In this document: in pieces, positions 1-64,000 of the stretch | How positions within the stretch are numbered: the first letter of the stretch is position 1 | How the letters are laid out: each line of letters opens with the position of its first letter | NCBI GenBank assembly: GCA_023398295.1 | Contig: JAEWSL010000010.1 | Span: 2,268-66,267, forward strand | From: Elusimicrobiota bacterium | GTDB lineage: Bacteria > Elusimicrobiota > Elusimicrobia > Elusimicrobiales > Elusimicrobiaceae | Direction: 5' to 3' | DNA: 64,000 nucleotides | Program-made: the position numbers and the translations under genes | The notes under the pieces: generated by a model | Told to the model about the DNA's origin: nothing | Seen by the model: only the letters and a program-made list of their open reading frames with translations | The model's database searches: none

Positions 1-1032
1 GAAAAAAAGCAGAAAGAAGATTTTATAAAAATCTTAGACGAAGTCAAAGCGCTCGGCTTTAATACCGTCGTTGTTCAGGTGCGGCCTACGGCGGACACTT
101 TTTGGCCCTCCTCGCTTGAGCCCTGCTCTTTTTACTTAAGCGGAAGGCAGGGCAAATGCCCCTCCTATGACGCGCTTGCTTTTATGATAGAGCAAACGCA
201 TAAGCGCGGCATGCAGTTCCACGCGTGGTTTAATCCGTTTCGCGTGGCGCAAAACCCTAAAATAAAAATGTACCCAAAGCACCCCGCGCTTCAAAACAGA
301 CAATGGGCCGTCAAATACGGCAACGAACTTTATTATAATCCGGCAAACAAGCAAGCGCGCGAACATTCCATAGCCGTAATAACCGAGGTTGTAAAAAAAT
401 ATCCTATTGACGCCGTCCATCTGGACGATTACTTTTACCCTTATCCCGTGACAAAGAAAAATAAAACCGTCCCTTTCCCCGACGCAAAAGAATATAAAGC
501 TTATTTAAGCGCGGGCGGCAAACTTTCTTTGGGAGACTGGCGGCGCGGCAACGTAAACACTTTTGTGGGGGATTTATCGCGCGAGATTAAAAAAATAAAC
601 CCTAAGATGCCCTTTGGCATAAGCCCCTTTGGGATATGGCGCAATAAAGATAAGGATAAAAGCGGCTCTGCCACCAAGGCGTTTTCTTCCTACGACAGCG
701 GCCTTTACGCCGATACAAGGCTTTGGATAGAACGCGGGTGGATAGATTACGTCGTCCCCCAGCTTTACTGGGAAAACGCGCACAAAACCGCGTCTTTTAA
801 GGTATTGCTTGACTGGTGGTCAAAGGAAATTACGCGCAATAAAAATGTTAAACTTTATATAGGCCTTGCGGCTCACAAACACGGCAATCCGTGGAATAAA
901 AAAGAACTGCAGACACAGTTAGAGCAAATTAAGAAAACCAAAAATATTGACGGCGTAATTTTCTTTAGCGCAAAACCTATTATAGAAAATCAAAGCGGCG
1001 TGCAAAAAATAATCAGGAAGGAGTTTTTATGA
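1..1032 (+). CDS. glycoside-hydrolase-like family 10 (GHL10/DUF187, YngK-like) protein, 5' end outside window
   Basis: Frame 1 is open from nt 1 (EKKQKEDFIKILDEVKALGFNTVVVQVRP...), so the listed 79..1032 ORF is only the tail. Motifs FNTVVVQVRP, MQFHAWFNPF, IDAVHLDDYFYP and VPQLYW fit the DUF187 TIM-barrel family. The stop overlaps the next start (ATGA). Confidence 0.7.
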   Translation, partial: EKKQKEDFIKILDEVKALGFNTVVVQVRPTADTFWPSSLEPCSFYLSGRQGKCPSYDALAFMIEQTHKRGMQFHAWFNPFRVAQNPKIKMYPKHPALQNRQWAVKYGNELYYNPANKQAREHSIAVITEVVKKYPIDAVHLDDYFYPYPVTKKNKTVPFPDAKEYKAYLSAGGKLSLGDWRRGNVNTFVGDLSREIKKINPKMPFGISPFGIWRNKDKDKSGSATKAFSSYDSGLYADTRLWIERGWIDYVVPQLYWENAHKTASFKVLLDWWSKEITRNKNVKLYIGLAAHKHGNPWNKKELQTQLEQIKKTKNIDGVIFFSAKPIIENQSGVQKIIRKEFL

Positions 1033-2306
1033 CAAATTTTGATACTTTATCTTTTTTTATAGGCCTTGCGGCAGGTGTTATAGGCGGGGTTGTCCTATTT
1101 AAGATTTTTACAAAAAACTCCTCCCCCGCGGACGTCGGCTATTTTAAGGACGAACTTGCAAAAAAACAAAAAACGCTGGAGGAAAAAGAACTTAAAATAA
1201 ACGAGCTTACCTCCGCCCAGGCCGCGCTTAACGCGCAGGTGCAAACGATAGAAAAACTGCAAAAAGATTTTGAAGAGCATCAAAAAAACGCCATTAAAAA
1301 TCTGGCTCAGGAGATTTTAGAAAACAAAATAAAATCTTTGGGCGAGCAGGCTAAAACGGAATTCTCGCCGCTGCGCCAAGATATAACTACTTTTCGCGCC
1401 AAGCTTGAAACCCTTGAGCAGACAAACCGCGACGGCCAGGAAAAACTAAAGCAGGAAATCAAAGATATCATCAGCTTCAGCGGCACTCTTAAGGAAACCG
1501 CAAACGATTTAACCGCCGCCTTAAAAGGCGATCCCGCCACCAAATGTATGTGGGGCGAGGTAACTTTAGCCAACTTGCTTGAGCGCGCGGGCCTGCAAAA
1601 AGAAATTGACTATCTTGAGCAGTATCCCGAGGGCCGCCACCGCCTTGACGTTTTGCTAAAGCTGCCGCAAAATAAGTGGCTTGTAATAGACTCCAAAACC
1701 ACATTTACCAATTATATGAATTACGCCGCCGCAAAAGACGAGGAGGAAAAACAAAACTACCTCGCCGCTCATATAAAGGATATAAGGGACACCATAAAAG
1801 ATTTGAGCTCAAAGAAATATTACCAGGACGCGCAAAACCCAAAATCGGCCGTCTTGGATACGGACTTTGTTTTGATGTTTGTAAACCCGCCGGCCGCCTT
1901 AGACAGCGCGCTTAACTCCGATGTTGAGCTTATAAGCGAAGCGTGGAAAAAGGGCGTCCTTTTGGTATCTGCGCCGACGCTTATTAATACCATTGAAATC
2001 GTAAAGAGGATTTGGAATATTGAAAAGCAGCGCGAGGATATGCAGCAGGTCGTTGACCTAATAAAGAAATTAAACGTTAAATTTACCAATTTCCTAAATC
2101 AGTTTTCCGTAGCTTCAAACAGGCTTGAAGAGGCCTCAAAAGCGCTGCAGACCGCGCGCGGACATATTGACGGCGACAAAGGCGCAATACTGCCCGTGAT
2201 AAACGAGATACAAACAACCTATCAGACCGAAATTGCCGATAACGGCGCAATTGCCAAAGCGGGTTTTGACTATGACGGCAAAGGCGGACAAAAAACCGAA
2301 GAGTAG
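1029..2306 (+). CDS. rmuC: DNA recombination protein RmuC
   Basis: N-terminal TM helix and a long coiled coil, followed by the RmuC core (GEVTLANLLERAGL, DVLLKLPQNKWLVIDSKTTF, VLMFVNPPAAL). AGGAAGGAG RBS; ATGA overlap with the upstream gene. Confidence 0.85.
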   Translation: MTNFDTLSFFIGLAAGVIGGVVLFKIFTKNSSPADVGYFKDELAKKQKTLEEKELKINELTSAQAALNAQVQTIEKLQKDFEEHQKNAIKNLAQEILENKIKSLGEQAKTEFSPLRQDITTFRAKLETLEQTNRDGQEKLKQEIKDIISFSGTLKETANDLTAALKGDPATKCMWGEVTLANLLERAGLQKEIDYLEQYPEGRHRLDVLLKLPQNKWLVIDSKTTFTNYMNYAAAKDEEEKQNYLAAHIKDIRDTIKDLSSKKYYQDAQNPKSAVLDTDFVLMFVNPPAALDSALNSDVELISEAWKKGVLLVSAPTLINTIEIVKRIWNIEKQREDMQQVVDLIKKLNVKFTNFLNQFSVASNRLEEASKALQTARGHIDGDKGAILPVINEIQTTYQTEIADNGAIAKAGFDYDGKGGQKTEE

Positions 2307-2322
2307 TTTTGTTGGAAACATT

Positions 2323-2796
2323 TCAAAAAGTATATACAGTATACTGAGCGCTAGAAGAAGAAGGCGTTTCTTTACCCGTCATGGCTTTGCAAAGCTTTAT
2401 GGCTCTGTTGTTTGAAGTACTCGCGTAGCATGATTTTCCTTTCCAACTATTACCAAAAAAGTATATAGTGTTGGCAAGCCCGCCGGTGTTTAATATACAT
2501 CCGCCGCTATTACCACCGGCATTAAAATAACAGTTTCCCCAATTATAAGAAACCGTACTAGAGCCTAAAGTGGCATTGCCGAAATCTATGTCAAGAAGAG
2601 CAGGGTCCGAAGTAAAAGCCGAAGCCGTAAGATAATATCGCTGTTCAGCCAAAGCTATGCTGTTGGTCAAATCCATTATTGAGGAAAACTTTGCCTTATC
2701 TCTTGCAAGCTGATATTGCGGCAGGGCAATAGCGGCAAGTATGCCGATGATTAAGACGACAATTAGCAATTCAATTAAAGTAAACCCCTTTTTCAT
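2323..2796 (-). CDS. prepilin-type N-terminal cleavage/methylation domain protein (type IV pilin / pseudopilin-like)
   Basis: N-terminus MKKGFTLIELLIVVLIIGILAAIALPQY is the canonical class III signal peptide (G/F cleavage site, E+5) plus the hydrophobic alpha-1 helix. The C-terminal part is variable and Gly/Ser/Asn-rich. Confidence 0.85.
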   Translation of the reverse strand: MKKGFTLIELLIVVLIIGILAAIALPQYQLARDKAKFSSIMDLTNSIALAEQRYYLTASAFTSDPALLDIDFGNATLGSSTVSYNWGNCYFNAGGNSGGCILNTGGLANTIYFFGNSWKGKSCYASTSNNRAIKLCKAMTGKETPSSSSAQYTVYTF

Positions 2797-2865
2797 AAAA
2801 AATCCCCTGATACTGATATAGTTAGAGTTTATTAAAATTTTACCTGACGCGCAAGATTAACAACT

Positions 2866-3082
2866 ATTATAGTGTTAAGAGCATATATCTCGGGCGCACA
2901 ATTTTCCAATTTTTTTGGCTGTGCGCTTGGGCGCACTCTTGGCAAATGGGCTAATTTACGCAAATGCCAAGCTTCGCTTTCTTTTGGCTCGCGTGCCAAC
3001 TGCATGCCAAACGCAAAGTTGCCAAAAATTGGGAAATTGTGCGCCTGAAATAAGCTTCTGTTACCAGCAAATCGCCGTTGTC
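2866..3082. mobile_element. MITE-like nested inverted-repeat element, short copy A
   Basis: Left end TATAGTGTTAAGAGCATATATCTCGGGCGCACAATTTTCC and right end GGGAAATTGTGCGCCTGAAATAAGC...CAAATCGCCGTT are inverted and match the ends of the copies at 4626, 33789 and 57980. Contains the GTGCGC-TTGG-GCGCAC palindrome module. No credible ORF. Confidence 0.55.
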
Positions 3083-3103
3083 TCAGACGAAAAAACAGGG
3101 GGG

Positions 3104-3132
3104 TTGACTTTACTCATTAGTAATGTTATCCT
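3104..3132 (+). promoter_or_regulatory. putative sigma70-type promoter of gdhA
   Basis: TTGACT (3104-3109), 17-nt spacer, TATCCT (3127-3132), about 55 nt upstream of the gdhA ATG, which has a GGAGG RBS. Sequence match only. Confidence 0.3.
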
Positions 3133-3187
3133 CAAGGTAGATGCTAAGCAATCGCTATAGCATTTTTTAATCTCAACGGAGGAACAA

Positions 3188-4537
3188 ATGTCAACAAAAG
3201 CTTATCTTCAACAGCTTATGGATAATGTGGTCAAAAAAGACCCGGCAGAAAAGCTTTTCCATCAAGCGGCAGGCGAGGTTTTGGGCACACTGGAACCTAT
3301 CCTGACGGCAGAACCGAAGTACATTAAGTATTCAGTTTTAGACAGGATGATAGAACCGGAAAGAGTAATTTATTTCCGCGTACCTTGGACGGACGATAAA
3401 GGCAATATCCGCGTTAACAGGGGCTATAGAGTGCAGTTCAACAGCGCAATAGGCCCTTACAAAGGAGGCCTGCGTTTCCACGAAACGGTAACGCTTGCAA
3501 CCTTAAAATTTTTGGCCTTTGAACAAACTTTCAAAAACAGTTTAACCGGCCTGCCGCTTGGCGGCGGAAAAGGCGGTTCGGATTTTGATTACCGTGGTAA
3601 GAGCGAAGCGGAAGTCATGCGCTTTTGCCAAAGTTTTATGAATGAGCTTTACCGTCATATAGGGGAAAGGACCGACGTTCCCGCGGGCGATCTGGGCGTG
3701 GGCGGAAGGGAAATAGGATACCTCTTCGGCCAATATAAAAAACTTACAAACAAATTTGTGGGTGTTTTAACGGGAAAAGGCCTCTCTTACGGGGGAAGCC
3801 TCTTTAGGACGGAGGCCACCGGCTACGGCGTAGTTTACTTTGCCGAAGAAATGCTTAAGCACAAAGGCCTAAGCCTTGATGGCAAGACCTGTATAATATC
3901 GGGCGCGGGCAATGTGGGCATACACACGGCGGAAAAAATTACCCAGCTTGGCGGCAAGGTTATAGGCTGCTGCGATTATGACGGCGCGCTTATTGATAAA
4001 GACGGTTTTAACGCCGAGAAAATCGCCCACCTTAAAGAGCTTGTTTTCGTCAAGAGGGTATGCTTAAGAGAATATCTTAAGAAATATCCCAAAGCGGAAT
4101 TTGCGGAAGGCAAAAAATCGTGGTTTATCCCCTGTTTTGCCGCGTTCCCTACCGCCTGCGAAAACGAACTTAAAGCGGAAGACGCCAAAGAGCTCGTCAA
4201 AAACGGCGTTAAAATGGTTTGCGAAGGCGCAAATATGCCATGCACTCCGGAAGCGGTGGAAGTCTTCCAGAAAGCGGGCATAATTTACGCCCCGGGCAAA
4301 GCGGCCAACGCCGGCGGCGTGGCCTGCAGCGGCCTTGAAATGACGCAAAATACCATACGCATAAGCTGGCTTAAGGAAGAAGTGGAACAGCAGCTTCACA
4401 GAATAATGGTAAATATACATAAGGAATGTTTGGAAGCCTCACAAAAATACGGAAAGGAAGGAGATTACCTCTTGGGCGCAAACATAGCGGGCTTCAGAAA
4501 AGTGGCCGACGCTATGATTGACCAGGGCGTCGTATAA
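3188..4537 (+). CDS. gdhA: NADP-specific glutamate dehydrogenase
   Basis: Full-length Glu/Leu/Phe/Val dehydrogenase. Has the catalytic Lys motif LPLGGGKGGSDFD and the dinucleotide fold ISGAGNVG. Hexameric GdhA size (449 aa). GGAGG RBS. Confidence 0.95.
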   Translation: MSTKAYLQQLMDNVVKKDPAEKLFHQAAGEVLGTLEPILTAEPKYIKYSVLDRMIEPERVIYFRVPWTDDKGNIRVNRGYRVQFNSAIGPYKGGLRFHETVTLATLKFLAFEQTFKNSLTGLPLGGGKGGSDFDYRGKSEAEVMRFCQSFMNELYRHIGERTDVPAGDLGVGGREIGYLFGQYKKLTNKFVGVLTGKGLSYGGSLFRTEATGYGVVYFAEEMLKHKGLSLDGKTCIISGAGNVGIHTAEKITQLGGKVIGCCDYDGALIDKDGFNAEKIAHLKELVFVKRVCLREYLKKYPKAEFAEGKKSWFIPCFAAFPTACENELKAEDAKELVKNGVKMVCEGANMPCTPEAVEVFQKAGIIYAPGKAANAGGVACSGLEMTQNTIRISWLKEEVEQQLHRIMVNIHKECLEASQKYGKEGDYLLGANIAGFRKVADAMIDQGVV

Positions 4538-4576
4538 TTTGTTTGCAATTTATTTGCAACTGCAGGCAATACTTCA

Positions 4577-4610
4577 ATACGGGCGGGATATTTCCCGCCC
4601 GTATTTTTGT
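4577..4610 (+). terminator. rho-independent terminator after gdhA
   Basis: ATACGGGCGGGA-tatt-TCCCGCCCGTAT is a perfect 12-bp stem followed by TTTT, 40 nt after the gdhA stop. Confidence 0.75.
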
Positions 4611-4625
4611 CGTAAAATATCTTTT

Positions 4626-5024
4626 TTGTGATTAACGGTATATATCTCAGGCGCACAATTCCATTTGAGCAAATTCGCGCTGCGCGACGCAGGAGCGAGG
4701 CCGTCCGTATTAGAGCGCACGCCGTTGATATAGCCGTCCGTGGAACGCTCGTTTGTATTACCTGAGCGGTTTTTCAAGTTTAAGGCAAATTTGTTTTGCG
4801 CGACGCAGGAGCGCGTGCCGTCCGTCAAATGCCCGTGCGTAATACCTTGTGTGATTTTTTGATTTTGGAGATATTTTTGATTTTTTTGCTGACGACGCGT
4901 AGGAAGAAGAACGGGAGCGTAGCGACTCTCGCTACGCTAGGAGGCAAAAAATCAAAAATAGCCCAAAAGCAGAAAATTGTACACCTGACATCGGCCAAAT
5001 ACACCACATTGCCGTTTATCGTAG
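4626..5024. mobile_element. MITE-like nested inverted-repeat element, copy B
   Basis: Ends GTGATTAACGGTATATATCTCAGGCGCACAATTCC and GAAAATTGTACACCTGACATCGGCCAAATACACCACATTGCCGTT are inverted. Internal modules are shared with copies C and D. Lies between the convergent genes gdhA and tdk. Confidence 0.55.
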
Positions 5025-5032
5025 TCTTTCCC

Positions 5033-5587
5033 TCAGTATTTGAAACACTTGGGACAGCGCGCCTCATAATCCCCCGCCCCCCCAACATAAATCCTGCTCT
5101 TAACCTCGGCGGTCCTAAACGTCCTGGTGGCGGGTTTGCCGCACTTGGTGCAGCGCGCGGCCAGTTTATCTACGGTGTCGGCCACGGCAAGGAGGCGGGC
5201 CGTGCTCTCAAAGGGCTGGGCCAGATAATCCAAATCAAGCCCGCAGCAAATGACTCTCACGCCGCGCGAGGCAAGCTCCAAAGCGACGCTTACTATTTCC
5301 TTTGAGAAGAAATTGACTTCGTCTAAAGCGACTACGTCGGTATCCTTATCAACGAGAGGCAGGATATCTTCGGCATGTTCCACGCTTTTTGCGTCCATAG
5401 TCTTTTTATCATGCGTGGCAATGCCTTTTTTTGCATAACGCTTATCCAAAAAAGAATTAAAAACCTGTACTTTTTGGCCCGCGATGCGGCTTACTTCCAC
5501 GCGGCGTATAAGTTCGGTGCTTTTCCCGCTGAACATACAGCCGCAAATTACTTCTATACCGCCGTACTCTTTTTCTTTAGTTGTCAT
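5033..5587 (-). CDS. tdk: thymidine kinase
   Basis: P-loop GCMFSGKSTELIRR and the C-terminal zinc ribbon CTKCG...CPKC. Typical TK1-type size (184 aa). Confidence 0.95.
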   Translation of the reverse strand: MTTKEKEYGGIEVICGCMFSGKSTELIRRVEVSRIAGQKVQVFNSFLDKRYAKKGIATHDKKTMDAKSVEHAEDILPLVDKDTDVVALDEVNFFSKEIVSVALELASRGVRVICCGLDLDYLAQPFESTARLLAVADTVDKLAARCTKCGKPATRTFRTAEVKSRIYVGGAGDYEARCPKCFKY

Positions 5588-5611
5588 AAAGTTTCCTCTT
5601 TTGTTAAAAAA

Positions 5612-7711
5612 TTAAAAAATATCTCTTGTAAGGTTCTCGTCGCGCCACGGATAATAATAGCTGTCTATTTTCTTTTCGGTTTCAGTCTTCTTTTTTGCGC
5701 CGCATAAAATATTTATGCGGAAGGAAAACGAAAGGTTCTGGTTCCTGTCGCGCACGCCCACCATTAAACTTACATCGTGGAAATCTTTGTAGATCTTTAT
5801 GTGTTTTGAATACGCCCAAAGAGAGTCTTTATCCCAGTCAAAATCAACGCCCATATCGGCGCGCCAGGTCATATTTTTAGGCGCAATCATAAATTTTGAG
5901 GTAAAGAGGAAACTGTTCCTGTCGGTACTGTAATTTGTAACGCCGAAGTTAAAAGAGCTGCCGCTTGCGTCCTTAAATAAAGCGTTAAGAACAAAAGCCT
6001 GATTGCCGCCTGCGATATCGTATAAATTCTGCGCGTAAAAATTTGCGCCCGTCACAGGGGAAAAATAGCCGATTTCGCCCAAAAGCGGCGTAAAGCGGTT
6101 TTTAAGACGCCAGTTCTCCTCGGTATTTCTGAGGTCGTAGCCCGTGCCGACTCTGAAATAAAAATCCTGCGCCGGCATATAATAGTTTTGGATATAGACG
6201 GTATTTATTTCCTCGCCGTTATCAATTTCCCCCGTTTCGGCATTGACGTTTTGGGAGGTAAGCGCTCCTGCAGCCGTGCGGCGCATATATTTATAGCCGA
6301 CGTCAAGAAGGCCCGTTATGAAATCAGAGCGCAAGTTCAGCTGCGCGCCGTAGCGGGAAACAAAGCGGTCCTCGTTATTATTGGTAGGATCGCGCAAAAT
6401 AACGTCCTGATGATAAAAAGCCGTCGGGGTAAGCGTGAAATTGCGGTGCAGTTTGAAATCTTTTGAAACGTCCCACTTGCCGTTCAGATATTGCACATAG
6501 TCGTAATCTTCTATCTTGGTATTATTAAGCGAAAAGGAAACATTATTGACAAGCCCCGCGCCTTTGATAACAAAAGGGTTAAAAGATAAATCCACTTTGG
6601 GCAAAATTACTTCCGCGTTGGAATAAGTTTTATCGTCGGCGTTAAGTTCGCTCCGGTTAGAATAGCTTACGCGCAGCGTGCTTGCGCCGCTTTGCCTTAC
6701 TATGGAGGCGCGCGTTAATTTATCGGGAGAAACTACGTACGGATTTGAACGGAAAAAATCATCGTTAAAATCCGCGTCGGATACCGTTCTTGTTTCAAAC
6801 TGGCTGAAGTAAAGAGCGCCGTTTTTCTCATTAAGATTGTCCGAAGAGTCGTAAACCTCCCACCAATATCCGCCGTTTACGCCCCAGCGGTTTTCTTCTT
6901 TAACCTTATCGTAAATGCTGTAAGCTTGAAGAGAGCCGCGGAATTTTTGCGGGTCCAGATAAGCGGCCTGCGCGCCGTAGCCAAAGCCCGAACGCGTGTA
7001 ATAATCCAAATTAGCCGTAGCGCTGAAAGCCCCGCGCGAGAAAACATTTGAAGTAAGAAAGCCAAACCCCGTGTTATCGCTTTGGTCAAAATCAAGATAG
7101 GTGGTATAGAGGCGGTCCTCGTTCAAAGAACGGTAAACAAAAGGCAGATAAAAAACCGGTATTTTGCCTATCTTAACTACGGCGTTTGTGGCAAAAATGC
7201 GTTTGCCCGGTACAAGGTCGGCAGAACCCACTTCAAGCGTATAATGCGGATTTTCAAGCGAACAACAGGTAACTTTTGCGTCGCGCAAAATATATTTGCC
7301 GTCCCGGTTTTCAATGCTCTTGGCGGATAAAATCCTTATCGGTTTATAGTCGGCTGCTATATCCTGCATAAGCAGTCTGCGCGATTTAAGGTCAAAGCGG
7401 ATATTCTGAGAGGTAAATATGCCCTTTTCGTCTTCTATTACCGCGGGGCCTTTTGTGGCAAGCACCTGTTCGTTTATATAGAGCTGCAAGGCGTCCGCCT
7501 TGATTTTTTGCTTGGATTTAGAATCGTCAAAAAGTATTTCCACATTGCCTTTAAGTTCGGCAACGCCGTTTTCCTTATCGTAGAGCACTTGGTCTGCGGT
7601 AAAATAAATAAACTGGTTTTTTGTAGGGGAAGGCAAAGCAAAATCCTGCGCGCAAAAAGCGCGCAGGGCGCAAAAGAAAAACATAAATAATAAAAGAGTT
7701 TTATTTTTCAT
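5612..7711 (-). CDS. lptD: LPS-assembly outer-membrane protein LptD (OstA family)
   Basis: Signal peptide, an OstA-like N-terminal domain (FTADQVLYDKENGVAELKGNVEILFDD), then a large beta-barrel region with the LptD-like segment IGKIPVFYLPFVYRS. Confidence 0.75.
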   Translation of the reverse strand: MKNKTLLLFMFFFCALRAFCAQDFALPSPTKNQFIYFTADQVLYDKENGVAELKGNVEILFDDSKSKQKIKADALQLYINEQVLATKGPAVIEDEKGIFTSQNIRFDLKSRRLLMQDIAADYKPIRILSAKSIENRDGKYILRDAKVTCCSLENPHYTLEVGSADLVPGKRIFATNAVVKIGKIPVFYLPFVYRSLNEDRLYTTYLDFDQSDNTGFGFLTSNVFSRGAFSATANLDYYTRSGFGYGAQAAYLDPQKFRGSLQAYSIYDKVKEENRWGVNGGYWWEVYDSSDNLNEKNGALYFSQFETRTVSDADFNDDFFRSNPYVVSPDKLTRASIVRQSGASTLRVSYSNRSELNADDKTYSNAEVILPKVDLSFNPFVIKGAGLVNNVSFSLNNTKIEDYDYVQYLNGKWDVSKDFKLHRNFTLTPTAFYHQDVILRDPTNNNEDRFVSRYGAQLNLRSDFITGLLDVGYKYMRRTAAGALTSQNVNAETGEIDNGEEINTVYIQNYYMPAQDFYFRVGTGYDLRNTEENWRLKNRFTPLLGEIGYFSPVTGANFYAQNLYDIAGGNQAFVLNALFKDASGSSFNFGVTNYSTDRNSFLFTSKFMIAPKNMTWRADMGVDFDWDKDSLWAYSKHIKIYKDFHDVSLMVGVRDRNQNLSFSFRINILCGAKKKTETEKKIDSYYYPWRDENLTRDIF

Positions 7712-8648
7712 CAGCCTTGGATAAAGCGTACAGCGCCGCGCCGACGCCGCCTATATTGCACTCCCTTGAAGTAAAAACTTTAAGCTTCTTAAACGGGGTT
7801 GAAATCGGCTGGGCCTTAAATATTTCCTTTATGGCGGGCATGAAATATTTTGCTCCGCGCGAAATGCCTCCGGTTAAAATAACAGCGTCGGGATTAAGCA
7901 AAAGCACCATATTTGTAAGCCCGCGGCCTATATAACGGCCGATAACCTCCCAAAGTTTAAGGGCTACTTCGTCGCCTTCGGAAGCGGCCTGCGACAATAA
8001 GCGAACGGAGAAGTCTTCCGTCTTAAGAAGGCGCGCCAGGGCAGACTCCGGATATTTGACGGCGGCGTCCTCGCAGAGGCGCAAAATGCCTTTTGTGCCG
8101 GCAAAACTCTCAAGACAGCCCCTCTCGCCGAAACCGCAGGCGGGGGCGTCGGGGGAATAATCTATTTTTATATGTCCTATCTCTCCGGCCGAGCCCGTTG
8201 CTCCCTGATAAAGCTCCCCGTTCAAAATAAGACCGCCGCCTATTCCCGTGCCTAAAGTTAAGATTATAAGATTTTTATATTTTTTCTTAAACTCTTTGTC
8301 GTAGACGCCCCAGGCGGCCATATTGGCGTCGTTTGAAACAAAGCATTTGCAGTTTGTAAGCGCGCTTAAAGTTTCGGCTATCTTAAGATTGCGCCACGGC
8401 AAATTAGGAGCGTAACGCAAAACGCCTTCCACATGGTCGGTATCACCCGCCACGCCTACGCCTAAGACGCATTGCGAGCCAAAATCTTTGCGCCACCCGT
8501 TTACGATATGCGCAAGCTGGGATAAAAACGCCGCCGCTTTTAACGTTACGTATGTGGGCACTTTATCTTTTTTAATAATCTTGCCGCTTTCGTTTACGGC
8601 GAAAAATTTGACGAAAGTTCCTCCGATGTCAATGCCTATTGCTATCAT
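7701..8648 (-). CDS. glk: ROK-family glucokinase
   Basis: N-terminal ATP-binding motif IGIDIGGT, LTLGTGIGGG, and the ROK zinc/Cys motif ACGFGERGCLE. 4-nt overlap with xerC and 11-nt overlap with lptD. Confidence 0.8.
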   Translation of the reverse strand: MIAIGIDIGGTFVKFFAVNESGKIIKKDKVPTYVTLKAAAFLSQLAHIVNGWRKDFGSQCVLGVGVAGDTDHVEGVLRYAPNLPWRNLKIAETLSALTNCKCFVSNDANMAAWGVYDKEFKKKYKNLIILTLGTGIGGGLILNGELYQGATGSAGEIGHIKIDYSPDAPACGFGERGCLESFAGTKGILRLCEDAAVKYPESALARLLKTEDFSVRLLSQAASEGDEVALKLWEVIGRYIGRGLTNMVLLLNPDAVILTGGISRGAKYFMPAIKEIFKAQPISTPFKKLKVFTSRECNIGGVGAALYALSKADEK

Positions 8649-9541
8649 AAATCCTCCCTGTTTTTACCCGCCTTAGGGTGGGCGGAGTTATAAACTTTTT
8701 TGATGCGGTCCAAAGACACATGCGTGTAAATCTGCGTCGCGCTTAAACTCTTGTGGCCCAGCATTTCCTGCAAACTCTTAAGGTCGCAGCCGTTGTTTAG
8801 CAGATGCGTGGCAAAAGTATGCCGCAGACTGTGCGGCGTGATTTTGCGCGCTAAATTGGTTTTGACGGCGCAGTTTTCAACTATAAGGCGCAAGGCTTCC
8901 CCGCTGAGTCGTAATCCGCGCGAACTCAGAAAAAGCGGCGCGCTTTTGCCCGCGCTTTCCTGCGGCCGCGCGGACAGATATTTTTGCAGAGCCTCTAAAG
9001 CCGCGTCCGTTACGGGAACAAGCCTCTCCCTGCTGCCTTTGCCCAAAACTTTTACTATGCCTTCGCTGAAATTAACGTCACAGATATTAAGGCCCGTTAC
9101 CTCGCTTCGGCGAAGGCCGCTTGAGTACATAAGCTCCAAAAGGGCCTTGTTCCTTTGTTCAAAACGCCCGCCCTGCGGCGCAGTGACAAGTTTTACGGCT
9201 TCCTCTTCGCTTAAAAATTTGGGAAGCAGCTTCTCGCGCTTGGGGGCAGAAATAAATTTGAAAGGGCTTACTTCAACATATCCCCTGTTTGTAAGAAATT
9301 TTGAAAAGCTTCTGAGCGCGCTTATCTTGCGCAGCATTGTGTTGCGCGAAACTTCTTTTGCGTTCTCATACGCTAAATAAGCCCTGATGTTTTGCAGCCT
9401 GAAATCTTTTACTTTAAGCAAACTGCGAAGGGACATAAAAGCCGCAAACTCTTTCAAATCATTTTCATAGGCGCGCAAAGTATGGGCCGATAAATTTCTG
9501 CCTTTAAGAGAAAGCGTAAAATTTTCAATCTGCTTTAACAT
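8645..9541 (-). CDS. xerC: site-specific tyrosine recombinase XerC/XerD family
   Basis: SAM-like N-terminal domain and a catalytic domain with R...HSLRHTFATHLL...LGHKSLSATQIYTHV (R-H-R-Y residues present). 298 aa. Confidence 0.9.
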   Translation of the reverse strand: MLKQIENFTLSLKGRNLSAHTLRAYENDLKEFAAFMSLRSLLKVKDFRLQNIRAYLAYENAKEVSRNTMLRKISALRSFSKFLTNRGYVEVSPFKFISAPKREKLLPKFLSEEEAVKLVTAPQGGRFEQRNKALLELMYSSGLRRSEVTGLNICDVNFSEGIVKVLGKGSRERLVPVTDAALEALQKYLSARPQESAGKSAPLFLSSRGLRLSGEALRLIVENCAVKTNLARKITPHSLRHTFATHLLNNGCDLKSLQEMLGHKSLSATQIYTHVSLDRIKKVYNSAHPKAGKNREDL

Positions 9542-9639
9542 TTTCCACCGCCGTCAAACGGCCGCCTGCGCCCGGAAAAACGCTCATATTTTGCGCGTCC
9601 TCGGCAAAGCATGCCGCGCGCTTTTTGCGCGCGGCGGCC

Positions 9640-11955
9640 TTAAGCCGCTTTTTTTGCGTTTGCCTGTTTAATCTGCTCTATTTCCTCAGGGCTGACTTTA
9701 ACTATATTTTTGCATCTCGGATAGCCAGAGCAACCCAGAAACTCGCCTTTTGCGCTCTTGCGCAAAAGCATGGGTTTGCCGCATTTCTCGCATTTTCTGC
9801 CGCTGTCTAAGGGCCCGCTTGAGGCAATTTTATTGCCCTGCGCGTCAAGAGAAAATGTGTTTTTGCACTTAGGATAAGCCGAGCAGGCTAAAAATTTGCC
9901 TCTTCTGCCCGTTCTTATTACCATAGGGCTGCCGCACTTATCGCAGACTTCGTTTGTCTGCTGCGGGGCCGCGGCCGCTTCCCCGCCGTTTAAGTTTTTC
10001 TTGCCCTTGCACTCGGGATATCTGGCGCAGGCTATGTACTGGCCGAAACGGCTTCTTTTAAGAAGCATAGGTCCGCCGCATATCGGGCATTTTTCGCCTT
10101 CGGCTACGGAAGGCTCGGCCTTTTTCATATTGGCCGAAGCGTTTTGTAAATCGCGGCTGAAACCGTCGTAGAAAGCGCGTATTACGCCCACCCATCCCTG
10201 GGAGCCCTCTGCTATATCGTCAAGTTTCTCCTCAACTCCGGCGGTGTAGGAGAGGTCCATAATATCCTTAAAGAAACTCTTCAGCTGCTCGGTTACGGTA
10301 GAGCCCAGTTCGGTTATAAGCAGCTTATTTGTCTTAGGCTGGCGTTGGGCATATTTCCTGTCAATAATAGTTTTTATCGTAGGCGCGTAGGTGGAAGGAC
10401 GTCCAATGCCGTGCTTTTCCAAAGTTTTAATTAAGCTTGCTTCGTTGTAGTTAGGCGGAGGAGCTGTCTTGTGATCTTTTGTTTCAATATCCAAAAGCTG
10501 AAGCAAATCCCCGGCTTCTAAGGCGGGAAGAAGCGCGCCTGAGGCCTGTTCGTCCTCGGCGTTATCTTCGGCGTCTTCGTCCTGATAGACGGAAAGGTAC
10601 CCGTTAAACTTAACCGTGCGGCCGCTTGCGCGAAGCAGACATTTTTCCGCGCTTTGCGCGCTTATGTCTATTGCCACGGTGTCAAAAACGGCGTCGGCCA
10701 TTTGGGAGGCCACAAAACGCAGCCAGATAAGTTCGTAGAGCCTGTACTGGTCGGCCGTTAAATATTCCTTCACGTTCTGGGGCGTGCGGTAAACGTCGGT
10801 GGGGTGTATGGCTTCGTGGGCTTCCTGCGCGCCTTTTACTTTGCTTTTATAGACGGGCGCGGAGGCGGGAGCAAACTGCAGGCCGTATTTTTCTTTAATA
10901 AACTGAGCCGTTTGCGCTCGCAATTGGGAGGAAACGTTAAAAGAATCCGTTCTCATATAAGTTATCAGACCGACGTTATGGCCGCCTATGTTAACGCCTT
11001 CGTAAAGCGTTTGGGCCACCTGCATGGTCCTCTGGGACTGCATATTTATTTTATTGTAGGCGTCCTGCTGCATAGAGCTGGTGATAAAGGGCGGTTTGGG
11101 ACGTTGGCGAACCTCTTTCTTCTCCACATTTTCAACTTTGAGCGGGCCGCTTCGCAGCAGCGCGTTGACGGGGGCAAGGCTTGCGTTATCCTTAAAGACG
11201 GTGGTTTTAACTTTATAATCTTCGGCGAAGAGTTTATAGGTAAAAGTCTGCTCGGCGGGTTTTGCCTCCCATTTAAGAACGCGGGCGTAGAAAGAGGGTT
11301 TTAAGCCTTGCTTTTCAAGAAGGGCTCTTATGGTCCAATAATTTTCTTCCTTAAAGGAAGCGATTTCCTTTGCGCGCTCGGCCAAAAGGCGGACCGCCAC
11401 AGACTGCACCCTACCCGCGCTTAAGCCGCCGGTGATTTTGCGCCACAAAAGGGGAGAAAGCTTGTAGCCTACTAACCTGTCCAAAACGCGCCTTGCCTGC
11501 TGGGCGTTGACGAGGTTTGCGTCAATATCCCTTGCGTGGGCAAAACTTTCCTGTACGGCAGAAGGCGTAATTTCGTGGAAGAAAATCCTCTTTGTATTTT
11601 CGTCTTTAAGTTTCAGTAATTCTTTTAAGTGCCATGCTATGGCTTCCCCTTCGCGGTCAGGGTCAGTGGCAAGATAAACGAAATCGGCTTTTTTAAGCGT
11701 TTCTTTAAGTTCGTTTATTATCTTTGGCTTTCCGCTTGCGACATAGGTGGGTTTGAAGTCGTTGTTTTCGTCAACGCCGATTTCCTTTGAAGGCAGATCG
11801 CGCACGTGGCCGAAGGAACTTTTGACTATATATCCTTCCCCCAAAATCTTGCTTATTGTTTTTTGTTTCGTGGGAGATTCTACTATAACAAGTTTTTTAC
11901 CGTCCGAAGATGCGGATTTTTTTATTTCTTTTTTTTCTGTTTTTTTGGTTGTCAT
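9640..11955 (-). CDS. topA: DNA topoisomerase I
   Basis: TOPRIM region (LVIVESPTKQKTI...DPDREGEAIAWH), the type IA core, and three C-terminal CxxC...C..C zinc ribbons. I prefer the ATG at 11955 (AAGGA RBS 7 nt upstream) over the ORF-track start at 11982. Confidence 0.95.
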   Translation of the reverse strand: MTTKKTEKKEIKKSASSDGKKLVIVESPTKQKTISKILGEGYIVKSSFGHVRDLPSKEIGVDENNDFKPTYVASGKPKIINELKETLKKADFVYLATDPDREGEAIAWHLKELLKLKDENTKRIFFHEITPSAVQESFAHARDIDANLVNAQQARRVLDRLVGYKLSPLLWRKITGGLSAGRVQSVAVRLLAERAKEIASFKEENYWTIRALLEKQGLKPSFYARVLKWEAKPAEQTFTYKLFAEDYKVKTTVFKDNASLAPVNALLRSGPLKVENVEKKEVRQRPKPPFITSSMQQDAYNKINMQSQRTMQVAQTLYEGVNIGGHNVGLITYMRTDSFNVSSQLRAQTAQFIKEKYGLQFAPASAPVYKSKVKGAQEAHEAIHPTDVYRTPQNVKEYLTADQYRLYELIWLRFVASQMADAVFDTVAIDISAQSAEKCLLRASGRTVKFNGYLSVYQDEDAEDNAEDEQASGALLPALEAGDLLQLLDIETKDHKTAPPPNYNEASLIKTLEKHGIGRPSTYAPTIKTIIDRKYAQRQPKTNKLLITELGSTVTEQLKSFFKDIMDLSYTAGVEEKLDDIAEGSQGWVGVIRAFYDGFSRDLQNASANMKKAEPSVAEGEKCPICGGPMLLKRSRFGQYIACARYPECKGKKNLNGGEAAAAPQQTNEVCDKCGSPMVIRTGRRGKFLACSAYPKCKNTFSLDAQGNKIASSGPLDSGRKCEKCGKPMLLRKSAKGEFLGCSGYPRCKNIVKVSPEEIEQIKQANAKKAA

Positions 11956-11996
11956 TTTTATATCCTTGCTTAAACGCTGCAATGCTTAAAATAAAA

Positions 11997-13118
11997 TTAA
12001 AATTTGGAACGGAAGTATTTGCCGTCGCGGCACTGCACAAAACCGCTTACCTCCAAGTTAAATAAAACGCCCGCGCTTTGGCTTACGTCCAAAGAAAGGC
12101 CGAAGGCCACGTCGTCTAAAGTTTTGCTGCCATCGCCTATGGCGGAGAGCACTTTTTGCTCAAGCTCAGTCAGATTTTCCGCGCCGCTTTTTTCTTTATT
12201 TTCAATCTCGCGGACGCAAAGTTTCATCTTTAACTCCAAAGGCAAAGCGTCAATAATGTCCTGCGCGCCCAGCGCCATGGCCGCGCCCTGCCTTATAAGA
12301 TTGTTTGTCCCGCCGCTCTGCGGGCTGTCTATGGGCCCCGGCACCGACATCACGTCAAGCCCCTGCTCCAAAGCCATCTTGGCGGTAATTAAGGCGCCGC
12401 TTTTTAATTCTCCTTCTATTACTACGACCAATTTTGAAAGCGCAGCTATAAGCCTGTTGCGGCGCGGAAAATGCTGCGCAAGCGGCGGCGCGTCAAAAGG
12501 CAGTTCGGAAATTATAGCCCCGCCATTATCCAAAATAGCGCGCGCAAGGTCGCGGTTCTCAGACGGGTAACAACGGCCTATGCCCGTTCCCACCAGCGCC
12601 CAAGTCGGCTTTTTATTCTTTACGGCCTGGGAGTGGGCTATGCTGTCTACCCCTCTTGCAAGGCCGCTTACCAAAGTAACGCCGGCCTGCGCCAAATCGT
12701 CCGCCAGTTTTGCCGTAACGCGCCTGCCGTAAGGCGTAACTTTGCGCGTGCCGACCATAGCCACGCTTACCGCATTTTCAAAATCAAAAACGCCGCGGAC
12801 ATATAAAGCCAAAGGCGGCTCTTTGATATCCAAAAGCGCGGGAGGATAAGTTTCCTCGTCCTTAAATAAAATCCGGCCGCCGCATTTTTGCGTTTTTTCA
12901 AATTCCGCCTCGGCGTCTAAAGCGTTGCAGGCGGCAAGGAATTTTTTTGCCGTTTCAAGCGTTATTTTGCCCTCTTCGCTAAGCGTTTGGGCGTCCTGCT
13001 CCAGAATGTTTTGCCCCGTGCCGAAAATATCCATAATGCGCACAAGCCAGTCCGCCCTCAGATAACTGAAAGAATTTATTTTAAGACGGGCAAGCCTTTC
13101 TTTATCGCTGAAAAACAT
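11997..13118 (-). CDS. dprA: DNA-processing protein DprA (Smf)
   Basis: Rossmann-like DprA core (VAMVGTRKVTPYG, VSGLARGVDSIAH, GALITA) plus a C-terminal winged-helix-like tail. I prefer the ATG at 13118 (GAGAGGTAAGA RBS) over 13151. Confidence 0.9.
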   Translation of the reverse strand: MFFSDKERLARLKINSFSYLRADWLVRIMDIFGTGQNILEQDAQTLSEEGKITLETAKKFLAACNALDAEAEFEKTQKCGGRILFKDEETYPPALLDIKEPPLALYVRGVFDFENAVSVAMVGTRKVTPYGRRVTAKLADDLAQAGVTLVSGLARGVDSIAHSQAVKNKKPTWALVGTGIGRCYPSENRDLARAILDNGGAIISELPFDAPPLAQHFPRRNRLIAALSKLVVVIEGELKSGALITAKMALEQGLDVMSVPGPIDSPQSGGTNNLIRQGAAMALGAQDIIDALPLELKMKLCVREIENKEKSGAENLTELEQKVLSAIGDGSKTLDDVAFGLSLDVSQSAGVLFNLEVSGFVQCRDGKYFRSKF

Positions 13119-13203
13119 TCTTACCTCTCGCTCAATTTTACTGAAAAACAAAAACTAAATCCGCCTTGCGCAAAACTGCAGGCCGCCGCAGCCCCCGCCG
13201 ACG

Positions 13204-14745
13204 TTAAATGTCGCTGACGCCTTTTCTGTCCAGCGGGCGGTACTGCATAACTTCTATAATATGCTCCCTTTTTATTTGAGAGCTGCCTTCCAAATCGGCT
13301 ATGGTGCGGGCGGTTTTCAAAATCTTATCAAGGCTGCGGGCCGATAAGCCCAGCTTTTTCATCGCAAGCTCCAAAATCTCCCCGCCGCCTTCGGGCAGAG
13401 GGCAAAATTCTTTTATCTCCTTTACCGTCATAAAAGCGTTGGCGGTCGTAGGACCGTTTTTGAAACGCTCTTTTTGCATCTGACGCGCTTTTATAACGCG
13501 GGTTCTTATCTGCGCGCTTGTTTCGCCCTCGCTTTTTTTATTCCAGTCTTTATAGTCCACGGGGTTTAAGTTTACCGTTAAGTCAATCCTGTCCAAAAGC
13601 GGCCCAGATATTTTTGACTTATATCTGCTTATCTGCAAAGGCGTGCAATTGCAAGTCTTTATATTATGCCCGTGATAGCCGCACGGACAGGGGTTCATAG
13701 CCGCAATCAAAGTAAATTTAGACGGATACGTAAGCGTATCTTTTGCGCGCGCAATCGTAACGCGGAAAGTTTCAAGCGGCTCGCGCAAAACTTCCAGGGA
13801 CTGGCGCGAAAATTCGGCAAATTCGTCTAAGAATAACACTCCGTTATGCGCAAGGCTTACTTCGCCCGGACGCGGCGTCTGCCCGCCGCCGATTAAAGCT
13901 ATGTTTGAAATCGTATGATGCGGATCCCTAAACGGTCGCTTAAGAGAAGCAAAGTTCTTGCCCAAAAGCCTGCAGACGGAATAAATCTGCAAAATATCCA
14001 AAGCCTCTCCCTTACTTAAAGGCGGCAGTATGCCGCAAAAACGCTTTGCAAGCATGCTTTTACCAGTGCCCGGAGGCCCCATTAAAAGCACATTATGGCC
14101 GCCTGCGGCGGCTATCTCAAGCGCGCGCTTTGCCAAAGCCTGGCCTTTCACTTCGCTGAAATCTCCTTCTACAACTTCTTCAAAAAGCGTTTGATCTTCT
14201 GGAGCGCCTTCTTCGGCTTCTGGCGTTTTGCCTTCAAGAACTTCAACGGCTTCTTTCAAAGAGCTTGCGCAAAAGCCTTCGCTTTGCGCATAATAAATTT
14301 CCTGCCTGTTTTGGCGCGGCACTACGCACTTGAAAGCCTTGCCCGCCTTTTTAAGGCATATAAGCATAGGCAAAACGCCCGCACATCCGTGCAGTTTACC
14401 ATTTAAGCCAAGCTCGCCTATGAAAACAAAATCTTTCAGCGCGGCACGCGCCGCGGGGCTAATTTGCTCTGTCGCGCAAAGAAGGCCAAGAGCAATGGGC
14501 AAATCAAAATGAGTGCCGCTTTTTTTAACTTCCGCCGGGACTAAATTTACCGTTATTTTCTTAGACGGCACGTCAAAGCCGCTGTTTTTTACGGCGGCAA
14601 CGACGCGGTCTTTTGCTTCTTTTACTTCCTGTTCGGGCAGCCCCACTATGCTTAAAGAAGGCAGGCCCGGCGAAACGTCCACTTCAACGGTAACCAAAAA
14701 GCCTTCTATCCCTTTTATGCAGCTTGAGTTAATGTTTGCAAGCAT
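13204..14745 (-). CDS. comM: YifB/ComM family Mg-chelatase-like ATPase
   Basis: Lon-protease-like N-terminal domain, an AAA+ core (LLMGPPGTGKSMLAKR, VLFLDEFAEF), a zinc-ribbon insert (CPCGYHGH...CNC) and the C-terminal ChlI-like domain. Confidence 0.9.
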   Translation of the reverse strand: MLANINSSCIKGIEGFLVTVEVDVSPGLPSLSIVGLPEQEVKEAKDRVVAAVKNSGFDVPSKKITVNLVPAEVKKSGTHFDLPIALGLLCATEQISPAARAALKDFVFIGELGLNGKLHGCAGVLPMLICLKKAGKAFKCVVPRQNRQEIYYAQSEGFCASSLKEAVEVLEGKTPEAEEGAPEDQTLFEEVVEGDFSEVKGQALAKRALEIAAAGGHNVLLMGPPGTGKSMLAKRFCGILPPLSKGEALDILQIYSVCRLLGKNFASLKRPFRDPHHTISNIALIGGGQTPRPGEVSLAHNGVLFLDEFAEFSRQSLEVLREPLETFRVTIARAKDTLTYPSKFTLIAAMNPCPCGYHGHNIKTCNCTPLQISRYKSKISGPLLDRIDLTVNLNPVDYKDWNKKSEGETSAQIRTRVIKARQMQKERFKNGPTTANAFMTVKEIKEFCPLPEGGGEILELAMKKLGLSARSLDKILKTARTIADLEGSSQIKREHIIEVMQYRPLDRKGVSDI

Positions 14746-14783
14746 ATATAAGCCCCGAATTTAGCGCGCCTTCCTCATATTTT

Positions 14784-14817
14784 GCGCCGCGGCGGTTTTG
14801 TTTACACGCCGCGGCGC
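14784..14817 (-). other. GC-rich stem-loop between the lipoprotein gene and comM
   Basis: GCGCCGCGGCG-12 nt-CGCCGCGGCGC is a perfect 11-bp all-GC stem. There is no U-tract after it on the transcribed (minus) strand, so it is not a classical terminator. It may be an intercistronic stabiliser or attenuator. Confidence 0.35.
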
Positions 14818-14832
14818 GCGGCAAAAAACAAA

Positions 14833-15936
14833 TCAGATAAACAAAAGCTCAACGGAATCGGGCCCTGTTGCCACTATCGTAAAATTGGCGTAATACTTGC
14901 GTAAAATTTTAGCGGAAAATTCTTCCGAAGTGGAAATATTAGCCTGCACTTCAAAAGTGGCGGCGGAATTGCTGTATTTTACCAGGGAAAAATCTTCAAC
15001 TTCCCTCAGTTCGCGCAAAATGCTTTGAAGACGCTCCAGTCTTTCAACGGTATTTACGTCTTTTACTACAAAAGTGTAAGTCTTGGCGGAATTAACGGCG
15101 GAGTCTATGCTTTCCGCCACTTGTTTTGCGCTGTCTTCGCAGGCCGAGGAAAACGCCTTTTGCAAAGCTATATCCTCCACGGCGTCAAGCCCGCTTTGAC
15201 TTGAAGAGCTTTCCGCTATCACCTGATAATTGTTGACGGAAATTACCCTTAAATGCACGGACGCTCTCATAGGTTTGAAGGAAGAAGCAAAACGCTCCGC
15301 GTTTTCTATGGGAGAGGCGGAAGCTTCCGCCACGATAACAAAACGCGCGCCTTCTTTTTTTGCTTTATCTACCAAAGGCGTAGTATTGTCCAGATTATTT
15401 TGACTTAAATTGCCGCCGTCAAAAAGCGTATATGGATAATTCTTAAGGGCTTTATAAATGCCCTGGCGGCAATATTGTTTAAGGTAAACCTCATTGTTAA
15501 AAGTATCGCGCGAGGCTACCAAAATATTGGTCTTTCTGACAAAAGAACTGTCTTCCAGGGATTTTATCCTGGACGCCAAATCGCTCACCAGCACCATAAC
15601 GCGCGCTTCCAGATAGTATTTATCGCCTTTTCTGTAAGCGGTGTTTATATAGGCTTTTCTGACATAATTTTCGTACTTGGCCAAAATTTCCTGCTGGACT
15701 TCCTGCGGATACGCTACCTGGCTGGAAGAAGATAAAAACACCTTTACCGCATGTTCAACGGCATTATACTCGGCCTTTTGCATGGCAAGTTTTTTTATCG
15801 CCGAAGTATTGCCGTCCTGCCAGTCAACGGTGGCCGTGCCTATCACATACTCGCCCTCGCCTTTAGGGCCTATATTAAATCTTTGGCAGGCGCAAAGCAA
15901 AGCGACCGCGGCAAAGCACAAAAGAAGTTTTTTCAT
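14833..15936 (-). CDS. hypothetical lipoprotein (third gene of the P/Q-rich protein / DnaA-like ATPase module)
   Basis: MKKLLLCFAAVALLCAC is a lipobox with a Cys at the cleavage site. GGAGG RBS 8 nt upstream of the ATG at 15936 (the ORF track starts at 15957). The N-terminal part (GTATVDWQDGNTSAIKKLAMQKAEYNAVEHAV) is weakly LPP20/FlgT-like. No firm family assignment. Confidence 0.6.
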   Translation of the reverse strand: MKKLLLCFAAVALLCACQRFNIGPKGEGEYVIGTATVDWQDGNTSAIKKLAMQKAEYNAVEHAVKVFLSSSSQVAYPQEVQQEILAKYENYVRKAYINTAYRKGDKYYLEARVMVLVSDLASRIKSLEDSSFVRKTNILVASRDTFNNEVYLKQYCRQGIYKALKNYPYTLFDGGNLSQNNLDNTTPLVDKAKKEGARFVIVAEASASPIENAERFASSFKPMRASVHLRVISVNNYQVIAESSSSQSGLDAVEDIALQKAFSSACEDSAKQVAESIDSAVNSAKTYTFVVKDVNTVERLERLQSILRELREVEDFSLVKYSNSAATFEVQANISTSEEFSAKILRKYYANFTIVATGPDSVELLFI

Positions 15937-15975
15937 CAGTTTTATCCTCCGCCCCAAAAGGGCTTGTTTAAGCTT

Positions 15976-17391
15976 TTATCTGAGCACGTCGCCCAAAAGT
16001 TTTGTGTAAGACGACGGACGTTTAATCGTTTCCGGATCAATAATGGCGCAGCGTATCATCATAACCTCAAGCATATGCGTCAAAATATCATAGAAATTTT
16101 CCCTTATGGCGGGGGCAATGCCGACGCCGCTTGGGCCTAAAATAATCGCGCCTTTTAAGTTTTTATCGTCGCAGATATTGGCTATCTTAAAAGCCGCCGA
16201 AATAAGGTGATTCGTGGAGTAGGAGGATTTAAGCGTAAAGCGAAATCCGCCCTTTATGCCAAGCTCTTTGGCCCTCTCAATAATAGCAAAGGCAACCCAG
16301 TTTAACTTATCGGTATTATCCTGAGGGAAAAAGAAGCCGAAACGTCCCCAGTCAGTCCCCAGAGGGCGCGGAAGCGTCAGCACTTCTTTTACATCTTTGG
16401 TAACAATTTTGCTTCTGGAATCGTCGGTCATGCCGAGCATCTCCCCCAAAAGCTGGTCGTATCCGGGGGAGCTTACGCCGCTGTCAATTATCTTGCGGTT
16501 AAGCACTTTTACCCTGCGGATATTGCGCGCCACAGTGCCCAAATTTATGCCCGTCCCGCCGAAATAACTTTGCGTCTGCGTATCAGATAAACTGAGTTCG
16601 GCGTCAAAAACCATTTTGCTGTAAATCTTTGCAAGCCGCTGCGGACGCGGGGGTTTCATCTCCGATACCCAGCCCTGATCCAAACGGAAATTTACAAGCT
16701 CTTCAAAACGCGCCAGACTCTCGGGCGGATATTTGGAGGATATTATTATCTGCCTCTTCTCCTTCAAAAACCGGTTCAGAAGGTTTGAAATAAATTCCCT
16801 GTTATGATCGTTTACGGCGGTCAGATGTATATCGTCAATAATAAGCACTTCGGCATTATTAAAGAACTTTTCAAGTTTATCAATTTGCCCTTCTTCCACA
16901 AACCTCTGCACCCCGCGCGAAAAGCGCACGCCGTTTGTTATAAGTATGCGGTCCTGCGGCACTTTTTTGGAAAGGTCGTAACCCAAAGCGTTAAGAAAAT
17001 GGGTTTTGCCGGTGCCCGTATCGCCGTAGATAAAAAACGGGTTGTAAAGAGAACCTACGTTTTCACACAAAGACATCGCCGCCGCGTGAGAAAACCTGTT
17101 TGAGGCCATATCCATATTTTCAAAAGTAAATGTGGGGACAAGAGGAATTTCTATTGACCAGTTGTTTTTTTTGTAAACCTGCACGGCAGGGATATTTATA
17201 GTGTGGTCAAGGGAAGAATCCTCCGGCGTTTGGGCCGCGCGTTTTTCCTGATAGCGCTTGGGGCTTAGGGGCGTCGCCTTTTGCGGCGAAGACTGCTCTT
17301 GCTCAGGCCGCTTATCCTGCGGGGCCTGCTTCAACGCTTCACGCTGGGCGGTATAATCTACCATTTCATTTTCGTCATTATCTTGTATCAT
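15976..17391 (-). CDS. DnaA-type AAA+ ATPase paralog lacking DnaA domain IV, with an unrecognised C-terminal domain
   Basis: TFENMDMASNRFSHAAA, Walker A FIYGDTGTGKTHFLNALG, Walker B VLIIDDIHL, IIISSKYPPESL and MKPPRPQRLAKIY run parallel to DnaA/Hda domain III. There is no domain IV HTH. About 170 aa of unassigned sequence follow, and the N-terminal ~90 aa are disordered. AAGAGGA RBS. Confidence 0.7.
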   Translation of the reverse strand: MIQDNDENEMVDYTAQREALKQAPQDKRPEQEQSSPQKATPLSPKRYQEKRAAQTPEDSSLDHTINIPAVQVYKKNNWSIEIPLVPTFTFENMDMASNRFSHAAAMSLCENVGSLYNPFFIYGDTGTGKTHFLNALGYDLSKKVPQDRILITNGVRFSRGVQRFVEEGQIDKLEKFFNNAEVLIIDDIHLTAVNDHNREFISNLLNRFLKEKRQIIISSKYPPESLARFEELVNFRLDQGWVSEMKPPRPQRLAKIYSKMVFDAELSLSDTQTQSYFGGTGINLGTVARNIRRVKVLNRKIIDSGVSSPGYDQLLGEMLGMTDDSRSKIVTKDVKEVLTLPRPLGTDWGRFGFFFPQDNTDKLNWVAFAIIERAKELGIKGGFRFTLKSSYSTNHLISAAFKIANICDDKNLKGAIILGPSGVGIAPAIRENFYDILTHMLEVMMIRCAIIDPETIKRPSSYTKLLGDVLR

Positions 17392-17436
17392 ATATGTCCT
17401 CTTAACGCTTATTTTTCATTGCCGTCCAATTTTTAT

Positions 17437-20400
17437 TTAAGACTTTTCCCGCCCGCCTTGGCCTTCTTCTTCGTCATCATGGATTATAACCATTCTTCGC
17501 ACGCCAGATATCTTGCGCCGTTTTGGCGCGGCGGCGTTAAAAGCGGTTTGCGCAAGTTTCATGCTTTTGGCGTCGCTCAGCGGATTTACGTTTTGGGAAG
17601 CCTGCGGCCCTTTGGGCTTTATTGCCGCCCTAAAGTTTTCCGCCACTTTTTTGCCTATATTCTGCCTGAAATCCACTTGCGAAATGTCAGAGGTAATAAA
17701 AGTCCTCTCCGCAAGAAGCGGCTTTCCTACGGCGGTGTTCAAAGTAATAGCTTCCTCATCGCTGCGTCCTTCAAACTCCGAAAAAGGGTCCTTAGACGAA
17801 GCTGCTAAAACCGCGCCGGAGGGAGGAGGAGGAGGAGGTCCGAAAACGGTTTTCACGCTTAAGACATCTGTCATATCTTCCGAGCGTTTTTGTCTAAGAA
17901 ACTCTCTGGTAAGCTCGCCGAAACTTTGCAGGGAATCCTGCGTCTTACCTGCAGGCGGCCGCACGGGCTGTTGCTGCGGCTGCGGCTGCGGCGGCTGATA
18001 GGGCCTGTTCGCCGGATTATAGAAATTCATATTAGGCTGCGCGCCCTGTATAAAAGGATACTGAGGCGGCCCGCCCGCAGCCATAAAAGGCTGAGGCGCA
18101 GCTACCGACACAACCGGCGGCGGCGCGTAAGATAAAGGCACCGGCGCAATAGTGGCGTAAGCCAGCGGCGGCGTCGGCGCAGCGTAAAAGCCCTGGGCTA
18201 TACGCGTTAAAGCAGAAGGTTCTCTCCTCCTTGGCGGCAGAGGTTTAACAAAAACAGGCTTGTTTTGAGATTGGGGAAACTGCCTGCGCGGCAAAGAGTT
18301 ATCTTCCTTAGAAGAAAAATCGGAGATGCCCGGGGCTTTCTCCTGCCTTTGAGGGGGCAAAGACGGGCTTTCCCTTTTCTCTTGCCCATGCTCTTGAGAG
18401 AAAGATTCAATAACAGGAGGTTGCGCGCCTGTGTCCGAAACGCCGTTTTCGGACTGCTCTTCAAAAATTTTTCGCTCCGCCTCAGCGGGATTTGGCGCCG
18501 CTTCCGGTATAAAATCCTGCGGCGGTTTTGCGGAGTTTTGCGCCCCGTCTTGCCGCAATTCCTGTCCGTTTTCCTCTGTGTGTATATTTTGCTGAACTTC
18601 AGGCGTCATTTCGTTCAGCGGCACCGGCCGATGGGCGGGCGCATCCTGCGGACGCTCCTTTGAAAGAGGTCTGTGATCAAAAATAGGATCCGTATGCGCA
18701 ACCTCGGTAATAATGTTTTCTTTTTTTTGTTTGGAAACCGCTTCCGCCGCAAAAGGATCTTTGCCATGGGGATCTTTGTAAAATAAATTATCCGACAGAT
18801 TCGCTTTTGAGGAAATATCATTGTCCGCGCTAAAAGCGTTAAAGTCAACTATAGTTTGAGCGGCAAAAATATCTTCAATGGGCAAAGCCCCGCTTTCCGA
18901 AGCCGAAGTTTCCTCAAAAACATTATCCTGTAAAATAGACTGCCCCAGCTTGACTTGATTTGCCTCCACCCCTTTTATCGGGGAAGATTGTCCCTCCACC
19001 ACAATGCCGCGTTCAGCCTTACCCGCAGGCATGCTGAAAGGCTTTATCTGTACGGACTGAACATTTTGCATAGAAGGGGAGGCTGCCTGCTCCTCCATCT
19101 GGGAGAAAAGCGAATCTTGCGGAAGCTGTTTGACAAAAACTTCCCCCTTCTCCTGCGAGGACTGATTTTCTTGTTGTTCCGCAGAGGCGCTCTGCGCTTG
19201 AACCTGATTCTGTACCTTCGGCGGACGAATATGCTGCCGTACCGACTCAGAAGAAACCGTTTGCTGTGGTTGCTGTATCGGTTGCTGTATCGGCTGTTGT
19301 ACGGGTTGCTGCACAGGCGGCTGCACTTGCGCCTGAGGTTGTTGTATCGGCTGTTGCATCGGTTGTTGTACGGGTTGCTGCAGAGGCGGCTGCACTTGCG
19401 CCTGAGGTTGTTGTATCGGCTGTTGTACGGGTTGCTGTACAGGCTGCTGTACAGGCGGTTGTATATGTTGTTGAGGAGGTTGAAATTGTTGAACGTTAAA
19501 ATTTTGCGGGCCTGCGCTTTGCCACTGGGAACGTGCGGACGCAGATATCTTTACTTTTTGCGACGGCGCGGCTTTTTTTTGCTTGGGCGCGGAAGGCCGT
19601 ATAGCGTTAATTATTTTGGGTACTATATTTTTTATCTGTTCTTTTACCGGAGTGGAATAATATTCTCTTTTCCCGTCGGAGAAAATTTCAGTAGGCATTA
19701 CCTGCGGCGTAAACTCCGTAGTATTTGCCGCCGTCTGCGTTTGCTGCAATTGAGTGGGCGGGGGTGTATTCTGCGACGGCATTTGCGGCGGCATTTGCTG
19801 AAACTGCCCTCTTTGAGGCTGCTGTTGCTGCGGCTGCAAATAAGGCTGCACCTGCCCCTGAAACTGCTGAGGCGGCGCTGCTTGCTGAAACTGCTGAGGC
19901 GGAGCAAACTGCTGTTGCCCCTGGGGAGGTTGAACCTGAGACTGATACTGCCCAGCGTAAGGCTGAGGCGTTTGTCCCTGCGCAAAATGCTGCTGCCCTG
20001 GCGCCTGCATTTGCGGATAACCCTGAAAGGCGGCCGAAGACGGGGCGGGCCATTGCAGAGGAGTCTGCCCCTGCGGCATCTGCTGATATTGCTGGTTATA
20101 TCCCTGTGCAAAAACCTCCTGAGAGGTCTGTTCTTCCGGAGGGAATTTTGACATGTCCGGCGCTGTCGTCTGCGCCATTTTGCTGGGCATATGCGCGGAT
20201 TCGGCCTTTAAGTCGCCCGAAGCTGTTCTTGTAGAGAGATGTATAGGCACCGAAGAAGTGTCAAAAGTTTTTTTTGTCGTATTAAACTTATCAAAAATTT
20301 TGCTCATTAAACCTTTTGTCTGCGTTTGAGCGGAAACGCCGACGTCCTTCCCTTCAAAAGGCTGAGTCCAGCCCGTCCCGGTTCTGCTTCTTGCGTGCGG

Positions 20401-21165
20401 GTTTCTTATATCTACCGTGGGCATGTATCCGTAAGAATGCTCCGCCGCGCCGGACGCCGGCGCCGAAGGCGCCGCTTCCGATAAAATTTTAGGAGGGGAG
20501 GAAACCGCCCTTATATCAGCATCGTAAGGCGAAGGCCGTAAGGCGCCGTCTTCGGAATTAAGATCAATAAAAGTGCCGTCGCTTACGTCAAGGCTCGTTT
20601 CAATGTCAATAATGGTTTCTATATCGGCTAAATCTTTTTTGACTTCTAGCTGGCCTTCGGCCAAATTAAGATGAGAGGTTATTTCTTCCTTCTTATTTTG
20701 CCTGAGGGGAATTTGAGTTTGGGAAATTTTATCTTTTTCAATGCGGGCGACAGGCAGCTTTGTATCTTCGTGCGCGGCAGGCGCGTCGGCCTCCTCTCCA
20801 GACGGCGCTTTGCCGGAAAAACGCAAAGAAGGAGAATCAAAACTTAGCACTTCCCTTTTTGTTTTAAGCTCTGTGGCGGCAAGGAGGTCAAGCTCTTTTT
20901 CAATAGCGTCCGAGGAGGTAAAAACCTCCCCCTGGGAAACAAAATTTTCAACCTTGTTTCTTATTTCCTCAAGTTCGCCTTCTTCGGTAACATCGCGCAG
21001 TTCAAAAGTGTGGGTATAGGGCAATATGCGCCTGTCAACATAACTGCATAAAATGCCCATGTCCTGCTGGAGAAAAGCGGCGTCCTCCTCCGTACCCGAA
21101 ATAAGCAAAAGGTACTTGGAAGCGCCTGTTATAACATTTTCCCTGATTTCCCACTTAGTTATCAT
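17437..21165 (-). CDS. 1242-aa proline/glutamine-rich low-complexity protein (hypothetical)
   Basis: One uninterrupted ORF with a GGGGAAGAG RBS. A short, possibly folded N-terminus (MITKWEIRENVITGASKYLLLISG...) is followed by long P/Q/A/S-rich tracts and QQPX tandem repeats. No signal peptide or TM helix is evident. Confidence 0.8.
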   Translation of the reverse strand: MITKWEIRENVITGASKYLLLISGTEEDAAFLQQDMGILCSYVDRRILPYTHTFELRDVTEEGELEEIRNKVENFVSQGEVFTSSDAIEKELDLLAATELKTKREVLSFDSPSLRFSGKAPSGEEADAPAAHEDTKLPVARIEKDKISQTQIPLRQNKKEEITSHLNLAEGQLEVKKDLADIETIIDIETSLDVSDGTFIDLNSEDGALRPSPYDADIRAVSSPPKILSEAAPSAPASGAAEHSYGYMPTVDIRNPHARSRTGTGWTQPFEGKDVGVSAQTQTKGLMSKIFDKFNTTKKTFDTSSVPIHLSTRTASGDLKAESAHMPSKMAQTTAPDMSKFPPEEQTSQEVFAQGYNQQYQQMPQGQTPLQWPAPSSAAFQGYPQMQAPGQQHFAQGQTPQPYAGQYQSQVQPPQGQQQFAPPQQFQQAAPPQQFQGQVQPYLQPQQQQPQRGQFQQMPPQMPSQNTPPPTQLQQTQTAANTTEFTPQVMPTEIFSDGKREYYSTPVKEQIKNIVPKIINAIRPSAPKQKKAAPSQKVKISASARSQWQSAGPQNFNVQQFQPPQQHIQPPVQQPVQQPVQQPIQQPQAQVQPPLQQPVQQPMQQPIQQPQAQVQPPVQQPVQQPIQQPIQQPQQTVSSESVRQHIRPPKVQNQVQAQSASAEQQENQSSQEKGEVFVKQLPQDSLFSQMEEQAASPSMQNVQSVQIKPFSMPAGKAERGIVVEGQSSPIKGVEANQVKLGQSILQDNVFEETSASESGALPIEDIFAAQTIVDFNAFSADNDISSKANLSDNLFYKDPHGKDPFAAEAVSKQKKENIITEVAHTDPIFDHRPLSKERPQDAPAHRPVPLNEMTPEVQQNIHTEENGQELRQDGAQNSAKPPQDFIPEAAPNPAEAERKIFEEQSENGVSDTGAQPPVIESFSQEHGQEKRESPSLPPQRQEKAPGISDFSSKEDNSLPRRQFPQSQNKPVFVKPLPPRRREPSALTRIAQGFYAAPTPPLAYATIAPVPLSYAPPPVVSVAAPQPFMAAGGPPQYPFIQGAQPNMNFYNPANRPYQPPQPQPQQQPVRPPAGKTQDSLQSFGELTREFLRQKRSEDMTDVLSVKTVFGPPPPPPSGAVLAASSKDPFSEFEGRSDEEAITLNTAVGKPLLAERTFITSDISQVDFRQNIGKKVAENFRAAIKPKGPQASQNVNPLSDAKSMKLAQTAFNAAAPKRRKISGVRRMVIIHDDEEEGQGGREKS
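19261..19480 (-). repeat. in-frame tandem repeat (12-nt QQPX units organised in 69-nt higher-order units) inside the P/Q-rich gene
   Basis: GTACGGGTTGCTGCA[C/G]AGGCGGCTGCACTTGCGCCTGAGGTTGTTGTATCGGCTGTTG occurs at 19299 and again at 19368 (69-nt period). The surrounding sequence is reiterated GGTTGCTGTA[TC]-type 12-mers encoding QPVQQPVQQPIQQPQAQVQPP. Confidence 0.85.
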
Positions 21166-21211
21166 CTCTTCCCCTTAGGAAACTGCCCCCTCATCTTAAA
21201 GCAAGCGCTTC

Positions 21212-21859
21212 TTATCCCTCAACTATCTTAACGCCCGCACTTGTGCCCAGACGGCTTGCGCCGGCCTCTATCATGGCTTTTGCGTCTTCTTTGCTGCGCA
21301 CCCCGCCGGAAGCCTTCACTTTTATACCGCTTGCGCGCGCCATTAGCGCGACGTCCTGCGCGGTCGCGCCTTTATCGGAGAATCCCGTTGAAGTCTTAAC
21401 AAAATCAGCGCCTTGGCGCGCGGCTATTTTGCAGACTTCGGCTTTTTCCGCATCGCTAAGATACGATGTTTCAATTATAACTTTCAAAGTAAGTCCTTTG
21501 CACCGCTCTCTTACGGCTTTAATATCTTCGGCTACGGCAACAAAATTCCCGTCTTTAAGCGCGCCGATATTGATAACCATATCTATCTCCTGCGCGCCGT
21601 CGGAAACTGCTTTTTGGGTTTCAAAAGCCTTTGTTTCGGAAGCGTTTGCGCCTAAAGGGAACCCTATCACGGTACACACCTTAACGCCGCTTCCTCTTAA
21701 AAGCTTCGCGGCAAAAGACACCCAGCAAGGATTTATGCATACCGACGCAAAATGATGAGATAACGCCTCCTGGCAAACTTTTGCTATGTCTTCTTTCTTT
21801 GCAAAAGCTTTCAGGACGGTATGGTCAATATAGCGAGCCAGATTTTCTTTAGTTTCCAT
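21212..21859 (-). CDS. deoC: deoxyribose-phosphate aldolase
   Basis: [31 protein letters not shown], the Schiff-base Lys context [10 protein letters not shown], and KASGGVR. Confidence 0.95.
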
Positions 21860-21868
21860 AGAAACCTC

Positions 21869-22621
21869 TTATTTGTAATTTATTATTCTTGCAAAACTCT
21901 CCGCCGAGAGGGATTGCCCGCCCACCAAAACGCCGTCAATATCGGGCTGGGCCATAAGAGAATCCACATTGTCCGTCTTAACGCTGCCGCCGTAAAGTAT
22001 CCTGATGTTTTGAGAGAAAGTTTCGTAATATTTATTATGCAGAAGTTCGCGGATATCCGCATGCACCTGCTGCGCCTGCTGAGGAGTAGCCGTTTTGCCG
22101 GTGCCTATGGCCCAAACGGGTTCGTAAGCAATAACCATATCTTTTAGCTCCTGCGCGCTGAAACCTTTTAAGCCGCCTTCAATTTGATTTTGTATAACGC
22201 TGTAGGTTTTATTAAGTTCGCGCTCGGTCAAAGTTTCGCCGACGCAAAAAACTACCTGAAGGCCGGCTGACAGCGCGGCGCGCAATTTTTTATTAAGAAT
22301 TTCATTTGTATCGCCGAAAAGAGCCCTTCTTTCGCTGTGCCCTAAAATTACGCCCGCCGCGCCCGCGTCTTTAATCTGGTTGGGAGCAATCTGGGAGGTA
22401 AAAGCGCCTTTCTCTTCGTAAAAGCAATCCTGCGCAAAAACTTTAACCGCGCTTCCTTTGACCGCCTGCGCGACAGCCGCCAAAGCGGTAAAGGAGGGCG
22501 CTATCATTATATCGGCGTTATTTTTATTTTCCGCCGCGGCCACCGCAGAGGCTAAAGAAGAAGATTGTTCTATGGTATTATGCATTTTCCAATTACCGGC
22601 AATAAAAGATTTTCTAGTCAT
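21869..22621 (-). CDS. tpiA: triose-phosphate isomerase
   Basis: IAGNWKMH, GHSERR and the active-site motif AYEPVWAIGTGKTAT. 250 aa. Confidence 0.95.
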   Translation of the reverse strand: MTRKSFIAGNWKMHNTIEQSSSLASAVAAAENKNNADIMIAPSFTALAAVAQAVKGSAVKVFAQDCFYEEKGAFTSQIAPNQIKDAGAAGVILGHSERRALFGDTNEILNKKLRAALSAGLQVVFCVGETLTERELNKTYSVIQNQIEGGLKGFSAQELKDMVIAYEPVWAIGTGKTATPQQAQQVHADIRELLHNKYYETFSQNIRILYGGSVKTDNVDSLMAQPDIDGVLVGGQSLSAESFARIINYK

Positions 22622-22899
22622 TATTAAACTCCCGTTGAAATTTATACGACAAATCTGCGCCGCTTTTACGGCGCTCGCTTTATATATATTATTATATTTG
22701 ATACATTTTTGTAAACTTTTTTCAATTATGGGCTTTCAGTATAAGCTTTCAAAACGCCTTAAAAGGACATCGGCCTTATTTTAAGACTTAAAAATCCGCA
22801 AAAGATTGCGCGAAATATTTCACAAAGTCTTTATCAAATTTTTGTAAAATTATTTATTGTACAAAAAATGAAAAGACGGAGGTTAAACAGTAATTAAAA

Positions 22900-24258
22900 A
22901 TGGAAAATCTTAATACCGCGCAGAAACTGGGTTTCTGGGGTTTGGTAGGGCTGGTGGTAAGTTCAATGGCGGGCTCGGGCATATATTCTCTGCCGCAAAA
23001 TTTGTCCGTATGCGCAGGGGCCGACGCTATTTTAGCCGCATGGATAATAACGGGGCTTGGCATATTCTTCCTGGCTGAGAGTTTTAGGATACTTGCCAAG
23101 TTAAAGCCCGAGTTCAGTGAAGGCGGCCTCTATAATTACGCCAATGACGGTTTCGGCAGGAAGACGGGCTTTTTTATGGTTTGGGGATACTGGCTGGGCA
23201 ATATTTTTGCAAATACGGGCTTTGTGGTTATCTTTATGGAATCGCTTAATTACTTTTTCCCAAAATATTTTGCGGGCGGCAACGATATTTATTCCATGGT
23301 TTTGGGCTCGGTTTTAATATGGGGAGTTTACTCCGTAATTGCACACGGGATAAAAACGGCCGCAGCCGTAAATCTTATAGGCACAGTAATAAAACTTTTG
23401 CCTATTGCGGTTTTTATAGTTGTGTGCGCGCTGGCTTTTAATATTGAAAAGTTTTTGCCGTACATGTTTGATAATTTCACTTTCGGCACTTTTGCTTTTG
23501 AAGATTTTACCGCCCAGATTAAAGGCTGCATGATGGTAACACTTTGGGCGTTTTTGGGGATAGAATCTTCTGTGATATTATCTTCAAGAGCAAAAAAAAG
23601 CAAGTACGGCCCGCGCGCGGCGTTTGCGGGATTTTTCTTCTGTCTTATCTGCTATGTGCTGATATCTCTGCTGCCTTTCGGCATCATGCAAAAAACCGAT
23701 ATCGCCGCGTTGGCAAACCCTTCCACAAGCGGAGTGCTGCAATTTGCAGCGGGCCGCTGGGGCGGCGCGCTTATGGTGTGCGGACTTATGCTTTCTGTTC
23801 TGTTTTCCCTGCTTTCGTGGGTAGTCATAGCAGTGGAAGTGCCCTTCGGAGCGGCGCAGAAAGGCTCTTTCCCGCAGACTTTTACCAAAGTAAATAAACA
23901 TGGCACGCCTTGTTTCTCTCTGCTGATGACTTCCGCCATAACGCAAATCGCTTTTCTGCTGGCTTATTTTTCTTCCGACGCGTGGATATTTATGATAAAT
24001 ATCGCGGGGATGATAATCCTGCCCGTTTATTTGATAAGCGCTATGTATCTTGTAAAACTTTCCGGCAACAGGGAAGATTTTGCCTTCGGCAAAGGAAAGA
24101 AGAGAAAAGCTTTTATCGTCGCCTCTTTAGCCGTAGTTTACTCCCTGTGGCTTATTTACGCGGCCGATATTAAATATTTATTCTTTGCCGTTTTTGTTTA
24201 CGCGGCGGGCATACCCGTAATGCTTAAGGCAAGGAAAAATCAAAGTAAGGAAACCTAA
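22900..24258 (+). CDS. APC-superfamily basic amino acid/polyamine antiporter (ArcD-like)
   Basis: About 12 predicted TM helices. The N-terminal motif LVVSSMAGSGIYSLPQNL resembles arginine/ornithine (APA family) antiporters. GGAGG RBS. Confidence 0.8.
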   Translation: MENLNTAQKLGFWGLVGLVVSSMAGSGIYSLPQNLSVCAGADAILAAWIITGLGIFFLAESFRILAKLKPEFSEGGLYNYANDGFGRKTGFFMVWGYWLGNIFANTGFVVIFMESLNYFFPKYFAGGNDIYSMVLGSVLIWGVYSVIAHGIKTAAAVNLIGTVIKLLPIAVFIVVCALAFNIEKFLPYMFDNFTFGTFAFEDFTAQIKGCMMVTLWAFLGIESSVILSSRAKKSKYGPRAAFAGFFFCLICYVLISLLPFGIMQKTDIAALANPSTSGVLQFAAGRWGGALMVCGLMLSVLFSLLSWVVIAVEVPFGAAQKGSFPQTFTKVNKHGTPCFSLLMTSAITQIAFLLAYFSSDAWIFMINIAGMIILPVYLISAMYLVKLSGNREDFAFGKGKKRKAFIVASLAVVYSLWLIYAADIKYLFFAVFVYAAGIPVMLKARKNQSKET

Positions 24259-25169
24259 CTTTTAGGAAATTTGGCGCGCGCCGCAAATTTAAGAGCTTCT
24301 GCCATACCCTCCGCGTCGGCGCGGTTTTGGCCTGCGATGTCAAAAGCGGTCCCGTGCGCTGGAGAAACGCGCAAGAATTTAAGACCTGCCGTTATATGAA
24401 CGGCAGGTTTTTTTGCGCAAAGTTTAAGGCCGCTTAAAGCCTGGTCGTGATACATGCAGATAATGCCCTTTAACTGCCCCGCGCGGTGCTTAAGCCAAAG
24501 CTCGTCGCTAGGATAAGGGCCGCTTATGTTAAAGCCGCGCGCGCGCAAAACTTTAAGCGCGGGCGCAATAATTTCAATTTCTTCGCGCCCTATCTTGCCG
24601 CCGTCGCCCGAGTGCGGATTTAACGCCGCAACGCCTATGTTTGCGCCAGAAGGCAGGATTTCGGCAAAATTTTCGGCCGTTTTTATTATGCGCGCTTTTG
24701 TAATTGCAGAGGATACCTCTTTTATGGCGTAATGCTCGCTTACGAGCGCGCAGGCCGTAGGCCCGCTTATAAACATCATCGTCGCGCCGCGCCCCGAGCG
24801 CGCGTATTTATCAAGAACTTCTGTATGCCCCATAAATTTTACGCCCGCTTTAAGCCACGCGCTTTTGGACACGGGCGCGGTTACAAGGGCGTCATATTTT
24901 TTTTGCAGCATAAGCTTAACGGCGAGCCGCAGGGATTTGTAAGAAATATCGCCGCCGTATTTTGAAGGCGCGGGCCGAGAAGGCTTTTTATATTTTGTTT
25001 TAACTTCAATAAAATTTACGTCTTTGGGAAGGGGATATTTTTCAAAAGCGGCCCGCGCCGAAACAATCGTAAAATGAACATTTGCGCGCGGCAGTTTTTT
25101 AAGCGCTTTTACAATTACTTCCGGGCCTATTCCCAAAGGATCTCCGCCCGTTATCAAAATATTTTTCAT
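24255..25169 (-). CDS. pdxA: 4-hydroxythreonine-4-phosphate dehydrogenase
   Basis: ITGGDPLGIGPEV, GHTE, LNPHSGDGG, MYHDQAL and SPAHGTAFDIAG are PdxA family motifs. Confidence 0.9.
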   Translation of the reverse strand: MKNILITGGDPLGIGPEVIVKALKKLPRANVHFTIVSARAAFEKYPLPKDVNFIEVKTKYKKPSRPAPSKYGGDISYKSLRLAVKLMLQKKYDALVTAPVSKSAWLKAGVKFMGHTEVLDKYARSGRGATMMFISGPTACALVSEHYAIKEVSSAITKARIIKTAENFAEILPSGANIGVAALNPHSGDGGKIGREEIEIIAPALKVLRARGFNISGPYPSDELWLKHRAGQLKGIICMYHDQALSGLKLCAKKPAVHITAGLKFLRVSPAHGTAFDIAGQNRADAEGMAEALKFAARAKFPKS

Positions 25170-25183
25170 ACCTTATTTTAGCA

Positions 25184-25214
25184 ATAAAAAAGGCGGGGCA
25201 TAAAGCCCCGCCTT
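25184..25214 (-). terminator. rho-independent terminator after the SurA-like gene
   Basis: On the minus strand, AAGGCGGGGC-tttat-GCCCCGCCTT is followed by TTTTTT. It sits between the surA-like stop (25235) and the pdxA start (25169). Confidence 0.6.
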
Positions 25215-25234
25215 AAAACAGAAAAACAAAAATA

Positions 25235-26401
25235 TTATTTCTTGGACGGCGCGGCGGCTGGCGCAGGCTGCGCTTTGGGCGCGGCGGCGGGCAAAGGTTT
25301 GGAATACTCAAATTTTTCCATAACTTTTATATCGGCTTTGTCCTTTAATTCTTTTACATAAGCCATCAGCGCTTTTTGCCTTTCAACATTAGCCAAATAT
25401 ATTTCAAGCTCCGGTTTAATCTGCTCGTAAGTAAAATCTTTTTTGGCAGATTTTGAAACCATTTTGATAATATAAATGCCGTGTTCGGTTTTAATCGGCT
25501 CGCTTAACTGGCCGACGTTTAAGGCAAATATTTTATCGTCCAGGTCTTTGGGCAGAACACCGCGTAAAACAAGCTGGACGCCGCCTGTGGAAAGAGGATT
25601 TTTATCGTCGGAATATTTCTGTATCGCTTCAACGGCTGTAATGTCGCCTTTTTCAATTTGATTGCGTATGTTTTTGGCAAGTTTTTCTTTCTCTTTTACC
25701 ACTGATTCCGCCGCATTCTGCGTGCTCAAAAATACCGAGGACACCTCCGCGCGCTCCGCCGTAAGCTGATGAAGCTTTACCGCCAGGGGAGCCGCCATTT
25801 CAAGACGTTCCCTGGGCAGTTTTTCAGTTTCGGTTTTATTACCCTTCATGATAAGAACGATATCGTCGTAGAGCTGTTTTGTCTGTTCTTTGGTAGGCTG
25901 GGTAATTTTGCCTCTTAAAGCGTTATCCTGAAGTTTTTGTATGGAAATCGCTTCTTTGGCTTTTTGCTCAAACTGTTTGTAGGTCAAGTCCATGCTTTTA
26001 AGATGCTCCTTAAAAGCTTCCTCTTTCTTTTTTTGGTCTTCTATGGGTTTGCCTTCGGTGTCAACGGAAACGGAGTTTTTGTAATTATTTATCCACTGGG
26101 CAAGCTCGCTGTCTTTGACGGAAATTTTTTGTTTTTGAGCTTCCTGCAGAAGTAACTGCTCTAAAATCAGGTTATTAAGCGTTTCCTCCTTAATGGCCGT
26201 TACATTGTTCGAATCTGCAAGAACCTGCGGCGCGCGGCTTTCATATTCAATCAAAACCCTTTCTTTAAGCTTTTGATACTGGGAACTTAAAATAGCTTTC
26301 CCGTTAACGGTCGCCACCGTAGAGTCAACCACCTTAGCGTCTGCCAATCCTGCGCCCAAACCTAAGACGACGGCAAGCGCAAGAATCTTATTTGCTTTCA
26401 T
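25235..26401 (-). CDS. SurA-like periplasmic chaperone / parvulin-type peptidyl-prolyl isomerase
   Basis: Signal peptide, a long helical SurA-N-like region, and a parvulin domain ending VGQLSEPIKTEHGIYIIKM. The C-terminal tail is Ala/Pro-rich. Confidence 0.8.
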   Translation of the reverse strand: MKANKILALAVVLGLGAGLADAKVVDSTVATVNGKAILSSQYQKLKERVLIEYESRAPQVLADSNNVTAIKEETLNNLILEQLLLQEAQKQKISVKDSELAQWINNYKNSVSVDTEGKPIEDQKKKEEAFKEHLKSMDLTYKQFEQKAKEAISIQKLQDNALRGKITQPTKEQTKQLYDDIVLIMKGNKTETEKLPRERLEMAAPLAVKLHQLTAERAEVSSVFLSTQNAAESVVKEKEKLAKNIRNQIEKGDITAVEAIQKYSDDKNPLSTGGVQLVLRGVLPKDLDDKIFALNVGQLSEPIKTEHGIYIIKMVSKSAKKDFTYEQIKPELEIYLANVERQKALMAYVKELKDKADIKVMEKFEYSKPLPAAAPKAQPAPAAAPSKK

Positions 26402-27245
26402 ACTTTACCTCCACGCCGTATTTTTGTTTAAGAGAATTCAAATAGGCGTCCTGTTTTTGTTTTTCTAAAATTTGCTGTATCTTGTCTTTAGCCTGAGGAT
26501 AACTTAAGGCCTCTTCCCCTGTTTTCATTATTATATGAAATCCGTGCGCTGTTTTGAAGAACCCCTGCACCTGCATGACCGGCGTGTTGGCCGCGGCAAT
26601 TTCAATTTCGGCGATATATTCGCCGGGGATAAAAGGCTCCAGACGGCCGCCGTTATCTTTGGTAACGGGATCTATGGAAAATTTTTTCACCGCCTCTAAA
26701 AACCGCGCCTGAGAAGCGCCTTTTAACTGTTTTGTCAAATCTGCGGCAAGCTGCGCGTCTGTCACTAAAATCTGCAAAAGAGAAATTTGATAAGGATACT
26801 TTTTGTAATAGGCTTTTATTTCTTCTTCTGAAACGGAGGTTACTCCCTCTTTTTTAAGCTTCTCGCTTAGCATAGACAGCAGCATAAATTCTTTTGCCGC
26901 AGCAAAGTTTTGCTTAAGCTGTTCCTGTAAGTCATCTACCTGTTTTTGATAGCCTTCGTCCTTATCAAGCCCTTCGTTTTGCGCCTCTTTAAGAAAAAGC
27001 CTTTCGCTTATGATAAGGTCCAAAAAGTTATCCCTGCCGACGGGCGTTTTGATAAAAGAGGAGAAATCCTCATCTAAGTTCTGCGCCTTTTTATCAAAAT
27101 CTTCCTGGGTAATTTCTTCCCCCCCGACTTTGGCCAAAACCCCCGTTTCCGTCAAAGTTTGGGAGGAGTAGTCTTCCTCTCCCGCATTAGAACAGGCGCA
27201 CAAACATAAAACTGAAAAAAGAGAGATTAGAAAATATTTTGCCAT
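26388..27245 (-). CDS. PpiC/PrsA-type peptidyl-prolyl isomerase lipoprotein
   Basis: Lipobox LCLCAC and a parvulin signature FFKTAHGFHIIMK. 14-nt overlap with the downstream SurA-like gene. Confidence 0.75.
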   Translation of the reverse strand: MAKYFLISLFSVLCLCACSNAGEEDYSSQTLTETGVLAKVGGEEITQEDFDKKAQNLDEDFSSFIKTPVGRDNFLDLIISERLFLKEAQNEGLDKDEGYQKQVDDLQEQLKQNFAAAKEFMLLSMLSEKLKKEGVTSVSEEEIKAYYKKYPYQISLLQILVTDAQLAADLTKQLKGASQARFLEAVKKFSIDPVTKDNGGRLEPFIPGEYIAEIEIAAANTPVMQVQGFFKTAHGFHIIMKTGEEALSYPQAKDKIQQILEKQKQDAYLNSLKQKYGVEVKYESK

Positions 27246-27280
27246 ATGTTAAAGTTTAGCATTTTTACCAAAAATCCGCC

Positions 27281-28258
27281 TTACATATCCTCAAGTCTTG
27301 CTATTCTCTCCTCAACGGGGGGGTGCGTCGCGCCAAGGCCCATAAGCATGGAAAAACAGCCCGCCCCTTTACCGTCTTTGTCGGCGGAGGCGTCTTCAAT
27401 GCACATAGCCGACATCAAAGGCAGGGAGTCAAGACTTTCAACGCGGCTGTCGTGGCTGATTTTTGCAAGCGCGTTCGCCAGAGCGCGCGGATTTCTGGTC
27501 AGAAGAGCGGCCGTTGCGTCGGCCTGAAATTCCCTGTTGCGCGAAAGCGCGTACTGCACCAAAGGCAATATAAGAAACCCGTATACTAAAAATAAAATCC
27601 CCAGAGCCATAAAAATAAGCTGGATGCGGCCGCCGCCTTTTCTGCTCCTGCCGCCCGAGCTGGAGGACATAAAAGTCATTCTAAACATAAGCTGCCCCAA
27701 AAAGGTAAGTATTCCTATGCCGGTAACCGTTAAAAGCATAAGCCGTATGTCGCGATTGCCTATGTGCGACATTTCGTGAGCCGTAACGCCCTCCAGCTCG
27801 CTTCGGTCAAGCAGGGACACTATGCCTGTTGTGAAGGCTATGGAGGCCTTGGCGGGACTGCGGCCCGTTGCAAAAGCATTGGCGGAATTATCTTCAATGA
27901 GGAAAACGCGCGGTACGGGAAGACCGGCCGTAATCGCCGTGTTTTCAACGAGGCTGTAAAGCTCCGGAAAGTCTTGGCGGGAAATTTCTTTTGCGCCGGA
28001 GCTTGAAAGCATAATTTCATCTCCGCTGAAATAGCTTATAAGCAGCCAAAAAACGCCCGCGACAAAAACAAGCGGCAGATATTTAAACGCGATTGTCCGC
28101 GTTAAATCCCGAATGCTGTAGTGTATATCCGGATTATAAATCAGGCCGGCCACAACCCAAACCGACAGAAAAGCAAGCGACACTATCAGAACCAAAAAGG
28201 CAAAAACCAACAGCACGGTTCTTACGTTATTTTCCTTAATGTGGTCGTATATGGTCAT
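27281..28258 (-). CDS. htpX: M48-family zinc metalloprotease HtpX
   Basis: Four TM segments and the HEXXH motif (VTAHEMSHIGNRD). Paired with lemA, as is commonly seen. Confidence 0.85.
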   Translation of the reverse strand: MTIYDHIKENNVRTVLLVFAFLVLIVSLAFLSVWVVAGLIYNPDIHYSIRDLTRTIAFKYLPLVFVAGVFWLLISYFSGDEIMLSSSGAKEISRQDFPELYSLVENTAITAGLPVPRVFLIEDNSANAFATGRSPAKASIAFTTGIVSLLDRSELEGVTAHEMSHIGNRDIRLMLLTVTGIGILTFLGQLMFRMTFMSSSSGGRSRKGGGRIQLIFMALGILFLVYGFLILPLVQYALSRNREFQADATAALLTRNPRALANALAKISHDSRVESLDSLPLMSAMCIEDASADKDGKGAGCFSMLMGLGATHPPVEERIARLEDM

Positions 28259-28282
28259 TTGCTTGACGCAGTCTTATATAAT

Positions 28283-28852
28283 TTAGAACTTGACTGCTAC
28301 GGGTTTTTTAGCGGCCTCGGCCTCGCTCTCATCAAGTTCAAAAAATTCCTGCATGGAAAAATTAAAATGCTTTGCAATTATATTGCTGGGGAACATTTCA
28401 ATTTTATTGTTTAGAGCCAGAACATTGGTATTGTAGAAACGGCGGGAGGCTTTTATGCGGTCCTCCGTATCGGTAAGCTCAAACTGGAGTTTCATAAAAT
28501 TCTCGTTTGCTTTAAGCTGCGGATAATTTTCGCTTAAAGCAAAGAGACTCTTTAACGTACCGCTTAAAATATTTTCGGCGGCGGCCTGCTCTTTGGGAGA
28601 GCCGTGCGTATCCATCGCCATATTGCGCGCCTGTATAACCTTTTCCAGCGTTCCGCTTTCGTGCGCGGCGTAGCCCTTTACGGTTTCCACTAAATTGGGT
28701 ATTAAATCATAGCGGCGTTTCATCTGCACCTCAATGTCGCTCCACGCCTCTTTAACGCGATTCTTCAAAACTATTAAATCATTATAGGCCGCAACTGCGT
28801 AAATGCCTAAACCTAAAACTATCAGTACTATCAACGACAAAAATATAGCCAT
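28283..28852 (-). CDS. lemA: LemA family protein
   Basis: A single N-terminal TM helix and LemA motifs (AYNDLIVLKNRVKEAWSDIEVQMKRRYDLIPNLV, ENYPQLKANENF, RRFYN). Confidence 0.9.
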   Translation of the reverse strand: MAIFLSLIVLIVLGLGIYAVAAYNDLIVLKNRVKEAWSDIEVQMKRRYDLIPNLVETVKGYAAHESGTLEKVIQARNMAMDTHGSPKEQAAAENILSGTLKSLFALSENYPQLKANENFMKLQFELTDTEDRIKASRRFYNTNVLALNNKIEMFPSNIIAKHFNFSMQEFFELDESEAEAAKKPVAVKF

Positions 28853-29025
28853 ACATCCTCCTGTCAGTTCTTTCTTACATTTAACAATATTTTTTTAACG
28901 TTTGCACAAACTTTCGCAAGAAAAGCGCGCACTCTTTGCTTTTGCGCAAAACGCGTATAAAAGCCTATTTCCCGTCCTGCGCATAAAGTAGTATAATATT
29001 AAAATAATTAAAGAGGTGTCCCCTT

Positions 29026-30078
29026 ATGAAAAAACTTGACGGACAGAAACTTGCCATTCTAAACAAAATACTGAAAAATAATAAGCTGGACGGCATAGTT
29101 ATCTCGGACCCCGCGGACAGACAGTACCTGGTCGGAGAAATCTTTGTATCAGACGAGGCCATTATTCTCTTTCATAAAAAAGGCGTTTATATTACCTCGC
29201 GCAGTCTTTATGTGCCGGTAGTCCGCGCCAGATATCCAGAAATAGAAATTGACGCCTGCGATGAAAACCGCCACCTCCAAATAATAAAAAAAGCAGAGGA
29301 GCTTAAACTCAAAAAAGTAGGCTTTGATTTGGGAAAAGAATCTTACCTCGCAGGTAAAACTTACAAGGAAAACGGCTTCGTTGAAACACCCTCCCTGATA
29401 GCGCAGGCAAGAATTTCCAAAACAAAAGGAGAACTCCGGCGCATGGCCGCAGCCGCCCAAGCCGCTTACGGCGCAATGGAACATATAAAATCCGTCCTTG
29501 AAGTCGGCATGACGGAGCTTGAGGCCGCCATGGAACTTGAAAAATTTATGAAACAGCAGGGGGCAAAATCCTTCCCGTTTAACGCTATAGTAGCCTTCGG
29601 CCCAAACAGCGCAAGCCCGCATCACGTAACCGGCTCCGATAAACTTAAAAAGAATATGGTCGTGCTTATGGACTACGGCTGCGTGATAAACGGTTATTCC
29701 TCCGATATTACGCGCACTTTTTGGTTCGGGGACAAAGAACCTTGCGAATTTACTAAAATTTTCAATATCGTTAAAGGCGCGCATGACGAAGTCGTAAAAA
29801 AAGCCAGATACGCAATGACCGGGGCGCAAATTGATAATATTGCGCGGAAATATATTTCAAAGTACGGCTACGGGCAATATTTCACGCACGGCGTCGGACA
29901 CGGCGTCGGCATGGAGAATCACGAGGAAGCATATATAAATCAGCAGAACAGAACCAAGAAAATCCTTGACAATTATTGCTTCAGCGTGGAACCGGGCATT
30001 TATCTTGAAGGCAGCTTCGGCGTACGCTATGAAGACTGCTTTTATATGACTAAAAAAGGAATTAAAATAATAAAATAA
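29026..30078 (+). CDS. M24-family Xaa-Pro aminopeptidase/dipeptidase (copy 1)
   Basis: Creatinase-like N-terminal domain plus the pita-bread fold, with metal ligands in DYGCVINGYSSDITRT, HGVGHGVG, FSVEPGIY and VRYEDCF. AAGAGG RBS. Confidence 0.85.
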   Translation: MKKLDGQKLAILNKILKNNKLDGIVISDPADRQYLVGEIFVSDEAIILFHKKGVYITSRSLYVPVVRARYPEIEIDACDENRHLQIIKKAEELKLKKVGFDLGKESYLAGKTYKENGFVETPSLIAQARISKTKGELRRMAAAAQAAYGAMEHIKSVLEVGMTELEAAMELEKFMKQQGAKSFPFNAIVAFGPNSASPHHVTGSDKLKKNMVVLMDYGCVINGYSSDITRTFWFGDKEPCEFTKIFNIVKGAHDEVVKKARYAMTGAQIDNIARKYISKYGYGQYFTHGVGHGVGMENHEEAYINQQNRTKKILDNYCFSVEPGIYLEGSFGVRYEDCFYMTKKGIKIIK

Positions 30079-31145
30079 TGAAAATAAATCCCCAAAAACT
30101 GAATAACTTTCGGGCCCTGCTTAAAAAAAGAGGGTTTGAGGGTTTTGCCGTAACAGACGCCCAAAGCATAAATTTTATTACGGACTTTTTCTTCAGCGGG
30201 CCGCGCGACGCTTTGCTTTTAATTACGCAGAAAAAAGCTTATTGCTTTACAAAACCGCTTTACATAATTGACCTTAAAAAAAGCGCGCCGCAGCTTACTC
30301 TAATTAACAGCCTTGACGCGCGCGATATAGTAAAAAAAGCAAAGGAACTTAAGCTTAAAAAATGCGCCTTTGATTCCCTTCAGGTAACTTTTGCCGATGG
30401 GGATATCCTCAAAAAAGGCGGTTTTACGCCTAAAGAAAATTTTTTACTGTACTCCCGCGCGGTAAAAACCCCGTGCGAGATTGCGAAAATCAAAAAGGCC
30501 TGCGCTATTTCAGCCGCGGCGTACGAAGAATTCAAAACCTGGCTTAAAAGCGGCGTAAGCGAAATTGAGGCCGCTAAAAAAATAGAAGAACTGATGGCAA
30601 AACGCGGCGGCAGGGACCTTGCTTTTGAAACTATAGCCGCCTTCGGCAAAAACACCGCAAACCCTCATCACGCGCCGTCAAAAAATAGGCTTAAGAAAAA
30701 TCAGCCCGTTTTGATTGACTACGGCTGCAGATACGACGGCTACTGTTCCGATATTACGCGCACATTTTGGTTTGGGGATAAATGTCCCGAGGATTTTTGC
30801 GACGCTTTGCAAACGGTGCAAAAATCTTACGAAGCGGCCCTCAAAGCGGTTAAACCGGAGATGAAAGCCTCCGCCGCGGATAAAATTTGCAGAGATTTTT
30901 TTGAAAGTCAAAAAAAAGGTCTTTCAAAATATTTCATACACAGCACGGGCCATTCCTTGGGCGCGCTGATACACGAGCGCCCTTTGCTCTCGTCCGTAAG
31001 CCCCGACGTGTTGGAGGAAAATAACGTTTTCTCCATAGAACCGGGCCTCTATTTTGAAAATAAGTTCGGCGTTAGGTGGGAGGATACGGTCCTGCTCACA
31101 AAAAACGGCGCTGAAATTTTAACAAAATCTAAAAAAGCAGTTTAG
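30078..31145 (+). CDS. M24-family Xaa-Pro aminopeptidase/dipeptidase (copy 2, tandem paralog)
   Basis: Same architecture and ligand motifs as copy 1 (DYGCRYDGYCSDITRTFWFGDK, HSTGHSLG, FSIEPGLY, VRWEDTV). The start overlaps the stop of copy 1 by one base (TAATG). Confidence 0.85.
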   Translation: MKINPQKLNNFRALLKKRGFEGFAVTDAQSINFITDFFFSGPRDALLLITQKKAYCFTKPLYIIDLKKSAPQLTLINSLDARDIVKKAKELKLKKCAFDSLQVTFADGDILKKGGFTPKENFLLYSRAVKTPCEIAKIKKACAISAAAYEEFKTWLKSGVSEIEAAKKIEELMAKRGGRDLAFETIAAFGKNTANPHHAPSKNRLKKNQPVLIDYGCRYDGYCSDITRTFWFGDKCPEDFCDALQTVQKSYEAALKAVKPEMKASAADKICRDFFESQKKGLSKYFIHSTGHSLGALIHERPLLSSVSPDVLEENNVFSIEPGLYFENKFGVRWEDTVLLTKNGAEILTKSKKAV

Positions 31146-31158
31146 GAGAACAGTTACT

Positions 31159-31725
31159 ATGATAGGAACGCCTGATTTCAGGGAAGGTTTAATTTTTGAA
31201 AACGAAAAGGGGGAATTGGTTGAAATAATTGAGTATCAGCATCACCGCAAAAGCCAGGCAAGAGCCGTCGTGCGCGTAAAACTTAGAAACTTAAACACGG
31301 GCTCAATTATTGAAAGCAGTTACCGCCCCGAAGATAAATTTAAGGAAGTCAATATAGAAAAACGCCCGCATAATTTTATTTATAAAGAGGGCGATATGTA
31401 CTACTTTATGGACGCCCAAACCTACGAGCAAATCGGAGTGCCCTCCGATAAAATGGGTCATCAGAGCAAATATCTTGTTGATAATATGGAGGCCATAGGC
31501 CTTTTTATTGACGGCAAACTTTTTAATATAGAGCTGCCCGTTAAGGTGGATTTGAAAGTGGCTTCCACCGTCCCGGGAGTAAGAGGCGATACTGTATCTA
31601 ACCTCACAAAGCCGGCAACGCTTGAGTCCGGCCTGGAAATTAAAGTGCCCCTTTTTATCAACGAGGGGGATAAAATCCGCATTGACACCAGAACGGATAC
31701 TTATGTTGAAAGGGTTAACGATTAA
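31159..31725 (+). CDS. efp: translation elongation factor P
   Basis: 188 aa with the KOW-like domain I. HRKSQARAVVRVKLRNLNTGS is in the position of the modified-residue loop region. OB domains II and III are present (VPLFINEGDKIRIDTRTDTYVERV). Confidence 0.95.
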   Translation: MIGTPDFREGLIFENEKGELVEIIEYQHHRKSQARAVVRVKLRNLNTGSIIESSYRPEDKFKEVNIEKRPHNFIYKEGDMYYFMDAQTYEQIGVPSDKMGHQSKYLVDNMEAIGLFIDGKLFNIELPVKVDLKVASTVPGVRGDTVSNLTKPATLESGLEIKVPLFINEGDKIRIDTRTDTYVERVND

Positions 31726-32239
31726 AAACTTTTTTGCTTTGTCCCTCTTCCTCTTTTTCTGCGCGCGCTGCGCCTGCGCGCTTGAAATAACTTCTTTTGA
31801 AAAAGAGGACGACGGCGAAGCTTCCGTAGTGTTTTGCTCAAACATAAAAGTGCTTAATATCGGTTTTGAGCAATCATCCTACGGCAGCGCGGTTATTATG
31901 CCAAGAGAACTGGGCGGTTATAAAAATATAATTATGCCGTCTGAAACTTTGGCAAAAAACATTGAACAATGTTTTTTGGGCAAATGCAAGAAAATTAAAA
32001 AATGCCAAAACGAAGTAAAACTCTCCATCGTTAAAACAAAAGAAACTTTAGGCAGGCAGCTGCTGGTGGACGTTTCTTTTGACGACGAACTTATAGCAAC
32101 CTTCTTCGTGACAAAATATATGCGCGGGCAGGATACTGTGCTGCGCGTTAAACCGCCGCAGGACCTTAAAATTACGGATAAAAAATATAAAGCTTTGGTA
32201 AGAAATTTTATCATCGCAAAAGTTACGGATTTAATGTGA
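31703..32239 (+). CDS. hypothetical secreted protein with an internal duplication (SpoVG-like pattern, tentative)
   Basis: The ATG at 31703 gives MLKGLTIKNFFALSLFLFFCARCACA, a signal peptide. The ORF-track start at 31622 would overlap efp by 104 nt. The two halves (LEITSFEKEDDGEASVVF... and VKLSIVKTKETLGRQLLVDVSF...) have the same hydrophobic pattern. Confidence 0.55.
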   Translation: MLKGLTIKNFFALSLFLFFCARCACALEITSFEKEDDGEASVVFCSNIKVLNIGFEQSSYGSAVIMPRELGGYKNIIMPSETLAKNIEQCFLGKCKKIKKCQNEVKLSIVKTKETLGRQLLVDVSFDDELIATFFVTKYMRGQDTVLRVKPPQDLKITDKKYKALVRNFIIAKVTDLM

Positions 32240-32577
32240 AATGCATAAATAAAACAAACGGCAAAACGCTGGCGCAGAATGTAGAGATTAGGGCCTCCTT
32301 CTTAGGACGGCTTATAGGGCTGCTGGGAAAAAAGGGGCTTAAAGAGGGCTGCGCCATCGTCTTAAAACCCTGCACGCAGATACACACTTTTTTTATGCTC
32401 TTTGCCATTGACGCCATTTTTATTTCGCGGGATTTTGAAGTTTTGCTGGTAATAGAAAATATGAAGCCGTGGCGGGTAAGCCCGTTTTTGATGAAAGCGG
32501 TCTATACCCTTGAAGCCGCCGGCGGAACGCTTAAAGATAAAGTCAAGACAGGCGACAAAATAACTTTTGAAAATTAA
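32236..32577 (+). CDS. DUF192 domain protein
   Basis: RASFLGRLIGLLGKKGLKEGCAIVLKPCTQIHTFFMLFAIDAIFISRDFEVL fits the DUF192 (COG1430) pattern. GTG start overlaps the upstream stop (GTGA). Confidence 0.65.
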   Translation: MKCINKTNGKTLAQNVEIRASFLGRLIGLLGKKGLKEGCAIVLKPCTQIHTFFMLFAIDAIFISRDFEVLLVIENMKPWRVSPFLMKAVYTLEAAGGTLKDKVKTGDKITFEN

Positions 32578-32588
32578 GAGGTGCTTTT

Positions 32589-33317
32589 ATGAAAAAAATT
32601 ATTTGCTTTGCATTTTTCCTTTCTCTTGCGGGCGCGGCTTTTGCCGAAACCTATACCTTTGACGACTTTCAAACGCATATAACGCGCGACAATTTGGAAG
32701 CTTTTGCAAAAGACGCCGGCGGGCTTTTGGGCTCGGGCGTCTTCAGCACGGGAAGAATTTTGGGATGGGGCGGTTTCCAGCTGGCCGTAAAAGGCGCCTA
32801 TATGCCAAAGCCTTCAGACAAAAACACCGCGCTTGGCTCGGATAAAAAAGAAATGTTCTATCCTTTTATACAAGGCGAAATTGGCCTGCCTTTCAGACTG
32901 GACGGGTTTATAAGAGCCTCTTCCTGGGACGGCCTTACGCTCGCCGGAGGCGGCCTAAAATGGGGTATTGTCCGCCCTCAGGATACGCTTTATACCTTCC
33001 AGCCTATGCTTACCGTAATGGCGCAAAACGGAGTGCATAAGGCCTTTTCTCTTACGCAGTACAGCGCAAATTTTGTGCTCTCTTTCAAGCTGCCTTACGT
33101 AGTGCCCTATATCGGCGCGGGGGCGGATATAACTAAGGTTACCGTTGAAAGTTGTCAAAGCGATCCGACGCTTGTGGGCGAGCGCAAAAGCGTAACGACG
33201 CCGCGCGCCACTTTAGGCTTAAACGTCAAATTGCCCTCGTATATTGATTTGAGCGTGGCGGCCAATTACGTAAATTACGGCATAGGGGGAGAAGCTTCCC
33301 TGGGCGTACGCTTTTAA
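32589..33317 (+). CDS. hypothetical outer-membrane beta-barrel protein
   Basis: Signal peptide (FFLSLAGAAFA), alternating amphipathic beta-strand pattern, and a C-terminal aromatic terminus (...LGVRF). AGAGGTG RBS. Confidence 0.6.
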   Translation: MKKIICFAFFLSLAGAAFAETYTFDDFQTHITRDNLEAFAKDAGGLLGSGVFSTGRILGWGGFQLAVKGAYMPKPSDKNTALGSDKKEMFYPFIQGEIGLPFRLDGFIRASSWDGLTLAGGGLKWGIVRPQDTLYTFQPMLTVMAQNGVHKAFSLTQYSANFVLSFKLPYVVPYIGAGADITKVTVESCQSDPTLVGERKSVTTPRATLGLNVKLPSYIDLSVAANYVNYGIGGEASLGVRF

Positions 33318-33318
33318 T

Positions 33319-33783
33319 ATGCAAAAATATTTCCGTTACAAAACCAAAATTGGCTGGATTTATATAATTTCCGACGAGCGCGGTATTGCCGCCGTGTCCT
33401 TAAACAAGCTGCCAAAAGGTTTTGAGGGAATTGAAGAAGAAACTTATCTCTCCGACCAATGCGCGCAGGAATTGCAGGAATATATTGACGGTAAAAGAAA
33501 AGTTTTTACCGTGCCTCTGTCTTTCAAAGGAACCGCTTTTCAAGATAAAGTTTGGCAGGAACTTTGCAAAATTCCATACGGCCAAACCAAAACTTATGGG
33601 CAAATTGCGGCGGCCGCGGGCAATAAAAAAGGCGCGCGCGCAGTTGGCGGGGCCTGCAATAAAAATCCGCTTATGATAATTGTTCCGTGTCACCGCGTTG
33701 TGGGGACGGACGGCAAGCTTACGGGATATGCCCTCGGCCTTAAACTGAAAAAACAATTGCTTAAATTAGAAACCCCCGAATAA
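33319..33783 (+). CDS. ogt: methylated-DNA--protein-cysteine methyltransferase
   Basis: Active-site motif IVPCHRVV, the HTH segment YGQTKTYGQIA, and GYALGLKLKKQLL at the C-terminus. Confidence 0.9.
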   Translation: MQKYFRYKTKIGWIYIISDERGIAAVSLNKLPKGFEGIEEETYLSDQCAQELQEYIDGKRKVFTVPLSFKGTAFQDKVWQELCKIPYGQTKTYGQIAAAAGNKKGARAVGGACNKNPLMIIVPCHRVVGTDGKLTGYALGLKLKKQLLKLETPE

Positions 33784-33788
33784 CAAAA

Positions 33789-34347
33789 CAACGTCATATG
33801 GTGTTAACGGCAGATATATCAGGCGCACAATTTCCCCTTCTTTTGGTTGTGCGCTTGGGCGCACGCTCAACAAATTAGCTATTGTCCGCAAACTACAAGC
33901 TTCACTTCTTAGGTTTAACAGCAGGAACTACAACGGAATAATTGAAGATTGCTTCAGAGCGCTCCTCACGATACAACCGTTCGTCACCTCGCGCAATGAC
34001 GACCTTAATTGATAAGGGCAATAATGCGCGGCGAAGACGCGCATGCCGTTCGTTAAACGCTTATTTGTAATACCTTGTGTGATTTTTTGATTTTGGATGT
34101 ATTTTTGATTTTTACGGAGCGCAGCGTACCAACGAAGAAGGGAGCAAAGCGACAACTCGGTACCAGAGAGCGTAGAGCACTAATCTTGCGTCCGCGCTGC
34201 CAAAGAACTTTTTAGTAAATTCTTTTTATTTTTTTTGTACGGGGATAGTAAGAGCTATCCTCTAGAAAAAATCAAAAATAGCCCAAAAGCAGGAAATTGT
34301 TCACCTGATATATCTGCCCCTAACACCAAATCGCCGTTAGCCGTTGG
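33789..34347. mobile_element. MITE-like nested inverted-repeat element, full-length copy C
   Basis: AACGTCATATGGTGTTAACGGCAGATATATCAGGCGCACAATTTCC at the left is inverted at the right as GGAAATTGTTCACCTGATATATCTGCCCCTAACACCAAATCGCCGTT. An inner inverted pair (GTATTTTTGATTTTT / AAAAAATCAAAAATAGC) is present. Modules are shared with copies A, B and D. Lies between the convergent genes ogt and the Pmp-like gene. Confidence 0.6.
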
Positions 34348-34356
34348 AGAGAGAGT

Positions 34357-37350
34357 TTAGTCAAAATATCCTCTAAGCCCCACCTGCACCGCCACCCCTC
34401 TAACTCCCGCAAAATACGCCGAAACCTGCGCGTAGCCGGAATATCTTTCCCATAAAGTGTTTTCCACGCCGGCGTTAATTTCGCCGTAGGATTTAACTTT
34501 ATAATTGGGGAGGACGTAATTTTCCTGGTCGCGGATTTCAACGACGCCTTCGCTTATCAAACTGACTGCAAAGGAGCCGCCGACATACGGGTGCCAGGGG
34601 CCGTAATCTCTAAGCAATTTAAGCGCGGGGATAAATTGCAAATTATAAAACAGCGGCGTTTGCATATTTGCGCCCAAAGCCGTTTCATAATTCTGCGCGC
34701 TTACTATATTGTAGGACAGCATTAAAGAAGGAAGGATTTTTGTGCCGTCCTTGAAGATAAAAGAAGAATCTATCTTCCCGTTGGCCGATATGGAGAAAAT
34801 ATCAAAATCGTCTTTTTCGCCGTTAAGCGTGGCGCGTTGCGTGCCGTTTGAAAAATGCACTTCCGCGGCGGCAAGCAGATTATCGCGGTAAACCGTGCCC
34901 ATAAAGCCGGCCATAATACTGTTTTTGTTCATATTAAGGCCTTCTGTCCCCTGGGAATCGTTTACATAACCCGCAAAGACCGAAGGGATAAAATTAAAAC
35001 CGTGCTCAAGAAACATTATCGGGAAATCTAACCCTATATTTGCGCCGGAAGCGTTGTTTCTTACGTCGGTAAGGCCCTCGGTATAATCATGTTTCTGCGC
35101 GGCTACAAAAGGAACAAACCACAGCGTATGCCATTTCTTTTGGGTAACTTCACCGGTATAAAAAGCGCCGGGGTTTACAAAGGTATCGTCTTCCGAAAAA
35201 CTATAGCTGTTGCGCGCCCTGTAATATCTGCCGTCTTTGGAGAGCATAACGTCAAGCCTGTTAAAGAGCGTGTTTGCTATAAGCACGTTATTTACCGCCA
35301 TTGCGTTTTGCGCGACCGCCGCCGAGCGTATGGACGGCGTAAGACTGCCAGTTTTTGAAAGCACTATATTATGCGTATCGGGCATGGAAACGCTGTACTC
35401 ATAAACAGGGCCGTAAAGCTTTTCTACGGAAGTTGTAAGATCCATGGAATTTGAAATAGTAATCGGCGCGGTGGTATTTACGCCGGAGTCTTTAACAAGT
35501 CTTAAATAGCTTATATTAGCCGAACCCGCCCCGCCTGAAACTTCAATTGTATCGGCATCGGTAATAAAAGGATCTATATCCACGCTTAAATTGCCCCTTA
35601 CGCCTTGCGTATAATTATTAAGTTCAACATAACCTATCTGCCCGTTGACCATATTGATATCCGTGCCCGTTATGTTAAAAGCCGCGCCGTTAAAAGTCGC
35701 GCTGCTGGCAAAAAAGCTTATGGCCCCGCCGTAGATATTCATAGTGCCGTTAAAGCCGTCAAAGTCGTCGTAAAAATCTATGCGGCCGCTCCTGGGCGAA
35801 CCGACGGGAATATTTATATCCTCTGCCGAAGTGCCGTTAATATTTACAACGGAGCCCGCGTCTGAAGTTATACCGCCGTAGAAAATTATTTTATCGTCGC
35901 TGTTTAAGTTAAGCGTGCCGTTTGAAAGATGTATATCATTTTTATTTACTCCGGAAGAATCGGTATTCCCGCTGAAGATAACATCGTTCTTATCGTTAAT
36001 ATCTATAATGGTTAAAACGCCGTTTTGCAGATAAACCGCCCCGCCCTGCCCGCTCGCGCGGTTATTTGTAAAAGTCCCGCCTTTGGAAATAAGAAAAGTA
36101 CCCGAAGATAAATATATCGCGCCGCCGTCGCCGCCGGCGGTATTGCCGGTAAAAGAGGCGTTTTCCATCGTAATTGCGCTGCTTTGCGCGTATATTGCGC
36201 CGCCGTCGCCGCTTGCTTTATTTGAGGTAAAGATATTGCCCCCATTAAAGGCAGCCGTTCCGTTGCTTTCAATATAAACCGCACCGCCATTTACGGCTTT
36301 ATTGCTTGTAAAGACGGATTTATTTGCCGTTATATTGCCGCCGTCCCCCAAATATACTGCGCCGCCGTTTCGCGAAGCAGTATTAGACATAAAGGTTGAC
36401 GTTGAAACTATAAGAAGAGTATTGGAACTTGAGTAAATCGCCCCTCCGTCAAGCGCGGAGGTGTTGCCGTTAAAGTCGCTCAGCATTAAATTGGCGCCGG
36501 AAAAAGGTTCTAAATATATCGCGCCGCCCGAGCCGTTTTGCGCCTCATTTTGCGAAAATGTGGCGCTTGATACCACAAGCGCGTAAGAAGAATTTATCGC
36601 GCCGCCGTCCAAGACCGCGCTGTTTTGCGTAAACGTTGAGGTGGAAATTACAGCAGGCCCGTCAGCCCAAATTGCTCCTCCGATATCGGCGGAATTTAAC
36701 GTAAAAGAGGATGTCGTGACAGCCAGGAGGGAATTAGACGAGGGGCCGTAATAATAAATGCCGCCGCCCCCGCCGACTGCCGTGTCGGTGCTCGTGGAAT
36801 AAGCAAACGCTTCGTTGCCTGAAAAAGTTGAGGAGGAAATAATTGTAACCTGTCCGCTGTTTATAAACAGCGCTCCGCCTGTTGCTACCTGACTGCCGGC
36901 GCCGGTAACAGAAGAAATATTATTTTCAAAAGAAACCCCGTTTAAAGTTATTGTTGAAACCGCCGTCGCCGAAGACGGCAAAACTGAAATTGAAATGGCC
37001 CCCGCTTTGCCGGTATAAGCGTTTTGCCCGCCTAAAAAACCTATGTTTTTAACCGTAGCGGAGGATACGTTTATCTGTAAAAGAGATGTGGCCGTTGAAG
37101 TTGTAATATAATAAAAAGGGCGCGCCTCGGAAGTGCCGGAGCTGGTTATCGTCTTAACGCTTGATAAGACGGCCGGTTCCGTCATATGCACGTCAGTTAT
37201 AAGCGCGGCGACGTCAACCACCGGGTTATCAAGCACTATCTGCAAATCATTATCTATAACATAGACGGTAACGGGCGCCGCTTTGGGACATAAGGTTAAA
37301 GAGAGCACAAAAAATATACTTAAGATAAAACTTTTTATTTTAGCGTTCAT
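34357..37350 (-). CDS. polymorphic-membrane-protein (Pmp)-like autotransporter adhesin
   Basis: Signal peptide, at least 10 reiterations of the FxxN...GGA[IV][YWN] repeat (e.g. FTSNKASGDGGAIY, FTGNTAGGDGGAIY, FSQNEAQNGSGGAIY), then a C-terminal beta-barrel translocator region of about 300 aa. Confidence 0.8.
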   Translation of the reverse strand: MNAKIKSFILSIFFVLSLTLCPKAAPVTVYVIDNDLQIVLDNPVVDVAALITDVHMTEPAVLSSVKTITSSGTSEARPFYYITTSTATSLLQINVSSATVKNIGFLGGQNAYTGKAGAISISVLPSSATAVSTITLNGVSFENNISSVTGAGSQVATGGALFINSGQVTIISSSTFSGNEAFAYSTSTDTAVGGGGGIYYYGPSSNSLLAVTTSSFTLNSADIGGAIWADGPAVISTSTFTQNSAVLDGGAINSSYALVVSSATFSQNEAQNGSGGAIYLEPFSGANLMLSDFNGNTSALDGGAIYSSSNTLLIVSTSTFMSNTASRNGGAVYLGDGGNITANKSVFTSNKAVNGGAVYIESNGTAAFNGGNIFTSNKASGDGGAIYAQSSAITMENASFTGNTAGGDGGAIYLSSGTFLISKGGTFTNNRASGQGGAVYLQNGVLTIIDINDKNDVIFSGNTDSSGVNKNDIHLSNGTLNLNSDDKIIFYGGITSDAGSVVNINGTSAEDINIPVGSPRSGRIDFYDDFDGFNGTMNIYGGAISFFASSATFNGAAFNITGTDINMVNGQIGYVELNNYTQGVRGNLSVDIDPFITDADTIEVSGGAGSANISYLRLVKDSGVNTTAPITISNSMDLTTSVEKLYGPVYEYSVSMPDTHNIVLSKTGSLTPSIRSAAVAQNAMAVNNVLIANTLFNRLDVMLSKDGRYYRARNSYSFSEDDTFVNPGAFYTGEVTQKKWHTLWFVPFVAAQKHDYTEGLTDVRNNASGANIGLDFPIMFLEHGFNFIPSVFAGYVNDSQGTEGLNMNKNSIMAGFMGTVYRDNLLAAAEVHFSNGTQRATLNGEKDDFDIFSISANGKIDSSFIFKDGTKILPSLMLSYNIVSAQNYETALGANMQTPLFYNLQFIPALKLLRDYGPWHPYVGGSFAVSLISEGVVEIRDQENYVLPNYKVKSYGEINAGVENTLWERYSGYAQVSAYFAGVRGVAVQVGLRGYFD

Positions 37351-37398
37351 ATCATTCTCCGCTTTGACATATTTTACTTTCTAATTATATCATATACG

Positions 37399-37429
37399 CC
37401 CGCGCGCGGCGTATAGCGGCGCGCGCGGG
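37399..37429 (-). other. GC-rich stem-loop downstream of rng / upstream of the Pmp-like gene
   Basis: CCCGCGCGCG-11 nt-CGCGCGCGGG is a 10-bp GC stem with no U-tract. On the minus strand it is followed by GATATAAT, a possible -10 for the Pmp-like gene. Confidence 0.3.
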
Positions 37430-37455
37430 AATATGCCTGCAATAAAATAAAACCT

Positions 37456-38907
37456 TTACTCCAAAACTATCTTATAATCTTCCCACGCAATTTGCGGATC
37501 CGCCTGTATTTTTATGCCGCGGTGCACATTTTGCTCCAAAACGGCCTGCTGCGCTTTGATATGCTCGGCCAGCAGCGGATGCAAAACAAGGCGCATAGTG
37601 CCGCCCGGGCGGCCCTGCGTGAGGTCAAAAATTTCCCTCTGAACTTTAATGCGCATGCTTTCGGCCGAAAGCACTCTGCCGCTGCCTTTGCATTGAGGGC
37701 ATTCCTCGGTAATAAGGCTGCCGGTGCTTTCTTTTTTGCGCTCTCTTGTCATCTCCACAAGACCAAGACGCGTTATGGGCAGTATGCGGATTTTTGCCCT
37801 GTCGCGCTTAACGGCGTCGTTTAAGGCGTCCACGACTTTATGGCGGTTGGAGGCTTTTTTCATATCAATAAAGTCTATTACTATTATGCCGCCGATGTTT
37901 CTTAATCTGAGCTGGTGGGCAATGGCGTAGGCGGCTTCAATATTAGTCTGCGTCACGGTTTCTTCCTGCGACTTGCTGCCGGTAAATTTGCCGGTGTTTA
38001 CGTCTATGGCGCAAAGACTTTCTGCCTCCTGAATAATAATACTGCCGCCGTTCTCAAGAGGCAGTTTTATAAGACGCAGCTTTTCTATCTCCTGCTCAAT
38101 GTTAAAAGCTTCAAAGATAGGCGTTTTGGCTTTGTAAAGTTTTATGCGGTCTTTAAGTTCGGGCGAGATCCTTTCAACAAAGTCCAGCACTTTATCGTAA
38201 TCTTTCTGGCTGTCAAGCATATAAACTTTAACGTCTTCCGAAAGAATGTCGCGCGATACCTGCAGAACGCCGTCCATATCCTCATGCAAAATAGCCGGCG
38301 CGGGAGCGCGTTCAAAACGCGTTATAATGGTTTTCCACTGGCGGTAGAGGTATTTTACCTCTTTCTCAAGCTCCTCTTCGCTTGCCTCTTCGGCCTCGGT
38401 TCTCACGATACAGCCCATGCCTTCAAGATATTTGGCGGCCAGTTTTTCAACAAGGTCGTTTAATCTCTGGCGTTTATCGTTGTCTTCTATATTCTTTGAC
38501 ACGCCGACAAAACGCTGGTTGGGCGTTAGAACAAGATAGCGGCCGGGCAAGGTAACATCCATGGTAACCTTCATGCCTTTTGTGCCTATGGCGTCCTTTA
38601 CAACCTGCACCATAACTTCCTGCCCTTTGTAGAGGATTTTATCTATGGGCTTTTTATCGCCCTCAATAACATCGGAAATATAGAGGTAGGCGTTCTTCTC
38701 GTAGCCGATATTCAAAAACGCGCTTGAGATGCCGGGCAAAACATTTTCAACTACGGCCTTGTAAATGTTGCCTACTATATTTAGAGAACCTCTGCGTTCC
38801 CACATAAGTTCCGCCAAAACTCCGTCCTCTAAAATAGCGATTCTGGTTTCTTCAAAAGAAGTATTTACCAGCACTTCCACGGAAGGATTATCCGAAAATG
38901 ATTTCAT
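37456..38907 (-). CDS. rng: ribonuclease G (Rne/Rng family)
   Basis: S1 domain (GNIYKAVVENVLPGISSAFLNIGYEKNAYLYISD), the RNase E/G catalytic core (IDVNTGKF, GGIIVIDFIDM) and a zinc-link-type CPQCKGSG. Confidence 0.9.
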   Translation of the reverse strand: MKSFSDNPSVEVLVNTSFEETRIAILEDGVLAELMWERRGSLNIVGNIYKAVVENVLPGISSAFLNIGYEKNAYLYISDVIEGDKKPIDKILYKGQEVMVQVVKDAIGTKGMKVTMDVTLPGRYLVLTPNQRFVGVSKNIEDNDKRQRLNDLVEKLAAKYLEGMGCIVRTEAEEASEEELEKEVKYLYRQWKTIITRFERAPAPAILHEDMDGVLQVSRDILSEDVKVYMLDSQKDYDKVLDFVERISPELKDRIKLYKAKTPIFEAFNIEQEIEKLRLIKLPLENGGSIIIQEAESLCAIDVNTGKFTGSKSQEETVTQTNIEAAYAIAHQLRLRNIGGIIVIDFIDMKKASNRHKVVDALNDAVKRDRAKIRILPITRLGLVEMTRERKKESTGSLITEECPQCKGSGRVLSAESMRIKVQREIFDLTQGRPGGTMRLVLHPLLAEHIKAQQAVLEQNVHRGIKIQADPQIAWEDYKIVLE

Positions 38908-38943
38908 TGTTTATTCTCCGTCTTAAACCGCCGCGCCTTAAGG

Positions 38944-39594
38944 CTAAATCCGCATCAAATCTCCCTGCGGGTTTTGCCAAAATAAGGCCTGGCGCGTAAT
39001 ACGCATCTGCGCGCCCCCGCCGTCAAAGCAAGGCAACATCAGAAACATCTGCCTCACTTCCAAACTTCTAAGGGCGTCCAAACGCGCAAGTAATAGAAAC
39101 TCGTCTTTTTCCGATTGCAGCGCTTTCAAAAAAAGCGCCGAAGTATCCCCTTTCTCTAAAGCCGCCTGAACATCGCGGGCGACAATCATCTCAAGACGCC
39201 CGCCGGTTTTCAAAGTATTTTGCGGCGGCGGATTAACCTTTATTTTATATTGGGCCGCGCAAACTAAAACCTCAAGCGAACATAAAGCAGAGGGCACTTC
39301 TTTAATCGTTTCTATCTTAAACCCGCCCGTTATAAACGGGGCGAGTTTTGTTTTAATTTCTTCAATGTCATATTCTTGGCAAAGGCTTATGTCTGCGTAC
39401 TGGCACAAGTCCGCCGAGCCTTCCTGCGCGCCGGGCCCGAAAGCCAAACGCGGCCAAGTTTTACTGCTTACGTATTTTAAGCCGCCGAAAATTACGGCGT
39501 CTTTCAAAATACGGCGGAACTCGTGTAAAGTTACACCGTCTTCGTTTCGGCTTAATTTAAGCCGATACTTAAAAACGGGCTCTCTTTTTATCAT
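38944..39594 (-). CDS. DUF2344 (TIGR03936, radical-SAM-linked) family protein
   Basis: Size, position immediately upstream of rng, and the N-terminal pattern FKYRLKLSRNEDGVTLHEFRRILKDAV...PRLAFGPGAQEG resemble DUF2344. This is a pattern match only. Confidence 0.55.
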   Translation of the reverse strand: MIKREPVFKYRLKLSRNEDGVTLHEFRRILKDAVIFGGLKYVSSKTWPRLAFGPGAQEGSADLCQYADISLCQEYDIEEIKTKLAPFITGGFKIETIKEVPSALCSLEVLVCAAQYKIKVNPPPQNTLKTGGRLEMIVARDVQAALEKGDTSALFLKALQSEKDEFLLLARLDALRSLEVRQMFLMLPCFDGGGAQMRITRQALFWQNPQGDLMRI

Positions 39595-39621
39595 ACCATT
39601 TTATATACGCGCTTTTTTATA

Positions 39622-40974
39622 TTATATTATGGATAAACGCCGTCTGTAGACGCTTTCCACAATGCCCAAAGCCCACGCGCTTGCCACCAAATTGCTGCCG
39701 CCGTACGATATAAACGGCAGGGGTATGCCCGCAACGGGCACTATGCCTATAAGCATACCGAAATTAAATATCATATAGACAAAAAATATGCCGAAAATCC
39801 CGCAGCATACCAAATAACCGAAATAATCGCTTGAAAGCGCAGCCGTCTGTACTGTGCGCCAAAGTAAAATTATATAAAGCAAAAGCACCGTAAGCGTACC
39901 CAAAAGGCCGCGCTCTTCTCCCAGGACGGCAAGGATAAAGTCCGTGTGCCTCTCGGGCACAAAACCAAGGCGGCTTTGCGTGCCGGAAAAATATCCTTTG
40001 CCTAAAACGCCGCCGGAACCCATGGCAATCTGCGCCTGCAAAACATTATAACCCGCCCCTTTGGGATCGGACTTAGGGGCCAAAAAAGTTTCAATCCTCT
40101 TGCGCTGGTAAGGCTTCATATGATTATAAACAAACCACCCGCAGAAAAACCCCGCCAAAACCGAACCCGCAACTATAAAAACAAAAATCGGCGCAAGCCT
40201 CAGACGCAATTGCTTTGCAAACCACCAAATAAGCCAGCAGATAAATAAAACTGTTCCGCAAAACCCCGCGATATAAAGCCAGTTATGCGTCAGCTGCGAA
40301 ATTGCATAAAGAAAAATATTATTTTGCGCAATTTTGGGCATCATAGCCGCGTAAGTCCATGCCACGGGAAAAACCCCCGCGAAAGAAACAAACAGGAATA
40401 TAAGGATAAAATAAAAACTGTTAAATCCCGCCGTATAGAGCAAAATCAAAAGCGCGGGCGCCGTTACCACTATTGAAGAAAAATCCGGCTGACGCATAAT
40501 CAAAATAAATATGGGCAAAATAATGAGGCCCAGATAAAACAAAGTCTTGAACTCGCTGGCCGAGCTTCTTCGCCGCGCCAAAAAAGACGAGGCTACAAGT
40601 ATAGCGGCAATACGGCAAATTTCAGTAGGCTGGAAAGAAATAAAACCGAAGCGAAACCAAGAGTTTGAGCCGCGCATTACAACGCCGAAAATCAGCACCG
40701 CCCCTAAAAGAAGCAGAATAAAAACATAGAGGGCTTTTTGCTGCTCGCTGTAAATCTGATAATTAAACAGCCAGCCGAACATAAAAGCGCAAAAAGCAAC
40801 TGGCAAGGCGATTAAATGCGTGCGCACTACGTCTGCGGCAAAACCCAGCCCGCTTACCGCAGAAATTATTACGGAAAACCCTATCAAAGAAAGCAAAGCC
40901 GCCGCGCCCGCAAGCACATAGTCAAGGTTGCGTCTTTGTATTTGCTGCTCGTTTTGATTACTTTTGCCAAACAT
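39622..40974 (-). CDS. rodA: rod shape-determining protein RodA (SEDS family)
   Basis: About 10 TM helices, SEDS motifs (QPTEICRIAAIL, PERHTDFILAVLGEERG, GIPLPFISYGGS), and adjacency to mrdA. Confidence 0.9.
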   Translation of the reverse strand: MFGKSNQNEQQIQRRNLDYVLAGAAALLSLIGFSVIISAVSGLGFAADVVRTHLIALPVAFCAFMFGWLFNYQIYSEQQKALYVFILLLLGAVLIFGVVMRGSNSWFRFGFISFQPTEICRIAAILVASSFLARRRSSASEFKTLFYLGLIILPIFILIMRQPDFSSIVVTAPALLILLYTAGFNSFYFILIFLFVSFAGVFPVAWTYAAMMPKIAQNNIFLYAISQLTHNWLYIAGFCGTVLFICWLIWWFAKQLRLRLAPIFVFIVAGSVLAGFFCGWFVYNHMKPYQRKRIETFLAPKSDPKGAGYNVLQAQIAMGSGGVLGKGYFSGTQSRLGFVPERHTDFILAVLGEERGLLGTLTVLLLYIILLWRTVQTAALSSDYFGYLVCCGIFGIFFVYMIFNFGMLIGIVPVAGIPLPFISYGGSNLVASAWALGIVESVYRRRLSII

Positions 40975-42743
40975 TATTTAACTCCGTAATACGCCTTTAT
41001 AATCTGCCGCGCGACAGGCCCCGCGGCCGAAGCCCCGCCCTTGCCAAATTCCACAAAAACGGCAAAAGCCAAATCAGGCTCCTGCCCGGGGCGGGCGGCA
41101 AAACCCATAAACCAGCCGTGATCTTCTCCGTGCGGATTTTGCGCCGTACCCGTTTTGCCATAAACATCTATCCCTAAAACATGTGCGCTTCTGCCGGTGG
41201 CTTTGTCCACAACGCCCTTTAAGGCTTTGTGCAAAAGCTCAAAGAGGCCCGTCTTAAAACTAAGCTGAGAAATTAAATCCGGTTTGCCATCAAAAGTTAT
41301 TTTGCCTTCCGGATTTACTATTTTCTCTATATAATAAGGCCGCCAGATTGTGCCTTTGTTTGCAATTGCGGAGGCAAAAACAGCCATCTGCAAAGGCGTT
41401 AAAAGCAGTTCCCCCTGGCCTATTGATAAATTAAGAGTGTCGCCGCCGAACCAGTAAGTTCTCAGTCTTGCGCGTTTGCTGGGGCCGTAGATATTGCCGG
41501 ATTTCTCGCCGGGAAGGTCAATGCCCGTCTGCCTGTCAAAGCGGAACATTCTCTCTATTTTCTCTATATGCGAAGCGCCTACTTTTAGGCCCAAATTATA
41601 AAAATAAATATCGCAGGACTGCGCCATGCCTTCAAGAAAATCTATATTCTCCCCGTGGATCTTCCAGTCCTTAAACTCCCTTCCGTTAAGATACATCTTG
41701 CCCGCGCAGGTTACCTTATCGTCAACGTCAAGGCGGCCTGTTTCATAAGCGGCAATGGAAGTTATTATTTTGAAAGGCGAAGCCGGCGGATAGAGGCCCT
41801 GTATGGCCAAATTATATTCTGGAATATTGGTTTTGTTTTGTTTATTTTCGTCCCCTCCGTCATCGTAGGGAACAAAAATATTCGGATCAAAATCCGGCGC
41901 TGACACCATAGCCAAAACAGCGCCTGTGCGCGGGTCTAAGACAACGACAGCCCCGTTCCCGGTGGGAGAATTTTTTATGCCTTCCTCCGCCGCTTTTTGC
42001 ACGGTATAATTTATTGTTGTGTAGATATCTTCTCCGGCGCGGCCTTTATTGTCTTTTATTTTTTGTTTAACGCGGCCTTTATAGTCAACTTCCAGGAACA
42101 AGCCGCCGTCGCGGCCTTTTAATTCTTTTTCATATCTTTTCTCTATGCCGCTTTTGCCTATTTTATTGTTCAGACGGTAATTTTCGCTTTGCGAAAATTC
42201 GCGCCACGCCCTGTTGTCCATAGGGCCCATGTAACCTAAAAGATGCGCCAAAAACGCGCCGCTGGGATAGGTTCTTTTACTTTCCTCAAGAAGATATAAA
42301 CCGGGGTAATAAATTTGCAGTTCCGCAAAAGAAAAAACTTTCTGCGGAGATATGTTTTGCGCCAAGGCCGCCGCTTTGCCGCTTCTTATCGCTTTTTTAA
42401 GCTTGGATAAAATATCCTTCTGCTCAACGCCTAGATATTTGCCGACGTCCTGGGCAAAAGCGTCAAGAGCGGCGGGGCTCATTTCCTGCGTGGAGGGCAG
42501 ATAGTATAAACTGAAAGCGGGGCTGTTTGTAGCAAGCGCAATCCCGCCGCTTGCAAATATCCTGCCGCGCGGCGCCGTCTGATATAAAATCTGCGTGCGG
42601 TTTTGCTCGGCGGCTTCGGTATATTTTTTGTGGGAGATAAGCTGTATGTCTATCATCTTAAAAGCTATTACGCCCGCAAAGAGAAAAACGAGCCAGAACA
42701 GTTTTTTAAGACGAACAGCGTCAAAACTTTTATTTGTTCTCAT
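40974..42743 (-). CDS. mrdA: penicillin-binding protein 2 (elongasome transpeptidase)
   Basis: N-terminal TM anchor, PBP dimerisation domain, and a transpeptidase domain with SPFK (SxxK), SCD (SxN-like) and KTGTA motifs. Confidence 0.9.
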   Translation of the reverse strand: MRTNKSFDAVRLKKLFWLVFLFAGVIAFKMIDIQLISHKKYTEAAEQNRTQILYQTAPRGRIFASGGIALATNSPAFSLYYLPSTQEMSPAALDAFAQDVGKYLGVEQKDILSKLKKAIRSGKAAALAQNISPQKVFSFAELQIYYPGLYLLEESKRTYPSGAFLAHLLGYMGPMDNRAWREFSQSENYRLNNKIGKSGIEKRYEKELKGRDGGLFLEVDYKGRVKQKIKDNKGRAGEDIYTTINYTVQKAAEEGIKNSPTGNGAVVVLDPRTGAVLAMVSAPDFDPNIFVPYDDGGDENKQNKTNIPEYNLAIQGLYPPASPFKIITSIAAYETGRLDVDDKVTCAGKMYLNGREFKDWKIHGENIDFLEGMAQSCDIYFYNLGLKVGASHIEKIERMFRFDRQTGIDLPGEKSGNIYGPSKRARLRTYWFGGDTLNLSIGQGELLLTPLQMAVFASAIANKGTIWRPYYIEKIVNPEGKITFDGKPDLISQLSFKTGLFELLHKALKGVVDKATGRSAHVLGIDVYGKTGTAQNPHGEDHGWFMGFAARPGQEPDLAFAVFVEFGKGGASAAGPVARQIIKAYYGVK

Positions 42744-43227
42744 TAGTTAACTTACCAACGGCAAAATATTTTGTCACCAAAAGATAAGCGGCCGGCAAAA
42801 GCAAACCGCTTAAAAGAGAGCCGAAAATCAAACTCTTAAATCCCTGCCAGATAAAAACCCCGCTGAAAATAAAACCCAAAACACCGTAAGTTAAAACGCA
42901 AAAGATATTAAGGCATACGGTAATTACAAATTGCGGGCCGATATCCTTAAAGTCAATTTTATCGTCAATGCGGTAAAATAAAAACAGCATCAGGGTAAAC
43001 ACTAAAGCGTTTGCGCCAAAAAGCATAGTGCCGAAAAAATCCAAAAACAAACCGCTTATAAAAGCAAATATATACCCGCCCAGCTCGCTTAAAGCGCAGG
43101 CCATTATCAGCGAAAAAACAAACATAACCCCCACCGTTACGCCGAGCGGGGAAAAAAGCTCCACCGCTATCCAGTGCGCTACGGTAGCCAAAATAAAAAT
43201 AGCAAAACATTTAAGAAATTTGATCAT
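42730..43227 (-). CDS. mreD: rod shape-determining protein MreD
   Basis: A 165-aa polytopic membrane protein located between mreC and mrdA, overlapping both. Confidence 0.75.
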   Translation of the reverse strand: MIKFLKCFAIFILATVAHWIAVELFSPLGVTVGVMFVFSLIMACALSELGGYIFAFISGLFLDFFGTMLFGANALVFTLMLFLFYRIDDKIDFKDIGPQFVITVCLNIFCVLTYGVLGFIFSGVFIWQGFKSLIFGSLLSGLLLPAAYLLVTKYFAVGKLTNENK

Positions 43228-44123
43228 TTCTTTAAGTCCTCTTTGGCTTTGCCGGCTTTAATTTTTTTATCCGCTCCGCCCGCGGGAAAAATAAGAACTT
43301 CTTTTATGTCCGACGGTTTTGCCGCGGGCGTTATGTAAAAACTGAGAGAAGTCGGGGTGCGCCCCTCCTCTTCGGCTACGGCGGGGCCGATTTCGCCTAT
43401 CAAAAGACCGTCGGGGAAAAGCGCGCTTGAAGCGGAAGCAAAAATTTTATCGCCCTCTTTAACCTGGGCGCCAAGCGGCAGATACTTTATGGTAACAAGC
43501 CCATCCTGCGTCCCGCCGACGAGCCCTTCGGCCATAGAAGGCGCTACGTACGCGGCGGAAAAAAATTCTTCGTCGTTAAGAAGTAAAATCTTTGCCGTTT
43601 TGGGCGTAACCTCAATTACATTGCCCGCCAAAGCAAACACGCCGTCCTCAATTGCGCCGGCAGGCGCGCGCAGTTCTATGCCGTCGTCAGCCCCTTTTAC
43701 GACTATAACAGTGCTTCTTCTTGAGGGCTCTCTATACGCAACTCGCGCCCAGAGGCCGCCCCATTTTTCCTGCGGGTTTAAGAGTAAAAGTTCGGTAAGT
43801 CTTTCGTTTTCCTTTTCCAGCACGGCCGCGCGGGAGTTTTGCACCTGGAGTTCCGAAATCTGCTCTTTAAGGCGGTTATTTTCCGTAGCGACTTCAAGAA
43901 GCGAGCGCGCCGATTGTTGCGCGCCGTTAAGATATTCCATAGCGCCATGCGCGGCGCGCAGCTGTGGTATAAAAACGTAAGAGAGCACCGCCCGAAGAGA
44001 GTTTATCGGCCCTTCTAAAGGCAGCAGCATAAGCACTAAAGCCAAAGCGGCAAACACAGAGGGTAGTATTTTTGAGTAGCCTCTTTCCTGCGCGCTTAAT
44101 TTTTTTGTGCGTTTTTCCTGCAT
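43224..44123 (-). CDS. mreC: rod shape-determining protein MreC
   Basis: N-terminal TM helix, a coiled coil (NRLKEQISELQVQNSRAAVLEKENERL), and beta-barrel domains with the characteristic GDKIFASASSALFPDGLLIGEI. Confidence 0.85.
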   Translation of the reverse strand: MQEKRTKKLSAQERGYSKILPSVFAALALVLMLLPLEGPINSLRAVLSYVFIPQLRAAHGAMEYLNGAQQSARSLLEVATENNRLKEQISELQVQNSRAAVLEKENERLTELLLLNPQEKWGGLWARVAYREPSRRSTVIVVKGADDGIELRAPAGAIEDGVFALAGNVIEVTPKTAKILLLNDEEFFSAAYVAPSMAEGLVGGTQDGLVTIKYLPLGAQVKEGDKIFASASSALFPDGLLIGEIGPAVAEEEGRTPTSLSFYITPAAKPSDIKEVLIFPAGGADKKIKAGKAKEDLKK

Positions 44124-44143
44124 ACAACGCTCCGCTTTACTTA

Positions 44144-45208
44144 TTATTTATGCTCTTTCTTATAGCTTTTTATGCGGCGGGCCGCATTCTCTTTAAGATT
44201 GTTGAAGAAAAATCTGTAATCGTACATATGCAAAACGCCCGCGGGGAAAAAGCCTTCATTTGCGTTATATTTAGACGTGTCAACTTCAACGACCAAGGCG
44301 TTTGTGCCCTCTTCAAGCCGCGCGGTTTTGAAAGGTTTTTCCTCTCCCTCCACAACGCCGGTTTCGCTGTTATATATAATCCCGCCTTTATACTGGCTTT
44401 TTTTGCTGGGTTTTCCGTCGGTTCGCCAATTTACGGGGTTAATTGCCTGCGCGTCTTTGCGCAAAAGGAAAGAATATCCGCTGTTTGGCAGCTCGGTGTT
44501 ATAAGAGATTATAACTCCGGTGTCTTTTGGCCCTTTTGCCATTTTCAAAAAAGGATATTTTTCCAAATCCTCTTTGGTAACCGACCAGCCCACAATATAG
44601 GCCGCCACAAGTTTATCCTGAAGTTTTTTATCGGCAAATCGCTGCTCCATAATATTTTTTATCATCATGGAGCCCTGGCTGAACCCCATCAAAATAAACG
44701 GGCGGCCGTTATTGTAATGCTGCAGATAATAATCAAAAGCTTTAAGCGTATCCTGATAGGGAATTGAAAGGAAATTGGCAAGGCTGTTATCGTCAAGCTT
44801 GACGACTTCTATGGAGCCGCTTCTGTAATACGGCGCGTAAATGTTAACTTTATCGCCGGCAAGGGCGGTGTTGAAATTTATATAATTTACGGCGTTTTTC
44901 TTTGAGGCTTCGTCGTTAAAATTCTGATATTCAAGTCCGTTCCCCCCGAAGATAGTGGGATAAACGTAAAAGACGTCTATATCCTGGGGCTCCTGCCCGA
45001 GGGCGGGAAGTTTAAGCCAATACTTTTCCTCGCCGTAGCGCGGCGCGGAAGGGATAGCGTATGTCTTGAAAGTCTGAGATGCCGAAGCGGCAACCGCAGA
45101 CGGCGCGCTTTGCGTTGAAACCGCCGTTGTCTGCGCGTAAAGCGCCGGCAAAAGCAGCAGGACAAAAGATAAACATAAATTTAATTTGGCGTTAAAAAAT
45201 TTCTTCAT
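44144..45208 (-). CDS. secreted alpha/beta-hydrolase, DUF3089-like
   Basis: The ATG at 45208 (AGAGGGG RBS) gives the signal peptide MKKFFNAKLNLCLSFVLLLLPALYAQ. Has the nucleophile-elbow motif GFSQGS. The longer ORF-track start at 45268 would overlap lepA. Confidence 0.55.
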   Translation of the reverse strand: MKKFFNAKLNLCLSFVLLLLPALYAQTTAVSTQSAPSAVAASASQTFKTYAIPSAPRYGEEKYWLKLPALGQEPQDIDVFYVYPTIFGGNGLEYQNFNDEASKKNAVNYINFNTALAGDKVNIYAPYYRSGSIEVVKLDDNSLANFLSIPYQDTLKAFDYYLQHYNNGRPFILMGFSQGSMMIKNIMEQRFADKKLQDKLVAAYIVGWSVTKEDLEKYPFLKMAKGPKDTGVIISYNTELPNSGYSFLLRKDAQAINPVNWRTDGKPSKKSQYKGGIIYNSETGVVEGEEKPFKTARLEEGTNALVVEVDTSKYNANEGFFPAGVLHMYDYRFFFNNLKENAARRIKSYKKEHK

Positions 45209-45218
45209 GTAACCCCTC

Positions 45219-47039
45219 TTATTCCTCAATTTTAAGCATAGCGATGAAAGCTTCCTGCGGGATATCAACGCTGCCGATGCTCTTCATTCTTTTCTTGCCT
45301 TCTTTTTGTTTCTCAAGCAATTTTCTTTTGCGCGTAATATCGCCGCCGTAGCATTTTGCTATAACGTCTTTGCGAAAGGCGGCAATGGTTTCGCGCGCAA
45401 TAATTTTGCCGTTTACGCGCGCCTGCACGGCCACCTCAAACTGCTGCCGGCCGATAAGTTCTTTTAACTTTTCGCACAAAAGCCGTCCGCGCGTAAGGGC
45501 TTTGTCTTTATGCGTTACCACGGAAAGCGCGTCAACCGGACTGCCGTGTATAAGCACTTCCATCAAAACGACGTCGCTGCTGCGGTAATCGGCAATTTCG
45601 TAATCAAAAGAAGCATATCCTTTTGACACGGACTTTAACTTATTATAGAAATCTATCACCATTTCCGCCATAGGCATATAATAGTTTATCATAACGCGCG
45701 AACTTGAAAGATGCTCCAGGCTTATATAAACGCCGCGCTTTTCTTTAAGCAACGTCATAACGCCGTCCATATAGACAATCGGCGTCACGATTTTTATTTT
45801 TATGGAAGGCTCTTTTATGTCAATTATATCGCCGTGCGGAGGAAAGTTCGCCGGATTATCTATCCATTTATAGCCGCCGCCTGCGTCGGCCAGGGCGGAA
45901 AGTTCCTGCGGATGCGTTTTGCGCAAAGTAAACTTTACCTGATAAATAACGTTGGGGCTGGTGGCAATCAGAGAAAGGCCAAATTCCCTCTCAAGCCTTT
46001 CTTTTACTATCTCTATATGCAAAATCCCCATAAAACCAAGACGAAAACCAAAACCCAAAGCTTTGGAAACTTCGCTTTGATAACTGAAAGAACTGTCCGA
46101 CAAGTTTAATTTCTCAAGAGCGGTCCTAAGCAGCGGATAATCGGTTGTTTCAATTGGGAAAATGCTGGCAAAAACTACAGGTTTTGCCTCGCTGTAGCCG
46201 TGCAGCGGCGTTTTTGCGGGCTCGTCGGCAAGCGTAACGGTATCGCCCACCTGCACCTGATGGATATCTTTTATGCCCGCAATAATATACCCCACTTCGC
46301 CGCACTGGAGGCCCTGGCATTTTTCAAGCTTAGGCGTCATATAGCCGACTTCTTCTATCTTGGAAGTAAAGCCCGAGGCCATTAATTTCAAAGTCTGCCC
46401 CGCTTTTATTTTGCCGTCCATAAGCCGCACGTAAACTATGACGCCGCGAAAAGAATCGTAAAAAGAATCAAAAATCAAAGCGCGCGTTTTGCCCTCGGGC
46501 TCGCCTTTGGGAGCGGGCACGTCTTTTACGATACGCTCAATTAAATGCTCTACGCCAAGACCGGTTTTGGCGCTTACCCTTTCTGCCGAAAGAGGCTCTT
46601 TAAGGACTTCCCAAATCTGCTCTTCGGCGACATCGGCGTCGCTTTGATTTAGGTCCACCTTATTTATAACCGGTATTATTTTAAGGCCGAGGCTTTGCGC
46701 CAGATGCGCGTGAGCCACCGTCTGCGCTTCAACGCCCTGAGAGGCGTCTACAAGAAGCAAAACCCCCTCGCACGCGCGAAGGGAGCGCGCCACTTCGTAG
46801 GAAAAATCAACATGGCCCGGCGTGTCAATTAAATTGAGGATATAATCTTTATATTTTATGCGCACGGCCTTTGCTTTGATGGTAATGCCGCGCTCGCGCT
46901 CAAGATCCATACCGTCAAGCAGCTGCGCCTGCATTTTGCGATGCTCTACGGTGCCGGTATCTTCCAAAATACGGTCCGATAATGTTGTTTTGCCATGGTC
47001 TATGTGCGCGACTATGGAGAAATTGCGTATCTTTTTCAT
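45219..47039 (-). CDS. lepA: translation elongation factor 4 (LepA)
   Basis: IRNFSIVAHIDHGKTTL, DTPGHVDF, NKVD, and the LepA-specific C-terminal domain. I prefer the ATG at 47039; the ORF-track start at 47051 is a TTG. Confidence 0.95.
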   Translation of the reverse strand: MKKIRNFSIVAHIDHGKTTLSDRILEDTGTVEHRKMQAQLLDGMDLERERGITIKAKAVRIKYKDYILNLIDTPGHVDFSYEVARSLRACEGVLLLVDASQGVEAQTVAHAHLAQSLGLKIIPVINKVDLNQSDADVAEEQIWEVLKEPLSAERVSAKTGLGVEHLIERIVKDVPAPKGEPEGKTRALIFDSFYDSFRGVIVYVRLMDGKIKAGQTLKLMASGFTSKIEEVGYMTPKLEKCQGLQCGEVGYIIAGIKDIHQVQVGDTVTLADEPAKTPLHGYSEAKPVVFASIFPIETTDYPLLRTALEKLNLSDSSFSYQSEVSKALGFGFRLGFMGILHIEIVKERLEREFGLSLIATSPNVIYQVKFTLRKTHPQELSALADAGGGYKWIDNPANFPPHGDIIDIKEPSIKIKIVTPIVYMDGVMTLLKEKRGVYISLEHLSSSRVMINYYMPMAEMVIDFYNKLKSVSKGYASFDYEIADYRSSDVVLMEVLIHGSPVDALSVVTHKDKALTRGRLLCEKLKELIGRQQFEVAVQARVNGKIIARETIAAFRKDVIAKCYGGDITRKRKLLEKQKEGKKRMKSIGSVDIPQEAFIAMLKIEE

Positions 47040-47054
47040 CTGATTAAGCAAAGC

Positions 47055-48779
47055 CTAAAAATTTTCTTTGAGTTTTCTGATTTCAGAAGAGCTTGTGAGC
47101 AATATGGCCGCCTGGGCCAAATTGGAACAATCTTTGAAATTCAAATTTCTTAAGGTGTTCTTTATCCTAAGAAACATTACGGTTGAAACCGATAAAATAT
47201 CCACACCCAGTCCTACCAAAAAAGGTATCATCTCCGGATCGGAGGCCATCTCCCCGCAAATGCTTACGGGTTTTCCTTTCTTGCGCGCCGCTTGAATAAC
47301 GAAATTTATAACGCGCAAAACGGCCGGATGGTAGGGATCATATAAATCGGCCACCTCTTGATTTACCCTGTCAACGGCGATAAGATATTGAATTAAATCG
47401 TTTGTGCCTATGGAAACAAAATCCACTTCCGCCAGTATGCCGTCCATGGTAAGCGCAGCCGAGGGCACTTCTATCATAGCTCCCGTTTCAATAGGGTGCC
47501 GCGGTATTATGTTTTTTGAAGCCGTTTCGGCAAGCACTTCCTTAAAAATTCCGTTTACAATTTTTATCTCCTCAACGGAAGAAACCATGGGTATCATCAT
47601 CTTAACGCGCGCAGGCACCTCCGAGGCGGTCCTTATTATGGCGCGCATCTGCGTGCGCATAAGAGAAGGATATTTCAAAAACAGTCTTATGCCGCGGCAG
47701 CCCATAAAGGGATTGTCTTCTTCGCTGGGCCTGGAAAGGCCAAACTGCGCGATTTTATCTCCGCCTAAATCGGCAAGGCGTATGGTAAAAGGACGCAAAT
47801 CAAAATGAAGAGCCGCTTTTTTATATATGGAAACCTGCTCGTCCTCACCTGGCGGCAGGTAGCGGTCCATATAAATAAATTCTGTGCGCAGCAGACCCAA
47901 CCCGTCGGAGCGAAAAGGCACTTCCCCCTTAAATTCCTGCCGCGGGTCGTAGTTGAGATATAATGTAACTTTATGCCCGTCTTTTGTAACGTTGGGAAGA
48001 GCGCTTATATCTTGCAAAGAAATTTCTTTCTGTAAAAACAAAACCTGTTTTTGTCTGTATTCTTTTAGAGTTTTATCATCGGGGCTTATGATTATTTTGC
48101 CTTCCTCGCCGTCTACGATAATAAGGTCGTTTTGCTTAGTCTGCTCGGCCGCGGCGCAAAGACCGACAACCGCAGGCATCTGCATGCTTTGCGCCAAAAT
48201 GGCGGTATGACTAGTTTTACCGCCGACGTCGGTTACAAAACCCAAAACATTTTTGCTGCTTAAACGCAAGGTGTCGGAGGGAAATAAATTATGCGCTATT
48301 ACCACCGAAGGCTGCTTTATGCCGCTGAACTTATTTTGCTTTTTTTGCGTAAGATTCTCAAAAAGGCTTTTGGCGACGTCGGCCAGGTCAAATTTCCGCT
48401 CTCTGAAAAAATCGTTTTTTATGGAGTCAAAATGCCGCATGGCTTCCTGCACGCAGACGTAAAGGGCGTACTCCGCATTTAATTTTTCTTTTTCAATTTT
48501 CTTCTTTACGTTTTGATTTAAGACGGGATCTTTCAAAATCGCTTTATGCGCCTGCAAAAGTTTTGCATAATCGTTGCCGAAAAGCTCTTTTACCTTGCTT
48601 TCCGTTTTAGTAAACTCTTCGTAAGTCTTATCTATCGCCGCGGAGTAGCGGCGCAGTTCTACCTGCACGTCGGCGGGAGCGACGGGACGGTTTTCGGTCA
48701 TAACGGCATCGGGGGCCACCACGTAGGCGGGGCCTATGGCTATACCGGGAGAAGCCGCTATGCCTTTTAAGACTATCAT
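47055..48779 (-). CDS. ptsI: phosphoenolpyruvate-protein phosphotransferase (PTS Enzyme I)
   Basis: Phospho-His domain GGKTSHTAILAQS and the PEP-utilising TIM barrel (GLLRTEF, IGTNDLIQY, CGEMA). 4-nt overlap with ptsH. Confidence 0.95.
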   Translation of the reverse strand: MIVLKGIAASPGIAIGPAYVVAPDAVMTENRPVAPADVQVELRRYSAAIDKTYEEFTKTESKVKELFGNDYAKLLQAHKAILKDPVLNQNVKKKIEKEKLNAEYALYVCVQEAMRHFDSIKNDFFRERKFDLADVAKSLFENLTQKKQNKFSGIKQPSVVIAHNLFPSDTLRLSSKNVLGFVTDVGGKTSHTAILAQSMQMPAVVGLCAAAEQTKQNDLIIVDGEEGKIIISPDDKTLKEYRQKQVLFLQKEISLQDISALPNVTKDGHKVTLYLNYDPRQEFKGEVPFRSDGLGLLRTEFIYMDRYLPPGEDEQVSIYKKAALHFDLRPFTIRLADLGGDKIAQFGLSRPSEEDNPFMGCRGIRLFLKYPSLMRTQMRAIIRTASEVPARVKMMIPMVSSVEEIKIVNGIFKEVLAETASKNIIPRHPIETGAMIEVPSAALTMDGILAEVDFVSIGTNDLIQYLIAVDRVNQEVADLYDPYHPAVLRVINFVIQAARKKGKPVSICGEMASDPEMIPFLVGLGVDILSVSTVMFLRIKNTLRNLNFKDCSNLAQAAILLTSSSEIRKLKENF

Positions 48780-49045
48780 TTATCCTCCTCCGCAATCTTG
48801 CCAAAGACGGACTTTAAGCTTTCAAAAGCATCTTTCTCATCCTCTCCTTTGATGATAAGCTTAATCAAAGAGCCCTGCTCGGCCGCCAGCATCATTATGC
48901 CCATAATGCTTTTGGCGTTTACTTCCATCTCGTCTTTAAGGATGAAAACGTCGCTCTTAAAACGGCCCGCGTCTTGCGCTATCATGGCGGCCGGCCTTGC
49001 GTGGATACCAAGTCTGTTAACTATTTTTATATCTTCTTCTATCAC
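48776..49045 (-). CDS. ptsH: phosphocarrier protein HPr
   Basis: 89 aa. His15 lies in GIHARPA and Ser46 lies in NAKSIMGIM, counted directly from the translation. Confidence 0.9.
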   Translation of the reverse strand: MIEEDIKIVNRLGIHARPAAMIAQDAGRFKSDVFILKDEMEVNAKSIMGIMMLAAEQGSLIKLIIKGEDEKDAFESLKSVFGKIAEEDK

Positions 49046-49055
49046 TTATCCCCCG

Positions 49056-49871
49056 TCAGGCGATGAAAGAAGCCAGCGCAAAAAGCACCGTGCCGGAAAT
49101 ATAAAGGACTATGCTCGGCATATTAAGCTTCTTCATAAATATCGTCAAAATTACAAAAGCCAAAAGCAAAGAGGCTTTCATAATCGTATCGGCGTCGACA
49201 ACCGTGCCCTTAAAACGCGAATAAACTCCGTAGGCAAATAAAGCCAGCGTAAACAACTGTCCCAAAGTTTTAAGAAAAGAAATTGCTTTGTTCCAGTTCA
49301 GGTTTATAAGCCCGTAAAAATTATTTTCCGTGCCGTTGTAGCCGTCGTAAAACCCTTTTGCGCGGATAGCAAAAGCCGGTATGTCGTAAATTAAAAGAGA
49401 GCTTATCAAAGCCAACAGAATTATAAAAAGCGTTTCCTTGGTAGGGCCGCTGTCATGCAAAATTTGTATCTGTCCGGCAAATAAAACAAATATGCAGATT
49501 ACAAGAGAAAGAGGTTTTAACACAGCCCAAAAAAGCCTGTCCCCCAAAGAGGCGGCCGTATTGGCGGTGCTGGCGCGGATTATGCGCCACTCTCTTTCCT
49601 CCTGATAAAAATTAAGCTTCGTGCAGACGGAAAGTTTTTCCTCCTGCTTAAGCATGGCGCCTATGCTGTAGAGGCTCATTACGGGATTGCAGTTAAAGCC
49701 TTCCAGATTACGCGCCAAAGCGCGCTTATAAAGAAGTTCATTCTTCTGATAAATAATGCGCAAAGCGGGCCGAACTATATGCAGCACCCCGATGTTTTGG
49801 AATTTGGCGTAATTCCAAAAACTTTGCAAGAAAAGGCTTCTAAAAACTACCGAGCGAGGTTCAACGTACAT
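49056..49871 (-). CDS. PTS mannose/fructose/sorbose-family EIID component
   Basis: FRSLFLQSFWNYAKFQNIG is the EIID N-terminal signature. Polytopic membrane protein, 271 aa. Confidence 0.85.
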   Translation of the reverse strand: MYVEPRSVVFRSLFLQSFWNYAKFQNIGVLHIVRPALRIIYQKNELLYKRALARNLEGFNCNPVMSLYSIGAMLKQEEKLSVCTKLNFYQEEREWRIIRASTANTAASLGDRLFWAVLKPLSLVICIFVLFAGQIQILHDSGPTKETLFIILLALISSLLIYDIPAFAIRAKGFYDGYNGTENNFYGLINLNWNKAISFLKTLGQLFTLALFAYGVYSRFKGTVVDADTIMKASLLLAFVILTIFMKKLNMPSIVLYISGTVLFALASFIA

Positions 49872-49875
49872 AAAT

Positions 49876-50487
49876 TTAGTCCTCCTTAAGCTTTGAGCTA
49901 AATGAGATAAACAGCACCGAAAGCCCTATCCACGGCACCACAAAGTAAGAGAACTTAAAAGCTATATGTATTTTTTGAGGAATATCTTCGTCAAAATAAG
50001 CAAACAACGGGCCTATTAAAGTGCAAACCGCCACCAGGAAAAGCAAAACGGCCAGGAATTGGAAGATAAGGCTCTGCGCCAAAACGGCGCCCGTGCTTGT
50101 TTTGCCTTCCAGAAGCGCTTTTTCCACCACGGGAAGTATGCGCGTGCGGAATTTTCTTAACCCTTTCTCCAGAAAACTGAAAAGTATTCCCGTCATGATG
50201 CCGGCAAAAAAAGCAAAATAAATATCCATGGCAAAGAAATGCGCCAGCAAAACCGCGCTGCCCGCGCTTATAGCCCCGCTGGGCGGCACAACCCCGCCGA
50301 CCGGAATAAAGTCAAGATAAATAAGTTCCGTAAAAATGCCGAGTTGGAGGCCCAAAAATAAATCTCCGCTGAACATGCCCAGCAAAGCCCCCGCCACTAT
50401 GGGGCGCGAAATCAACACCTGCCCCACATAAGTAACGTCCAGTTCCAAAAATGCCAGCAAAGCGCAAAGCAATATTAGTTGTAACAT
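49876..50487 (-). CDS. PTS mannose-family EIIC component (short form)
   Basis: A hydrophobic 203-aa protein between IIB and IID, with the EIIC-Man-like start LELDVTYVGQVLISRPIVAGALLG. Shorter than the roughly 260 aa I recall for E. coli ManY. Confidence 0.75.
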   Translation of the reverse strand: MLQLILLCALLAFLELDVTYVGQVLISRPIVAGALLGMFSGDLFLGLQLGIFTELIYLDFIPVGGVVPPSGAISAGSAVLLAHFFAMDIYFAFFAGIMTGILFSFLEKGLRKFRTRILPVVEKALLEGKTSTGAVLAQSLIFQFLAVLLFLVAVCTLIGPLFAYFDEDIPQKIHIAFKFSYFVVPWIGLSVLFISFSSKLKED

Positions 50488-50945
50488 TAAAATAACCTCT
50501 TTGAAAGCGATGCGGGCAGAGCCCGAACATCAAATTTTACAGTCTTCGCAAGGTCTTTAACAAAAGGGACTTCATTTTCCGATAAATAAACCCCTTGCGA
50601 ATATTCTTTTTTGCCTTCCTGATACTCCGTGTTTCCTACATTTACTTTCTCAAACTTTACGCCTTCTTTGATTAAAGAGGCCAAAGTTTCAAACCCGTCA
50701 ATAAGCAAAAAAACTTTTTGCGGGTTTTGCCCCCCAAGATATCTGGCGGCGGACGTTTCGTCAAAAACGCGCAGCCCGTAAGAGGGCGGTAAAGCAAGTC
50801 TCAGCATTTTTTGCATAAGCGCGCTTGAAGCCGCTTCCCGCGATACTATGACCACTTCCTGCGCTTTAATCTGCGGCAGCCAGCTTTCCACCACCTGCCC
50901 GTGCAGCAATCTGTTGTCTATGCGCGTAAAAATTATATCCATCAT
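50487..50945 (-). CDS. PTS mannose/sorbose-family EIIB component
   Basis: RIDNRLLHGQVVESW carries the phospho-His signature of EIIB-Man. Confidence 0.85.
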   Translation of the reverse strand: MMDIIFTRIDNRLLHGQVVESWLPQIKAQEVVIVSREAASSALMQKMLRLALPPSYGLRVFDETSAARYLGGQNPQKVFLLIDGFETLASLIKEGVKFEKVNVGNTEYQEGKKEYSQGVYLSENEVPFVKDLAKTVKFDVRALPASLSKRLF

Positions 50946-50966
50946 CGTGGCATCCCGCCGCCGCTT

Positions 50967-51362
50967 TTAACAGCATTGGCATCTTTCCGTTGCGTTGAAA
51001 ACGGCTTTTTTGCCGTCTTCCAAAACCTTTTTGGCAAGGTCCCGAGCGTTAAGCTTTTCCCTGTTGTTAAGGGCGCAAAGAAGCATGCTTAAATTAAGCC
51101 CGCAGAGCACCTGCGTATTTTTACTCTCCTGCAAAGAACAGACCGCCATATTGCAGGCCGTCCCGCCGAAAGTGTCTGTAAGCACCAAAGTGCCTTTTGG
51201 CGAAGCGTTTTTTTTAACTTTGTCCGCCGTTTCCTGCAAATCTATCTTCCCGCTGACGCTTAATGCCAAAACGCTCTCTTTATCAAAAGCGCAGATGCGG
51301 GACGCCGTATCCAGCATAGCCTTAGCCAAACTGCCGTGTGAAATCAAAATAAGCTTTACCAT
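50967..51362 (-). CDS. PTS mannose-family EIIA component
   Basis: The N-terminal [11 protein letters not shown] carries the phospho-His of EIIA-Man. 131 aa. Confidence 0.85.
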
Positions 51363-52255
51363 ACTTCTTTTTTCTCTATGCCGATATCCCTGTGATATTC
51401 GGACACTTTATAACCTTTCTCCTGAAGATATGCCGCCATACTATGCGCCATAAAAACGCTTCTGTGGCGGCCGCCGCTGCAGCCAATGGCTATCGTCAAG
51501 TAAGATTTGCCCTCCTTAATATATTTGGGTATTAAGTAAACCAGCAAATCGGAATACTTCTTCAAAAAATTCTTCGCGTAAGGCGTTGACATTATGTATT
51601 CCGCCACTTCTTTATCAAGGCCTGTTTTCTCCCTCAGGGCGGCGACGTAATAGGGATTTGCCAAAAAGCGCACGTCTATGACGATATCTGCCTCCAGAGG
51701 AAGACCGTTTTTATAACCGAAGGAAACTATTGAAATTATCATTTCCTCCGAACGCTTTACCTCAAGAAGGCGCGATATCTTTTCCTTCAACTCGCCCAAA
51801 GTAAGATGGGAGGTGTTGATATCTTTATCGGCCATTATTTTAAGAGGGTTAAGCAGACGGCGTTCTTTTTCTATAGCCGTCAAAAGCTGCTCCGCAAGAG
51901 GATGTTTGTGTTTCGTTTCCGAAAATCTGCGCACAAGCACTTCGTTTGAGGCGTCTATAAAAAGCATTTTGGGGCTAAAGCCCTGTTTTATTATAGCCTC
52001 AAGCATAAGCGGCAGATCTTTTATGCCATCGCCGTCGCGCGCGTCTATGCCTAGAGCTATGTTTTTATAACGCTCGTGCTTTTTTATATGCTGCGCAAAA
52101 GCGGGAAGAAGGGCTACAGGCAGATTATCCACGCAGTAAAAACCAAAATCGCCCAGGATTTTTAACACCTGCGTTTTGCCCGCGCCGGAAATGCCGGTTA
52201 TAATAAAAAGTTTCCCCTTTGTCTGCTGGGGAATTAAAGCTTCATTTTCTTCCAT
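51356..52255 (-). CDS. rapZ: RNase adapter protein RapZ (YhbJ)
   Basis: Walker [19 protein letters not shown], and the C-terminal CSGGRHRSV motif. Confidence 0.9.
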
Positions 52256-53201
52256 TCTTCTGCCCTTTCATCTGCGAAAGCAGCCTTCTGCTGAACTCTT
52301 TTGCCGAACTTATACCCTGCCCTTTAAGCCTTTGATTTAAGGCGGCGACTTCAATAAGCACGGCCAAATTCCTGCCCGGGGTTACGGGGATTGTCAAAGA
52401 ATTTACCTCCACCCCCAAAATATTGGCTTTTTGCTGCTCCACTCCCAAGCGGTCAATAACGCCGCCCTGCGGAGGAATTAAATTTACCTCCATATCAACG
52501 GAAGAGCTGTCTATAGAAGAGCCTATGCCAAAGAGCCTCTCCACATCAATTATGCCCATGCCGCGCACTTCCATAAAATGCCTAAGCATCGGCGGGCAAA
52601 AACCCAAAAGCGCGCCGCCACGCCTGCGCTGGATTTCAACGACGTCATCGGCCACCAAAATATGCCCGCGCTTAATAAGCTCCAAGGCGCATTCGCTCTT
52701 GCCTATGCCGGCGTCGCCTTTTATAAGAACGCCCAGGCCCGATACCCTTACCAAAACGCCGTGCACATGCGTGCGCGGGGAAATGCAGTCGTCCAAATAA
52801 CTGGTAAGCTCCGATACAAAGGACGCCGTGTCCAAGCTCGTGCTCAAAAGCGGCGTTTTGCCGTCTTTACAGGCCTGCTTTATGGCGGGCAAAATTTTCA
52901 TTCCGGCCGTTACTATAACGCAGGGCACAAGCCCGCCCTTAAGCATTTTTCCTATATTGCCTTTAAGCGCGGCAAAAGGCTGCTTTGCGCAAAACGCATA
53001 TTCCCCGCGGCCGATTATCTGTATAATTTCGGCGCGGTAGTTTTCCAAATGGCCGTCAAGCGCAAGGCCCGGACGGTTAAGAGCGGCTTTTGTAATTTCG
53101 CGCTTCAAGTTAGTTTTACCCGAGATTAGCTCAAGGCAAAGCTCTTTTTGCTTGTCCTGCAAAAGCTGTTCCACCGTCACGGTTCTGGCAAATTGGGACA
53201 C
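52242..53201 (-). CDS. hprK: HPr kinase/phosphorylase
   Basis: P-loop [25 protein letters not shown] plus the HprK signature [13 protein letters not shown] start with a GAGG RBS. Confidence 0.95.
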
Positions 53202-53221
53202 GTTAAACCTCGCCGCTTAAA

Positions 53222-53758
53222 TTATTTCTGCTTCACAGGCTGTATAAGCCCGTAAGTGCCGTCAAGCCTTTTGAAAATAAGGTTAATCTGCTTAGACTCT
53301 TCGTCTAAAAACATCCAAAAAGTGTATCCGAGCCTTTCCATTTCGTAGGCGGCGTCTTCAGGGTTCATAGGATAAACTTCAACCTGTTTGATGACCGAAA
53401 ATTTGACGTCGTTTTGCGGAGCGTAAACCGCGCCGTAATAAGAAGCCAAATCTTCCTTTTTCATCTTCTTGCTTCTTACAATTTTGCTTTTTTCCTTCCT
53501 TATCTGCGCTTCAATTTTAAGAATTACGCCGTCTATGGATTTATAAAGGTCCTCTTCTACCGCTTTGGCGGTAAATTTATTCTTGCCGGCGTGTATGGTA
53601 AGTTCGGCGCGCTGGTTTATTTTCTTATCAACGCTGAGCACCGCTTCCGCCCAGGAGTTTTCATCAAAAAATTTATCCAGTTTATCCACTTTGCTTTGGG
53701 TAAAATCTTTTATGGCCTCCGTAAGCTTGATGTTCTTTGCGGTAATTTTAAGTTTCAT
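53222..53758 (-). CDS. hpf: ribosome hibernation-promoting factor (long HPF)
   Basis: The S30AE N-terminal domain (MKLKITAKNIKLTEAIKDF) plus the long-HPF C-terminal dimerisation domain (YPMNPEDAAYEMERLGYTFWMF). I prefer the ATG at 53758 (AAGGAGG RBS) over 53776. Confidence 0.9.
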   Translation of the reverse strand: MKLKITAKNIKLTEAIKDFTQSKVDKLDKFFDENSWAEAVLSVDKKINQRAELTIHAGKNKFTAKAVEEDLYKSIDGVILKIEAQIRKEKSKIVRSKKMKKEDLASYYGAVYAPQNDVKFSVIKQVEVYPMNPEDAAYEMERLGYTFWMFLDEESKQINLIFKRLDGTYGLIQPVKQK

Positions 53759-53853
53759 AGATTCCTCCTTCCCCAAGCGCGTTGTTTCGCGCTTCCTATA
53801 TATATTTATCTTTCTATTAAATCATTTGTGCGCCCGTCTGTCAAATTGACGGG

Positions 53854-54756
53854 CTACTTAACAAGCAGCCGTATGGCGTTGGGACAGGCTTTGATTTCTA
53901 TTCTCTCCGAACTCTGACGCACCTCCCCGTCAATATGATATAAAAACGATCCGAAACAGTTTATGGAAGCCTGCTTTATCTGCAAAATGTTTGACGCGTT
54001 TATCGGGCTTACGCCAGGCATAAAAAAGTTAGGCAGCGCGCCAAGCAGTTTAAGCGTAGGCCCTTCCGTCATAACAATGTCCAAAAGACCGTCGTTAAGC
54101 TTGGCCTGGGGCGCAACGGTAAAATTACTGCCGTACTGTGTGCCGTTTGCCACGCTTAAAGTAAAAGGATATCCGCTTAAAACGCGGCCGTCATCTAAAG
54201 TAATCTCCGTATAAGCGGGCGCATAATTAAAAAATTTGCTTATGCCTATCTTGAAATATTCCAGCCTGCCGCGGCCGCGCGCTTTGTTTTTCTGCGCGTT
54301 CTTTGCGCCCTGCGCGCCGCGCCGCGCAAACTCGGCGGCGACTTCGGCCTCAAAACCAAGGCCGGCTACGTTGATAAAATACTCTTTATCCACCATGCCT
54401 AAATCGCAGGGCAAATCCCTTAAAGACGCCAGATATTTGCAGGCGGCGTCAAAATCGTCCAGCGGATAACCCAGCTGGCGCGCAAGCCCGTTGCCGCTGC
54501 CAAAAGGGATTATGCCCAGGGCGGTCTGAGTACCGGCAAGACTTTGCACCGCTTCGTTTATAGTGCCGTCGCCGCCTGCTACTATAACCTGTGGGAAATT
54601 ATAGCCCGCGGCCTCTTTTGCAAGTTCGCGCGCATGGCCTGCGCCCTGCGTTAAAATAATTTGTGAAGAAGGAAAATTTGCCGCTATAGCTTTTTTCAAA
54701 GCATCTAAGCTGCCGTTTTTGCCGGCGGAAGGATTTATAATAAATATTCTCTCCAT
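53854..54756 (-). CDS. diacylglycerol/lipid kinase family protein (YegS/BmrU-like)
   Basis: IFIINPSAGKNGS and the catalytic GGDGTINE motif. 300 aa. Confidence 0.85.
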   Translation of the reverse strand: MERIFIINPSAGKNGSLDALKKAIAANFPSSQIILTQGAGHARELAKEAAGYNFPQVIVAGGDGTINEAVQSLAGTQTALGIIPFGSGNGLARQLGYPLDDFDAACKYLASLRDLPCDLGMVDKEYFINVAGLGFEAEVAAEFARRGAQGAKNAQKNKARGRGRLEYFKIGISKFFNYAPAYTEITLDDGRVLSGYPFTLSVANGTQYGSNFTVAPQAKLNDGLLDIVMTEGPTLKLLGALPNFFMPGVSPINASNILQIKQASINCFGSFLYHIDGEVRQSSERIEIKACPNAIRLLVK

Positions 54757-54809
54757 TTTTGAACGCTCCTTACCAATATGATATACTTTATAATATTTTG
54801 AGGCGCTTT

Positions 54810-57434
54810 ATGAAGAGTTTGGAAATACGGGAATCTTTCTTAAATTATTTCAAGGCAAAAGGGCTTACGATAGCGCCTTCAAGCCCGCTTGTTCCGCACG
54901 CGGATCCGACTTTGCTTTTTACCTCCGCCGGCATGGTGCAGTTTAAGGCCAATTTTTTAGGGCTTAAAAAAAATCTTAAAAATGCGGCCACCGTGCAAAA
55001 ATGTCTGCGCACTACCGATATAGATAATGTGGGCTTTACAAAAAGGCATCTCACCTTCTTTGAGATGCTGGGCAATTTTTCTTTCGGCGATTATTTTAAG
55101 AAGGAAGCCATTGTGTGGGCCTGGGATTTCCTCACCAAAGAACTGGGGCTTGATAAAGAACGCCTTTATGTAAGCATTTACAAAGGCGGCATTGCCCCGC
55201 GCGACGAAGAAGCCTATAATATTTGGTCAAAGATACTTGATAAAGAACGTATCTTTGAGTTTGGCGAGGCCGATAATTTTTGGACTATGGGCCCCACAGG
55301 CCCCTGCGGCCCCTGCTCCGAAATTTACTACGACTTTGGCGAAAAAAACGCCTGCCCCCATTGCAAAGACAAAAAAATAGCCTGCGACTGCGGCCGCTAC
55401 GTTGAAATTTGGAATTTAGTCTTTACCCAGTTTAACCGTCTTGAAGACGGCTCTCTTGAAGCCCTGCCGCAGAAAAATATTGACACCGGTATGGGCCTTG
55501 AGCGTCTTGCCATGGTTATGCAAAACGCCGATAATCCCTTTGATACCGACTTATTTTTGCCCATAGCAGAGCATGCTAAAAAAATACTGGAAATTAAGGG
55601 CAAAAATAAGCTTGAAAATACCGCCTTAAGAATTATAGCCGACCATGTGCGCGCGGCCGTATTTCTTATCTCGGAAGGCGTTTTGCCCTCAAACGAGGGC
55701 CGCGGATATATATTGCGCCGCCTTATAAGGCGCGCTGCGCGCTACGGCAGGCTTATGGGCAGAAGCTCCCCTTTTATGTGGGAACTTGTGCCGACGGTAA
55801 TTTCAGTATTTCAGAACATTTATCCCGAACTTGTTTCAAATATCGTACATATACAAAACACGCTTAAGACGGAAGGCAACGCTTTCTACAGAACCTTAAA
55901 CGACGGCGAGCAAAGACTGCAGGAAATTATTAAAAGCGGCGCAAAACAGGTAAGCGGCGAAGAAGCTTTTTATTTATATGAAACTTACGGGTTTCCTCTT
56001 GAACTTACAAAAGAGATTTTGGCGCAAAAGAAGATTTCTCTTGACGAGCAGGGCTTTTACGCCGCGCAGGAGAAAGCAAAAGAATGTTCCAAAACACAAT
56101 GCGACGAGTTTGAAAAAGAAAAAGTTTTAACCGTCCAAAAGCTTGAAAGCAGCCTGGCGGCTACCAAATTTGTCGGCTACGAAACTTTGCAGACTAAATC
56201 TAAAATTCTGGCTTTGTTAAACAAACAGTACCAGCCCGTTGAGGCGCTTACAAAAGAAGGCTACGTCATTTTTGACCGAACGCCTTTTTACGCAGAGTGC
56301 GGCGGACAGGTGGGCGACATCGGCACCGTTGAGATTAACGAGGAAAATTCCGCCCGCGTGCAGGACACGCAAAAGCCGCTTGATAAATTGTATCTTCATA
56401 AAATAAGCGTAATTACCGGCGCAATTAAGATGGGCGACGTTGTTAACGCAAAAGTTGATGCTATGACGCGCCTTCTTACTTCGGCCAATCACACCGCCGT
56501 GCACGTGATAAATTACGCGCTTAAAAAAGTGCTTGGGCCGCAGGTAAGGCAGGCGGGCAGCCACGTTAATTCAGAAAGGCTGCGTTTTGATTACACCTGT
56601 TCCAAAACGCCCTCGCCAATGGATTTTTTGGCCATATGGACGGAAGCAAATAATATAGTTATGCAGAGCTATCCCGTTTGGATAGAAGAACGCCCGTTAA
56701 GCGACGCAAAAAAGTTTGGCGCCACCGTTCTTTTGGGCGAGCATTACGCCGATCCCGCGCGCTTTATTCTTATTAACAGGGAAGGATTTTCAAACCCGCA
56801 GGATAAAATAAGCCTTGAACTCTGCGGCGGCACACACGTAAAGAACACCATAGAAATTATGGCGATAAGAATTTTGAAAGAATTTGCCGTATCATCGGGA
56901 GTAAGAAGAATTGAGGCTACGGCTTCTTTCAGCGCGGTGGAATATCTAAAAATGTATGCAAACAGCTCTACGCTTGCCTGCAAGATGCTGGGCACTTCGG
57001 TAGAAGAGCTTTGTCCCAAAGTTGAGAAACTTATAAACTCCGAGCGCGAACTTAAAAAGGAAATCGCCCGCCTTAAAAAACAGCTTTTAAGCGGCGCGGC
57101 CGACAGTTCGCTGCAAAAAGAATTTACCCTAAAAGACGGCGCGGCCTTAATTGCCTTTAACGCGCAAAATACAGAAATAAAAGAACTGCGCACGCTTAGC
57201 GATAATATGGCCGATAAAAACCCAAAGAAAGTAATTTTAATTGCAACCGACGGCGAGGGTAAAAAATCTTTCGTCGTAAAAAGCTATGAAGGCGGCCCAG
57301 ACGCGGGCGCTTTGGCAAAGCAAATTTCGGCCCTGATAAACGGGCGCGGCGGCGGCAAACAAAGCTTTGCGCAAGGCGGCGGCGAGGCTTTGGCTTGGCA
57401 GGATTTCGTTGCAAAACTCTCCGAACTTTCTTAG
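54810..57434 (+). CDS. alaS: alanine--tRNA ligase
   Basis: Class II core (FTSAGMVQFK, RHLTFFEMLGNFSFGDYFK), the editing domain HxxxH (NHTAVHVINYAL, CGGTHV), and the C-terminal DHHA1 GGGK. I prefer the ATG at 54810 (GAGG RBS) over 54759. Confidence 0.95.
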   Translation: MKSLEIRESFLNYFKAKGLTIAPSSPLVPHADPTLLFTSAGMVQFKANFLGLKKNLKNAATVQKCLRTTDIDNVGFTKRHLTFFEMLGNFSFGDYFKKEAIVWAWDFLTKELGLDKERLYVSIYKGGIAPRDEEAYNIWSKILDKERIFEFGEADNFWTMGPTGPCGPCSEIYYDFGEKNACPHCKDKKIACDCGRYVEIWNLVFTQFNRLEDGSLEALPQKNIDTGMGLERLAMVMQNADNPFDTDLFLPIAEHAKKILEIKGKNKLENTALRIIADHVRAAVFLISEGVLPSNEGRGYILRRLIRRAARYGRLMGRSSPFMWELVPTVISVFQNIYPELVSNIVHIQNTLKTEGNAFYRTLNDGEQRLQEIIKSGAKQVSGEEAFYLYETYGFPLELTKEILAQKKISLDEQGFYAAQEKAKECSKTQCDEFEKEKVLTVQKLESSLAATKFVGYETLQTKSKILALLNKQYQPVEALTKEGYVIFDRTPFYAECGGQVGDIGTVEINEENSARVQDTQKPLDKLYLHKISVITGAIKMGDVVNAKVDAMTRLLTSANHTAVHVINYALKKVLGPQVRQAGSHVNSERLRFDYTCSKTPSPMDFLAIWTEANNIVMQSYPVWIEERPLSDAKKFGATVLLGEHYADPARFILINREGFSNPQDKISLELCGGTHVKNTIEIMAIRILKEFAVSSGVRRIEATASFSAVEYLKMYANSSTLACKMLGTSVEELCPKVEKLINSERELKKEIARLKKQLLSGAADSSLQKEFTLKDGAALIAFNAQNTEIKELRTLSDNMADKNPKKVILIATDGEGKKSFVVKSYEGGPDAGALAKQISALINGRGGGKQSFAQGGGEALAWQDFVAKLSELS

Positions 57435-57437
57435 TTT

Positions 57438-57460
57438 GCGCGCCAACGGCGCGTTCTTTT
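57438..57460 (+). terminator. possible rho-independent terminator of alaS
   Basis: CGCGCC-aac-GGCGCG is a 6-bp GC stem followed by TTCTTTT, 4 nt after the alaS stop. The T-tract runs into repeat copy D. Confidence 0.4.
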
Positions 57461-57980
57461 GGTTGTGCGCTCAGGCGCACCCTGGGCAAATAAGCTAATT
57501 TACGCAACGTCCAAACTTCGTTTTCCCAGTTAAAAGACAAAAACTACAACGGAATAGTGGAAGATTGCTTCCGAGTGTCGGCAATTTGGGAGGACATTGT
57601 CCTTCCAAATTGCCGACCTCGCGCAAAGACGGCACTAATTAACAACGGCAAAGCGCGCTGTCCGTACGTGTTAGTGCGCACGCAGTTGACTTGGCCGTTC
57701 GTTAAACGCTCATTTGTGCCAAGATGTCGCGATTTTTCAAGTTTGAGGCAAATTTGCGTTTGACCTGAAGGCCGCGTGGATACTTGAAGCTTGTTTGTTC
57801 CTCTGCCACGCGGACTGGTCCCGCCGCGTTTTAACTCTTCTGTTTAATTGTAAATGCGAAGCTTGGCATTTGCCTTGCTTAGCTTATTTGTTGAACGTGC
57901 GCCCAAGCGCACAGCCAAAAGAATGAAAAATTGTGCGCACGATACTATCTGCCTCTTACACCATATGCCGTTAGTCGTTG
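57454..57980. mobile_element. MITE-like nested inverted-repeat element, copy D (left outer end missing)
   Basis: The right end AAAAATTGTGCGCACGATACTATCTGCCTCTTACACCATATGCCGTTAG matches the other copies. The left outer terminal repeat is absent. Arms at 57456-57520 and 57857-57920 are inverted copies of the GTGCGC..GCGCAC / GCTAATTTACGCAA module. Confidence 0.55.
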
Positions 57981-58085
57981 TCGTTATATATCTATCAATT
58001 GAAACCCATTATTTGTTATAATCTATATATCGGATTACCCGTCCGTCGGTGTTTTTTGCCCCCTAAAAAGGTAAAATATAGATAA

Positions 58086-58168
58086 GGTTGGGTGGCTGAG
58101 CGGTCAAAAGCAACGGTCTGTAAAACCGTCGGGCTTGCCCTACATAGGTTCGAATCCTATCCCAACCA
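58086..58168 (+). tRNA. tRNA-Tyr (anticodon GTA)
   Basis: GGTTGGG/CCCAACC acceptor stem, D-loop AGCGGTCAAA, anticodon stem ACGGT/ACCGT with loop CTGTAAA, long variable arm, TPsiC GGTTCGAATCC, discriminator A. Colinear with E. coli tRNA-Tyr. The 3' CCA is not encoded. Confidence 0.9.
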
Positions 58169-58260
58169 ATTTTAACGCCGAAATTTTCGCGCCGTGGTAG
58201 CGCGCAAATATTCTGTTTAATAGGACCCGAGTCAAATCCTATAAAAACAAAAGGTACAAA

Positions 58261-58683
58261 ATGAGCAAAACTTACTTACCTTCCGTTCAGGAAGCAGAAG
58301 CACAAAGAAAATGGCATCACATAGATGCCGACGGCAAGACTTTAGGCAGGCTTGCCACTCAGCTGGCGGTCTTCTTAATGGGCAAGCATAAAAAGACTTT
58401 TACCCCTAACATGGACTGCGGAGATTTTGTCGTAGTTACAAACGCGGCTAAAATCAAAGTTACCGGCAAAAAGGCGGAGCAGAAAGTTTATTTCTCCCAC
58501 TCCGGCTACGCAAAGGGCGCAAAAGAAGTCCCTTTTAACAGACTTATGGAAAACAATCCCGCTAAAGTAATTGAGCATGCCGTTTTCCGTATGTTGGACA
58601 ATAATAAACTGCGCGCCAAGAGAATGAAACGCCTGAGAATCTTCGCCGGCGAAGAACATTCTTTTGCAGACAGGTTAAAATAA
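58261..58683 (+). CDS. rplM: 50S ribosomal protein L13
   Basis: KWHHIDADGKTLGRLATQLAVFLMGKHK and the GYAKG region. 140 aa, followed by rpsI. Confidence 0.95.
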   Translation: MSKTYLPSVQEAEAQRKWHHIDADGKTLGRLATQLAVFLMGKHKKTFTPNMDCGDFVVVTNAAKIKVTGKKAEQKVYFSHSGYAKGAKEVPFNRLMENNPAKVIEHAVFRMLDNNKLRAKRMKRLRIFAGEEHSFADRLK

Positions 58684-58695
58684 AAGGTGGATTTT

Positions 58696-59091
58696 ATGAC
58701 ACAAAACAAACAAATCAAAACGGGAAGGAGAAAAACTTCCGTTGCGCAAGCGTCCCTTTCAAAAGGCACGGGCAAGATAACCGTAAACGCTAAACCGTTG
58801 GCGGAATATTTTGCCGGCTGCGAAAGACATCAAAATACCGCAGCTTCCCCCTTGGCCGAACTTAAGGCCGATAAAAATTTTGACGTTACAGTCAAAGTTC
58901 AGGGCGGGGGCATTTCTTCTCAGGCGGGCGCGGTGCGCCACGCTATTTCCCGCGCGTTAAGCGTCTTGGGAGATGAGAACAGAAAAGTCCTCAAGAAAGC
59001 GGGGTTCCTCACAAGGGATCCGCGTATGGTGGAAAGAAAGAAGCCCGGCCAGCCTAAGGCGAGAAGGCGCTTCCAATTCTCCAAACGTTAA
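58696..59091 (+). CDS. rpsI: 30S ribosomal protein S9
   Basis: GRRKTSVAQ, GGGISSQAGAVRHAISRAL and the C-terminus KARRRFQFSKR. I prefer the ATG at 58696 (AAGGTGG RBS 5 nt upstream) over the GTG at 58687. Confidence 0.95.
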   Translation: MTQNKQIKTGRRKTSVAQASLSKGTGKITVNAKPLAEYFAGCERHQNTAASPLAELKADKNFDVTVKVQGGGISSQAGAVRHAISRALSVLGDENRKVLKKAGFLTRDPRMVERKKPGQPKARRRFQFSKR

Positions 59092-59106
59092 TCTTTCATA
59101 TACGGC

Positions 59107-59139
59107 AAAAAGCCCGCGCTCAAAGCGCGGGCTTTTTTT
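59107..59139 (+). terminator. rho-independent terminator of rplM-rpsI
   Basis: AGCCCGCGC-tcaaa-GCGCGGGCT followed by TTTTTT, 16 nt after the rpsI stop. Confidence 0.8.
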
Positions 59140-59162
59140 GCGCCTGCCAAATTTACGCCAAA

Positions 59163-60038
59163 CTAAAATAACAGAAAATACATGCCGCAGGCAAAAAACA
59201 AAAATGCCCAGTAGAGATATTTGCTTGGGCGCTTATGCTCAAAGACGCTTTCAAAAACAGCCGCAAAAATAACGCCCGTTACGGCGATGGAAGTAACCAC
59301 CGCCAAATTGCCCGCTTGCACCGCTTTTAAGTAAAACGCAAGCGATAAAAACGTGCCAAAAAATACTCCCGCCACGCAAACCGTTTTACCGCTTCTGTTA
59401 AGACTTTTGAAATTTGCAAATAAATTAAATTTAATCCAGCGCGATAAAATAATAAAAAACAAAGTCGCGCTTGCGGCCCTGTAAAAATTGCCTTCAAAAG
59501 TGCTTGTCTGCAAACTGTTGTCAAAAGCATATCGCGTAAATAAGACGCCCGCGCCGTCAAACATAATGCCGCAAAGCGCGTAAAAAGTATTTTTAACGTT
59601 AAAATGTTTTTCCTTGCGGTAAGTTTCAACGGAAAATATCATTATGCATACGATAAAAAATATTATGCTGATAAATTTAGCGGCATTAATAGTCTGCCCG
59701 AAGAGATAAAAACTTACTACGCCTACAAAAAGCGGCTGAAAGGCATATAGCATCATCGTCCTTCCCGGGCCCATGCCTTTGAAAGCTTTTATCAAAAAGA
59801 TATCGGCTATGCCAAGCCCCAAAAAACCCGATATCAAAAACGCCGACAGAGAGGCCGCCCCGATATAATGAAACCCGCCGCTAAGCAAAATTACGCACAG
59901 GAAGAAAAATGCCGAAAGAGAAGCCTTAAGAGCGTTTACCCAAACGGAAGAAAACTTGCGCGCGTAGCGCGTATAAAACTGCGCGCCAAGCCCCCAAAAT
60001 AAATTGGATACTACCGCGTAAAAATATGGAGAAGACAT
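59163..60038 (-). CDS. DMT-superfamily (EamA-like) transporter
   Basis: Ten hydrophobic segments arranged as two EamA-like halves. I prefer the ATG at 60038; the ORF-track start at 60053 is a TTG. Confidence 0.75.
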   Translation of the reverse strand: MSSPYFYAVVSNLFWGLGAQFYTRYARKFSSVWVNALKASLSAFFFLCVILLSGGFHYIGAASLSAFLISGFLGLGIADIFLIKAFKGMGPGRTMMLYAFQPLFVGVVSFYLFGQTINAAKFISIIFFIVCIMIFSVETYRKEKHFNVKNTFYALCGIMFDGAGVLFTRYAFDNSLQTSTFEGNFYRAASATLFFIILSRWIKFNLFANFKSLNRSGKTVCVAGVFFGTFLSLAFYLKAVQAGNLAVVTSIAVTGVIFAAVFESVFEHKRPSKYLYWAFLFFACGMYFLLF

Positions 60039-60084
60039 AAATCCCCCGCCCAAAAAACACCGCCGAGCAACCCTTCAAACGCGC

Positions 60085-60117
60085 AAAAAAATGCGGCCGC
60101 TAAGACCGCATTTTTTT
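60085..60117 (-). terminator. A/T-flanked hairpin (bidirectional-type terminator) after the OMP gene
   Basis: AAAAAAATGCGGCC-gctaa-GACCGCATTTTTTT is an imperfect 7-bp stem flanked by an A-run and a T-run, 17 nt past the stop at 60134. Confidence 0.5.
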
Positions 60118-60133
60118 ATAAAAATGCCAAAAC

Positions 60134-60886
60134 TTAGAACAGATATTTGGCTTTCAACCCCCAGACATTGCCAAACCCGTATCCTTTATTATGCCCTTCA
60201 ATTTCAAGATAGGGGACTAAGGCAAACTGCTGGGGAATAATCTCGGCCGAATAATCAAAAGAAAAACCGTAGCCAAAAACATTTTCGCCGAAGAAATAGC
60301 TTTTCAAAAGCACTCCGCCTTCAACGGAATGTTTATCCGTTATATAAACTTTCCCAAAGCCTTTTGCGCTCCAAATAGACCCTTCGCATCCGCTTTGCGT
60401 TTTGGCTTGATAGTCAATAGCCAGCTTTGCGCCCAAAGTAACGTTCTTCATAATTTGATCGGAGCCTATTAAACCCGCTATCCCCAAAGAAGTGGCGCCT
60501 TTTGCGCTGCCGCCGTCGCCGTTATATGGGGAGTCAAAAAGCTCGGGGCTTAGGGAACCGGCTAAATCCAAAAAGTAACCGTCGGCAAGGCTGTCAAAAA
60601 AACGGTATCTGCCGTGTAAAACCGGGTCCTGAAGACCGCTTGAGATATGATGCATATCCGCCCAGCCAAGGCCGAAACCTAAAGTAAGATTATCTTCCAC
60701 TCCTATGGAAACATCGGCAAAAAGACCGGTGGAATTGCCTAAATTAAAATCCTTGTTTGTGTTGGCAAAAGAAGCGTAGGCCGTAACCTCATTTTTCTTA
60801 GGCATAAAAAACGGATCGGTAATGCTTAAGGCCGCCGCCGCAAGCGCGCAGGAACAAAATAAGGCTGCGCAGATAATTTTTTTCAT
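60134..60886 (-). CDS. hypothetical outer-membrane beta-barrel protein
   Basis: Signal peptide (ALFCSCALAAAA), alternating beta-strand pattern rich in G/Y/F, and a terminal ...KAKYLF. GGAGGG RBS. Confidence 0.55.
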   Translation of the reverse strand: MKKIICAALFCSCALAAAALSITDPFFMPKKNEVTAYASFANTNKDFNLGNSTGLFADVSIGVEDNLTLGFGLGWADMHHISSGLQDPVLHGRYRFFDSLADGYFLDLAGSLSPELFDSPYNGDGGSAKGATSLGIAGLIGSDQIMKNVTLGAKLAIDYQAKTQSGCEGSIWSAKGFGKVYITDKHSVEGGVLLKSYFFGENVFGYGFSFDYSAEIIPQQFALVPYLEIEGHNKGYGFGNVWGLKAKYLF

Positions 60887-60944
60887 TGGAAAAACCCTCC
60901 TAAATTTATATACTAAATGATATCAAATACGGAGGTTTTTATCT

Positions 60945-62129
60945 ATGCCTTTGGAGGCCCTCTTACCCTATATTACACCGCAGCATCCTTCTTCAAGATA
61001 TGCTTTGATTTTGTGCCTTATCGCAATAATGCTTATTCTGCTTAAATACTTTTCGCGCTTTCTGCAATGGGTTGCGGAAAAGTTTATGGCCCGCAAAAAC
61101 CTGCTAAAGCAAAACTGGCTTAAGCCTATCGCCGAAAGCCGCGTTTTAATAAACGCTTTCTACGCCATGGGCGCGGCGGCAATAGCTTCTTTGGCGCAGA
61201 TAATGCTCGGCGGATATTACCAGCTGATGACAAATCTAGTGCTGCGCATACTGGATTGTATAGTAATAGTATCCACGGTATTTGCAATTGCTTCGGCCTT
61301 AAATATAATTGTCGCCAGACACGGGCGTTCTTCAAAACTGCCGCTTAAGAGCATTGTGCAGGCTCTTAAGGTAATTGTTTGGGCAATAGCTTTGATACTG
61401 ATAGTTTCGGTTTTATTTAATAAAAAACCTTTTTATTTCTTAGGCGGTTTAACGGCTTTATCGGCAATAATACTGCTGGTGTTTAAGGATTCTATTTTGG
61501 GGCTTGTTTCCGGTTTTCAGCTGGCGTTAAACGATTTGGTGCGCATCGGCGACTGGATAGAAATCCCCTCCCAGGGCGCAGACGGCGAGGTTATTGATAT
61601 CCTGCTTTCCACCGTACGCGTGCGCAACTGGGATAATACCATTGTAAGCATACCCGCATACGACTTGGTTTCGCGCTCTTTTACCAACTGGCGCGGTATG
61701 AGCGAGTCCGGCGCAAGAAGAATTAAGCGCGCCATAAACATTGACATCAAAACCGTAAGATTTCTTAACGAAGAAGATATCAAAAAATATGAGAAAATGC
61801 CTTTGCTTAAAAAATATCTTGAGGATAAAACAAACGAACTCAATGAAGCCAACGAAAACAGCCCCTACCGCCGCAGATTAAGCAATTTGGGCACTTTCCG
61901 CGCGTATTGTTTTGAGTATCTTAAAAAGAACCCCAATATAACGCGGGATTTTACCTGTATGGTGCGCCAGCTTGCGCCGACCTCAGAAGGCCTGCCGCTT
62001 GAAATTTACGCGTTTGCAAATACCACCGTTTGGACCGATTACGAGGCGATACAGGCCGATATTTTTGACCATCTGCTTTCGGTAATAAGCGCGTTTGACT
62101 TAAAAGTTTTCCAACGCTACGGCATTTAG
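60945..62129 (+). CDS. mechanosensitive ion channel family protein (MscS-like)
   Basis: N-terminal TM helices, a pore-lining helix plus beta-domain (FKDSILGLVSGFQLALNDLVRIGDWIEIPSQGADGEVIDILLSTVRVRNWDNTIVSIPAYDLV), and a C-terminal alpha/beta domain. Confidence 0.85.
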   Translation: MPLEALLPYITPQHPSSRYALILCLIAIMLILLKYFSRFLQWVAEKFMARKNLLKQNWLKPIAESRVLINAFYAMGAAAIASLAQIMLGGYYQLMTNLVLRILDCIVIVSTVFAIASALNIIVARHGRSSKLPLKSIVQALKVIVWAIALILIVSVLFNKKPFYFLGGLTALSAIILLVFKDSILGLVSGFQLALNDLVRIGDWIEIPSQGADGEVIDILLSTVRVRNWDNTIVSIPAYDLVSRSFTNWRGMSESGARRIKRAINIDIKTVRFLNEEDIKKYEKMPLLKKYLEDKTNELNEANENSPYRRRLSNLGTFRAYCFEYLKKNPNITRDFTCMVRQLAPTSEGLPLEIYAFANTTVWTDYEAIQADIFDHLLSVISAFDLKVFQRYGI

Positions 62130-62154
62130 GCGTATTTGCTATAATATATAACGT

Positions 62155-63537
62155 ATGCTGAGCCCCCTTGAAAGCCGTTATAAAGACGTTTTGCGGGGCC
62201 TTGCTCTTTGTGCGGGGCAGGGCGCGGCCCTTTCAAATAAAATACGCGTTGAAACCTCTTATTTTTTGGCCCTGGCGGACTTAAAATTTTTCAAAATATC
62301 CCCCAAAGAACGCGCCTTTGTAAAAGGCCTTTGCAAACTCTCGGCCGACGATTTGGAACTTTTGCGCAAACTGGAGTTTGAAGGCTTCAAAAATATCCCC
62401 CCCACGCGCCACGATATAAAAGCAATAGAATATTTCCTGCGCGTTAAATTTGAAACCTCTCCTTACAAAAACCTAAAGGGCCTTGTTAATTGGCTGCACT
62501 TTGCCTTAACTTCGGAAGATATAAACAGCGTTGCCTACGCTTTGCTTATCAAAAACAGCGTGGACAGCTGCCTTGCGCCCGAACTGAAAAAAATACTGGG
62601 CGCGCTGGACACTCTTGCAAAAAAATACGCCGATGTTGCGATGCCTGCGCGCACGCACGGGCAGGCGGCAGTCCCGACTACTCTAGGCAAAGAACTGCGC
62701 GTTTTTTACTGCCGCCTAAAACGCCAAAACGACTTGCTTGCGCACGCGCAGGCGACCTGCAAACTAAGCGGGGCCGTCGGCAATTACAGCGCGCACTGCG
62801 CCGCTTTTGCGCAGGTAAACTGGACGCAATTTGCGCAAAAATTTATCAAAAATTTTAATACGCAAAAAGGCGTAGAAATAATTTTATGCGAGGCTTCAAC
62901 TCAAATAGATAATTACGATTCTTACGCCGAGATATTTGATAATTTAAGACGCATAAACACCATTCTTCTTGACGCGGCCCAGGATATCTGGCGCTATATA
63001 AGTGACGGATTTTTAACGCAAAAAGCCGTTAAAGGCGAAACAGGCTCTTCCACCATGCCGCAGAAAGTAAATCCCATTGACTTTGAAAATGCCGAGGGTA
63101 ACCTTGGCCTTGCAAACGCTCTGCTTACTTTTTTTAGCGCAAAACTGCCTATATCAAGATTGCAAAGGGACCTTTCCGATAGCACGGTAAAGCGCAATAT
63201 CCCCGTCGCTTTCGGGCATTGCGCGGTGGCATATAATTCTTTCCTAAAGGGCTTAAGCAAAATTGACGCCGACGCCAAAGCGTGCCTTGCCGCACTAAAA
63301 AAACACCCCGAAATTGCGGCCGAAGGCCTGCAAACAATACTGCGTGCCAACGGCGTAAAAAACGCTTACGAGCAGCTAAAAACTTTAACGCGCGGCAAAC
63401 AAGTTACACGCAAAGAACTGGAAACTTTTATAAATAAATTGGAGCTGCCTCAAACAGTTAAAAATAAATTAAAAAACTTAAATGAAACGAACTATTTAGG
63501 CCTGGCTCAAAAAATCGCAAAGGGAGAAATAAAATGA
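62155..63537 (+). CDS. purB: adenylosuccinate lyase
   Basis: Fumarate-lyase superfamily signature GSSTMPQKVNP, an N-terminal PurB-type region and an ADSL C-terminal domain. 460 aa. Confidence 0.95.
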   Translation: MLSPLESRYKDVLRGLALCAGQGAALSNKIRVETSYFLALADLKFFKISPKERAFVKGLCKLSADDLELLRKLEFEGFKNIPPTRHDIKAIEYFLRVKFETSPYKNLKGLVNWLHFALTSEDINSVAYALLIKNSVDSCLAPELKKILGALDTLAKKYADVAMPARTHGQAAVPTTLGKELRVFYCRLKRQNDLLAHAQATCKLSGAVGNYSAHCAAFAQVNWTQFAQKFIKNFNTQKGVEIILCEASTQIDNYDSYAEIFDNLRRINTILLDAAQDIWRYISDGFLTQKAVKGETGSSTMPQKVNPIDFENAEGNLGLANALLTFFSAKLPISRLQRDLSDSTVKRNIPVAFGHCAVAYNSFLKGLSKIDADAKACLAALKKHPEIAAEGLQTILRANGVKNAYEQLKTLTRGKQVTRKELETFINKLELPQTVKNKLKNLNETNYLGLAQKIAKGEIK

Positions 63538-64000
63538 TAGATATAGTCAGCGGCGGACAGGGCGGCGACGAAGGCAAAGGCAAAATAGCGGCCTATCTTT
63601 CCCACACGGGCAAATATGCTTACTGCGTGCGCATCGGCGGGCCAAACGCGGGACACACCGTTTTATATAAAGGGCAAAAATACACGTTAAAAAATATACC
63701 TTCCGGCTTTATCAACCCAAAATCAAAACTTGTTTTGGGCGCGGGCGCTTATATAAAAACGCAGTGGCTTCTTAAAGAGGCGGAATTTACCGCCACAACA
63801 GACCGCCTGCTTATTTCCCCAGACGCGGTTATTATTGAAGACCGCCATACACAAGCCGAACAAAACGACGAGCATTTTATGAAAACCGTCAGCAGCGTAG
63901 GCACGGGGCTCGGGCAGGCAGTAAAAGAGCGCATTGAAAGACGTCCTCTTAAATTTGCAAAAGACGAGCCTTTGCTCAAAGACTTTATCTGCGACGTCCC
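63534..64000 (+). CDS. purA: adenylosuccinate synthetase, 3' end outside window
   Basis: My own translation from the ATG at 63534 (ATGA overlap with the purB stop) reads MIDIVSGGQGGDEGKGKIAAYLSHTGKYAYCVRIGGPNAGHTV, which carries the PurA P-loop GDEGKGK and GGxNAGHT. The frame stays open to the end of the window and is not in the ORF track. Confidence 0.85.
   Translation, partial: MIDIVSGGQGGDEGKGKIAAYLSHTGKYAYCVRIGGPNAGHTVLYKGQKYTLKNIPSGFINPKSKLVLGAGAYIKTQWLLKEAEFTATTDRLLISPDAVIIEDRHTQAEQNDEHFMKTVSSVGTGLGQAVKERIERRPLKFAKDEPLLKDFICDV

What the first reader, a model, noticed from the sequence alone, without database searches (positions are those of the whole stretch)
14833..21165. Compact three-gene module of a giant P/Q-rich protein, a DnaA-like ATPase without a DNA-binding domain, and a lipoprotein
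Three same-strand genes are separated by only 45 nt and about 39 nt. Each has its own strong RBS. The module is set off from the downstream comM by an 11-bp all-GC stem-loop (14784-14817) and from the upstream deoC by a 46-nt gap. None of the three matches a characterised family that I can name beyond the AAA+ core of the middle gene. The combination of a huge low-complexity scaffold-like protein, a nucleotide switch of the DnaA/Hda clade, and a membrane-anchored lipoprotein resembles the architecture of polar or positional organiser systems such as scaffold + ATPase + membrane anchor. It lies immediately upstream of a DNA-transaction string (comM-dprA-topA-xerC). I do not know of a described system with this composition.
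Basis: inference. Interest (0 to 1): 0.7.

Follow-up and report, generated by a model that had tools for sequence, protein, structure and literature searches.

The report
Split DnaA-like ATPase plus FlgT-like lipoprotein
The three genes are real. The "giant protein" and the "ATPase" are two halves of one protein found only in the phylum Elusimicrobiota. It derives from the replication initiator DnaA, has lost DNA binding, and is always followed by an exported lipoprotein shaped like a flagellar or pilus ring protein. Its function is unknown.

Summary
In detail: three minus-strand genes, 45-nt and 39-nt spacers, three Shine-Dalgarno (SD) sites, a GC hairpin and a 46-nt gap after deoC.

- In 72 of 75 informative relatives, the giant protein's N-terminal domain, a variable disordered linker (349-1114 aa), the DnaA-type AAA+ domain and a new alpha/beta C-domain form one ORF.
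- The window lineage split this gene inside the linker. The split is seen in three assemblies, and the giant half is under purifying selection (dN/dS 0.17).
- Walker A and B are kept. DnaA's sensor I, arginine finger, sensor II and DNA-binding domain are lost.
- The C-domain occurs in only 196 clusters out of 1.84 billion representatives, and always in this architecture.
- The lipoprotein has a FlgT-like fold (Foldseek 2e-11). It is exported, so it cannot anchor a cytoplasmic ATPase directly.

The pair sits in a block conserved across the phylum. Deep clades read pilT, IDR protein, this protein, GAF kinase, FlgT/LPP20/GNA1162/CsgG-like lipoproteins, comM, dprA, topA.

I read it as an undescribed DnaA-derived ATP switch, possibly tied to type IV pili or DNA uptake. 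That function is inferred only. It is a new variant of a known kind, of moderate interest.

The parts
20926..21165 (-). N-terminal globular domain (about 80 aa) of the 'giant' protein. It has the pattern beta-beta-alpha-beta-alpha and starts MIxxWEI...
   Evidence: It aligns collinearly with the N-termini of the fused DnaA-like proteins of relatives (alignment A5; tblastn 26-42% identity; HMM detection in 75 loci). dN/dS against L001 is 0.04. No Pfam hit and no PDB sequence hit.
17437..20925 (-). Long low-complexity P/Q-rich linker of the giant protein (residues ~81-1242), including a 69-nt tandem repeat at 19264-19458 and the stop codon TAA at 17437-17439.
   Evidence: Composition by 100-aa block, and no hydrophobic segment (maximum KD19 1.09). 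Tandem repeats. Not conserved in sequence beyond L001; length 349-1114 aa and composition vary by clade. dN/dS 0.14-0.19, so it is still a maintained ORF.
17392..17436 (-). Fission junction. After the TAA stop comes a second in-frame TGA (17416-17418), then the SD AAGAGGA (17397-17403), then the ATPase ATG (17389-17391).
   Evidence: Sequence read. The same junction appears in an independent assembly, L087. L001 has a different stop position but the same SD and ATG. Fused orthologues L003-L012 and L020-L029 carry an in-frame Met preceded by GGAG-type SD at the aligned position.
16492..17136 (-). DnaA-type AAA+ module (DnaA domain III, including the lid) of the 471-aa protein, residues ~86-300. 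The gene spans 15976-17391. Residues 1-85 are the residual linker plus the conserved pre-AAA motif DHTI..P..KKxNW.IE.PL.PTFTF.
   Evidence: Pfam Bac_DnaA 7.5e-33; TIGR00362 141 bits, below the 344-bit cutoff. PDB B. subtilis DnaA 2.6e-26. Across 179 family sequences Walker A Lys is 99% and Walker B DD is 100/99%. The columns of DnaA sensor I Asp, the arginine finger (Arg only 11%) and the sensor II Arg (mostly Gly/Ser) are not conserved. A new invariant Lys (97%) appears in box VII.
15979..16374 (-). Novel C-terminal alpha/beta domain (residues ~340-471) that takes the place of DnaA domain IV.
   Evidence: AF2 model, pLDDT 86, with four parallel strands in a (beta-alpha)4 layout. Only weak generic fold matches: Argonaute MID and lumazine synthase, E ~1e-3, TM ~0.5. 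No PDB sequence hit. A profile search of 1.84e9 representatives finds only 196 clusters, always at the C-terminus and always with this AAA+ where the protein is complete. Invariant P356, Y391, G419 and P420 lie at strand ends.
14833..15936 (-). Exported lipoprotein, 367 aa, with three domains and a FlgT-like fold. The N-domain is FlgP/LPP20-like and the middle domain is CsgG/TolB-N-like.
   Evidence: Signal peptide MKKLLLCFAAVALLCAC with invariant Cys17. AF2 pLDDT 84. Foldseek: FlgT 8z5n_0 1.8e-11 and 3w1e 2.7e-10 over ~373 columns, then CsgG, HpaA, PelC, GNA1162 and LptE. Weak FlgP profile hit, 0.0026. Found downstream of the ATPase gene in every locus whose contig extends that far, directly or after a 149-aa lipoprotein gene or a kinase gene. 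dN/dS 0.03.
14784..14817 (.). 11-bp perfect G+C hairpin in the 87-nt spacer before comM.
   Evidence: It has no U-tract and was not called by the terminator scan. A spacer of this length before comM is seen only in the window and L001.

Best explanation
WHAT IT IS (shown). The 'giant protein' and the 'ATPase' are the two products of a fissioned gene. Almost everywhere else in Elusimicrobiota this gene encodes a single cytoplasmic protein with the following layout:
- a small N-terminal alpha/beta domain;
- a long, fast-evolving disordered linker;
- a DnaA-type AAA+ domain;
- a novel four-stranded alpha/beta C-domain in place of DnaA's DNA-binding domain IV.

The layout parallels DnaA domains I-II-III-IV, with a hugely expanded II and a replaced IV. 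In the window lineage a stop codon arose in the linker, just upstream of an SD and ATG. Both pieces are maintained by selection.

The third gene encodes an exported lipoprotein with the three-domain fold of FlgT. FlgT-type folds form periplasmic rings around outer-membrane machines: FlgT in the Vibrio flagellar H-ring, and TsaP around the type IV pilus secretin.

HOW IT MOST LIKELY WORKS (inferred).
- The AAA+ module still binds ATP, because Walker A and B are invariant.
- It has lost DnaA's sensor I, arginine finger and sensor II. It therefore probably acts as a slow nucleotide-dependent switch or oligomeriser, not as a DnaA-like ATP-hydrolysing filament.
- The C-domain's conserved strand-end residues suggest a ligand- or partner-binding site.
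- The N-domain, on its long tether or as a separate subunit here, recruits a second partner.
- The SD and ATG may pre-exist as an internal start in fused relatives.

LIKELY PROCESS (about 25% on its own). In deep clades the gene is translationally coupled to a PilT retraction ATPase, an IDR-plus-alpha/beta protein and a cytoplasmic GAF histidine kinase upstream and downstream. These are followed by FlgT/LPP20/GNA1162/CsgG-like lipoproteins, comM, a LysM protein, a BamD/ComL-like protein, dprA and topA. My best guess is that it is the cytoplasmic regulatory or assembly component of a type IV pilus / DNA-uptake pathway, and that the lipoproteins are that pathway's periplasmic part. Any link between ATPase and lipoprotein would be indirect, through co-expression or an unidentified transmembrane partner.
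For: Fusion versus split:
- 72 loci fused, 3 split, 5 cut at a contig edge, out of 80 (ORF maps).
- Further independent splits occur at other positions in L068, L077 and L083.
- The window split is reproduced in L087 and L001.
- dN/dS: giant 0.17 (N-domain 0.04), ATPase 0.06, lipoprotein 0.03.
- An internal SD plus Met is conserved in L003-L012 and L020-L029, against an 11% background of SD-preceded Mets.

Domain facts:
- Domain assignments.
- Motif frequencies in 179 family sequences.
- No transmembrane segment.
- C-domain model and weak fold hits.
- C-domain restricted to 196 clusters in one architecture: of 142 new representatives, 90 have N-domain + AAA + C-domain, 23 have AAA + C-domain, and 29 have only the C-domain. 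Of those 29, 28 are shorter than 260 aa, and the one longer protein (385 aa) also shows no AAA+ hit.

Lipoprotein:
- FlgT-like fold.
- Deep homologues at 23-24% identity over the full length, E 1e-21 to 1e-31.

Synteny:
- Elusimicrobiaceae.
- Deep clades.
- PilT identity: TIGR01420, 434 bits against a 319-bit cutoff.
- TsaP has FlgT-like domains and rings PilQ (bioRxiv 10.1101/2020.05.29.123786, read).
Against: - There is no experimental or annotation evidence for any function.
- No transmembrane protein in the cluster could couple cytoplasm to periplasm.
- In Elusimicrobiaceae, including this window, pilT, the IDR protein and the kinase are absent from the locus. Its neighbours are metabolic genes (tpiA, deoC), and genes in these compact genomes are tightly packed regardless of function. 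Adjacency is therefore weak evidence.
- comM, dprA and topA also occur in non-competent bacteria, and dprA-topA adjacency is widespread (own knowledge).
- The internal-start idea rests on sequence motifs only, and in K/E-rich linkers GAGG-type motifs are favoured by composition.
- The N-domain fold was not modelled.
- The similarity between the C-domain and the upstream IDR protein's domain is not significant (hhalign E 0.049).
Confidence: 0.45

Rival explanations
1. Neighbours only. The DnaA-like protein and the lipoprotein have no functional connection. They are adjacent because an ancestral gene order (deoC ... comM-dprA-topA) has been frozen in small, compact Elusimicrobiota genomes. The DnaA-like protein has an unrelated cytoplasmic role.
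For: The block mixes sugar metabolism (tpiA, deoC), envelope genes and DNA genes, with spacers of a few nt throughout. The two proteins sit in opposite compartments and no transmembrane link is present. Accessory genes come and go between clades: the kinase, the 149-aa lipoprotein, GNA1162 and CsgG.
Against: The order ATPase then FlgT-like lipoprotein survives down to 23-30% protein identity across at least four clades. In deep clades start and stop codons overlap across IDR protein / ATPase / kinase / lipoprotein. Order conservation that deep usually reflects co-function.
Confidence: 0.25
2. Replication control. The protein is a DnaA antagonist or modulator that works like Hda, or as a filament cap. 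Its AAA+ domain docks onto DnaA-ATP oligomers. Lacking an arginine finger and a DNA-binding domain, it terminates or sequesters them.
For: The AAA+ domain is clearly DnaA-derived: best hits are DnaA (141 bits) rather than Hda or DnaC, and the pre-AAA motif and box VII Gly are kept. The locus neighbours topA and xerC.
Against: It fails the Hda model (45 bits against a 195-bit cutoff). There is no clamp-binding motif in the window proteins, and only 4 of 161 family members show a chance match. The arginine finger that Hda needs is lost. No context links it to dnaA, dnaN or oriC. Its immediate partners are a kinase, PilT and lipoproteins.
Confidence: 0.12
3. This is a three-part positional or polar organiser: a giant P/Q-rich scaffold, a DnaA/Hda-like nucleotide switch, and a lipoprotein membrane anchor.
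For: The genes co-occur. A long IDR could drive condensate or scaffold behaviour. Deep-clade clusters also contain LysM and TPR proteins, which recall FimV/HubP-type organisers.
Against: Scaffold and switch are one protein in 96% of informative relatives. P/Q richness is clade-specific. The lipoprotein is exported and has a FlgT/CsgG-type fold, so it is not a cytoplasmic-face anchor.
Confidence: 0.1
4. Artefact or decay. The split is an assembly error or a recent nonsense mutation, and the giant ORF is a dying pseudogene.
For: Splits in L068 and L077 look like frameshifts with overlapping ORFs, which could be errors or decay.
Against: The same stop and SD appear in an independent assembly, and L001, at 93% identity, is also split. 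A 3.7-kb ORF stays intact with dN/dS 0.17, and 0.04 in the N-domain. The downstream cistron has its own SD.
Confidence: 0.03

Closest known systems
DnaA (bacterial replication initiator; Pfam PF00308 domain III)
   Same: The AAA+ core, with Walker A GxxGxGKTH and Walker B (L/I)IDD. The pre-AAA 'TF(D/E)N...NRFAHAA' motif. The box VII Gly. The overall layout of small N-domain, flexible linker, AAA+ and C-terminal domain.
   Different: No domain IV helix-turn-helix; an alpha/beta domain takes its place. No DnaA_N hit. The linker is expanded to 350-1100 aa. Sensor I Asp, the arginine finger and the sensor II Arg are not conserved. It scores far below the DnaA equivalog cutoff. In this lineage it is split into two genes.
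Hda / HdaA (DnaA-related inactivator of DnaA, Proteobacteria)
   Same: A DnaA-related AAA+ protein without a DNA-binding domain.
   Different: Hda is about 230 aa, has an N-terminal beta-clamp-binding motif and needs its arginine finger (own knowledge). Here there is no clamp motif, the arginine finger is lost, extra N- and C-domains are present, TIGR03420 scores 45 against 195 bits, and the phylum differs.
FlgT (Vibrio flagellar H-ring protein; PDB 3w1e, 8z5n)
   Same: Similar length (367 aa here; the FlgT chains are 352-356 aa) and a three-domain fold matched over the full length (Foldseek 1.8e-11 and 2.7e-10). The N-domain is FlgP/LPP20-like.
   Different: No sequence-level FlgT Pfam hit in 37 Elusimicrobiaceae members. 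Global TM is only ~0.32, so the domain arrangement differs. It is a lipoprotein. There are no flagellar genes in the window.
TsaP (type IV pilus secretin-associated ring protein)
   Same: A periplasmic accessory protein built from FlgT-like domains. In deep clades the locus contains pilT and a separate LysM protein.
   Different: TsaP has a LysM domain plus two FlgT-C-like beta-roll domains and is not a lipoprotein (10.1101/2020.05.29.123786). Here the match is to the whole of FlgT. No TsaP structure appeared among the top 50 Foldseek hits.
DnaC / DnaI / IstB helicase-loader AAA+ proteins
   Same: They belong to the same initiator/loader AAA+ clade, and the window ATPase gives weak hits to them (IstB 1.3e-11, DnaI 1.3e-9). 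A hexameric helicase gene (comM) lies nearby.
   Different: Scores are far below the cutoffs. There is no helicase-binding N-domain. Lipoprotein and kinase genes separate it from comM.

Membership tests
DnaA (TIGR00362 / PF00308 + PF08299) | AAA+ domain III with Walker A and Walker B | tested here: met
   PF00308 7.5e-33. Walker A Lys 99% and Walker B DD 100/99% across 179 family sequences.
DnaA (TIGR00362 / PF08299) | C-terminal DNA-binding domain IV (helix-turn-helix, PF08299) | tested here: not met
   No PF08299 hit at E<=1. The C-terminus models as a four-stranded alpha/beta domain.
DnaA | Box VII arginine finger and sensor II arginine | tested here: not met
   The arginine-finger column has Arg in 11% of family members, against 70% Arg and 20% Lys in 10 canonical DnaAs. 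The sensor II column is mostly Gly/Ser, against Arg 100%.
DnaA | Whole-protein score above the equivalog cutoff | tested here: not met
   TIGR00362 scores 141.5 bits against a cutoff of 343.9.
Hda (TIGR03420) | Score above cutoff, an N-terminal clamp-binding motif (QL[SP]LPL-type) and a functional arginine finger | tested here: not met
   45.3 bits against 194.8. No motif in the window proteins, and a match in only 4 of 161 family members. Arginine finger lost.
Bacterial lipoprotein (SPase II substrate) | N-terminal signal peptide with a lipobox Cys | tested here: met
   MKKLLLCFAAVALLCAC; Cys17 is invariant in 37 homologues; hydrophobic maximum at residues 4-22. No dedicated predictor was run.
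FlgT | Three-domain FlgT fold (N, M, C) | tested here: met
   Foldseek 8z5n_0 1.8e-11 and 3w1e 2.7e-10, ~373 aligned columns, but TM 0.31-0.33.
FlgT | Sequence membership (Pfam FlgT_N / FlgT_M / FlgT_C) | tested here: not met
   No FlgT family among hits at E<=1 for 37 members. Only a deep-clade homologue gives FlgT_N at 0.003, below the cutoff.
FlgT | Flagellar gene context, or being part of the H-ring | tested here: not met
   No flagellar genes among the annotated ORFs of the 64-kb window or in the related loci. Genome-wide absence cannot be tested with these tools.
DnaC/IstB helper ATPases | Score above the family cutoff | tested here: not met
   IS21_help_AAA 44.6 bits against 200; DnaI 37.8 against 228; DnaC 20.8 against 357.
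Anti-phage defence systems (PADLOC) | A match to a defence-system protein model beyond the P-loop | tested here: not met
   Only matches driven by the P-loop or by low complexity. The locus is a conserved core-genome block.

The most novel reading that the evidence does not exclude
A phylum-wide DnaA-derived ATP switch (N-domain, giant IDR, AAA+, novel ligand-binding C-domain) is the cytoplasmic organiser of a previously unrecognised envelope-spanning apparatus. That apparatus would be built from PilT, a soluble GAF kinase and FlgT/FlgP/GNA1162/CsgG-like periplasmic ring lipoproteins. It would couple type IV pilus retraction and DNA uptake to ComM/DprA processing. This would be a replication-initiator fold repurposed for competence or for positioning a cell-envelope machine.
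Probability: 0.15. Interest if true: 0.8.

Novelty: new variant of a known kind. Interest (0 to 1): 0.45.

Why it matters
DnaA-type AAA+ modules are known almost only from replication initiation (DnaA), its control (Hda) and helicase or transposase helpers (DnaC, DnaI, IstB). Here a whole phylum keeps a DnaA paralogue that has dropped DNA binding and the canonical hydrolysis residues. It has gained two unclassified domains and one of the longest disordered linkers seen in a bacterial AAA+ protein. It travels with a FlgT-like lipoprotein and, in deep clades, with PilT and a histidine kinase.

Working out its role would show what else the initiator fold can do. It could also reveal how a poorly studied, mostly uncultured phylum organises pili, competence or its envelope.

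The repeated, tolerated fission inside the linker, and the possible internal start, make it a natural experiment on whether such tethers are needed in cis.

For annotation: these genes are currently labelled 'chromosomal replication initiator protein', 'DnaA/Hda family protein' or 'ATP-binding protein'. The first two labels are misleading.

Tried and rejected
- Pfam and NCBIfam on all three proteins gave only the Bac_DnaA core.
- Rfam on the whole window found a single tRNA.
- PADLOC gave only P-loop or low-complexity noise, so a defence system is rejected.
- PDB sequence profiles for the N-domain and the C-domain found nothing.
- Foldseek on the C-domain gave only generic Rossmann/flavodoxin-like matches (Argonaute MID, lumazine synthase; E ~1e-3, TM ~0.5). 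This is not used as homology.
- I tested whether the alpha/beta domain of the upstream 'X257' IDR protein is homologous to the C-domain. hhalign gave E 0.049 over 111 collinear columns: suggestive, but not accepted.
- A word-indexed search with the N-domain profile returned only 11 short fragments and was uninformative.
- A scan for the Hda-type clamp motif was negative.
- The hairpin as an intrinsic terminator is rejected: no U-tract, not called by the scan, z -1.37. The hairpin as a repeated REP-like element is also rejected: no other exact copy in the window.
- Literature searches for Elusimicrobium + DnaA, for DnaA paralogues, and for FlgT/LPP20 outside flagella found no description of this system.


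Full report
1. OBSERVATION

The three minus-strand ORFs exist as described:
- the giant protein, 17437-21165 (1242 aa);
- the DnaA-like ATPase, 15976-17391 (471 aa);
- the lipoprotein, 14833-15957 by mechanical ORF calling.

The lipoprotein's real start is almost certainly the ATG at 15936, which follows GGAGGA. That start gives 367 aa, and its homologues are 367-370 aa.

The spacers are 45 nt, 39 nt and, after deoC, 46 nt. All three starts have Shine-Dalgarno (SD) sequences.

The giant protein is Q 13% and P 11% overall, and up to Q 34% / P 18% in its middle. It carries a 69-nt tandem repeat.

The hairpin at 14784-14817 is a perfect 11-bp G+C stem. It has no U-tract, the terminator scan did not call it, and it folds no better than composition-matched shuffles (z -1.37).

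The flanking genes are tpiA and deoC upstream, and comM, dprA, topA, xerC, a ROK kinase, an LptC-related protein and tdk downstream. The rest of the window is ordinary chromosomal housekeeping with no flagellar genes.

2. ORGANISM AND FAMILY

Homologues of the ATPase and of the lipoprotein come almost entirely from Elusimicrobiota. A few records carry other labels and are probably mis-binned. An exact copy of the lipoprotein occurs in an independent assembly (L087). The closest genome is an uncultured Elusimicrobium MAG (L001, 93% identity).

3. THE KEY FINDING: GIANT PROTEIN AND ATPASE ARE ONE GENE ELSEWHERE

Aligning ATPase homologues showed that the longer ones begin with a ~75-aa domain (MIxxWEI...LLIxG...DA...KKL...FEL...KIR). 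This domain matches the N-terminus of the window's giant protein.

I scanned one genome per species and called ORFs and HMM hits in 80 loci. The results:
- 72 loci have the N-domain and the AAA+ domain in one stop-to-stop ORF of about 860-1620 aa.
- 5 loci are cut by a contig end.
- 3 loci are split: L001, L068 and L077. L083, a deep-clade locus, is a further split with an ATGA overlap.

The region between the two domains has no conserved sequence. Its length runs from 349 to 1114 aa. Its composition differs by clade: A/E/P/K-rich, K/E-rich or P/Q-rich. It behaves as an intrinsically disordered tether. Neither window protein has a hydrophobic segment that could span a membrane.

4. THE SPLIT IS REAL AND SELECTED

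In the window the giant ORF ends with TAA. A second in-frame TGA follows 18 nt later, and the ATPase has its own AAGAGGA SD. The same junction is present in L087. L001 stops at a different place but keeps the same SD and ATG.

dN/dS between the window and L001:

| Gene or region | dN/dS |
|---|---|
| Giant gene, whole | 0.17 |
| Giant N-domain | 0.04 |
| Giant linker | 0.14-0.19 |
| ATPase | 0.06 |
| Lipoprotein | 0.03 |

So this is gene fission, not decay or misassembly.

The fused orthologues of the two sister clades (L003-L012 and L020-L029) carry an in-frame Met at the position aligned with the window ATPase start. A GGAG/GAGG-type motif sits 8-12 nt upstream of it. Only 11% of all linker Met codons have such a motif. 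I infer, without proof, that an internal start producing a short AAA+/C-domain isoform predates the fission.

5. THE AAA+ MODULE

It is DnaA-derived. Its best matches are DnaA models and B. subtilis DnaA structures, well ahead of Hda, DnaC, DnaI and IstB. It nevertheless fails every equivalog cutoff.

I aligned 179 family members against 10 canonical DnaAs:
- Walker A Lys is present in 99% and Walker B Asp-Asp in 100/99%.
- The DnaA sensor I Asp column is K/A/V/L.
- The arginine-finger column is Q/H/Y/F, with Arg in only 11%.
- The sensor II Arg column is G/S.
- A new Lys in box VII is 97% conserved.

There is no beta-clamp-binding motif. My inference is that ATP binding is retained but DnaA- or Hda-type inter-subunit hydrolysis is not.

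6. THE C-DOMAIN

Residues ~340-471 model confidently (pLDDT 86) as a (beta-alpha)4 parallel sheet. Only generic, weak fold neighbours turn up, and there are no PDB sequence relatives.

A profile search of 1.84 billion representative proteins finds it in only 196 clusters, always at the C-terminus. Among 142 new representatives, 90 carry N-domain + AAA+ + C-domain and 23 carry AAA+ + C-domain. The other 29 show only the C-domain; 28 of them are shorter than 260 aa and one is 385 aa. The C-domain is therefore the signature of one closed family. The invariant residues P356, Y391, G419 and P420 sit at the C-terminal ends of strands, the usual binding edge of such folds. That reading is an inference.

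7. THE LIPOPROTEIN

It has a signal peptide and an invariant lipobox Cys17. The AF2 model (pLDDT 84) has three domains.

Foldseek's best matches are FlgT over the full length (1.8e-11 and 2.7e-10). Next come CsgG, HpaA, PelC, GNA1162 and LptE. A profile of the family weakly hits FlgP (0.0026). No FlgT Pfam model is matched at sequence level.

FlgT-type domains also build TsaP, the ring around the type IV pilus secretin (10.1101/2020.05.29.123786).

Because the lipoprotein is exported, it cannot be a direct membrane anchor for a cytoplasmic ATPase.

8. CONTEXT ACROSS THE PHYLUM

Elusimicrobiaceae. The order tpiA, deoC, [N-IDR-AAA-C], lipoprotein, comM, dprA, topA holds in essentially all 80 loci. 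Spacers are a few nt long or overlap. One large clade (L028-L080) has an extra 149-aa LPP20-like lipoprotein gene between the ATPase and lipoprotein genes. The window clade lacks it.

Deeper clades (23-33% identity) show the following order, with overlapping stops and starts:
- a sugar-phosphate microcompartment locus ending in deoC;
- pilT (TIGR01420, 434 bits);
- a P-rich IDR protein with a C-terminal alpha/beta domain;
- [N-IDR-AAA-C];
- a soluble GAF-HisKA-HATPase kinase;
- an LPP20-like lipoprotein (present in some);
- the FlgT-like lipoprotein;
- GNA1162-like and CsgG/LpoB-like lipoproteins (present in some);
- comM;
- a LysM protein and a BamD/YfiO-like protein (present in some);
- an HTH protein;
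- dprA and topA.

The conserved core is the DnaA-like protein plus the FlgT-like lipoprotein, followed by comM and usually dprA-topA.

9. INTERPRETATION

Firmly shown:
- the identity and anatomy of the proteins;
- the fission;
- restriction to this phylum;
- the conserved pairing with the lipoprotein.

Inferred:
- The protein acts as an ATP-binding switch or oligomeriser on a long tether.
- Its C-domain binds a ligand or a partner.
- An internal start exists in fused relatives.

Speculative (about 25%): the process is linked to type IV pili or DNA uptake. PilT, ComM and DprA are all natural-transformation functions, and FlgT-like, LysM and BamD/ComL-like proteins accompany pilus secretins.

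Rivals:
- Pure synteny with no functional link (about 25%).
- A replication-control role like Hda or a DnaA filament cap (about 12%).
- An artefact (about 3%).

10. NOVELTY

No curated family covers the N-domain, the C-domain or the lipoprotein. Pipelines label the gene 'chromosomal replication initiator protein', 'DnaA/Hda family protein' or 'ATP-binding protein'. The literature searches found no description.

It is a new variant of a known kind: a DnaA-clade AAA+ protein with a new architecture and new partners. It is not a categorically new system. Interest is moderate because the function remains unknown. The finding does give clear, testable hypotheses in cultured relatives.

Noticed in passing
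L028-L080, e.g. L031:11248-11697; L086:3774-4223; L084:10952-11404: A conserved ~149-aa lipoprotein gene lies between the DnaA-like gene and the FlgT-like lipoprotein gene in most Elusimicrobiaceae and in deep clades. It gives a weak LPP20/FlgP-like hit (E 9e-4). It is absent from the window clade (L001-L027). Its signal peptide (MKKLTLCFVCALALCAC) closely resembles that of the window lipoprotein, which hints at a deletion that joined the two genes.
   Followed up: partly
L003-L012 and L020-L029 (e.g. L003, aa 1048 of the fused ORF); window 17389-17403: There is an in-frame Met with a GGAG-type SD 8-12 nt upstream inside the disordered linker of fused orthologues. It aligns with the window ATPase start. 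This may be an internal translation start that gives a short isoform and that predates the gene fission.
   Followed up: partly
L083-L085, L088-L092, L095 (e.g. L084:6148-7998): Deep-clade loci carry a bona fide pilT (TIGR01420, 434 bits) and a P-rich IDR protein with a C-terminal alpha/beta domain immediately upstream of the DnaA-like gene. A soluble GAF histidine kinase lies immediately downstream. None of these is at the window locus. The IDR protein's domain resembles the ATPase C-domain only weakly (hhalign E 0.049).
   Followed up: partly
L083:7348-9179; L068:7443-11251; L077:5666-9579: The same gene has split independently at other linker positions. L083 has a 4-nt ATGA overlap. L068 (the Elusimicrobium posterum isolate genome) and L077 have frameshift-like overlapping ORFs. 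It is unclear whether these are real fissions, programmed frameshifts or sequencing errors.
   Followed up: no
L083-L086, L088, L089 upstream regions: In deep clades the deoC upstream of the module belongs to a bacterial microcompartment locus (BMC shell proteins, EutN, aldehyde dehydrogenase, RpiB, PTAC). In the window only deoC and tpiA remain, so the microcompartment appears to have been lost while the gene order was kept.
   Followed up: no
window 18955-20151 (+): A 398-aa antisense ORF rich in L and R lies opposite the P/Q-rich region. It is a mirror artefact of the CAG/CCG-rich coding strand and is not a gene.
   Followed up: partly
window 34357-37350 (-): A 997-aa protein with Chlamydia polymorphic-membrane-protein (PMP) repeats (Pfam 4e-25). 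It is probably an autotransporter-like surface protein.
   Followed up: no
window 5612-7711 (-): A 699-aa protein whose only hit is a short LptC-related segment (residues 37-114). It is unusually long for an LptC family member.
   Followed up: no
L040 (UQJU01000009.1) and L060 (CAVKWQ010000016.1); protein P0050: Contigs carrying the full Elusimicrobiaceae syntenic block are labelled 'uncultured Spirochaetes' and 'Muribaculaceae', and one protein is labelled Alphaproteobacteria. These are probably binning or labelling errors in the public records.
   Followed up: no

What the first reader, a model, noticed from the sequence alone, without database searches (positions are those of the whole stretch)
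15976..17391. DnaA/Hda-clade AAA+ protein with domain IV replaced by an unassigned ~170-aa C-terminal domain
Residues ~95-300 run parallel to DnaA domain III. TFENMDMASNRFSHAAA is box-like, FIYGDTGTGKTHF is Walker A, LIIDDIHL is Walker B, IIISSKYPPESL is the sensor I region, and MKPPRPQRLAKIY is the lid. The helix-turn-helix DnaA-box-binding domain is absent. In its place is a C-terminal segment (…GTDWGRFGFFFPQDNTDKLNWVAFAIIERAKELGIKGGFRFTLK…KGAIILGPSGVGIAPAIRENFYDILTHMLEVMMIRCAIIDPE…) that I cannot assign. The N-terminal ~90 aa are charged and disordered rather than forming DnaA domain I. It is not near dnaN, and I saw no cluster of TTATCCACA-type boxes nearby, so it is probably not the replication initiator. 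It may be an Hda-like regulator, or a repurposed ATP switch working with the neighbouring P/Q-rich protein.
Basis: partly seen in the sequence, partly recalled or inferred. Interest (0 to 1): 0.65.

Follow-up and report, generated by a model that had tools for sequence, protein, structure and literature searches.

The report
Split DnaA-derived ATPase of Elusimicrobia
This gene is the back half of a protein found only in the phylum Elusimicrobiota: a copy of the replication initiator DnaA's ATP-binding engine that has lost its DNA-reading domain, gained two new domains and a very long floppy linker, and in this organism has been split into two adjacent genes; its function is unknown and uncharacterised.

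Summary
ORF 15976-17391(-) encodes 471 aa with a complete DnaA domain III (Pfam Bac_DnaA 7.5e-33; profile vs B. subtilis DnaA 102-346, E 3.6e-46), no domain IV, and a confidently folded 125-aa alpha/beta C-terminal domain with no specific relative.

The main new finding is that the P/Q-rich neighbour (17437-21165) is the detached N-terminal part of the same protein. In 66 of 87 related loci a single ORF of 860-1625 aa carries N-domain, P/Q linker, DnaA-type AAA+ and C-domain. Here two stops and a conserved Shine-Dalgarno site separate the halves. Both halves are under purifying selection (dN/dS 0.03-0.17).

All named members of the family are Elusimicrobiota, and it sits at a fixed locus. Its C-domain occurs nowhere else (199 of 1.84 billion cluster representatives, always C-terminal). 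Walker A/B and sensor I are invariant. The arginine finger varies (K/R/Q/S), the sensor II arginine is absent, and there is no clamp-binding motif.

It is therefore neither the initiator, nor Hda, nor a DnaC/IstB loader. I read it as a tethered ATP-binding assembly switch. Function is inferred, not shown. Coexistence with a canonical dnaA rests on literature only.

The parts
15976..17391 (-). ORF2, 471 aa: the C-terminal half of the family protein (short disordered tail, DnaA-type AAA+ domain III, new alpha/beta C-domain)
   Evidence: dN/dS against the 93%-identical relative is 0.062.
17167..17391 (-). Residues 1-75 of ORF2: disordered, charged remnant of the linker
   Evidence: pLDDT below 50. 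dN/dS 0.23. Poorly aligned across the family.
16654..17136 (-). Residues 86-246: AAA+ alpha/beta subdomain (DnaA IIIa), with a two-helix insert (H154-166, H170-178) at the place of the initiator-specific motif
   Evidence: PF00308 E 7.5e-33. Secondary structure. Foldseek TM 0.78-0.80 to DnaA domain III structures 8bv3 and 2z4r.
17002..17025 (-). Walker A, G123-D-T-G-T-G-K129-T130
   Evidence: K129 is conserved in 249 of 255 non-redundant cores.
16825..16848 (-). Walker B region, residues 182-189 (VLIIDDIH; acidic pair D186/D187)
   Evidence: D186 in 253 and D187 in 252 of 255 cores.
16432..16653 (-). Residues 247-320: helical lid (DnaA IIIb). The sensor II arginine position is Gly285. R293 is conserved.
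   Evidence: Alignment to B. subtilis DnaA. Residue frequencies (G285: G 137 / S 49; R293: 227 of 255).
15979..16359 (-). Residues 345-471: family-specific C-domain, a (beta-alpha)x4 three-layer sandwich that replaces DnaA domain IV
   Evidence: pLDDT 93. Only generic fold matches. No PDB or Pfam sequence match. Found in 199 of 1.84e9 cluster representatives and always C-terminal. dN/dS 0.042.
17392..17436 (-). 45-nt junction between the two halves. Both ORFs are in the same frame. ORF1 ends with TAA (17437-17439), a second in-frame stop (TGA) follows, and a Shine-Dalgarno AAGAGGA (17398-17404) lies 6 nt before the ATG.
   Evidence: The same GCGTTAAGAGGA-ATG context is kept in relative L001 although the upstream ORF tail differs. 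No terminator-like site in the junction.
17437..21165 (-). ORF1, 1242 aa: the detached N-terminal half (N-domain plus P/Q-rich linker; Q 13%, P 11% overall; Q 29%, P 15% in residues 331-720)
   Evidence: Residues 1-113 up to 1-300 align to the N-termini of fused homologs at E 1e-19 to 1e-24. dN/dS 0.17.
20935..21165 (-). Residues 1-77 of ORF1: family-specific N-domain (MIxxWEI...LLIxG..D...KKLG...)
   Evidence: Family N-domain HMM positions 1-74, E 1.7e-5. BLASTP to fused member P0026, E 4e-9. Alignment A4. dN/dS 0.042. No relation to DnaA domain I (hhalign probability 0.4%).
19264..19458 (-). 69-nt tandem repeat (2.8 copies) encoding the QPVQQP... units of the linker

Best explanation
WHAT IT IS (shown). 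ORF2 is the C-terminal half of a DnaA-derived four-module protein whose named members are all Elusimicrobiota. The modules are a novel N-domain of about 75 aa, a hypervariable P/Q-rich disordered linker (about 100 to over 2000 aa), a complete DnaA-type AAA+ domain III, and a novel flavodoxin-like C-domain of about 125 aa in place of the DNA-binding domain IV. In this organism and its closest relative the gene has undergone fission. ORF1 (17437-21165) keeps the N-domain and linker. ORF2 has its own ribosome-binding site. Both are kept by purifying selection.

HOW IT MOST LIKELY WORKS (inferred). It cannot read DnaA boxes and is not the initiator. Walker A, Walker B and sensor I are invariant, so it binds ATP. 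The sensor II arginine is missing and the arginine finger is not conserved. Hydrolysis is therefore probably slow or partner-dependent, so the nucleotide would act as a conformational or assembly switch rather than as fuel. The two-helix insert at the initiator-specific-motif position is retained and the box VII face is strongly conserved (E230, G240, W241, K246). This argues for head-to-tail assembly with itself or with another DnaA-type module. The C-domain has only hydrophobic or structural invariant residues, and a distant paralog of it sits in the adjacent gene of deep lineages. I read it as a protein-protein docking or oligomerisation module. The N-domain, joined by (or here separated from) a long flexible spacer, would target the assembly to a second site.

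NET. It is a tethered ATP-gated assembly or adaptor protein, most plausibly acting on chromosome or DNA transactions.
For: Architecture and fission:
- 66 of 87 loci encode one ORF of 860-1625 aa with all four modules.
- ORF1 and ORF2 map to the N- and C-termini of the same fused ORFs.
- The junction has two stops plus a Shine-Dalgarno site, and that site is conserved in L001.
- dN/dS values: AAA+ 0.029, C-domain 0.042, N-domain 0.042, linker 0.14-0.19, neighbouring housekeeping genes 0.03-0.07.

DnaA origin.

No domain IV:
- All 98 family hits to a canonical DnaA HMM end at about position 300 of 450.
- None of the 54 distant members matched PF08299, while 53 of 54 carry PF00308.

Motif statistics.

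C-domain:
- Exclusive to the family.
- Generic alpha/beta/alpha fold only.
- Paralogous C-domain in the adjacent gene: hhalign score 30.65 over 117 columns, against nulls of 11.7 +/- 2.2 and 13.5 +/- 2.1 (maximum 18.7).

Fixed chromosomal locus next to comM-dprA-topA-xerC across the phylum.
Against: - No experiment or interaction prediction supports any particular partner or DNA binding.
- Synteny may simply be an inherited gene order in compact, co-directional genomes. The flanking genes are functionally mixed (sugar-phosphate microcompartment or tpiA-deoC upstream, envelope lipoproteins downstream).
- In this particular protein the arginine-finger position is Arg (R236), and 65% of members have K or R there, so trans-hydrolysis cannot be excluded.
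- R289 (R in 180 of 255 cores) lies one helical turn after the missing sensor II arginine and might substitute for it.
- After the fission there is no evidence for how, or whether, the two halves still associate.
- Coexistence with a canonical dnaA in the same genome rests on literature, not on a direct test.
Confidence: 0.55

Rival explanations
1. It regulates replication initiation by co-assembling with the canonical DnaA. Its DnaA-type module would dock onto the end of the DnaA-ATP filament at oriC and cap or stabilise it. The C-domain and the tethered N-domain would recruit or sequester other factors.
For: - It is the closest structural and sequence relative of DnaA domain III.
- The ATP site is intact but the arginine finger and sensor II are degenerate. 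This is what a one-sided filament cap would look like.
- Elusimicrobia use the DnaA/DciA pathway.
Against: - It is not located near dnaA, dnaN or oriC.
- No interaction data exist.
- The giant hypervariable linker and the N-domain have no obvious role in such a model.
- This is a special case of the best explanation rather than a true alternative.
Confidence: 0.2
2. It is an Hda-type inactivator of DnaA (RIDA). In that model, loaded on the beta-clamp, it would insert an arginine finger into DnaA-ATP and trigger hydrolysis.
For: - Like Hda, it is a DnaA domain III without domain IV.
- Hda structures are the second-best Foldseek class (3bos, 5x06; E 1e-6 to 1e-8).
- The query itself has Arg at the finger position.
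Against: - TIGR03420 scores 45 bits against a cut-off of 195.
- 0 of 87 ORFs carry a QL[SD]LF motif.
- The finger position is K/R/Q/S across the family.
- The architecture is four to seven times larger than Hda.
Confidence: 0.05
3. It is a microcompartment-associated organiser. Together with the neighbouring 'second family' protein (N-terminal amphipathic helix, P-rich linker, paralogous C-domain), it would scaffold or position the sugar-phosphate-utilising (SPU) bacterial microcompartment, by analogy with ATPase/adaptor pairs such as McdA/McdB.
For: - In 4 of 6 deep-lineage loci the gene directly follows an SPU-type BMC operon with BMC-H, EutN, PTAC, aldehyde dehydrogenase, RpiB and DeoC.
- Literature reports SPU loci in Elusimicrobia.
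- The second family begins with an encapsulation-peptide-like helix (SILSDLDSILTG) followed by a P-rich linker, and it shares the C-domain.
- The best structural hit of the C-domain is lumazine synthase, a cage-former, though that match is generic.
Against: - The family is retained, under strong purifying selection, in all Elusimicrobiales loci. Those loci have no shell genes within 10 kb on either side, and this 64-kb window has none.
- The second family is absent from those loci.
- L005 and L089 have the second family but no adjacent shell genes.
- The resemblance to an encapsulation peptide is judged by eye only.
Confidence: 0.1
4. The split gene is a decaying pseudogene and ORF2 is a non-functional remnant.
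For: - Two in-frame stops separate the halves.
- Frameshift-split versions occur in other genomes: L007, L075 and L084.
Against: - dN/dS is 0.029 (AAA+), 0.042 (C-domain) and 0.042 (N-domain), equal to the neighbouring housekeeping genes.
- A 1242-codon frame stays open.
- A Shine-Dalgarno site plus ATG is conserved in two independent assemblies with different junction frames.
Confidence: 0.03
5. It is the actual (non-canonical) replication initiator, or alternatively a DnaC/IstB-type helicase loader from a mobile element.
For: - It is the only DnaA-like gene in the window.
- The canonical dnaA is a pseudogene in one Elusimicrobia endosymbiont.
- There are weak IstB and DnaI profile hits.
Against: - It has no DNA-box-binding domain, and no oriC features or dnaN nearby.
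- In the DciA study, E. minutum Pei191 has no DnaC/DnaI and its DciA is Emin_0004, and dciA in Elusimicrobia is reported to lie in or next to the dnaA-dnaN-recF-gyrB-gyrA replication operon.
- IstB scores 28.6 bits against 114 for DnaA.
- No transposase lies nearby and the locus is fixed in 59 of 83 genomes.
Confidence: 0.03

Closest known systems
DnaA, bacterial chromosomal replication initiator (domain III; Pfam PF00308, TIGR00362)
   Same: - Complete AAA+ domain III including the N-terminal NRFAHAAA box, Walker A GxxGxGKT/SH, Walker B DD, sensor I Ser, the two-helix insert at the ISM position, and the lid.
- Profile E 3.6e-46 to B. subtilis DnaA residues 102-346.
- Foldseek TM 0.78-0.80 to domain III structures.
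- The overall logic is the same: a small N-domain, then a flexible linker, then the AAA+ module.
   Different: - No domain IV (helix-turn-helix). A (beta-alpha)x4 domain takes its place.
- The N-domain is unrelated to domain I (hhalign probability 0.4%).
- The linker is expanded to as much as about 2000 aa and is P/Q-rich.
- The R281 equivalent is Leu or Ala, the R285 equivalent varies, and the sensor II Arg equivalent is Gly or Ser.
- The family has its own invariant residues, K246 and N197.
- It is not next to dnaN or oriC.
- It scores below the equivalog cut-off (141 against 344 bits).
Hda / HdaA (DnaA-related inactivator, TIGR03420)
   Same: A DnaA-domain-III-like AAA+ protein without domain IV. 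Hda structures are the second-best structural class.
   Different: - No clamp-binding motif.
- The arginine finger is not conserved.
- It has extra N- and C-domains and a giant linker.
- It scores 45 bits against a cut-off of 195.
- The sequence is much closer to DnaA proper than to Hda.
DnaC / DnaI / IstB (initiator-clade helicase loaders and IS21 helper ATPases)
   Same: It belongs to the same AAA+ initiator clade, and weak profile and fold matches cover the P-loop core.
   Different: - Scores are three to five times lower than for DnaA.
- There is no helicase-binding N-domain.
- There is no mobile-element context.
- Elusimicrobia are reported to use DciA, not DnaC/DnaI.
Proteins with long P/Q-rich spacers between a targeting module and a working module (FtsK linker, ZipA, DnaA domain II). 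This is an analogy from general knowledge and was not tested here.
   Same: A hypervariable, repeat-prone, disordered P/Q-rich spacer joins a small terminal domain to a nucleotide-binding or binding module.
   Different: No membrane anchor is detectable. The working module is DnaA-type AAA+, not RecA-type. No homology is implied.

Membership tests
DnaA (replication initiator) | AAA+ domain III of DnaA type | tested here: met
   PF00308 at E 7.5e-33. PDB profile E 3.6e-46 to DnaA residues 102-346. Foldseek TM 0.78-0.80.
DnaA (replication initiator) | C-terminal helix-turn-helix domain IV (PF08299) that binds DnaA boxes | tested here: not met
   No PF08299 hit in the query, nor among the family hits or the 54 distant members. 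Matches to a canonical DnaA HMM stop at about position 300 of 450. The C-terminus is a beta-alpha-beta fold.
DnaA (replication initiator) | N-terminal domain I (PF11638) | tested here: not met
   Residues 1-75 of the query are disordered. The family N-domain against DnaA domain I gives hhalign probability 0.4%. No Pfam hit at E up to 10.
DnaA (replication initiator) | Box VII arginines (E. coli R281, R285) and the sensor II arginine (R334) | tested here: not met
   The R281 equivalent is L 146 / A 61. The R285 equivalent is K 95 / R 72 / Q 33 / S 33 (Arg in the query). The R334 equivalent is G 137 / S 49. Equivalences rest on the HMM alignment to B. subtilis DnaA, not on a structural superposition.
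DnaA (replication initiator) | Curated equivalog score and dnaA-dnaN/oriC context | tested here: not met
   TIGR00362 scores 141.5 bits against a cut-off of 343.9. No DnaA-box cluster. No gene matching a dnaN Pfam family among the called genes within 10 kb in relatives.
Hda | N-terminal beta-clamp-binding motif QL[SD]LF | tested here: not met
   0 of 87 family ORFs carry the motif. A loose version appears in 2 of 87, at inconsistent positions.
Hda | Conserved arginine finger needed to stimulate DnaA-ATP hydrolysis | tested here: not met
   The position varies across 255 cores.
Hda | Curated equivalog score; single-domain protein of about 230 aa | tested here: not met
   TIGR03420 scores 45.3 bits against a cut-off of 194.8. 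Family ORFs are 860-1625 aa.
DnaC/DnaI/IstB | AAA+ core best matched by loader or IstB profiles | tested here: not met
   IstB 28.6 bits against 114.4 for DnaA. DnaI 37.8 bits and DnaC 20.8 bits. PDB DnaI E 9e-7 against 3.6e-46 for DnaA.
DnaC/DnaI/IstB | Mobile-element (IstA transposase) or primosome context | tested here: not met
   Fixed locus tpiA-deoC-FAM-lipoprotein-comM-dprA-topA-xerC in 59 of 83 genomes. No gene matching a transposase Pfam family among the called genes around the family gene in the loci examined.
Anti-phage defence systems (PADLOC) | Match to a defence-system protein model | tested here: not met
   Only P-loop-level hits (mad8, 29 bits over 35 residues) and a low-complexity hit.
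New Elusimicrobiota four-module family (defined here) | N-domain, then P/Q linker, then DnaA-type AAA+, then C-domain, in that order | tested here: met
   All four modules are present and colinear with fused homologs, but here they are spread over two adjacent ORFs.

The most novel reading that the evidence does not exclude
The family would be a previously unrecognised class of DnaA-derived cellular organiser. In this reading it is an ATP-gated, self-assembling module tethered by a length-tunable disordered spacer. Together with a paralogous-C-domain partner in deep lineages, it would position or anchor a large structure, either the chromosome or nucleoid, or the SPU microcompartment it sits next to. 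In lineages where canonical dnaA decays (Endomicrobium endosymbionts) it might even take over part of initiation control.
Probability: 0.12. Interest if true: 0.85.

Novelty: new variant of a known kind. Interest (0 to 1): 0.55.

Why it matters
DnaA domain III is one of the most conserved machines in bacteria. Well-understood derivatives of it are few (Hda, and the related DnaC/IstB loaders).

This derivative has four unusual properties:
- It is phylum-wide and single-copy at a fixed locus.
- It is under strong selection.
- It keeps the ATP site but has swapped the DNA-reading domain for a new fold.
- It has acquired a new N-domain and a linker of up to about 2000 residues.

It therefore shows that the initiator module has been re-used for something other than reading oriC. 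It gives replication and AAA+ specialists a natural 'domain-swap' experiment.

The natural fission in this genome also yields a compact 471-aa AAA+ plus C-domain protein that should be easy to express and test.

Practically, public annotation calls these proteins 'chromosomal replication initiator protein', 'DnaA/Hda family protein' or 'ATP-binding protein'. The first of these names is wrong, and gene callers often truncate the long form.

Tried and rejected
- **Stop-codon read-through or recoding at the junction.** Rejected: there are two different in-frame stops (TAA, TGA) plus a conserved Shine-Dalgarno site and ATG.
- **N-domain as a diverged DnaA domain I.** Rejected: hhalign probability 0.4%. 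There are no PDB or Pfam sequence matches.
- **C-domain as a receiver domain fed by the adjacent GAF histidine kinase of deep lineages.** Rejected: there are no conserved acidic residues at the beta1 or beta3 ends. The invariant residues are P356, Y391, F401, G419 and P420. CheY-type structures are not among the Foldseek hits.
- **C-domain as a specific homolog of lumazine synthase or the Argonaute MID domain.** Not supported: E is about 1e-4, TM is 0.55-0.67 and identity is 8-18%. This is a generic three-layer alpha/beta/alpha similarity.
- **Paralogy of the upstream protein's C-terminus.** The first tests were negative. A plain HMM search found nothing, and hhalign with four sequences gave probability 0.5%. 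The test became significant only with 48 homologs and shuffle controls.
- **Direct proof of a canonical dnaA in the same genomes.** This failed:
  - The best canonical DnaA hits belong to other phyla.
  - No locus contains one within 10 kb on either side.
  - The E. minutum and Rs-D17 genome papers are not held.
- **Profile search to obtain source names for Endomicrobiia members.** It returned only unnamed gut Elusimicrobiaceae proteins.
- **Defence-system membership.** Rejected.
Full report
**1. The observation**

The ORF is real: 15976..17391 on the minus strand, 471 aa.

- Pfam places Bac_DnaA (PF00308) on residues 86-242 at E 7.5e-33. It finds neither domain IV (PF08299) nor domain I (PF11638).
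- NCBIfam's DnaA equivalog matches only profile positions 93-291 of 437 and scores 141.5 bits, below its cut-off of 343.9. Hda (45 bits), IstB (45), DnaI (38) and DnaC (21) score far lower.
- A profile built from 34 family members aligns to B. subtilis DnaA residues 102-346, which is the whole of domain III with its lid, at E 3.6e-46. It finds nothing for the C-terminal part.
- AlphaFold2 with the family alignment gives pLDDT 83 and pTM 0.77. Residues 1-75 are disordered. The model has a DnaA-like AAA+ fold with a two-helix insert after beta2 and a helical lid. The C-terminal unit is (beta-alpha)x4 at residues 347-469.
- Foldseek ranks DnaA domain III structures first (TM 0.78-0.80), then Hda, then DnaI/DnaC/IstB.

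The only correction is that the folded C-domain is about 125 aa after a connector of about 40 aa.

**2. The neighbour is the other half of the same protein**

In the family alignment many members begin with a conserved domain of about 75 aa (MIxxWEI...LLIxG..D...KKLG..C.RP) followed by a proline-rich spacer. The upstream 1242-aa P/Q-rich ORF (17437..21165) begins MITKWEIRENV....

- Its first 60 residues align to fused member P0026 at E 4e-9.
- The family N-domain HMM matches it end to end at E 1.7e-5.
- In the 87 loci held at that point, 66 encode one uninterrupted ORF of 860-1625 aa carrying N-domain, linker, AAA+ and C-domain. Five are split. Sixteen are truncated or have an N-domain below threshold.
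- BLASTP maps ORF1 residues 1-113 up to 1-300 onto the N-terminus, and ORF2 residues 37-471 onto the C-terminus (64-66% identity), of the same fused ORFs.

At the junction the two ORFs are in the same frame. They are separated by TAA, a second in-frame TGA, and a Shine-Dalgarno AAGAGGA 6 nt before the ATG. The closest relative (93% identity, an independent assembly) keeps the same GCGTTAAGAGGA-ATG context. There the upstream ORF ends in a different frame. No terminator-like site lies between the ORFs.

dN/dS between the two relatives:

| Region | dN/dS |
|---|---|
| AAA+ module | 0.029 |
| C-domain | 0.042 |
| N-domain | 0.042 |
| Linker | 0.14-0.19 |
| Neighbours deoC, comM, lipoprotein | 0.03-0.07 |

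The fission is therefore real and both products are maintained. It is neither a sequencing artefact nor a pseudogene.

**3. Distribution**

- Homologs that share the C-domain come almost only from Elusimicrobiota MAGs and isolates. These include the complete genomes of Parelusimicrobium proximum Dip518 and Elusimicrobium posterum Dip510.
- An exhaustive HMMER search with the C-domain profile finds 199 cluster representatives among 1.84 billion. In every listed case the domain sits at the extreme C-terminus.
- 53 of 54 distant holders also carry PF00308, and none matched PF08299.
- The canonical DnaAs that turn up as weak hits belong to other phyla.

**4. Modules**

*N-domain.* It has no Pfam or PDB sequence match. 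It is not related to DnaA domain I (hhalign probability 0.4%).

*Linker.*
- Composition is Q 29% and P 15% in ORF1 residues 331-720.
- It contains a 69-nt tandem repeat.
- Its length runs from about 100 aa in deep lineages to more than 2000 aa in P0169.
- A block of proteins with near-equal scores (about 771-773 bits) ranges from 1192 to 1271 aa, which I take as strain-level length variation.

*AAA+ module*, over 255 non-redundant cores:

| Position | Residues found |
|---|---|
| Walker A K129 | K 249 |
| Walker B D186 / D187 | D 253 / D 252 |
| Sensor I S219 | S 249 |
| E. coli R281 equivalent (L232) | L 146 / A 61 |
| E. coli R285 arginine-finger equivalent (R236) | K 95 / R 72 / Q 33 / S 33 |
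| Sensor II R334 equivalent (G285) | G 137 / S 49 |
| Family-specific near-invariants | N197, E230, G240, W241, K246, R293 |

*C-domain.* Modelled alone it reaches pLDDT 93. It resembles only generic three-layer alpha/beta/alpha folds: lumazine synthase, the Argonaute MID domain and PTS IIB, with E about 1e-4 and TM 0.55-0.67. Its invariant residues (P356, Y391, F401, G419, P420) are structural rather than catalytic.

**5. Context**

In Elusimicrobiales the order tpiA-deoC-FAM-lipoprotein(about 370 aa)-comM-dprA-topA-xerC-ROK is found complete in 59 of 83 loci.

Deep lineages keep the order FAM...comM...dprA-topA(-xerC) but differ around it:
- In four of six loci an SPU-type microcompartment operon (BMC-H, EutN, PTAC, aldehyde dehydrogenase, RpiB, DeoC) lies upstream. 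Literature reports this locus type in Elusimicrobia.
- A GAF histidine kinase lies immediately downstream in three lineages.
- LPP20-like, GNA1162-like and CsgG-like lipoprotein genes follow.
- Directly upstream of FAM in four lineages (L005, L007, L088, L089) is a 'second family' protein. It has a short amphipathic N-terminal helix, a P-rich linker and a C-terminal alpha/beta domain of about 120 aa. In L007, L088 and L089 a T2SSE-type ATPase gene precedes it.

The second family has 48 homologs. All the named ones are Elusimicrobiota and none has a Pfam domain. Its C-terminal domain is a distant paralog of the FAM C-domain. The hhalign score is 30.65 over 117 colinear columns. The reversed control scores 10.7, column shuffles give 11.7 +/- 2.2 and block shuffles give 13.5 +/- 2.1, with a maximum of 18.7.

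Neither the second family nor any BMC shell gene is present in the window or in the Elusimicrobiales loci.

**6. What it is not**

- *Not the initiator.* It has no domain IV, no DnaA-box cluster and no dnaN context. The DciA study places the Elusimicrobia dciA in or beside the dnaA-dnaN-recF-gyrB-gyrA operon. For E. minutum Pei191 it lists DciA = Emin_0004 and no DnaC/DnaI. This last point is indirect. I could not scan a whole genome for a canonical dnaA.
- *Not Hda.* 0 of 87 ORFs carry a clamp-binding motif. The arginine finger is not conserved, the profile score is sub-threshold and the architecture is different.
- *Not DnaC/IstB.* Scores are three to five times lower than for DnaA, and the gene sits at a fixed chromosomal locus with no transposase.
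- *Not a defence system*.

**7. Mechanism (inference)**

The invariant ATP site combined with a missing sensor II arginine and a variable finger suggests an ATP-bound switch rather than a motor. The retained two-helix insert and the strongly conserved box VII face suggest head-to-tail assembly, either with itself or with DnaA. The C-domain has structural invariants only and has a paralog in the adjacent gene. It is best read as a docking or oligomerisation module that took the place of DNA-box recognition. The N-domain on a long, length-variable spacer looks like a remote targeting module. The natural fission shows that covalent linkage is dispensable.

I put 0.55 on this overall reading: high for identity and architecture, low to moderate for mechanism. 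The rival readings are listed in their own section.

**8. Novelty**

I found no paper that describes this family. Databases label members 'ATP-binding protein', 'DnaA/Hda family protein', 'hypothetical protein' or, wrongly, 'chromosomal replication initiator protein'. It is a new architectural variant of a known kind, the DnaA-derived AAA+ proteins.

Noticed in passing
L088:1149-7870, L091:3029-9644, L007:1504-6882, L090:720-1019: In deep Elusimicrobiota lineages the block directly upstream of the family gene is an SPU-type bacterial microcompartment operon (tpiA, PTAC, BMC-H, EutN, aldehyde dehydrogenase, RpiB, DeoC). The window's tpiA-deoC pair (21212-22621) looks like the remnant left after the shell genes were lost.
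   Followed up: partly
L088:9225-9998, L007:8291-9346, L089:9483-10004, L005:8083-9993: A second Elusimicrobiota-only protein family lies immediately upstream of the DnaA-like gene in deep lineages. It has an N-terminal amphipathic helix (SILSDLDSILTG, reminiscent of a microcompartment encapsulation peptide), a P-rich linker, and a C-terminal domain that is a distant paralog of the C-domain studied here. It is absent from the window.
   Followed up: partly
window 17437-21165 and proteins P0279-P0367: The P/Q-rich linker varies in length between strains. A block of family proteins with nearly identical scores ranges from 1192 to 1271 aa. The window's linker contains a 69-nt tandem repeat at 19264-19458. 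Across the family the linker spans about 100 to more than 2000 aa (P0169 is 2568 aa in total).
   Followed up: partly
L075:7428-11248 (Elusimicrobium posterum Dip510 complete genome), L084:5579-9576, L007:9324-11176: In three other genomes the long gene is interrupted by a frameshift inside the repetitive linker. It is unclear whether these are sequencing errors in low-complexity DNA or further independent fissions.
   Followed up: no
window, whole 64 kb: One-mismatch matches to the DnaA box TTATCCACA number 19, against 8.7 +/- 3.0 expected, and no shuffle out of 100 reached 19. They are scattered, none is perfect, and there is no cluster.
   Followed up: no
literature (PMC5174739), not in the window: The canonical dnaA is reported as a pseudogene in both genomovars of the endosymbiont 'Ca. 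Endomicrobium trichonymphae' (phylum Elusimicrobia). Whether that lineage keeps the DnaA-derived family described here could not be checked.
   Followed up: no
window 15957-15976; compare L004:12442-12891: 57 related loci have a lipoprotein gene of about 150 aa (LPP20-like by eye) between the family gene and the lipoprotein gene of about 370 aa, often with 4-nt overlaps. The window and its closest relative lack it, and the 374-aa lipoprotein gene follows after 18 nt.
   Followed up: partly
L005:11823-13823, L007:11182-13155, L088:11548-12915: In deep lineages a cytoplasmic GAF-HisKA-HATPase histidine kinase gene follows the family gene within 2-4 nt or overlaps it, which suggests translational coupling. 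No response regulator was seen nearby, and no kinase gene follows the family gene in the window.
   Followed up: no
window 18955-20151 (+), 19725-20234 (+), 19688-20111 (-): Long 'ORFs' on the opposite strand and in other frames across the P/Q repeat region (up to 398 aa, rich in L/R) are shadow ORFs of the low-complexity coding sequence, not genes.
   Followed up: no

Follow-up and report, generated by a model that had tools for sequence, protein, structure and literature searches.

Mosaic, hairpin-forming intergenic repeats in an Elusimicrobiaceae genome and its sister species

Four intergenic stretches (copies A to D) of a 64,000-nt window, the whole stretch of DNA analysed here, share sequence that no gene explains. 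A sequence-only reading had taken them for a family of MITE-like elements, perhaps nested within one another, or for structured RNA genes spread by transposition. The question is what kind of DNA they are and whether they still move. In our view, they are probably loci of lineage-wide, mosaic, hairpin-forming intergenic repeats, akin in kind to REP/BIME, ERIC, and the neisserial mosaics. The window is contig C37 of a draft metagenome-assembled genome (MAG; G000) with a size of 1.36 Mb in 72 contigs, a G+C content of 46%, a completeness of 93.6%, and a coding share of 90%; its genes were called by a crude ORF rule made for this analysis. For comparison, a sister species (G021), with a nucleotide identity of about 90.5% between the genes of the two species, was used, and two nearly complete relatives (G012 and G048) were included in the transposase-family searches. 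A literature search found no paper on such repeats in Elusimicrobia, and the family is apparently undescribed, its kind being familiar (REP/BIME/NIME/MITE type). A GdhA query against metagenome contigs gave no match closer than 67%.

The sequence statements made about the four stretches all held. The mirrored ends of copy C were confirmed as 40-nt arms (33796–33835 and 34292–34331) that are 88% complementary, its inner inverted pair is an exact match of 14 nt (34100–34113 and 34267–34280), and the modules quoted for copies A, B, and D were found as described. All four copies are intergenic and occupy the gap types claimed (one divergent, two convergent, and one tandem). Their parts and flanking genes are listed in Table 1.

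Table 1. Parts of the four repeat loci, in positions of the window. Strand "." denotes a part listed without orientation.
Copy	Feature	Positions	Strand	Basis or remark
A	Whole stretch	2866–3082		Gap: pilin-type gene (-), gdhA (+)
A	Left end module T	2858–2907	+	nhmmer T family, 53 copies genome-wide
A	Module P, GC hairpin GTGCGC-TTGG-GCGCAC at 2921–2936	2908–2985	+	P family, 64 copies; stem test
A	Degenerate hairpin between P and right T	2986–3030		
A	Right T, inverted	3031–3079	-	T profile; whole-copy fold z -5.5
B	Whole stretch	4626–5024		Gap: gdhA (+), tdk (-)
B	Left T, degenerate	4623–4663	+	Weak T match, 24.7 bits
B	GC-hairpin and K-type modules (GCCGTCCGT...AACGCTCGTTTGT...TTTTTCAAGTTTAAGGCAAATTTG)	4664–4843	.	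K family, 43 copies; coverage profile
B	Inner palindromic unit, related to genus-wide E1: T-rich arm, central 10-bp hairpin (4916–4938), A-rich arm	4844–4972	.	17 matches to the E1 query in G000
B	Right T, GTGTAC variant	4973–5019	-	T profile
C	Whole stretch	33789–34347		Gap: ogt (+), Pmp-repeat autotransporter (-)
C	Left T	33789–33836	+	T profile, arm pairing
C	Module P, hairpin 33849–33864	33837–33925	+	P family; stem test
C	Module X (CTACAACGGAATAATTGAAGATTGCTTC...), GC hairpin 34025–34043, K-type part CCGTTCGTTAAACGCTTATTTGT	33926–34068	+	X family (24), K family (43); breakpoints
C	Inner E1-like palindromic unit	34069–34291	.	Exact inner pair, E1 relation, coverage
C	Inner unit, left arm	34075–34113		
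C	Inner unit, core	34114–34168		
C	Inner unit, insert	34169–34260		Nearly copy-specific: repeat coverage 1–2 over 34170–34259
C	Inner unit, right arm	34261–34291		
C	Right T, GTGAAC variant	34292–34337	-	T profile, arm pairing
D	Whole stretch	57454–57980		Gap: alaS (+), tRNA-Tyr (+)
D	Left boundary hairpin GCGCGCC-AAC-GGCGCG, then TTCTTTT; terminator-like for alaS	57438–57454	+	
D	Module P, hairpin 57465–57480	57455–57535	+	P family
D	Interior	57540–57828	+	X 57540–57576; 18-bp-stem hairpin 57577–57617; K 57690–57757; W 57760–57828
D	Inverted P, hairpin 57897–57912	57830–57925	-	P family
D	Right T	57926–57975	-	T profile

That the four stretches belong to a multi-copy family was borne out by BLAST: queried with the four copies, the 1.36-Mb genome gave 421 matches, far above chance, and with the further copies named as a check the family amounts to 57 loci spanning 17.2 kb. 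An nhmmer profile detected 53 copies of module T in the genome, and profile searches likewise gave a count of 64 for P; hand-chosen seeds served for the remaining modules, with 43 copies of K, 24 of X, and 13 of W, besides 19 of the E1-like core. Module T is about 48 nt long, with the consensus (T)AACGGCG-ATTTGGTGTTAACGGCAGATATGTCAGGCGCACAATTTTC (profile search, 53 copies), and its ends bound the repeat loci, which are short (median 287 bp). The modules occur singly, as inverted pairs, and in many orders. The start and end points of the alignments cluster at identical positions, and the module boundaries are therefore real; what is repeated is the single module (T, P, K, X, W, or the E1-like palindrome) and not a T-to-T transposon. 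The non-coding, intergenic character noted for the four copies holds genome-wide: 97.4% of the module bases fall outside ORFs, although 90% of the genome is coding. Repeat loci occupy 41 of the 165 gaps of at least 200 bp, without preference for divergent, convergent, or tandem gaps. Their translations match each other in several frames, so that no single consistent ORF is present, in agreement with the earlier statement that none is conserved between copies. A conserved small ORF was rejected for want of a consistent frame, the pilin N-termini forming the only real protein cluster.

The palindromes of module P have GC stems of 6–7 bp and loops of 3–4 nt. A perfect stem of at least 6 bp was present in 74% of 58 P copies, compared with 1.8% of shuffles, and at least four different stem sequences are in use (GTGCGC/GCGCAC, GCGCGCC/GGCGCGC, GCGTGC/GCACGC, and GCACGC/GCGTGC). 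The predicted single-strand DNA folds of copies A, C, and D reached z values of -5.5 to -6.9 relative to shuffles. Copies B and C have an inner palindrome akin to E1, an element of about 180 nt that is found by itself in further species of the genus. Since this relative exists on its own, the nesting suggested earlier, or a joining of modules, is real. E1 is present in dozens of copies in 14 further species of the genus; it gave at least 11–29 scored matches per genome in 12 other species, 3 in the sister species, and 17 in G000. Most of these species form a subclade with rnpB at least 90% identical, and every record matched by a pattern from the element was a rumen or gut Elusimicrobiaceae MAG.

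The alignment of 59 E1 copies describes one long hairpin with 92.1% of the cells paired. Thirteen pairs changed on both sides, and the cells changed on both sides numbered 115, compared with 43.5 ± 7.2 in shuffles (0 of 500 as high); controls in which the partner was slid along gave far lower values than the real pairing. Through two-sided changes, pairing is kept both in the short GC hairpins and in the long palindrome of E1. With one fixed G.T pair left out, 59 G.T and 67 A.C cells were counted, and this lack of strand bias places the constraint on a DNA-level palindrome, or on both transcripts alike. In the gap between a tRNA gene and rnpB, a full E1 was found in three species and none in two; one further species has a hairpin-less E1 remnant, its rnpB being 99% identical to that of a full-E1 species, which means that deletion of the palindrome does happen. 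No target-site duplication above expectation was detected at 60 E1 copies.

The full T/P family was found only in G000 and its sister species, and the comparison of the two covered 863 kb of about 1.3 Mb (66%), in both directions. The presence/absence polymorphism expected of a mobile family was not seen: seven of seven spanned sites are occupied in both species, as are the sites of copies A, C, and D, within which the contigs of the sister species end. Because those contigs break at repeats, only seven sites could be spanned, and empty ones are possibly under-sampled. The joint occupancy of the spanned sites makes the loci older than the species split. Module content, in turn, differs at all seven and at site D, the changes consisting of hairpin swaps and of modules lost, duplicated, or replaced. 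At site A, the sister species has the same T and P beside the pilin gene, and at site C, the same T directly after ogt. At the right end of site D, P and T are kept, with a stem of GCACGC..GCGTGC in the sister species versus GTGCGC..GCGCAC in G000, equally paired; at its left end, T is present in the sister species and missing from G000, where the boundary hairpin stands instead. Locus C61 is 148 bp longer in G000 (P and T) than in the sister species, which has a solo T, and the junction lies at a shared TGTGCGC motif. At locus C46, T and the far flank are common to both species, with an interior of Zc-K in one and P-X-P-P in the other. About 20 further loci of G000 map to contig ends of the sister species, most of them ending in modules, although some of these mappings may be spurious owing to pilin-gene similarity. 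Since the split, the loci have changed in content by swaps, loss, duplication, and replacement, and not by new insertions. The family is without sign of recent movement and is reshuffled in place.

The repeats are strongly associated with pilin-type genes. Of the 22 ORFs whose N-terminus carries a pilin-type motif, 14 border a repeat locus, an enrichment with an odds ratio of 22 (p = 6 × 10^-11) against all genes and of 10 (p = 1.6 × 10^-5) among the genes bordering gaps of at least 200 bp. The repeats lie upstream of the pilin genes in 14 cases and downstream in 4. Module P usually lies 63–126 nt before the pilin start codon; it sits just past the conserved promoter region of these genes, and one orientation prevails. 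The pilin loci C39, C48, and C72 are 78–82% identical over 360–550 bp, so part of the association is due to segmental duplication of these loci. A sigma-54 promoter in inverted P (TGGCAT-N5-TTGCT) was considered and rejected, since by-eye estimation placed it in only about 8–10 of 64 copies, and it was present in 1 of 22 pilin upstream regions. In another species (G004), a mosaic of that species' own repeats was read upstream of a pilin-type gene (locus L015).

The MITE-like interpretation stood as far as abundance, modularity, and non-coding intergenic placement are concerned, whereas target-site duplications, insertion polymorphism, and near-identical full-length copies were not found. As classical MITEs, the loci would descend from a DDE-type transposon with T as its terminal inverted repeat of about 48 bp, through internal deletion, nesting, and decay; the autonomous copy would be lost or unbinned, and decay plus nested insertion would account for all of the diversity. 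Such an origin agrees with T ends that border the loci and mostly face unique DNA, with the TA or TAAC that often precedes them, with 12 inverted T pairs spaced 86–572 bp apart, and with the E1-like unit inside the T-bounded copies B and C. However, the T pairs do not appear to act as the ends of one unit: identity within an element was 0.62, compared with 0.65 for random T pairs (permutation p = 0.87), roughly half of all T copies are solo, and P-ended loci exist too. Direct repeats of 2–9 bp were absent at each of 13 offsets in 12 T-bounded elements, full-length copies are at most 86% identical, the size class of a MITE burst is missing, and none of the seven spanned sites is empty in the sister species; nor does decay alone explain swaps of perfectly paired hairpins at orthologous sites. 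The lack of a transposase in the window extends genome-wide for six families (Y1_Tnp, DDE_Tnp_1, rve, DDE_3, TnpB, and IS110), none of which was found in the draft MAGs G000, G021, G012, and G048, and DDE, IS110, and TnpB partners were rejected on this basis. In the draft MAG G000, repeated segments do not exceed 1.2 kb, no gene lies between paired T ends, and the only recombinases found are two tyrosine recombinases, XerC/D-like in size. Mobilisation of the RAYT/REPIN or IS200 type was also rejected, as Y1 (PF01797) is missing from G000, G021, and 9 of 11 further E1-bearing species, and the Y1 genes of 12 other species of the genus have no sequence in common with the repeats. A phage, plasmid, or viral origin was rejected because no such contig carries T or E1 sequence. 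Insertion sequences are often absent from draft MAG bins, and in a MAG of this completeness a T-ended autonomous element may therefore be unassembled; even so, we regard classical MITEs as an unlikely explanation.

The repeats could instead be arrays of recombination or protein-binding sites, with T or the GC palindromes serving an XerC/D-like recombinase or a nucleoid protein, and the arrays acting in the exchange or control of neighbouring pilin and surface-protein genes, a role also proposed for neisserial NIMEs. The pilin association, mostly on the upstream side, the autotransporter gene next to copy C, the content varying between species at fixed sites, and the deletion junction of locus C61 all point in this direction, and T presumably shares the GTGCGC-N14-GTTAA spacing of the Escherichia coli dif site. 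Against the best dif-like candidate of the genome, however, T agrees at only 3 of 11 and 7 of 11 arm positions, and T as a dif-like Xer site was rejected. Stem sequences vary while pairing stays, which does not fit a sequence-specific binding site; the non-pilin genes next to the loci show no greater divergence between the two species (median identity 91.0% versus 90.5% for other genes, p = 0.46), and no phage or plasmid with the sequences was found. We consider site arrays improbable. It is just as improbable that the repeats are the substrate of a transposase-independent recombination, by an XerC/D-like pair or an unrecognised enzyme, that shuffles modules and pilin cassettes; if this were true, the GC palindromes or T ends would be crossover points, the selected hairpins would be recombination signals, and Elusimicrobia would have in this system a parallel to what has been proposed for neisserial NIMEs around pilS and pilE. 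Structured RNAs (small RNA genes or cis-acting stabilisers, attenuators, or terminators), with hairpins selected as RNA, would agree with the strong predicted folds, with the compensatory changes in the P hairpins and E1, with the terminator-like hairpin and T-run after alaS, and with the tandem gaps, in which P lies antisense to the flanking genes 23 times versus 10 sense, and K 12 times versus 3. A family of structured RNA genes had also been raised from the sequence alone. An Rfam 15 scan of the window matched only tRNA-Tyr, and over copy C and the E1 loci nothing credible appeared at E values up to 5; G.U does not exceed A.C on either strand of the well-sampled E1; the loci show no preference for a gap type, both orientations are present in every type, and module orientation is mixed in tandem gaps; and module order varies too much for a single RNA gene. 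Terminator or promoter function was rejected, as such sites are not enriched in the copies, the gdhA terminator lies outside copy B, and the T-run of P precedes the hairpin, the wrong order for an intrinsic terminator. An RNA role is the least probable of these readings.

In behaviour, the repeats are closest to neisserial NIMEs (PMC1797815) and to REP/BIME and REPIN elements (PMC3733652, PMC3116915), and they are not members of the NIME, REP, or REPIN families by sequence, tags, or RAYT. In NIMEs, dRS3 inverted repeats flank RS elements and punctuate repeat families with units of 50–150 bp, the genes beside the arrays show raised divergence, a phage recombinase uses dRS3, and pilS loci lie within the arrays (PMC1797815). 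Both systems are non-coding intergenic mosaics of many short repeat families punctuated by short palindromes (PMC1797815), with syntenic arrays that vary in content between relatives (here at seven of seven spanned orthologous loci); both lie beside pilin or surface-protein genes, and a dedicated transposase is known for neither. The sequences, however, are unrelated: GC stems are found here instead of the dRS3 motif ATTCCC-N8-GGGAAT, the end module T bounds short loci, the flanking genes show no raised divergence, and no phage using the repeats was found. With REP/BIME elements, the family shares short extragenic palindromes joined with other motifs, alternative complementary stems, high copy number, and intergenic placement (PMC3733652). 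Tagged REPs carry GTAG or CGTC, unpaired, at one end of their 6–13-bp stem, the CGTC stems being AT-first with a CCA tail (PMC3733652). In contrast, the 64 P copies, by reading, have no such tag, their stems are all G/C, no RAYT is present, and the modules are longer and more varied. The sequences adjoining the P stems are TTTTGG(C/T)T and CCTTGG or CATATG; the GTAG...CTAC of the central hairpin in copy B lies within the paired part; membership in the GTAG/CGTC REP superfamily was rejected, the tags not being beside the P hairpins. Like REPINs, E1 and the inner palindromic units in copies B and C are long imperfect palindromes whose arms change in step; vertical inheritance within a clade and long persistence are common to them as well (PMC3116915, PMC3337134). 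A REPIN needs a RAYT gene, present in single copy and with REPs at its flanks (PMC3116915, PMC3337134), whereas a Y1 transposase is missing here from both species and from most E1-rich genomes, and the Y1 genes found elsewhere are unrelated to the repeats.

Two further kinds of element invite comparison. ERIC/IRU and Correia (CREE) elements are MITE-like imperfect palindromes of 100–160 bp; Correia elements, whose uniform ends measure 26 to 51 bp, duplicate TA and are often situated upstream of genes. The present repeats are similar in size, palindromic shape, intergenic placement, internal indel variants, and the lack of a known transposase (general background and PMC1797815). They differ from Correia elements in that no target-site duplication is seen, the ends behave as modules of their own, and a variable mosaic fills the interior. 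Pneumococcal BOX elements consist of the modules boxA, boxB(n), and boxC in a fixed A-B-C order. Modular non-coding structure, a variable number of modules, no coding capacity, and stable predicted folds are common to both, although module order and orientation vary widely here.

If the four stretches are, as we favour, loci of lineage-wide mosaic repeats, the family would first have spread as small non-autonomous mobile DNA, using an enzyme now lost or unassembled, and would now persist as resident DNA. It may have diversified through exchange between copies, by ectopic recombination or by gene conversion, in part at palindromes of the GTGCGC/GCGCAC type; recombination at the GC palindromes is suggested by one junction (C61 against contig C10 of G021) and by the cassette-like swaps. 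Slippage deletion of palindromes would also contribute to the diversity, and part of the copy number probably arose by duplication along with pilin-gene loci. The position just upstream of the pilin promoters may affect pilin expression or exchange, and the upstream link offers a starting point for work on how pilins are regulated or varied in this uncultured lineage.

Small, gene-dense genomes (1.1–1.7 Mb, about 90% coding) usually purge repeats, whereas here about a quarter of the larger intergenic gaps hold modules, and the relatives keep dozens of copies of a covarying 180-nt palindrome, likewise without a recognisable transposase. In practical terms, the family breaks up MAG assemblies of rumen and gut Elusimicrobiaceae and can pass for ORFs and TIR-bounded elements during annotation. 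It also offers a tractable case for the persistence and in-place remodelling of palindromic repeats.

Genome-wide in the source draft genome (G000), a repeat locus adjoins 14 of the 22 pilin-type genes, defined by the N-methyl motif (odds ratio 22, p 6e-11). Most of the repeats beside these genes lie on the upstream side, with the GC-hairpin module P located 63-126 nt upstream of the pilin start codon. Many pilin genes of this genome have in common a conserved upstream block of the form TAAAATTTTNATAAACTCTAACTATAT...AGGGGA...ATG. The spacing of a motif within the inverted P of copy D matches the -24/-12 elements of sigma-54 promoters. This match is probably a coincidence, because this variant is carried by only an estimated 8-10 of the 64 P copies, as counted by eye, and, among the upstream regions of the 22 pilin genes, by just one. 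The coordinates of these and other features are listed in the table.

Positions of the features in the window and on other contigs of G000
Feature	Location	Strand	Remark
Pilin-type gene	window 2323-2796	-	adjoins copy A
Sigma-54-like motif TGGCAT-TTGCC-TTGCT	window 57864-57879	+	in inverted P of copy D; tRNA-Tyr lies ~200 nt downstream
Separate repeat family (tandem or dispersed)	C35:26489-27736 and C39:2126-3547		outside the window
Dif-like candidate site	C39, near 34619	-	outside the window

On C57, the longest contig of G000 (150 kb, outside the window), no repeat-module loci were found, where the genome-wide density would predict about six. The G+C content of C57 is 44.4% vs. 45.8% for the genome. 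This contig could be a repeat-poor region or reflect a binning issue. The separate repeat family of C35 and C39, whose translations contain ...IHKWIYSYD...-like strings recurring in several frames, is not related to P or to the ~48-nt end module T. A fuzzy consensus search yielded ACTTGTGATAATTTTTATTATGTTAACT as the best dif-like (XerC/D) candidate site of the genome.

Among 34 species of the genus, 12 have IS200-like Y1 transposase genes or fragments (L047-L058), and none were detected in G000. Those of G020 and G017 are short C-terminal fragments, and a copy of the 25-mer AAAAATCAAAAATAGCCCAAAAGC is located ~100 bp away from one of them in G020. Comparison of the tRNA-rnpB spacers of six species (G015, G022, G045, G012, G003, and G002; L342-L348) revealed E1, the ~180-nt hairpin element related to the inner palindrome of copies B and C, between the tRNA gene and the RNase P RNA in three species. 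The G022 spacer contains an E1 remnant that lacks the hairpin and is extended on its left side by sequence from another copy, and the G003 and G002 spacers are free of E1.

At the position of copy B, no repeats were found in G001, G012, and G002, where the neighbouring genes are different. Downstream of tdk, G004 (L015) has its own repeat mosaic at this position, which includes AAGGACGAGATTCCCGACAAAGACACTCGGGAATGACGAA, present twice, among its repeats and adjoins a pilin-type gene.
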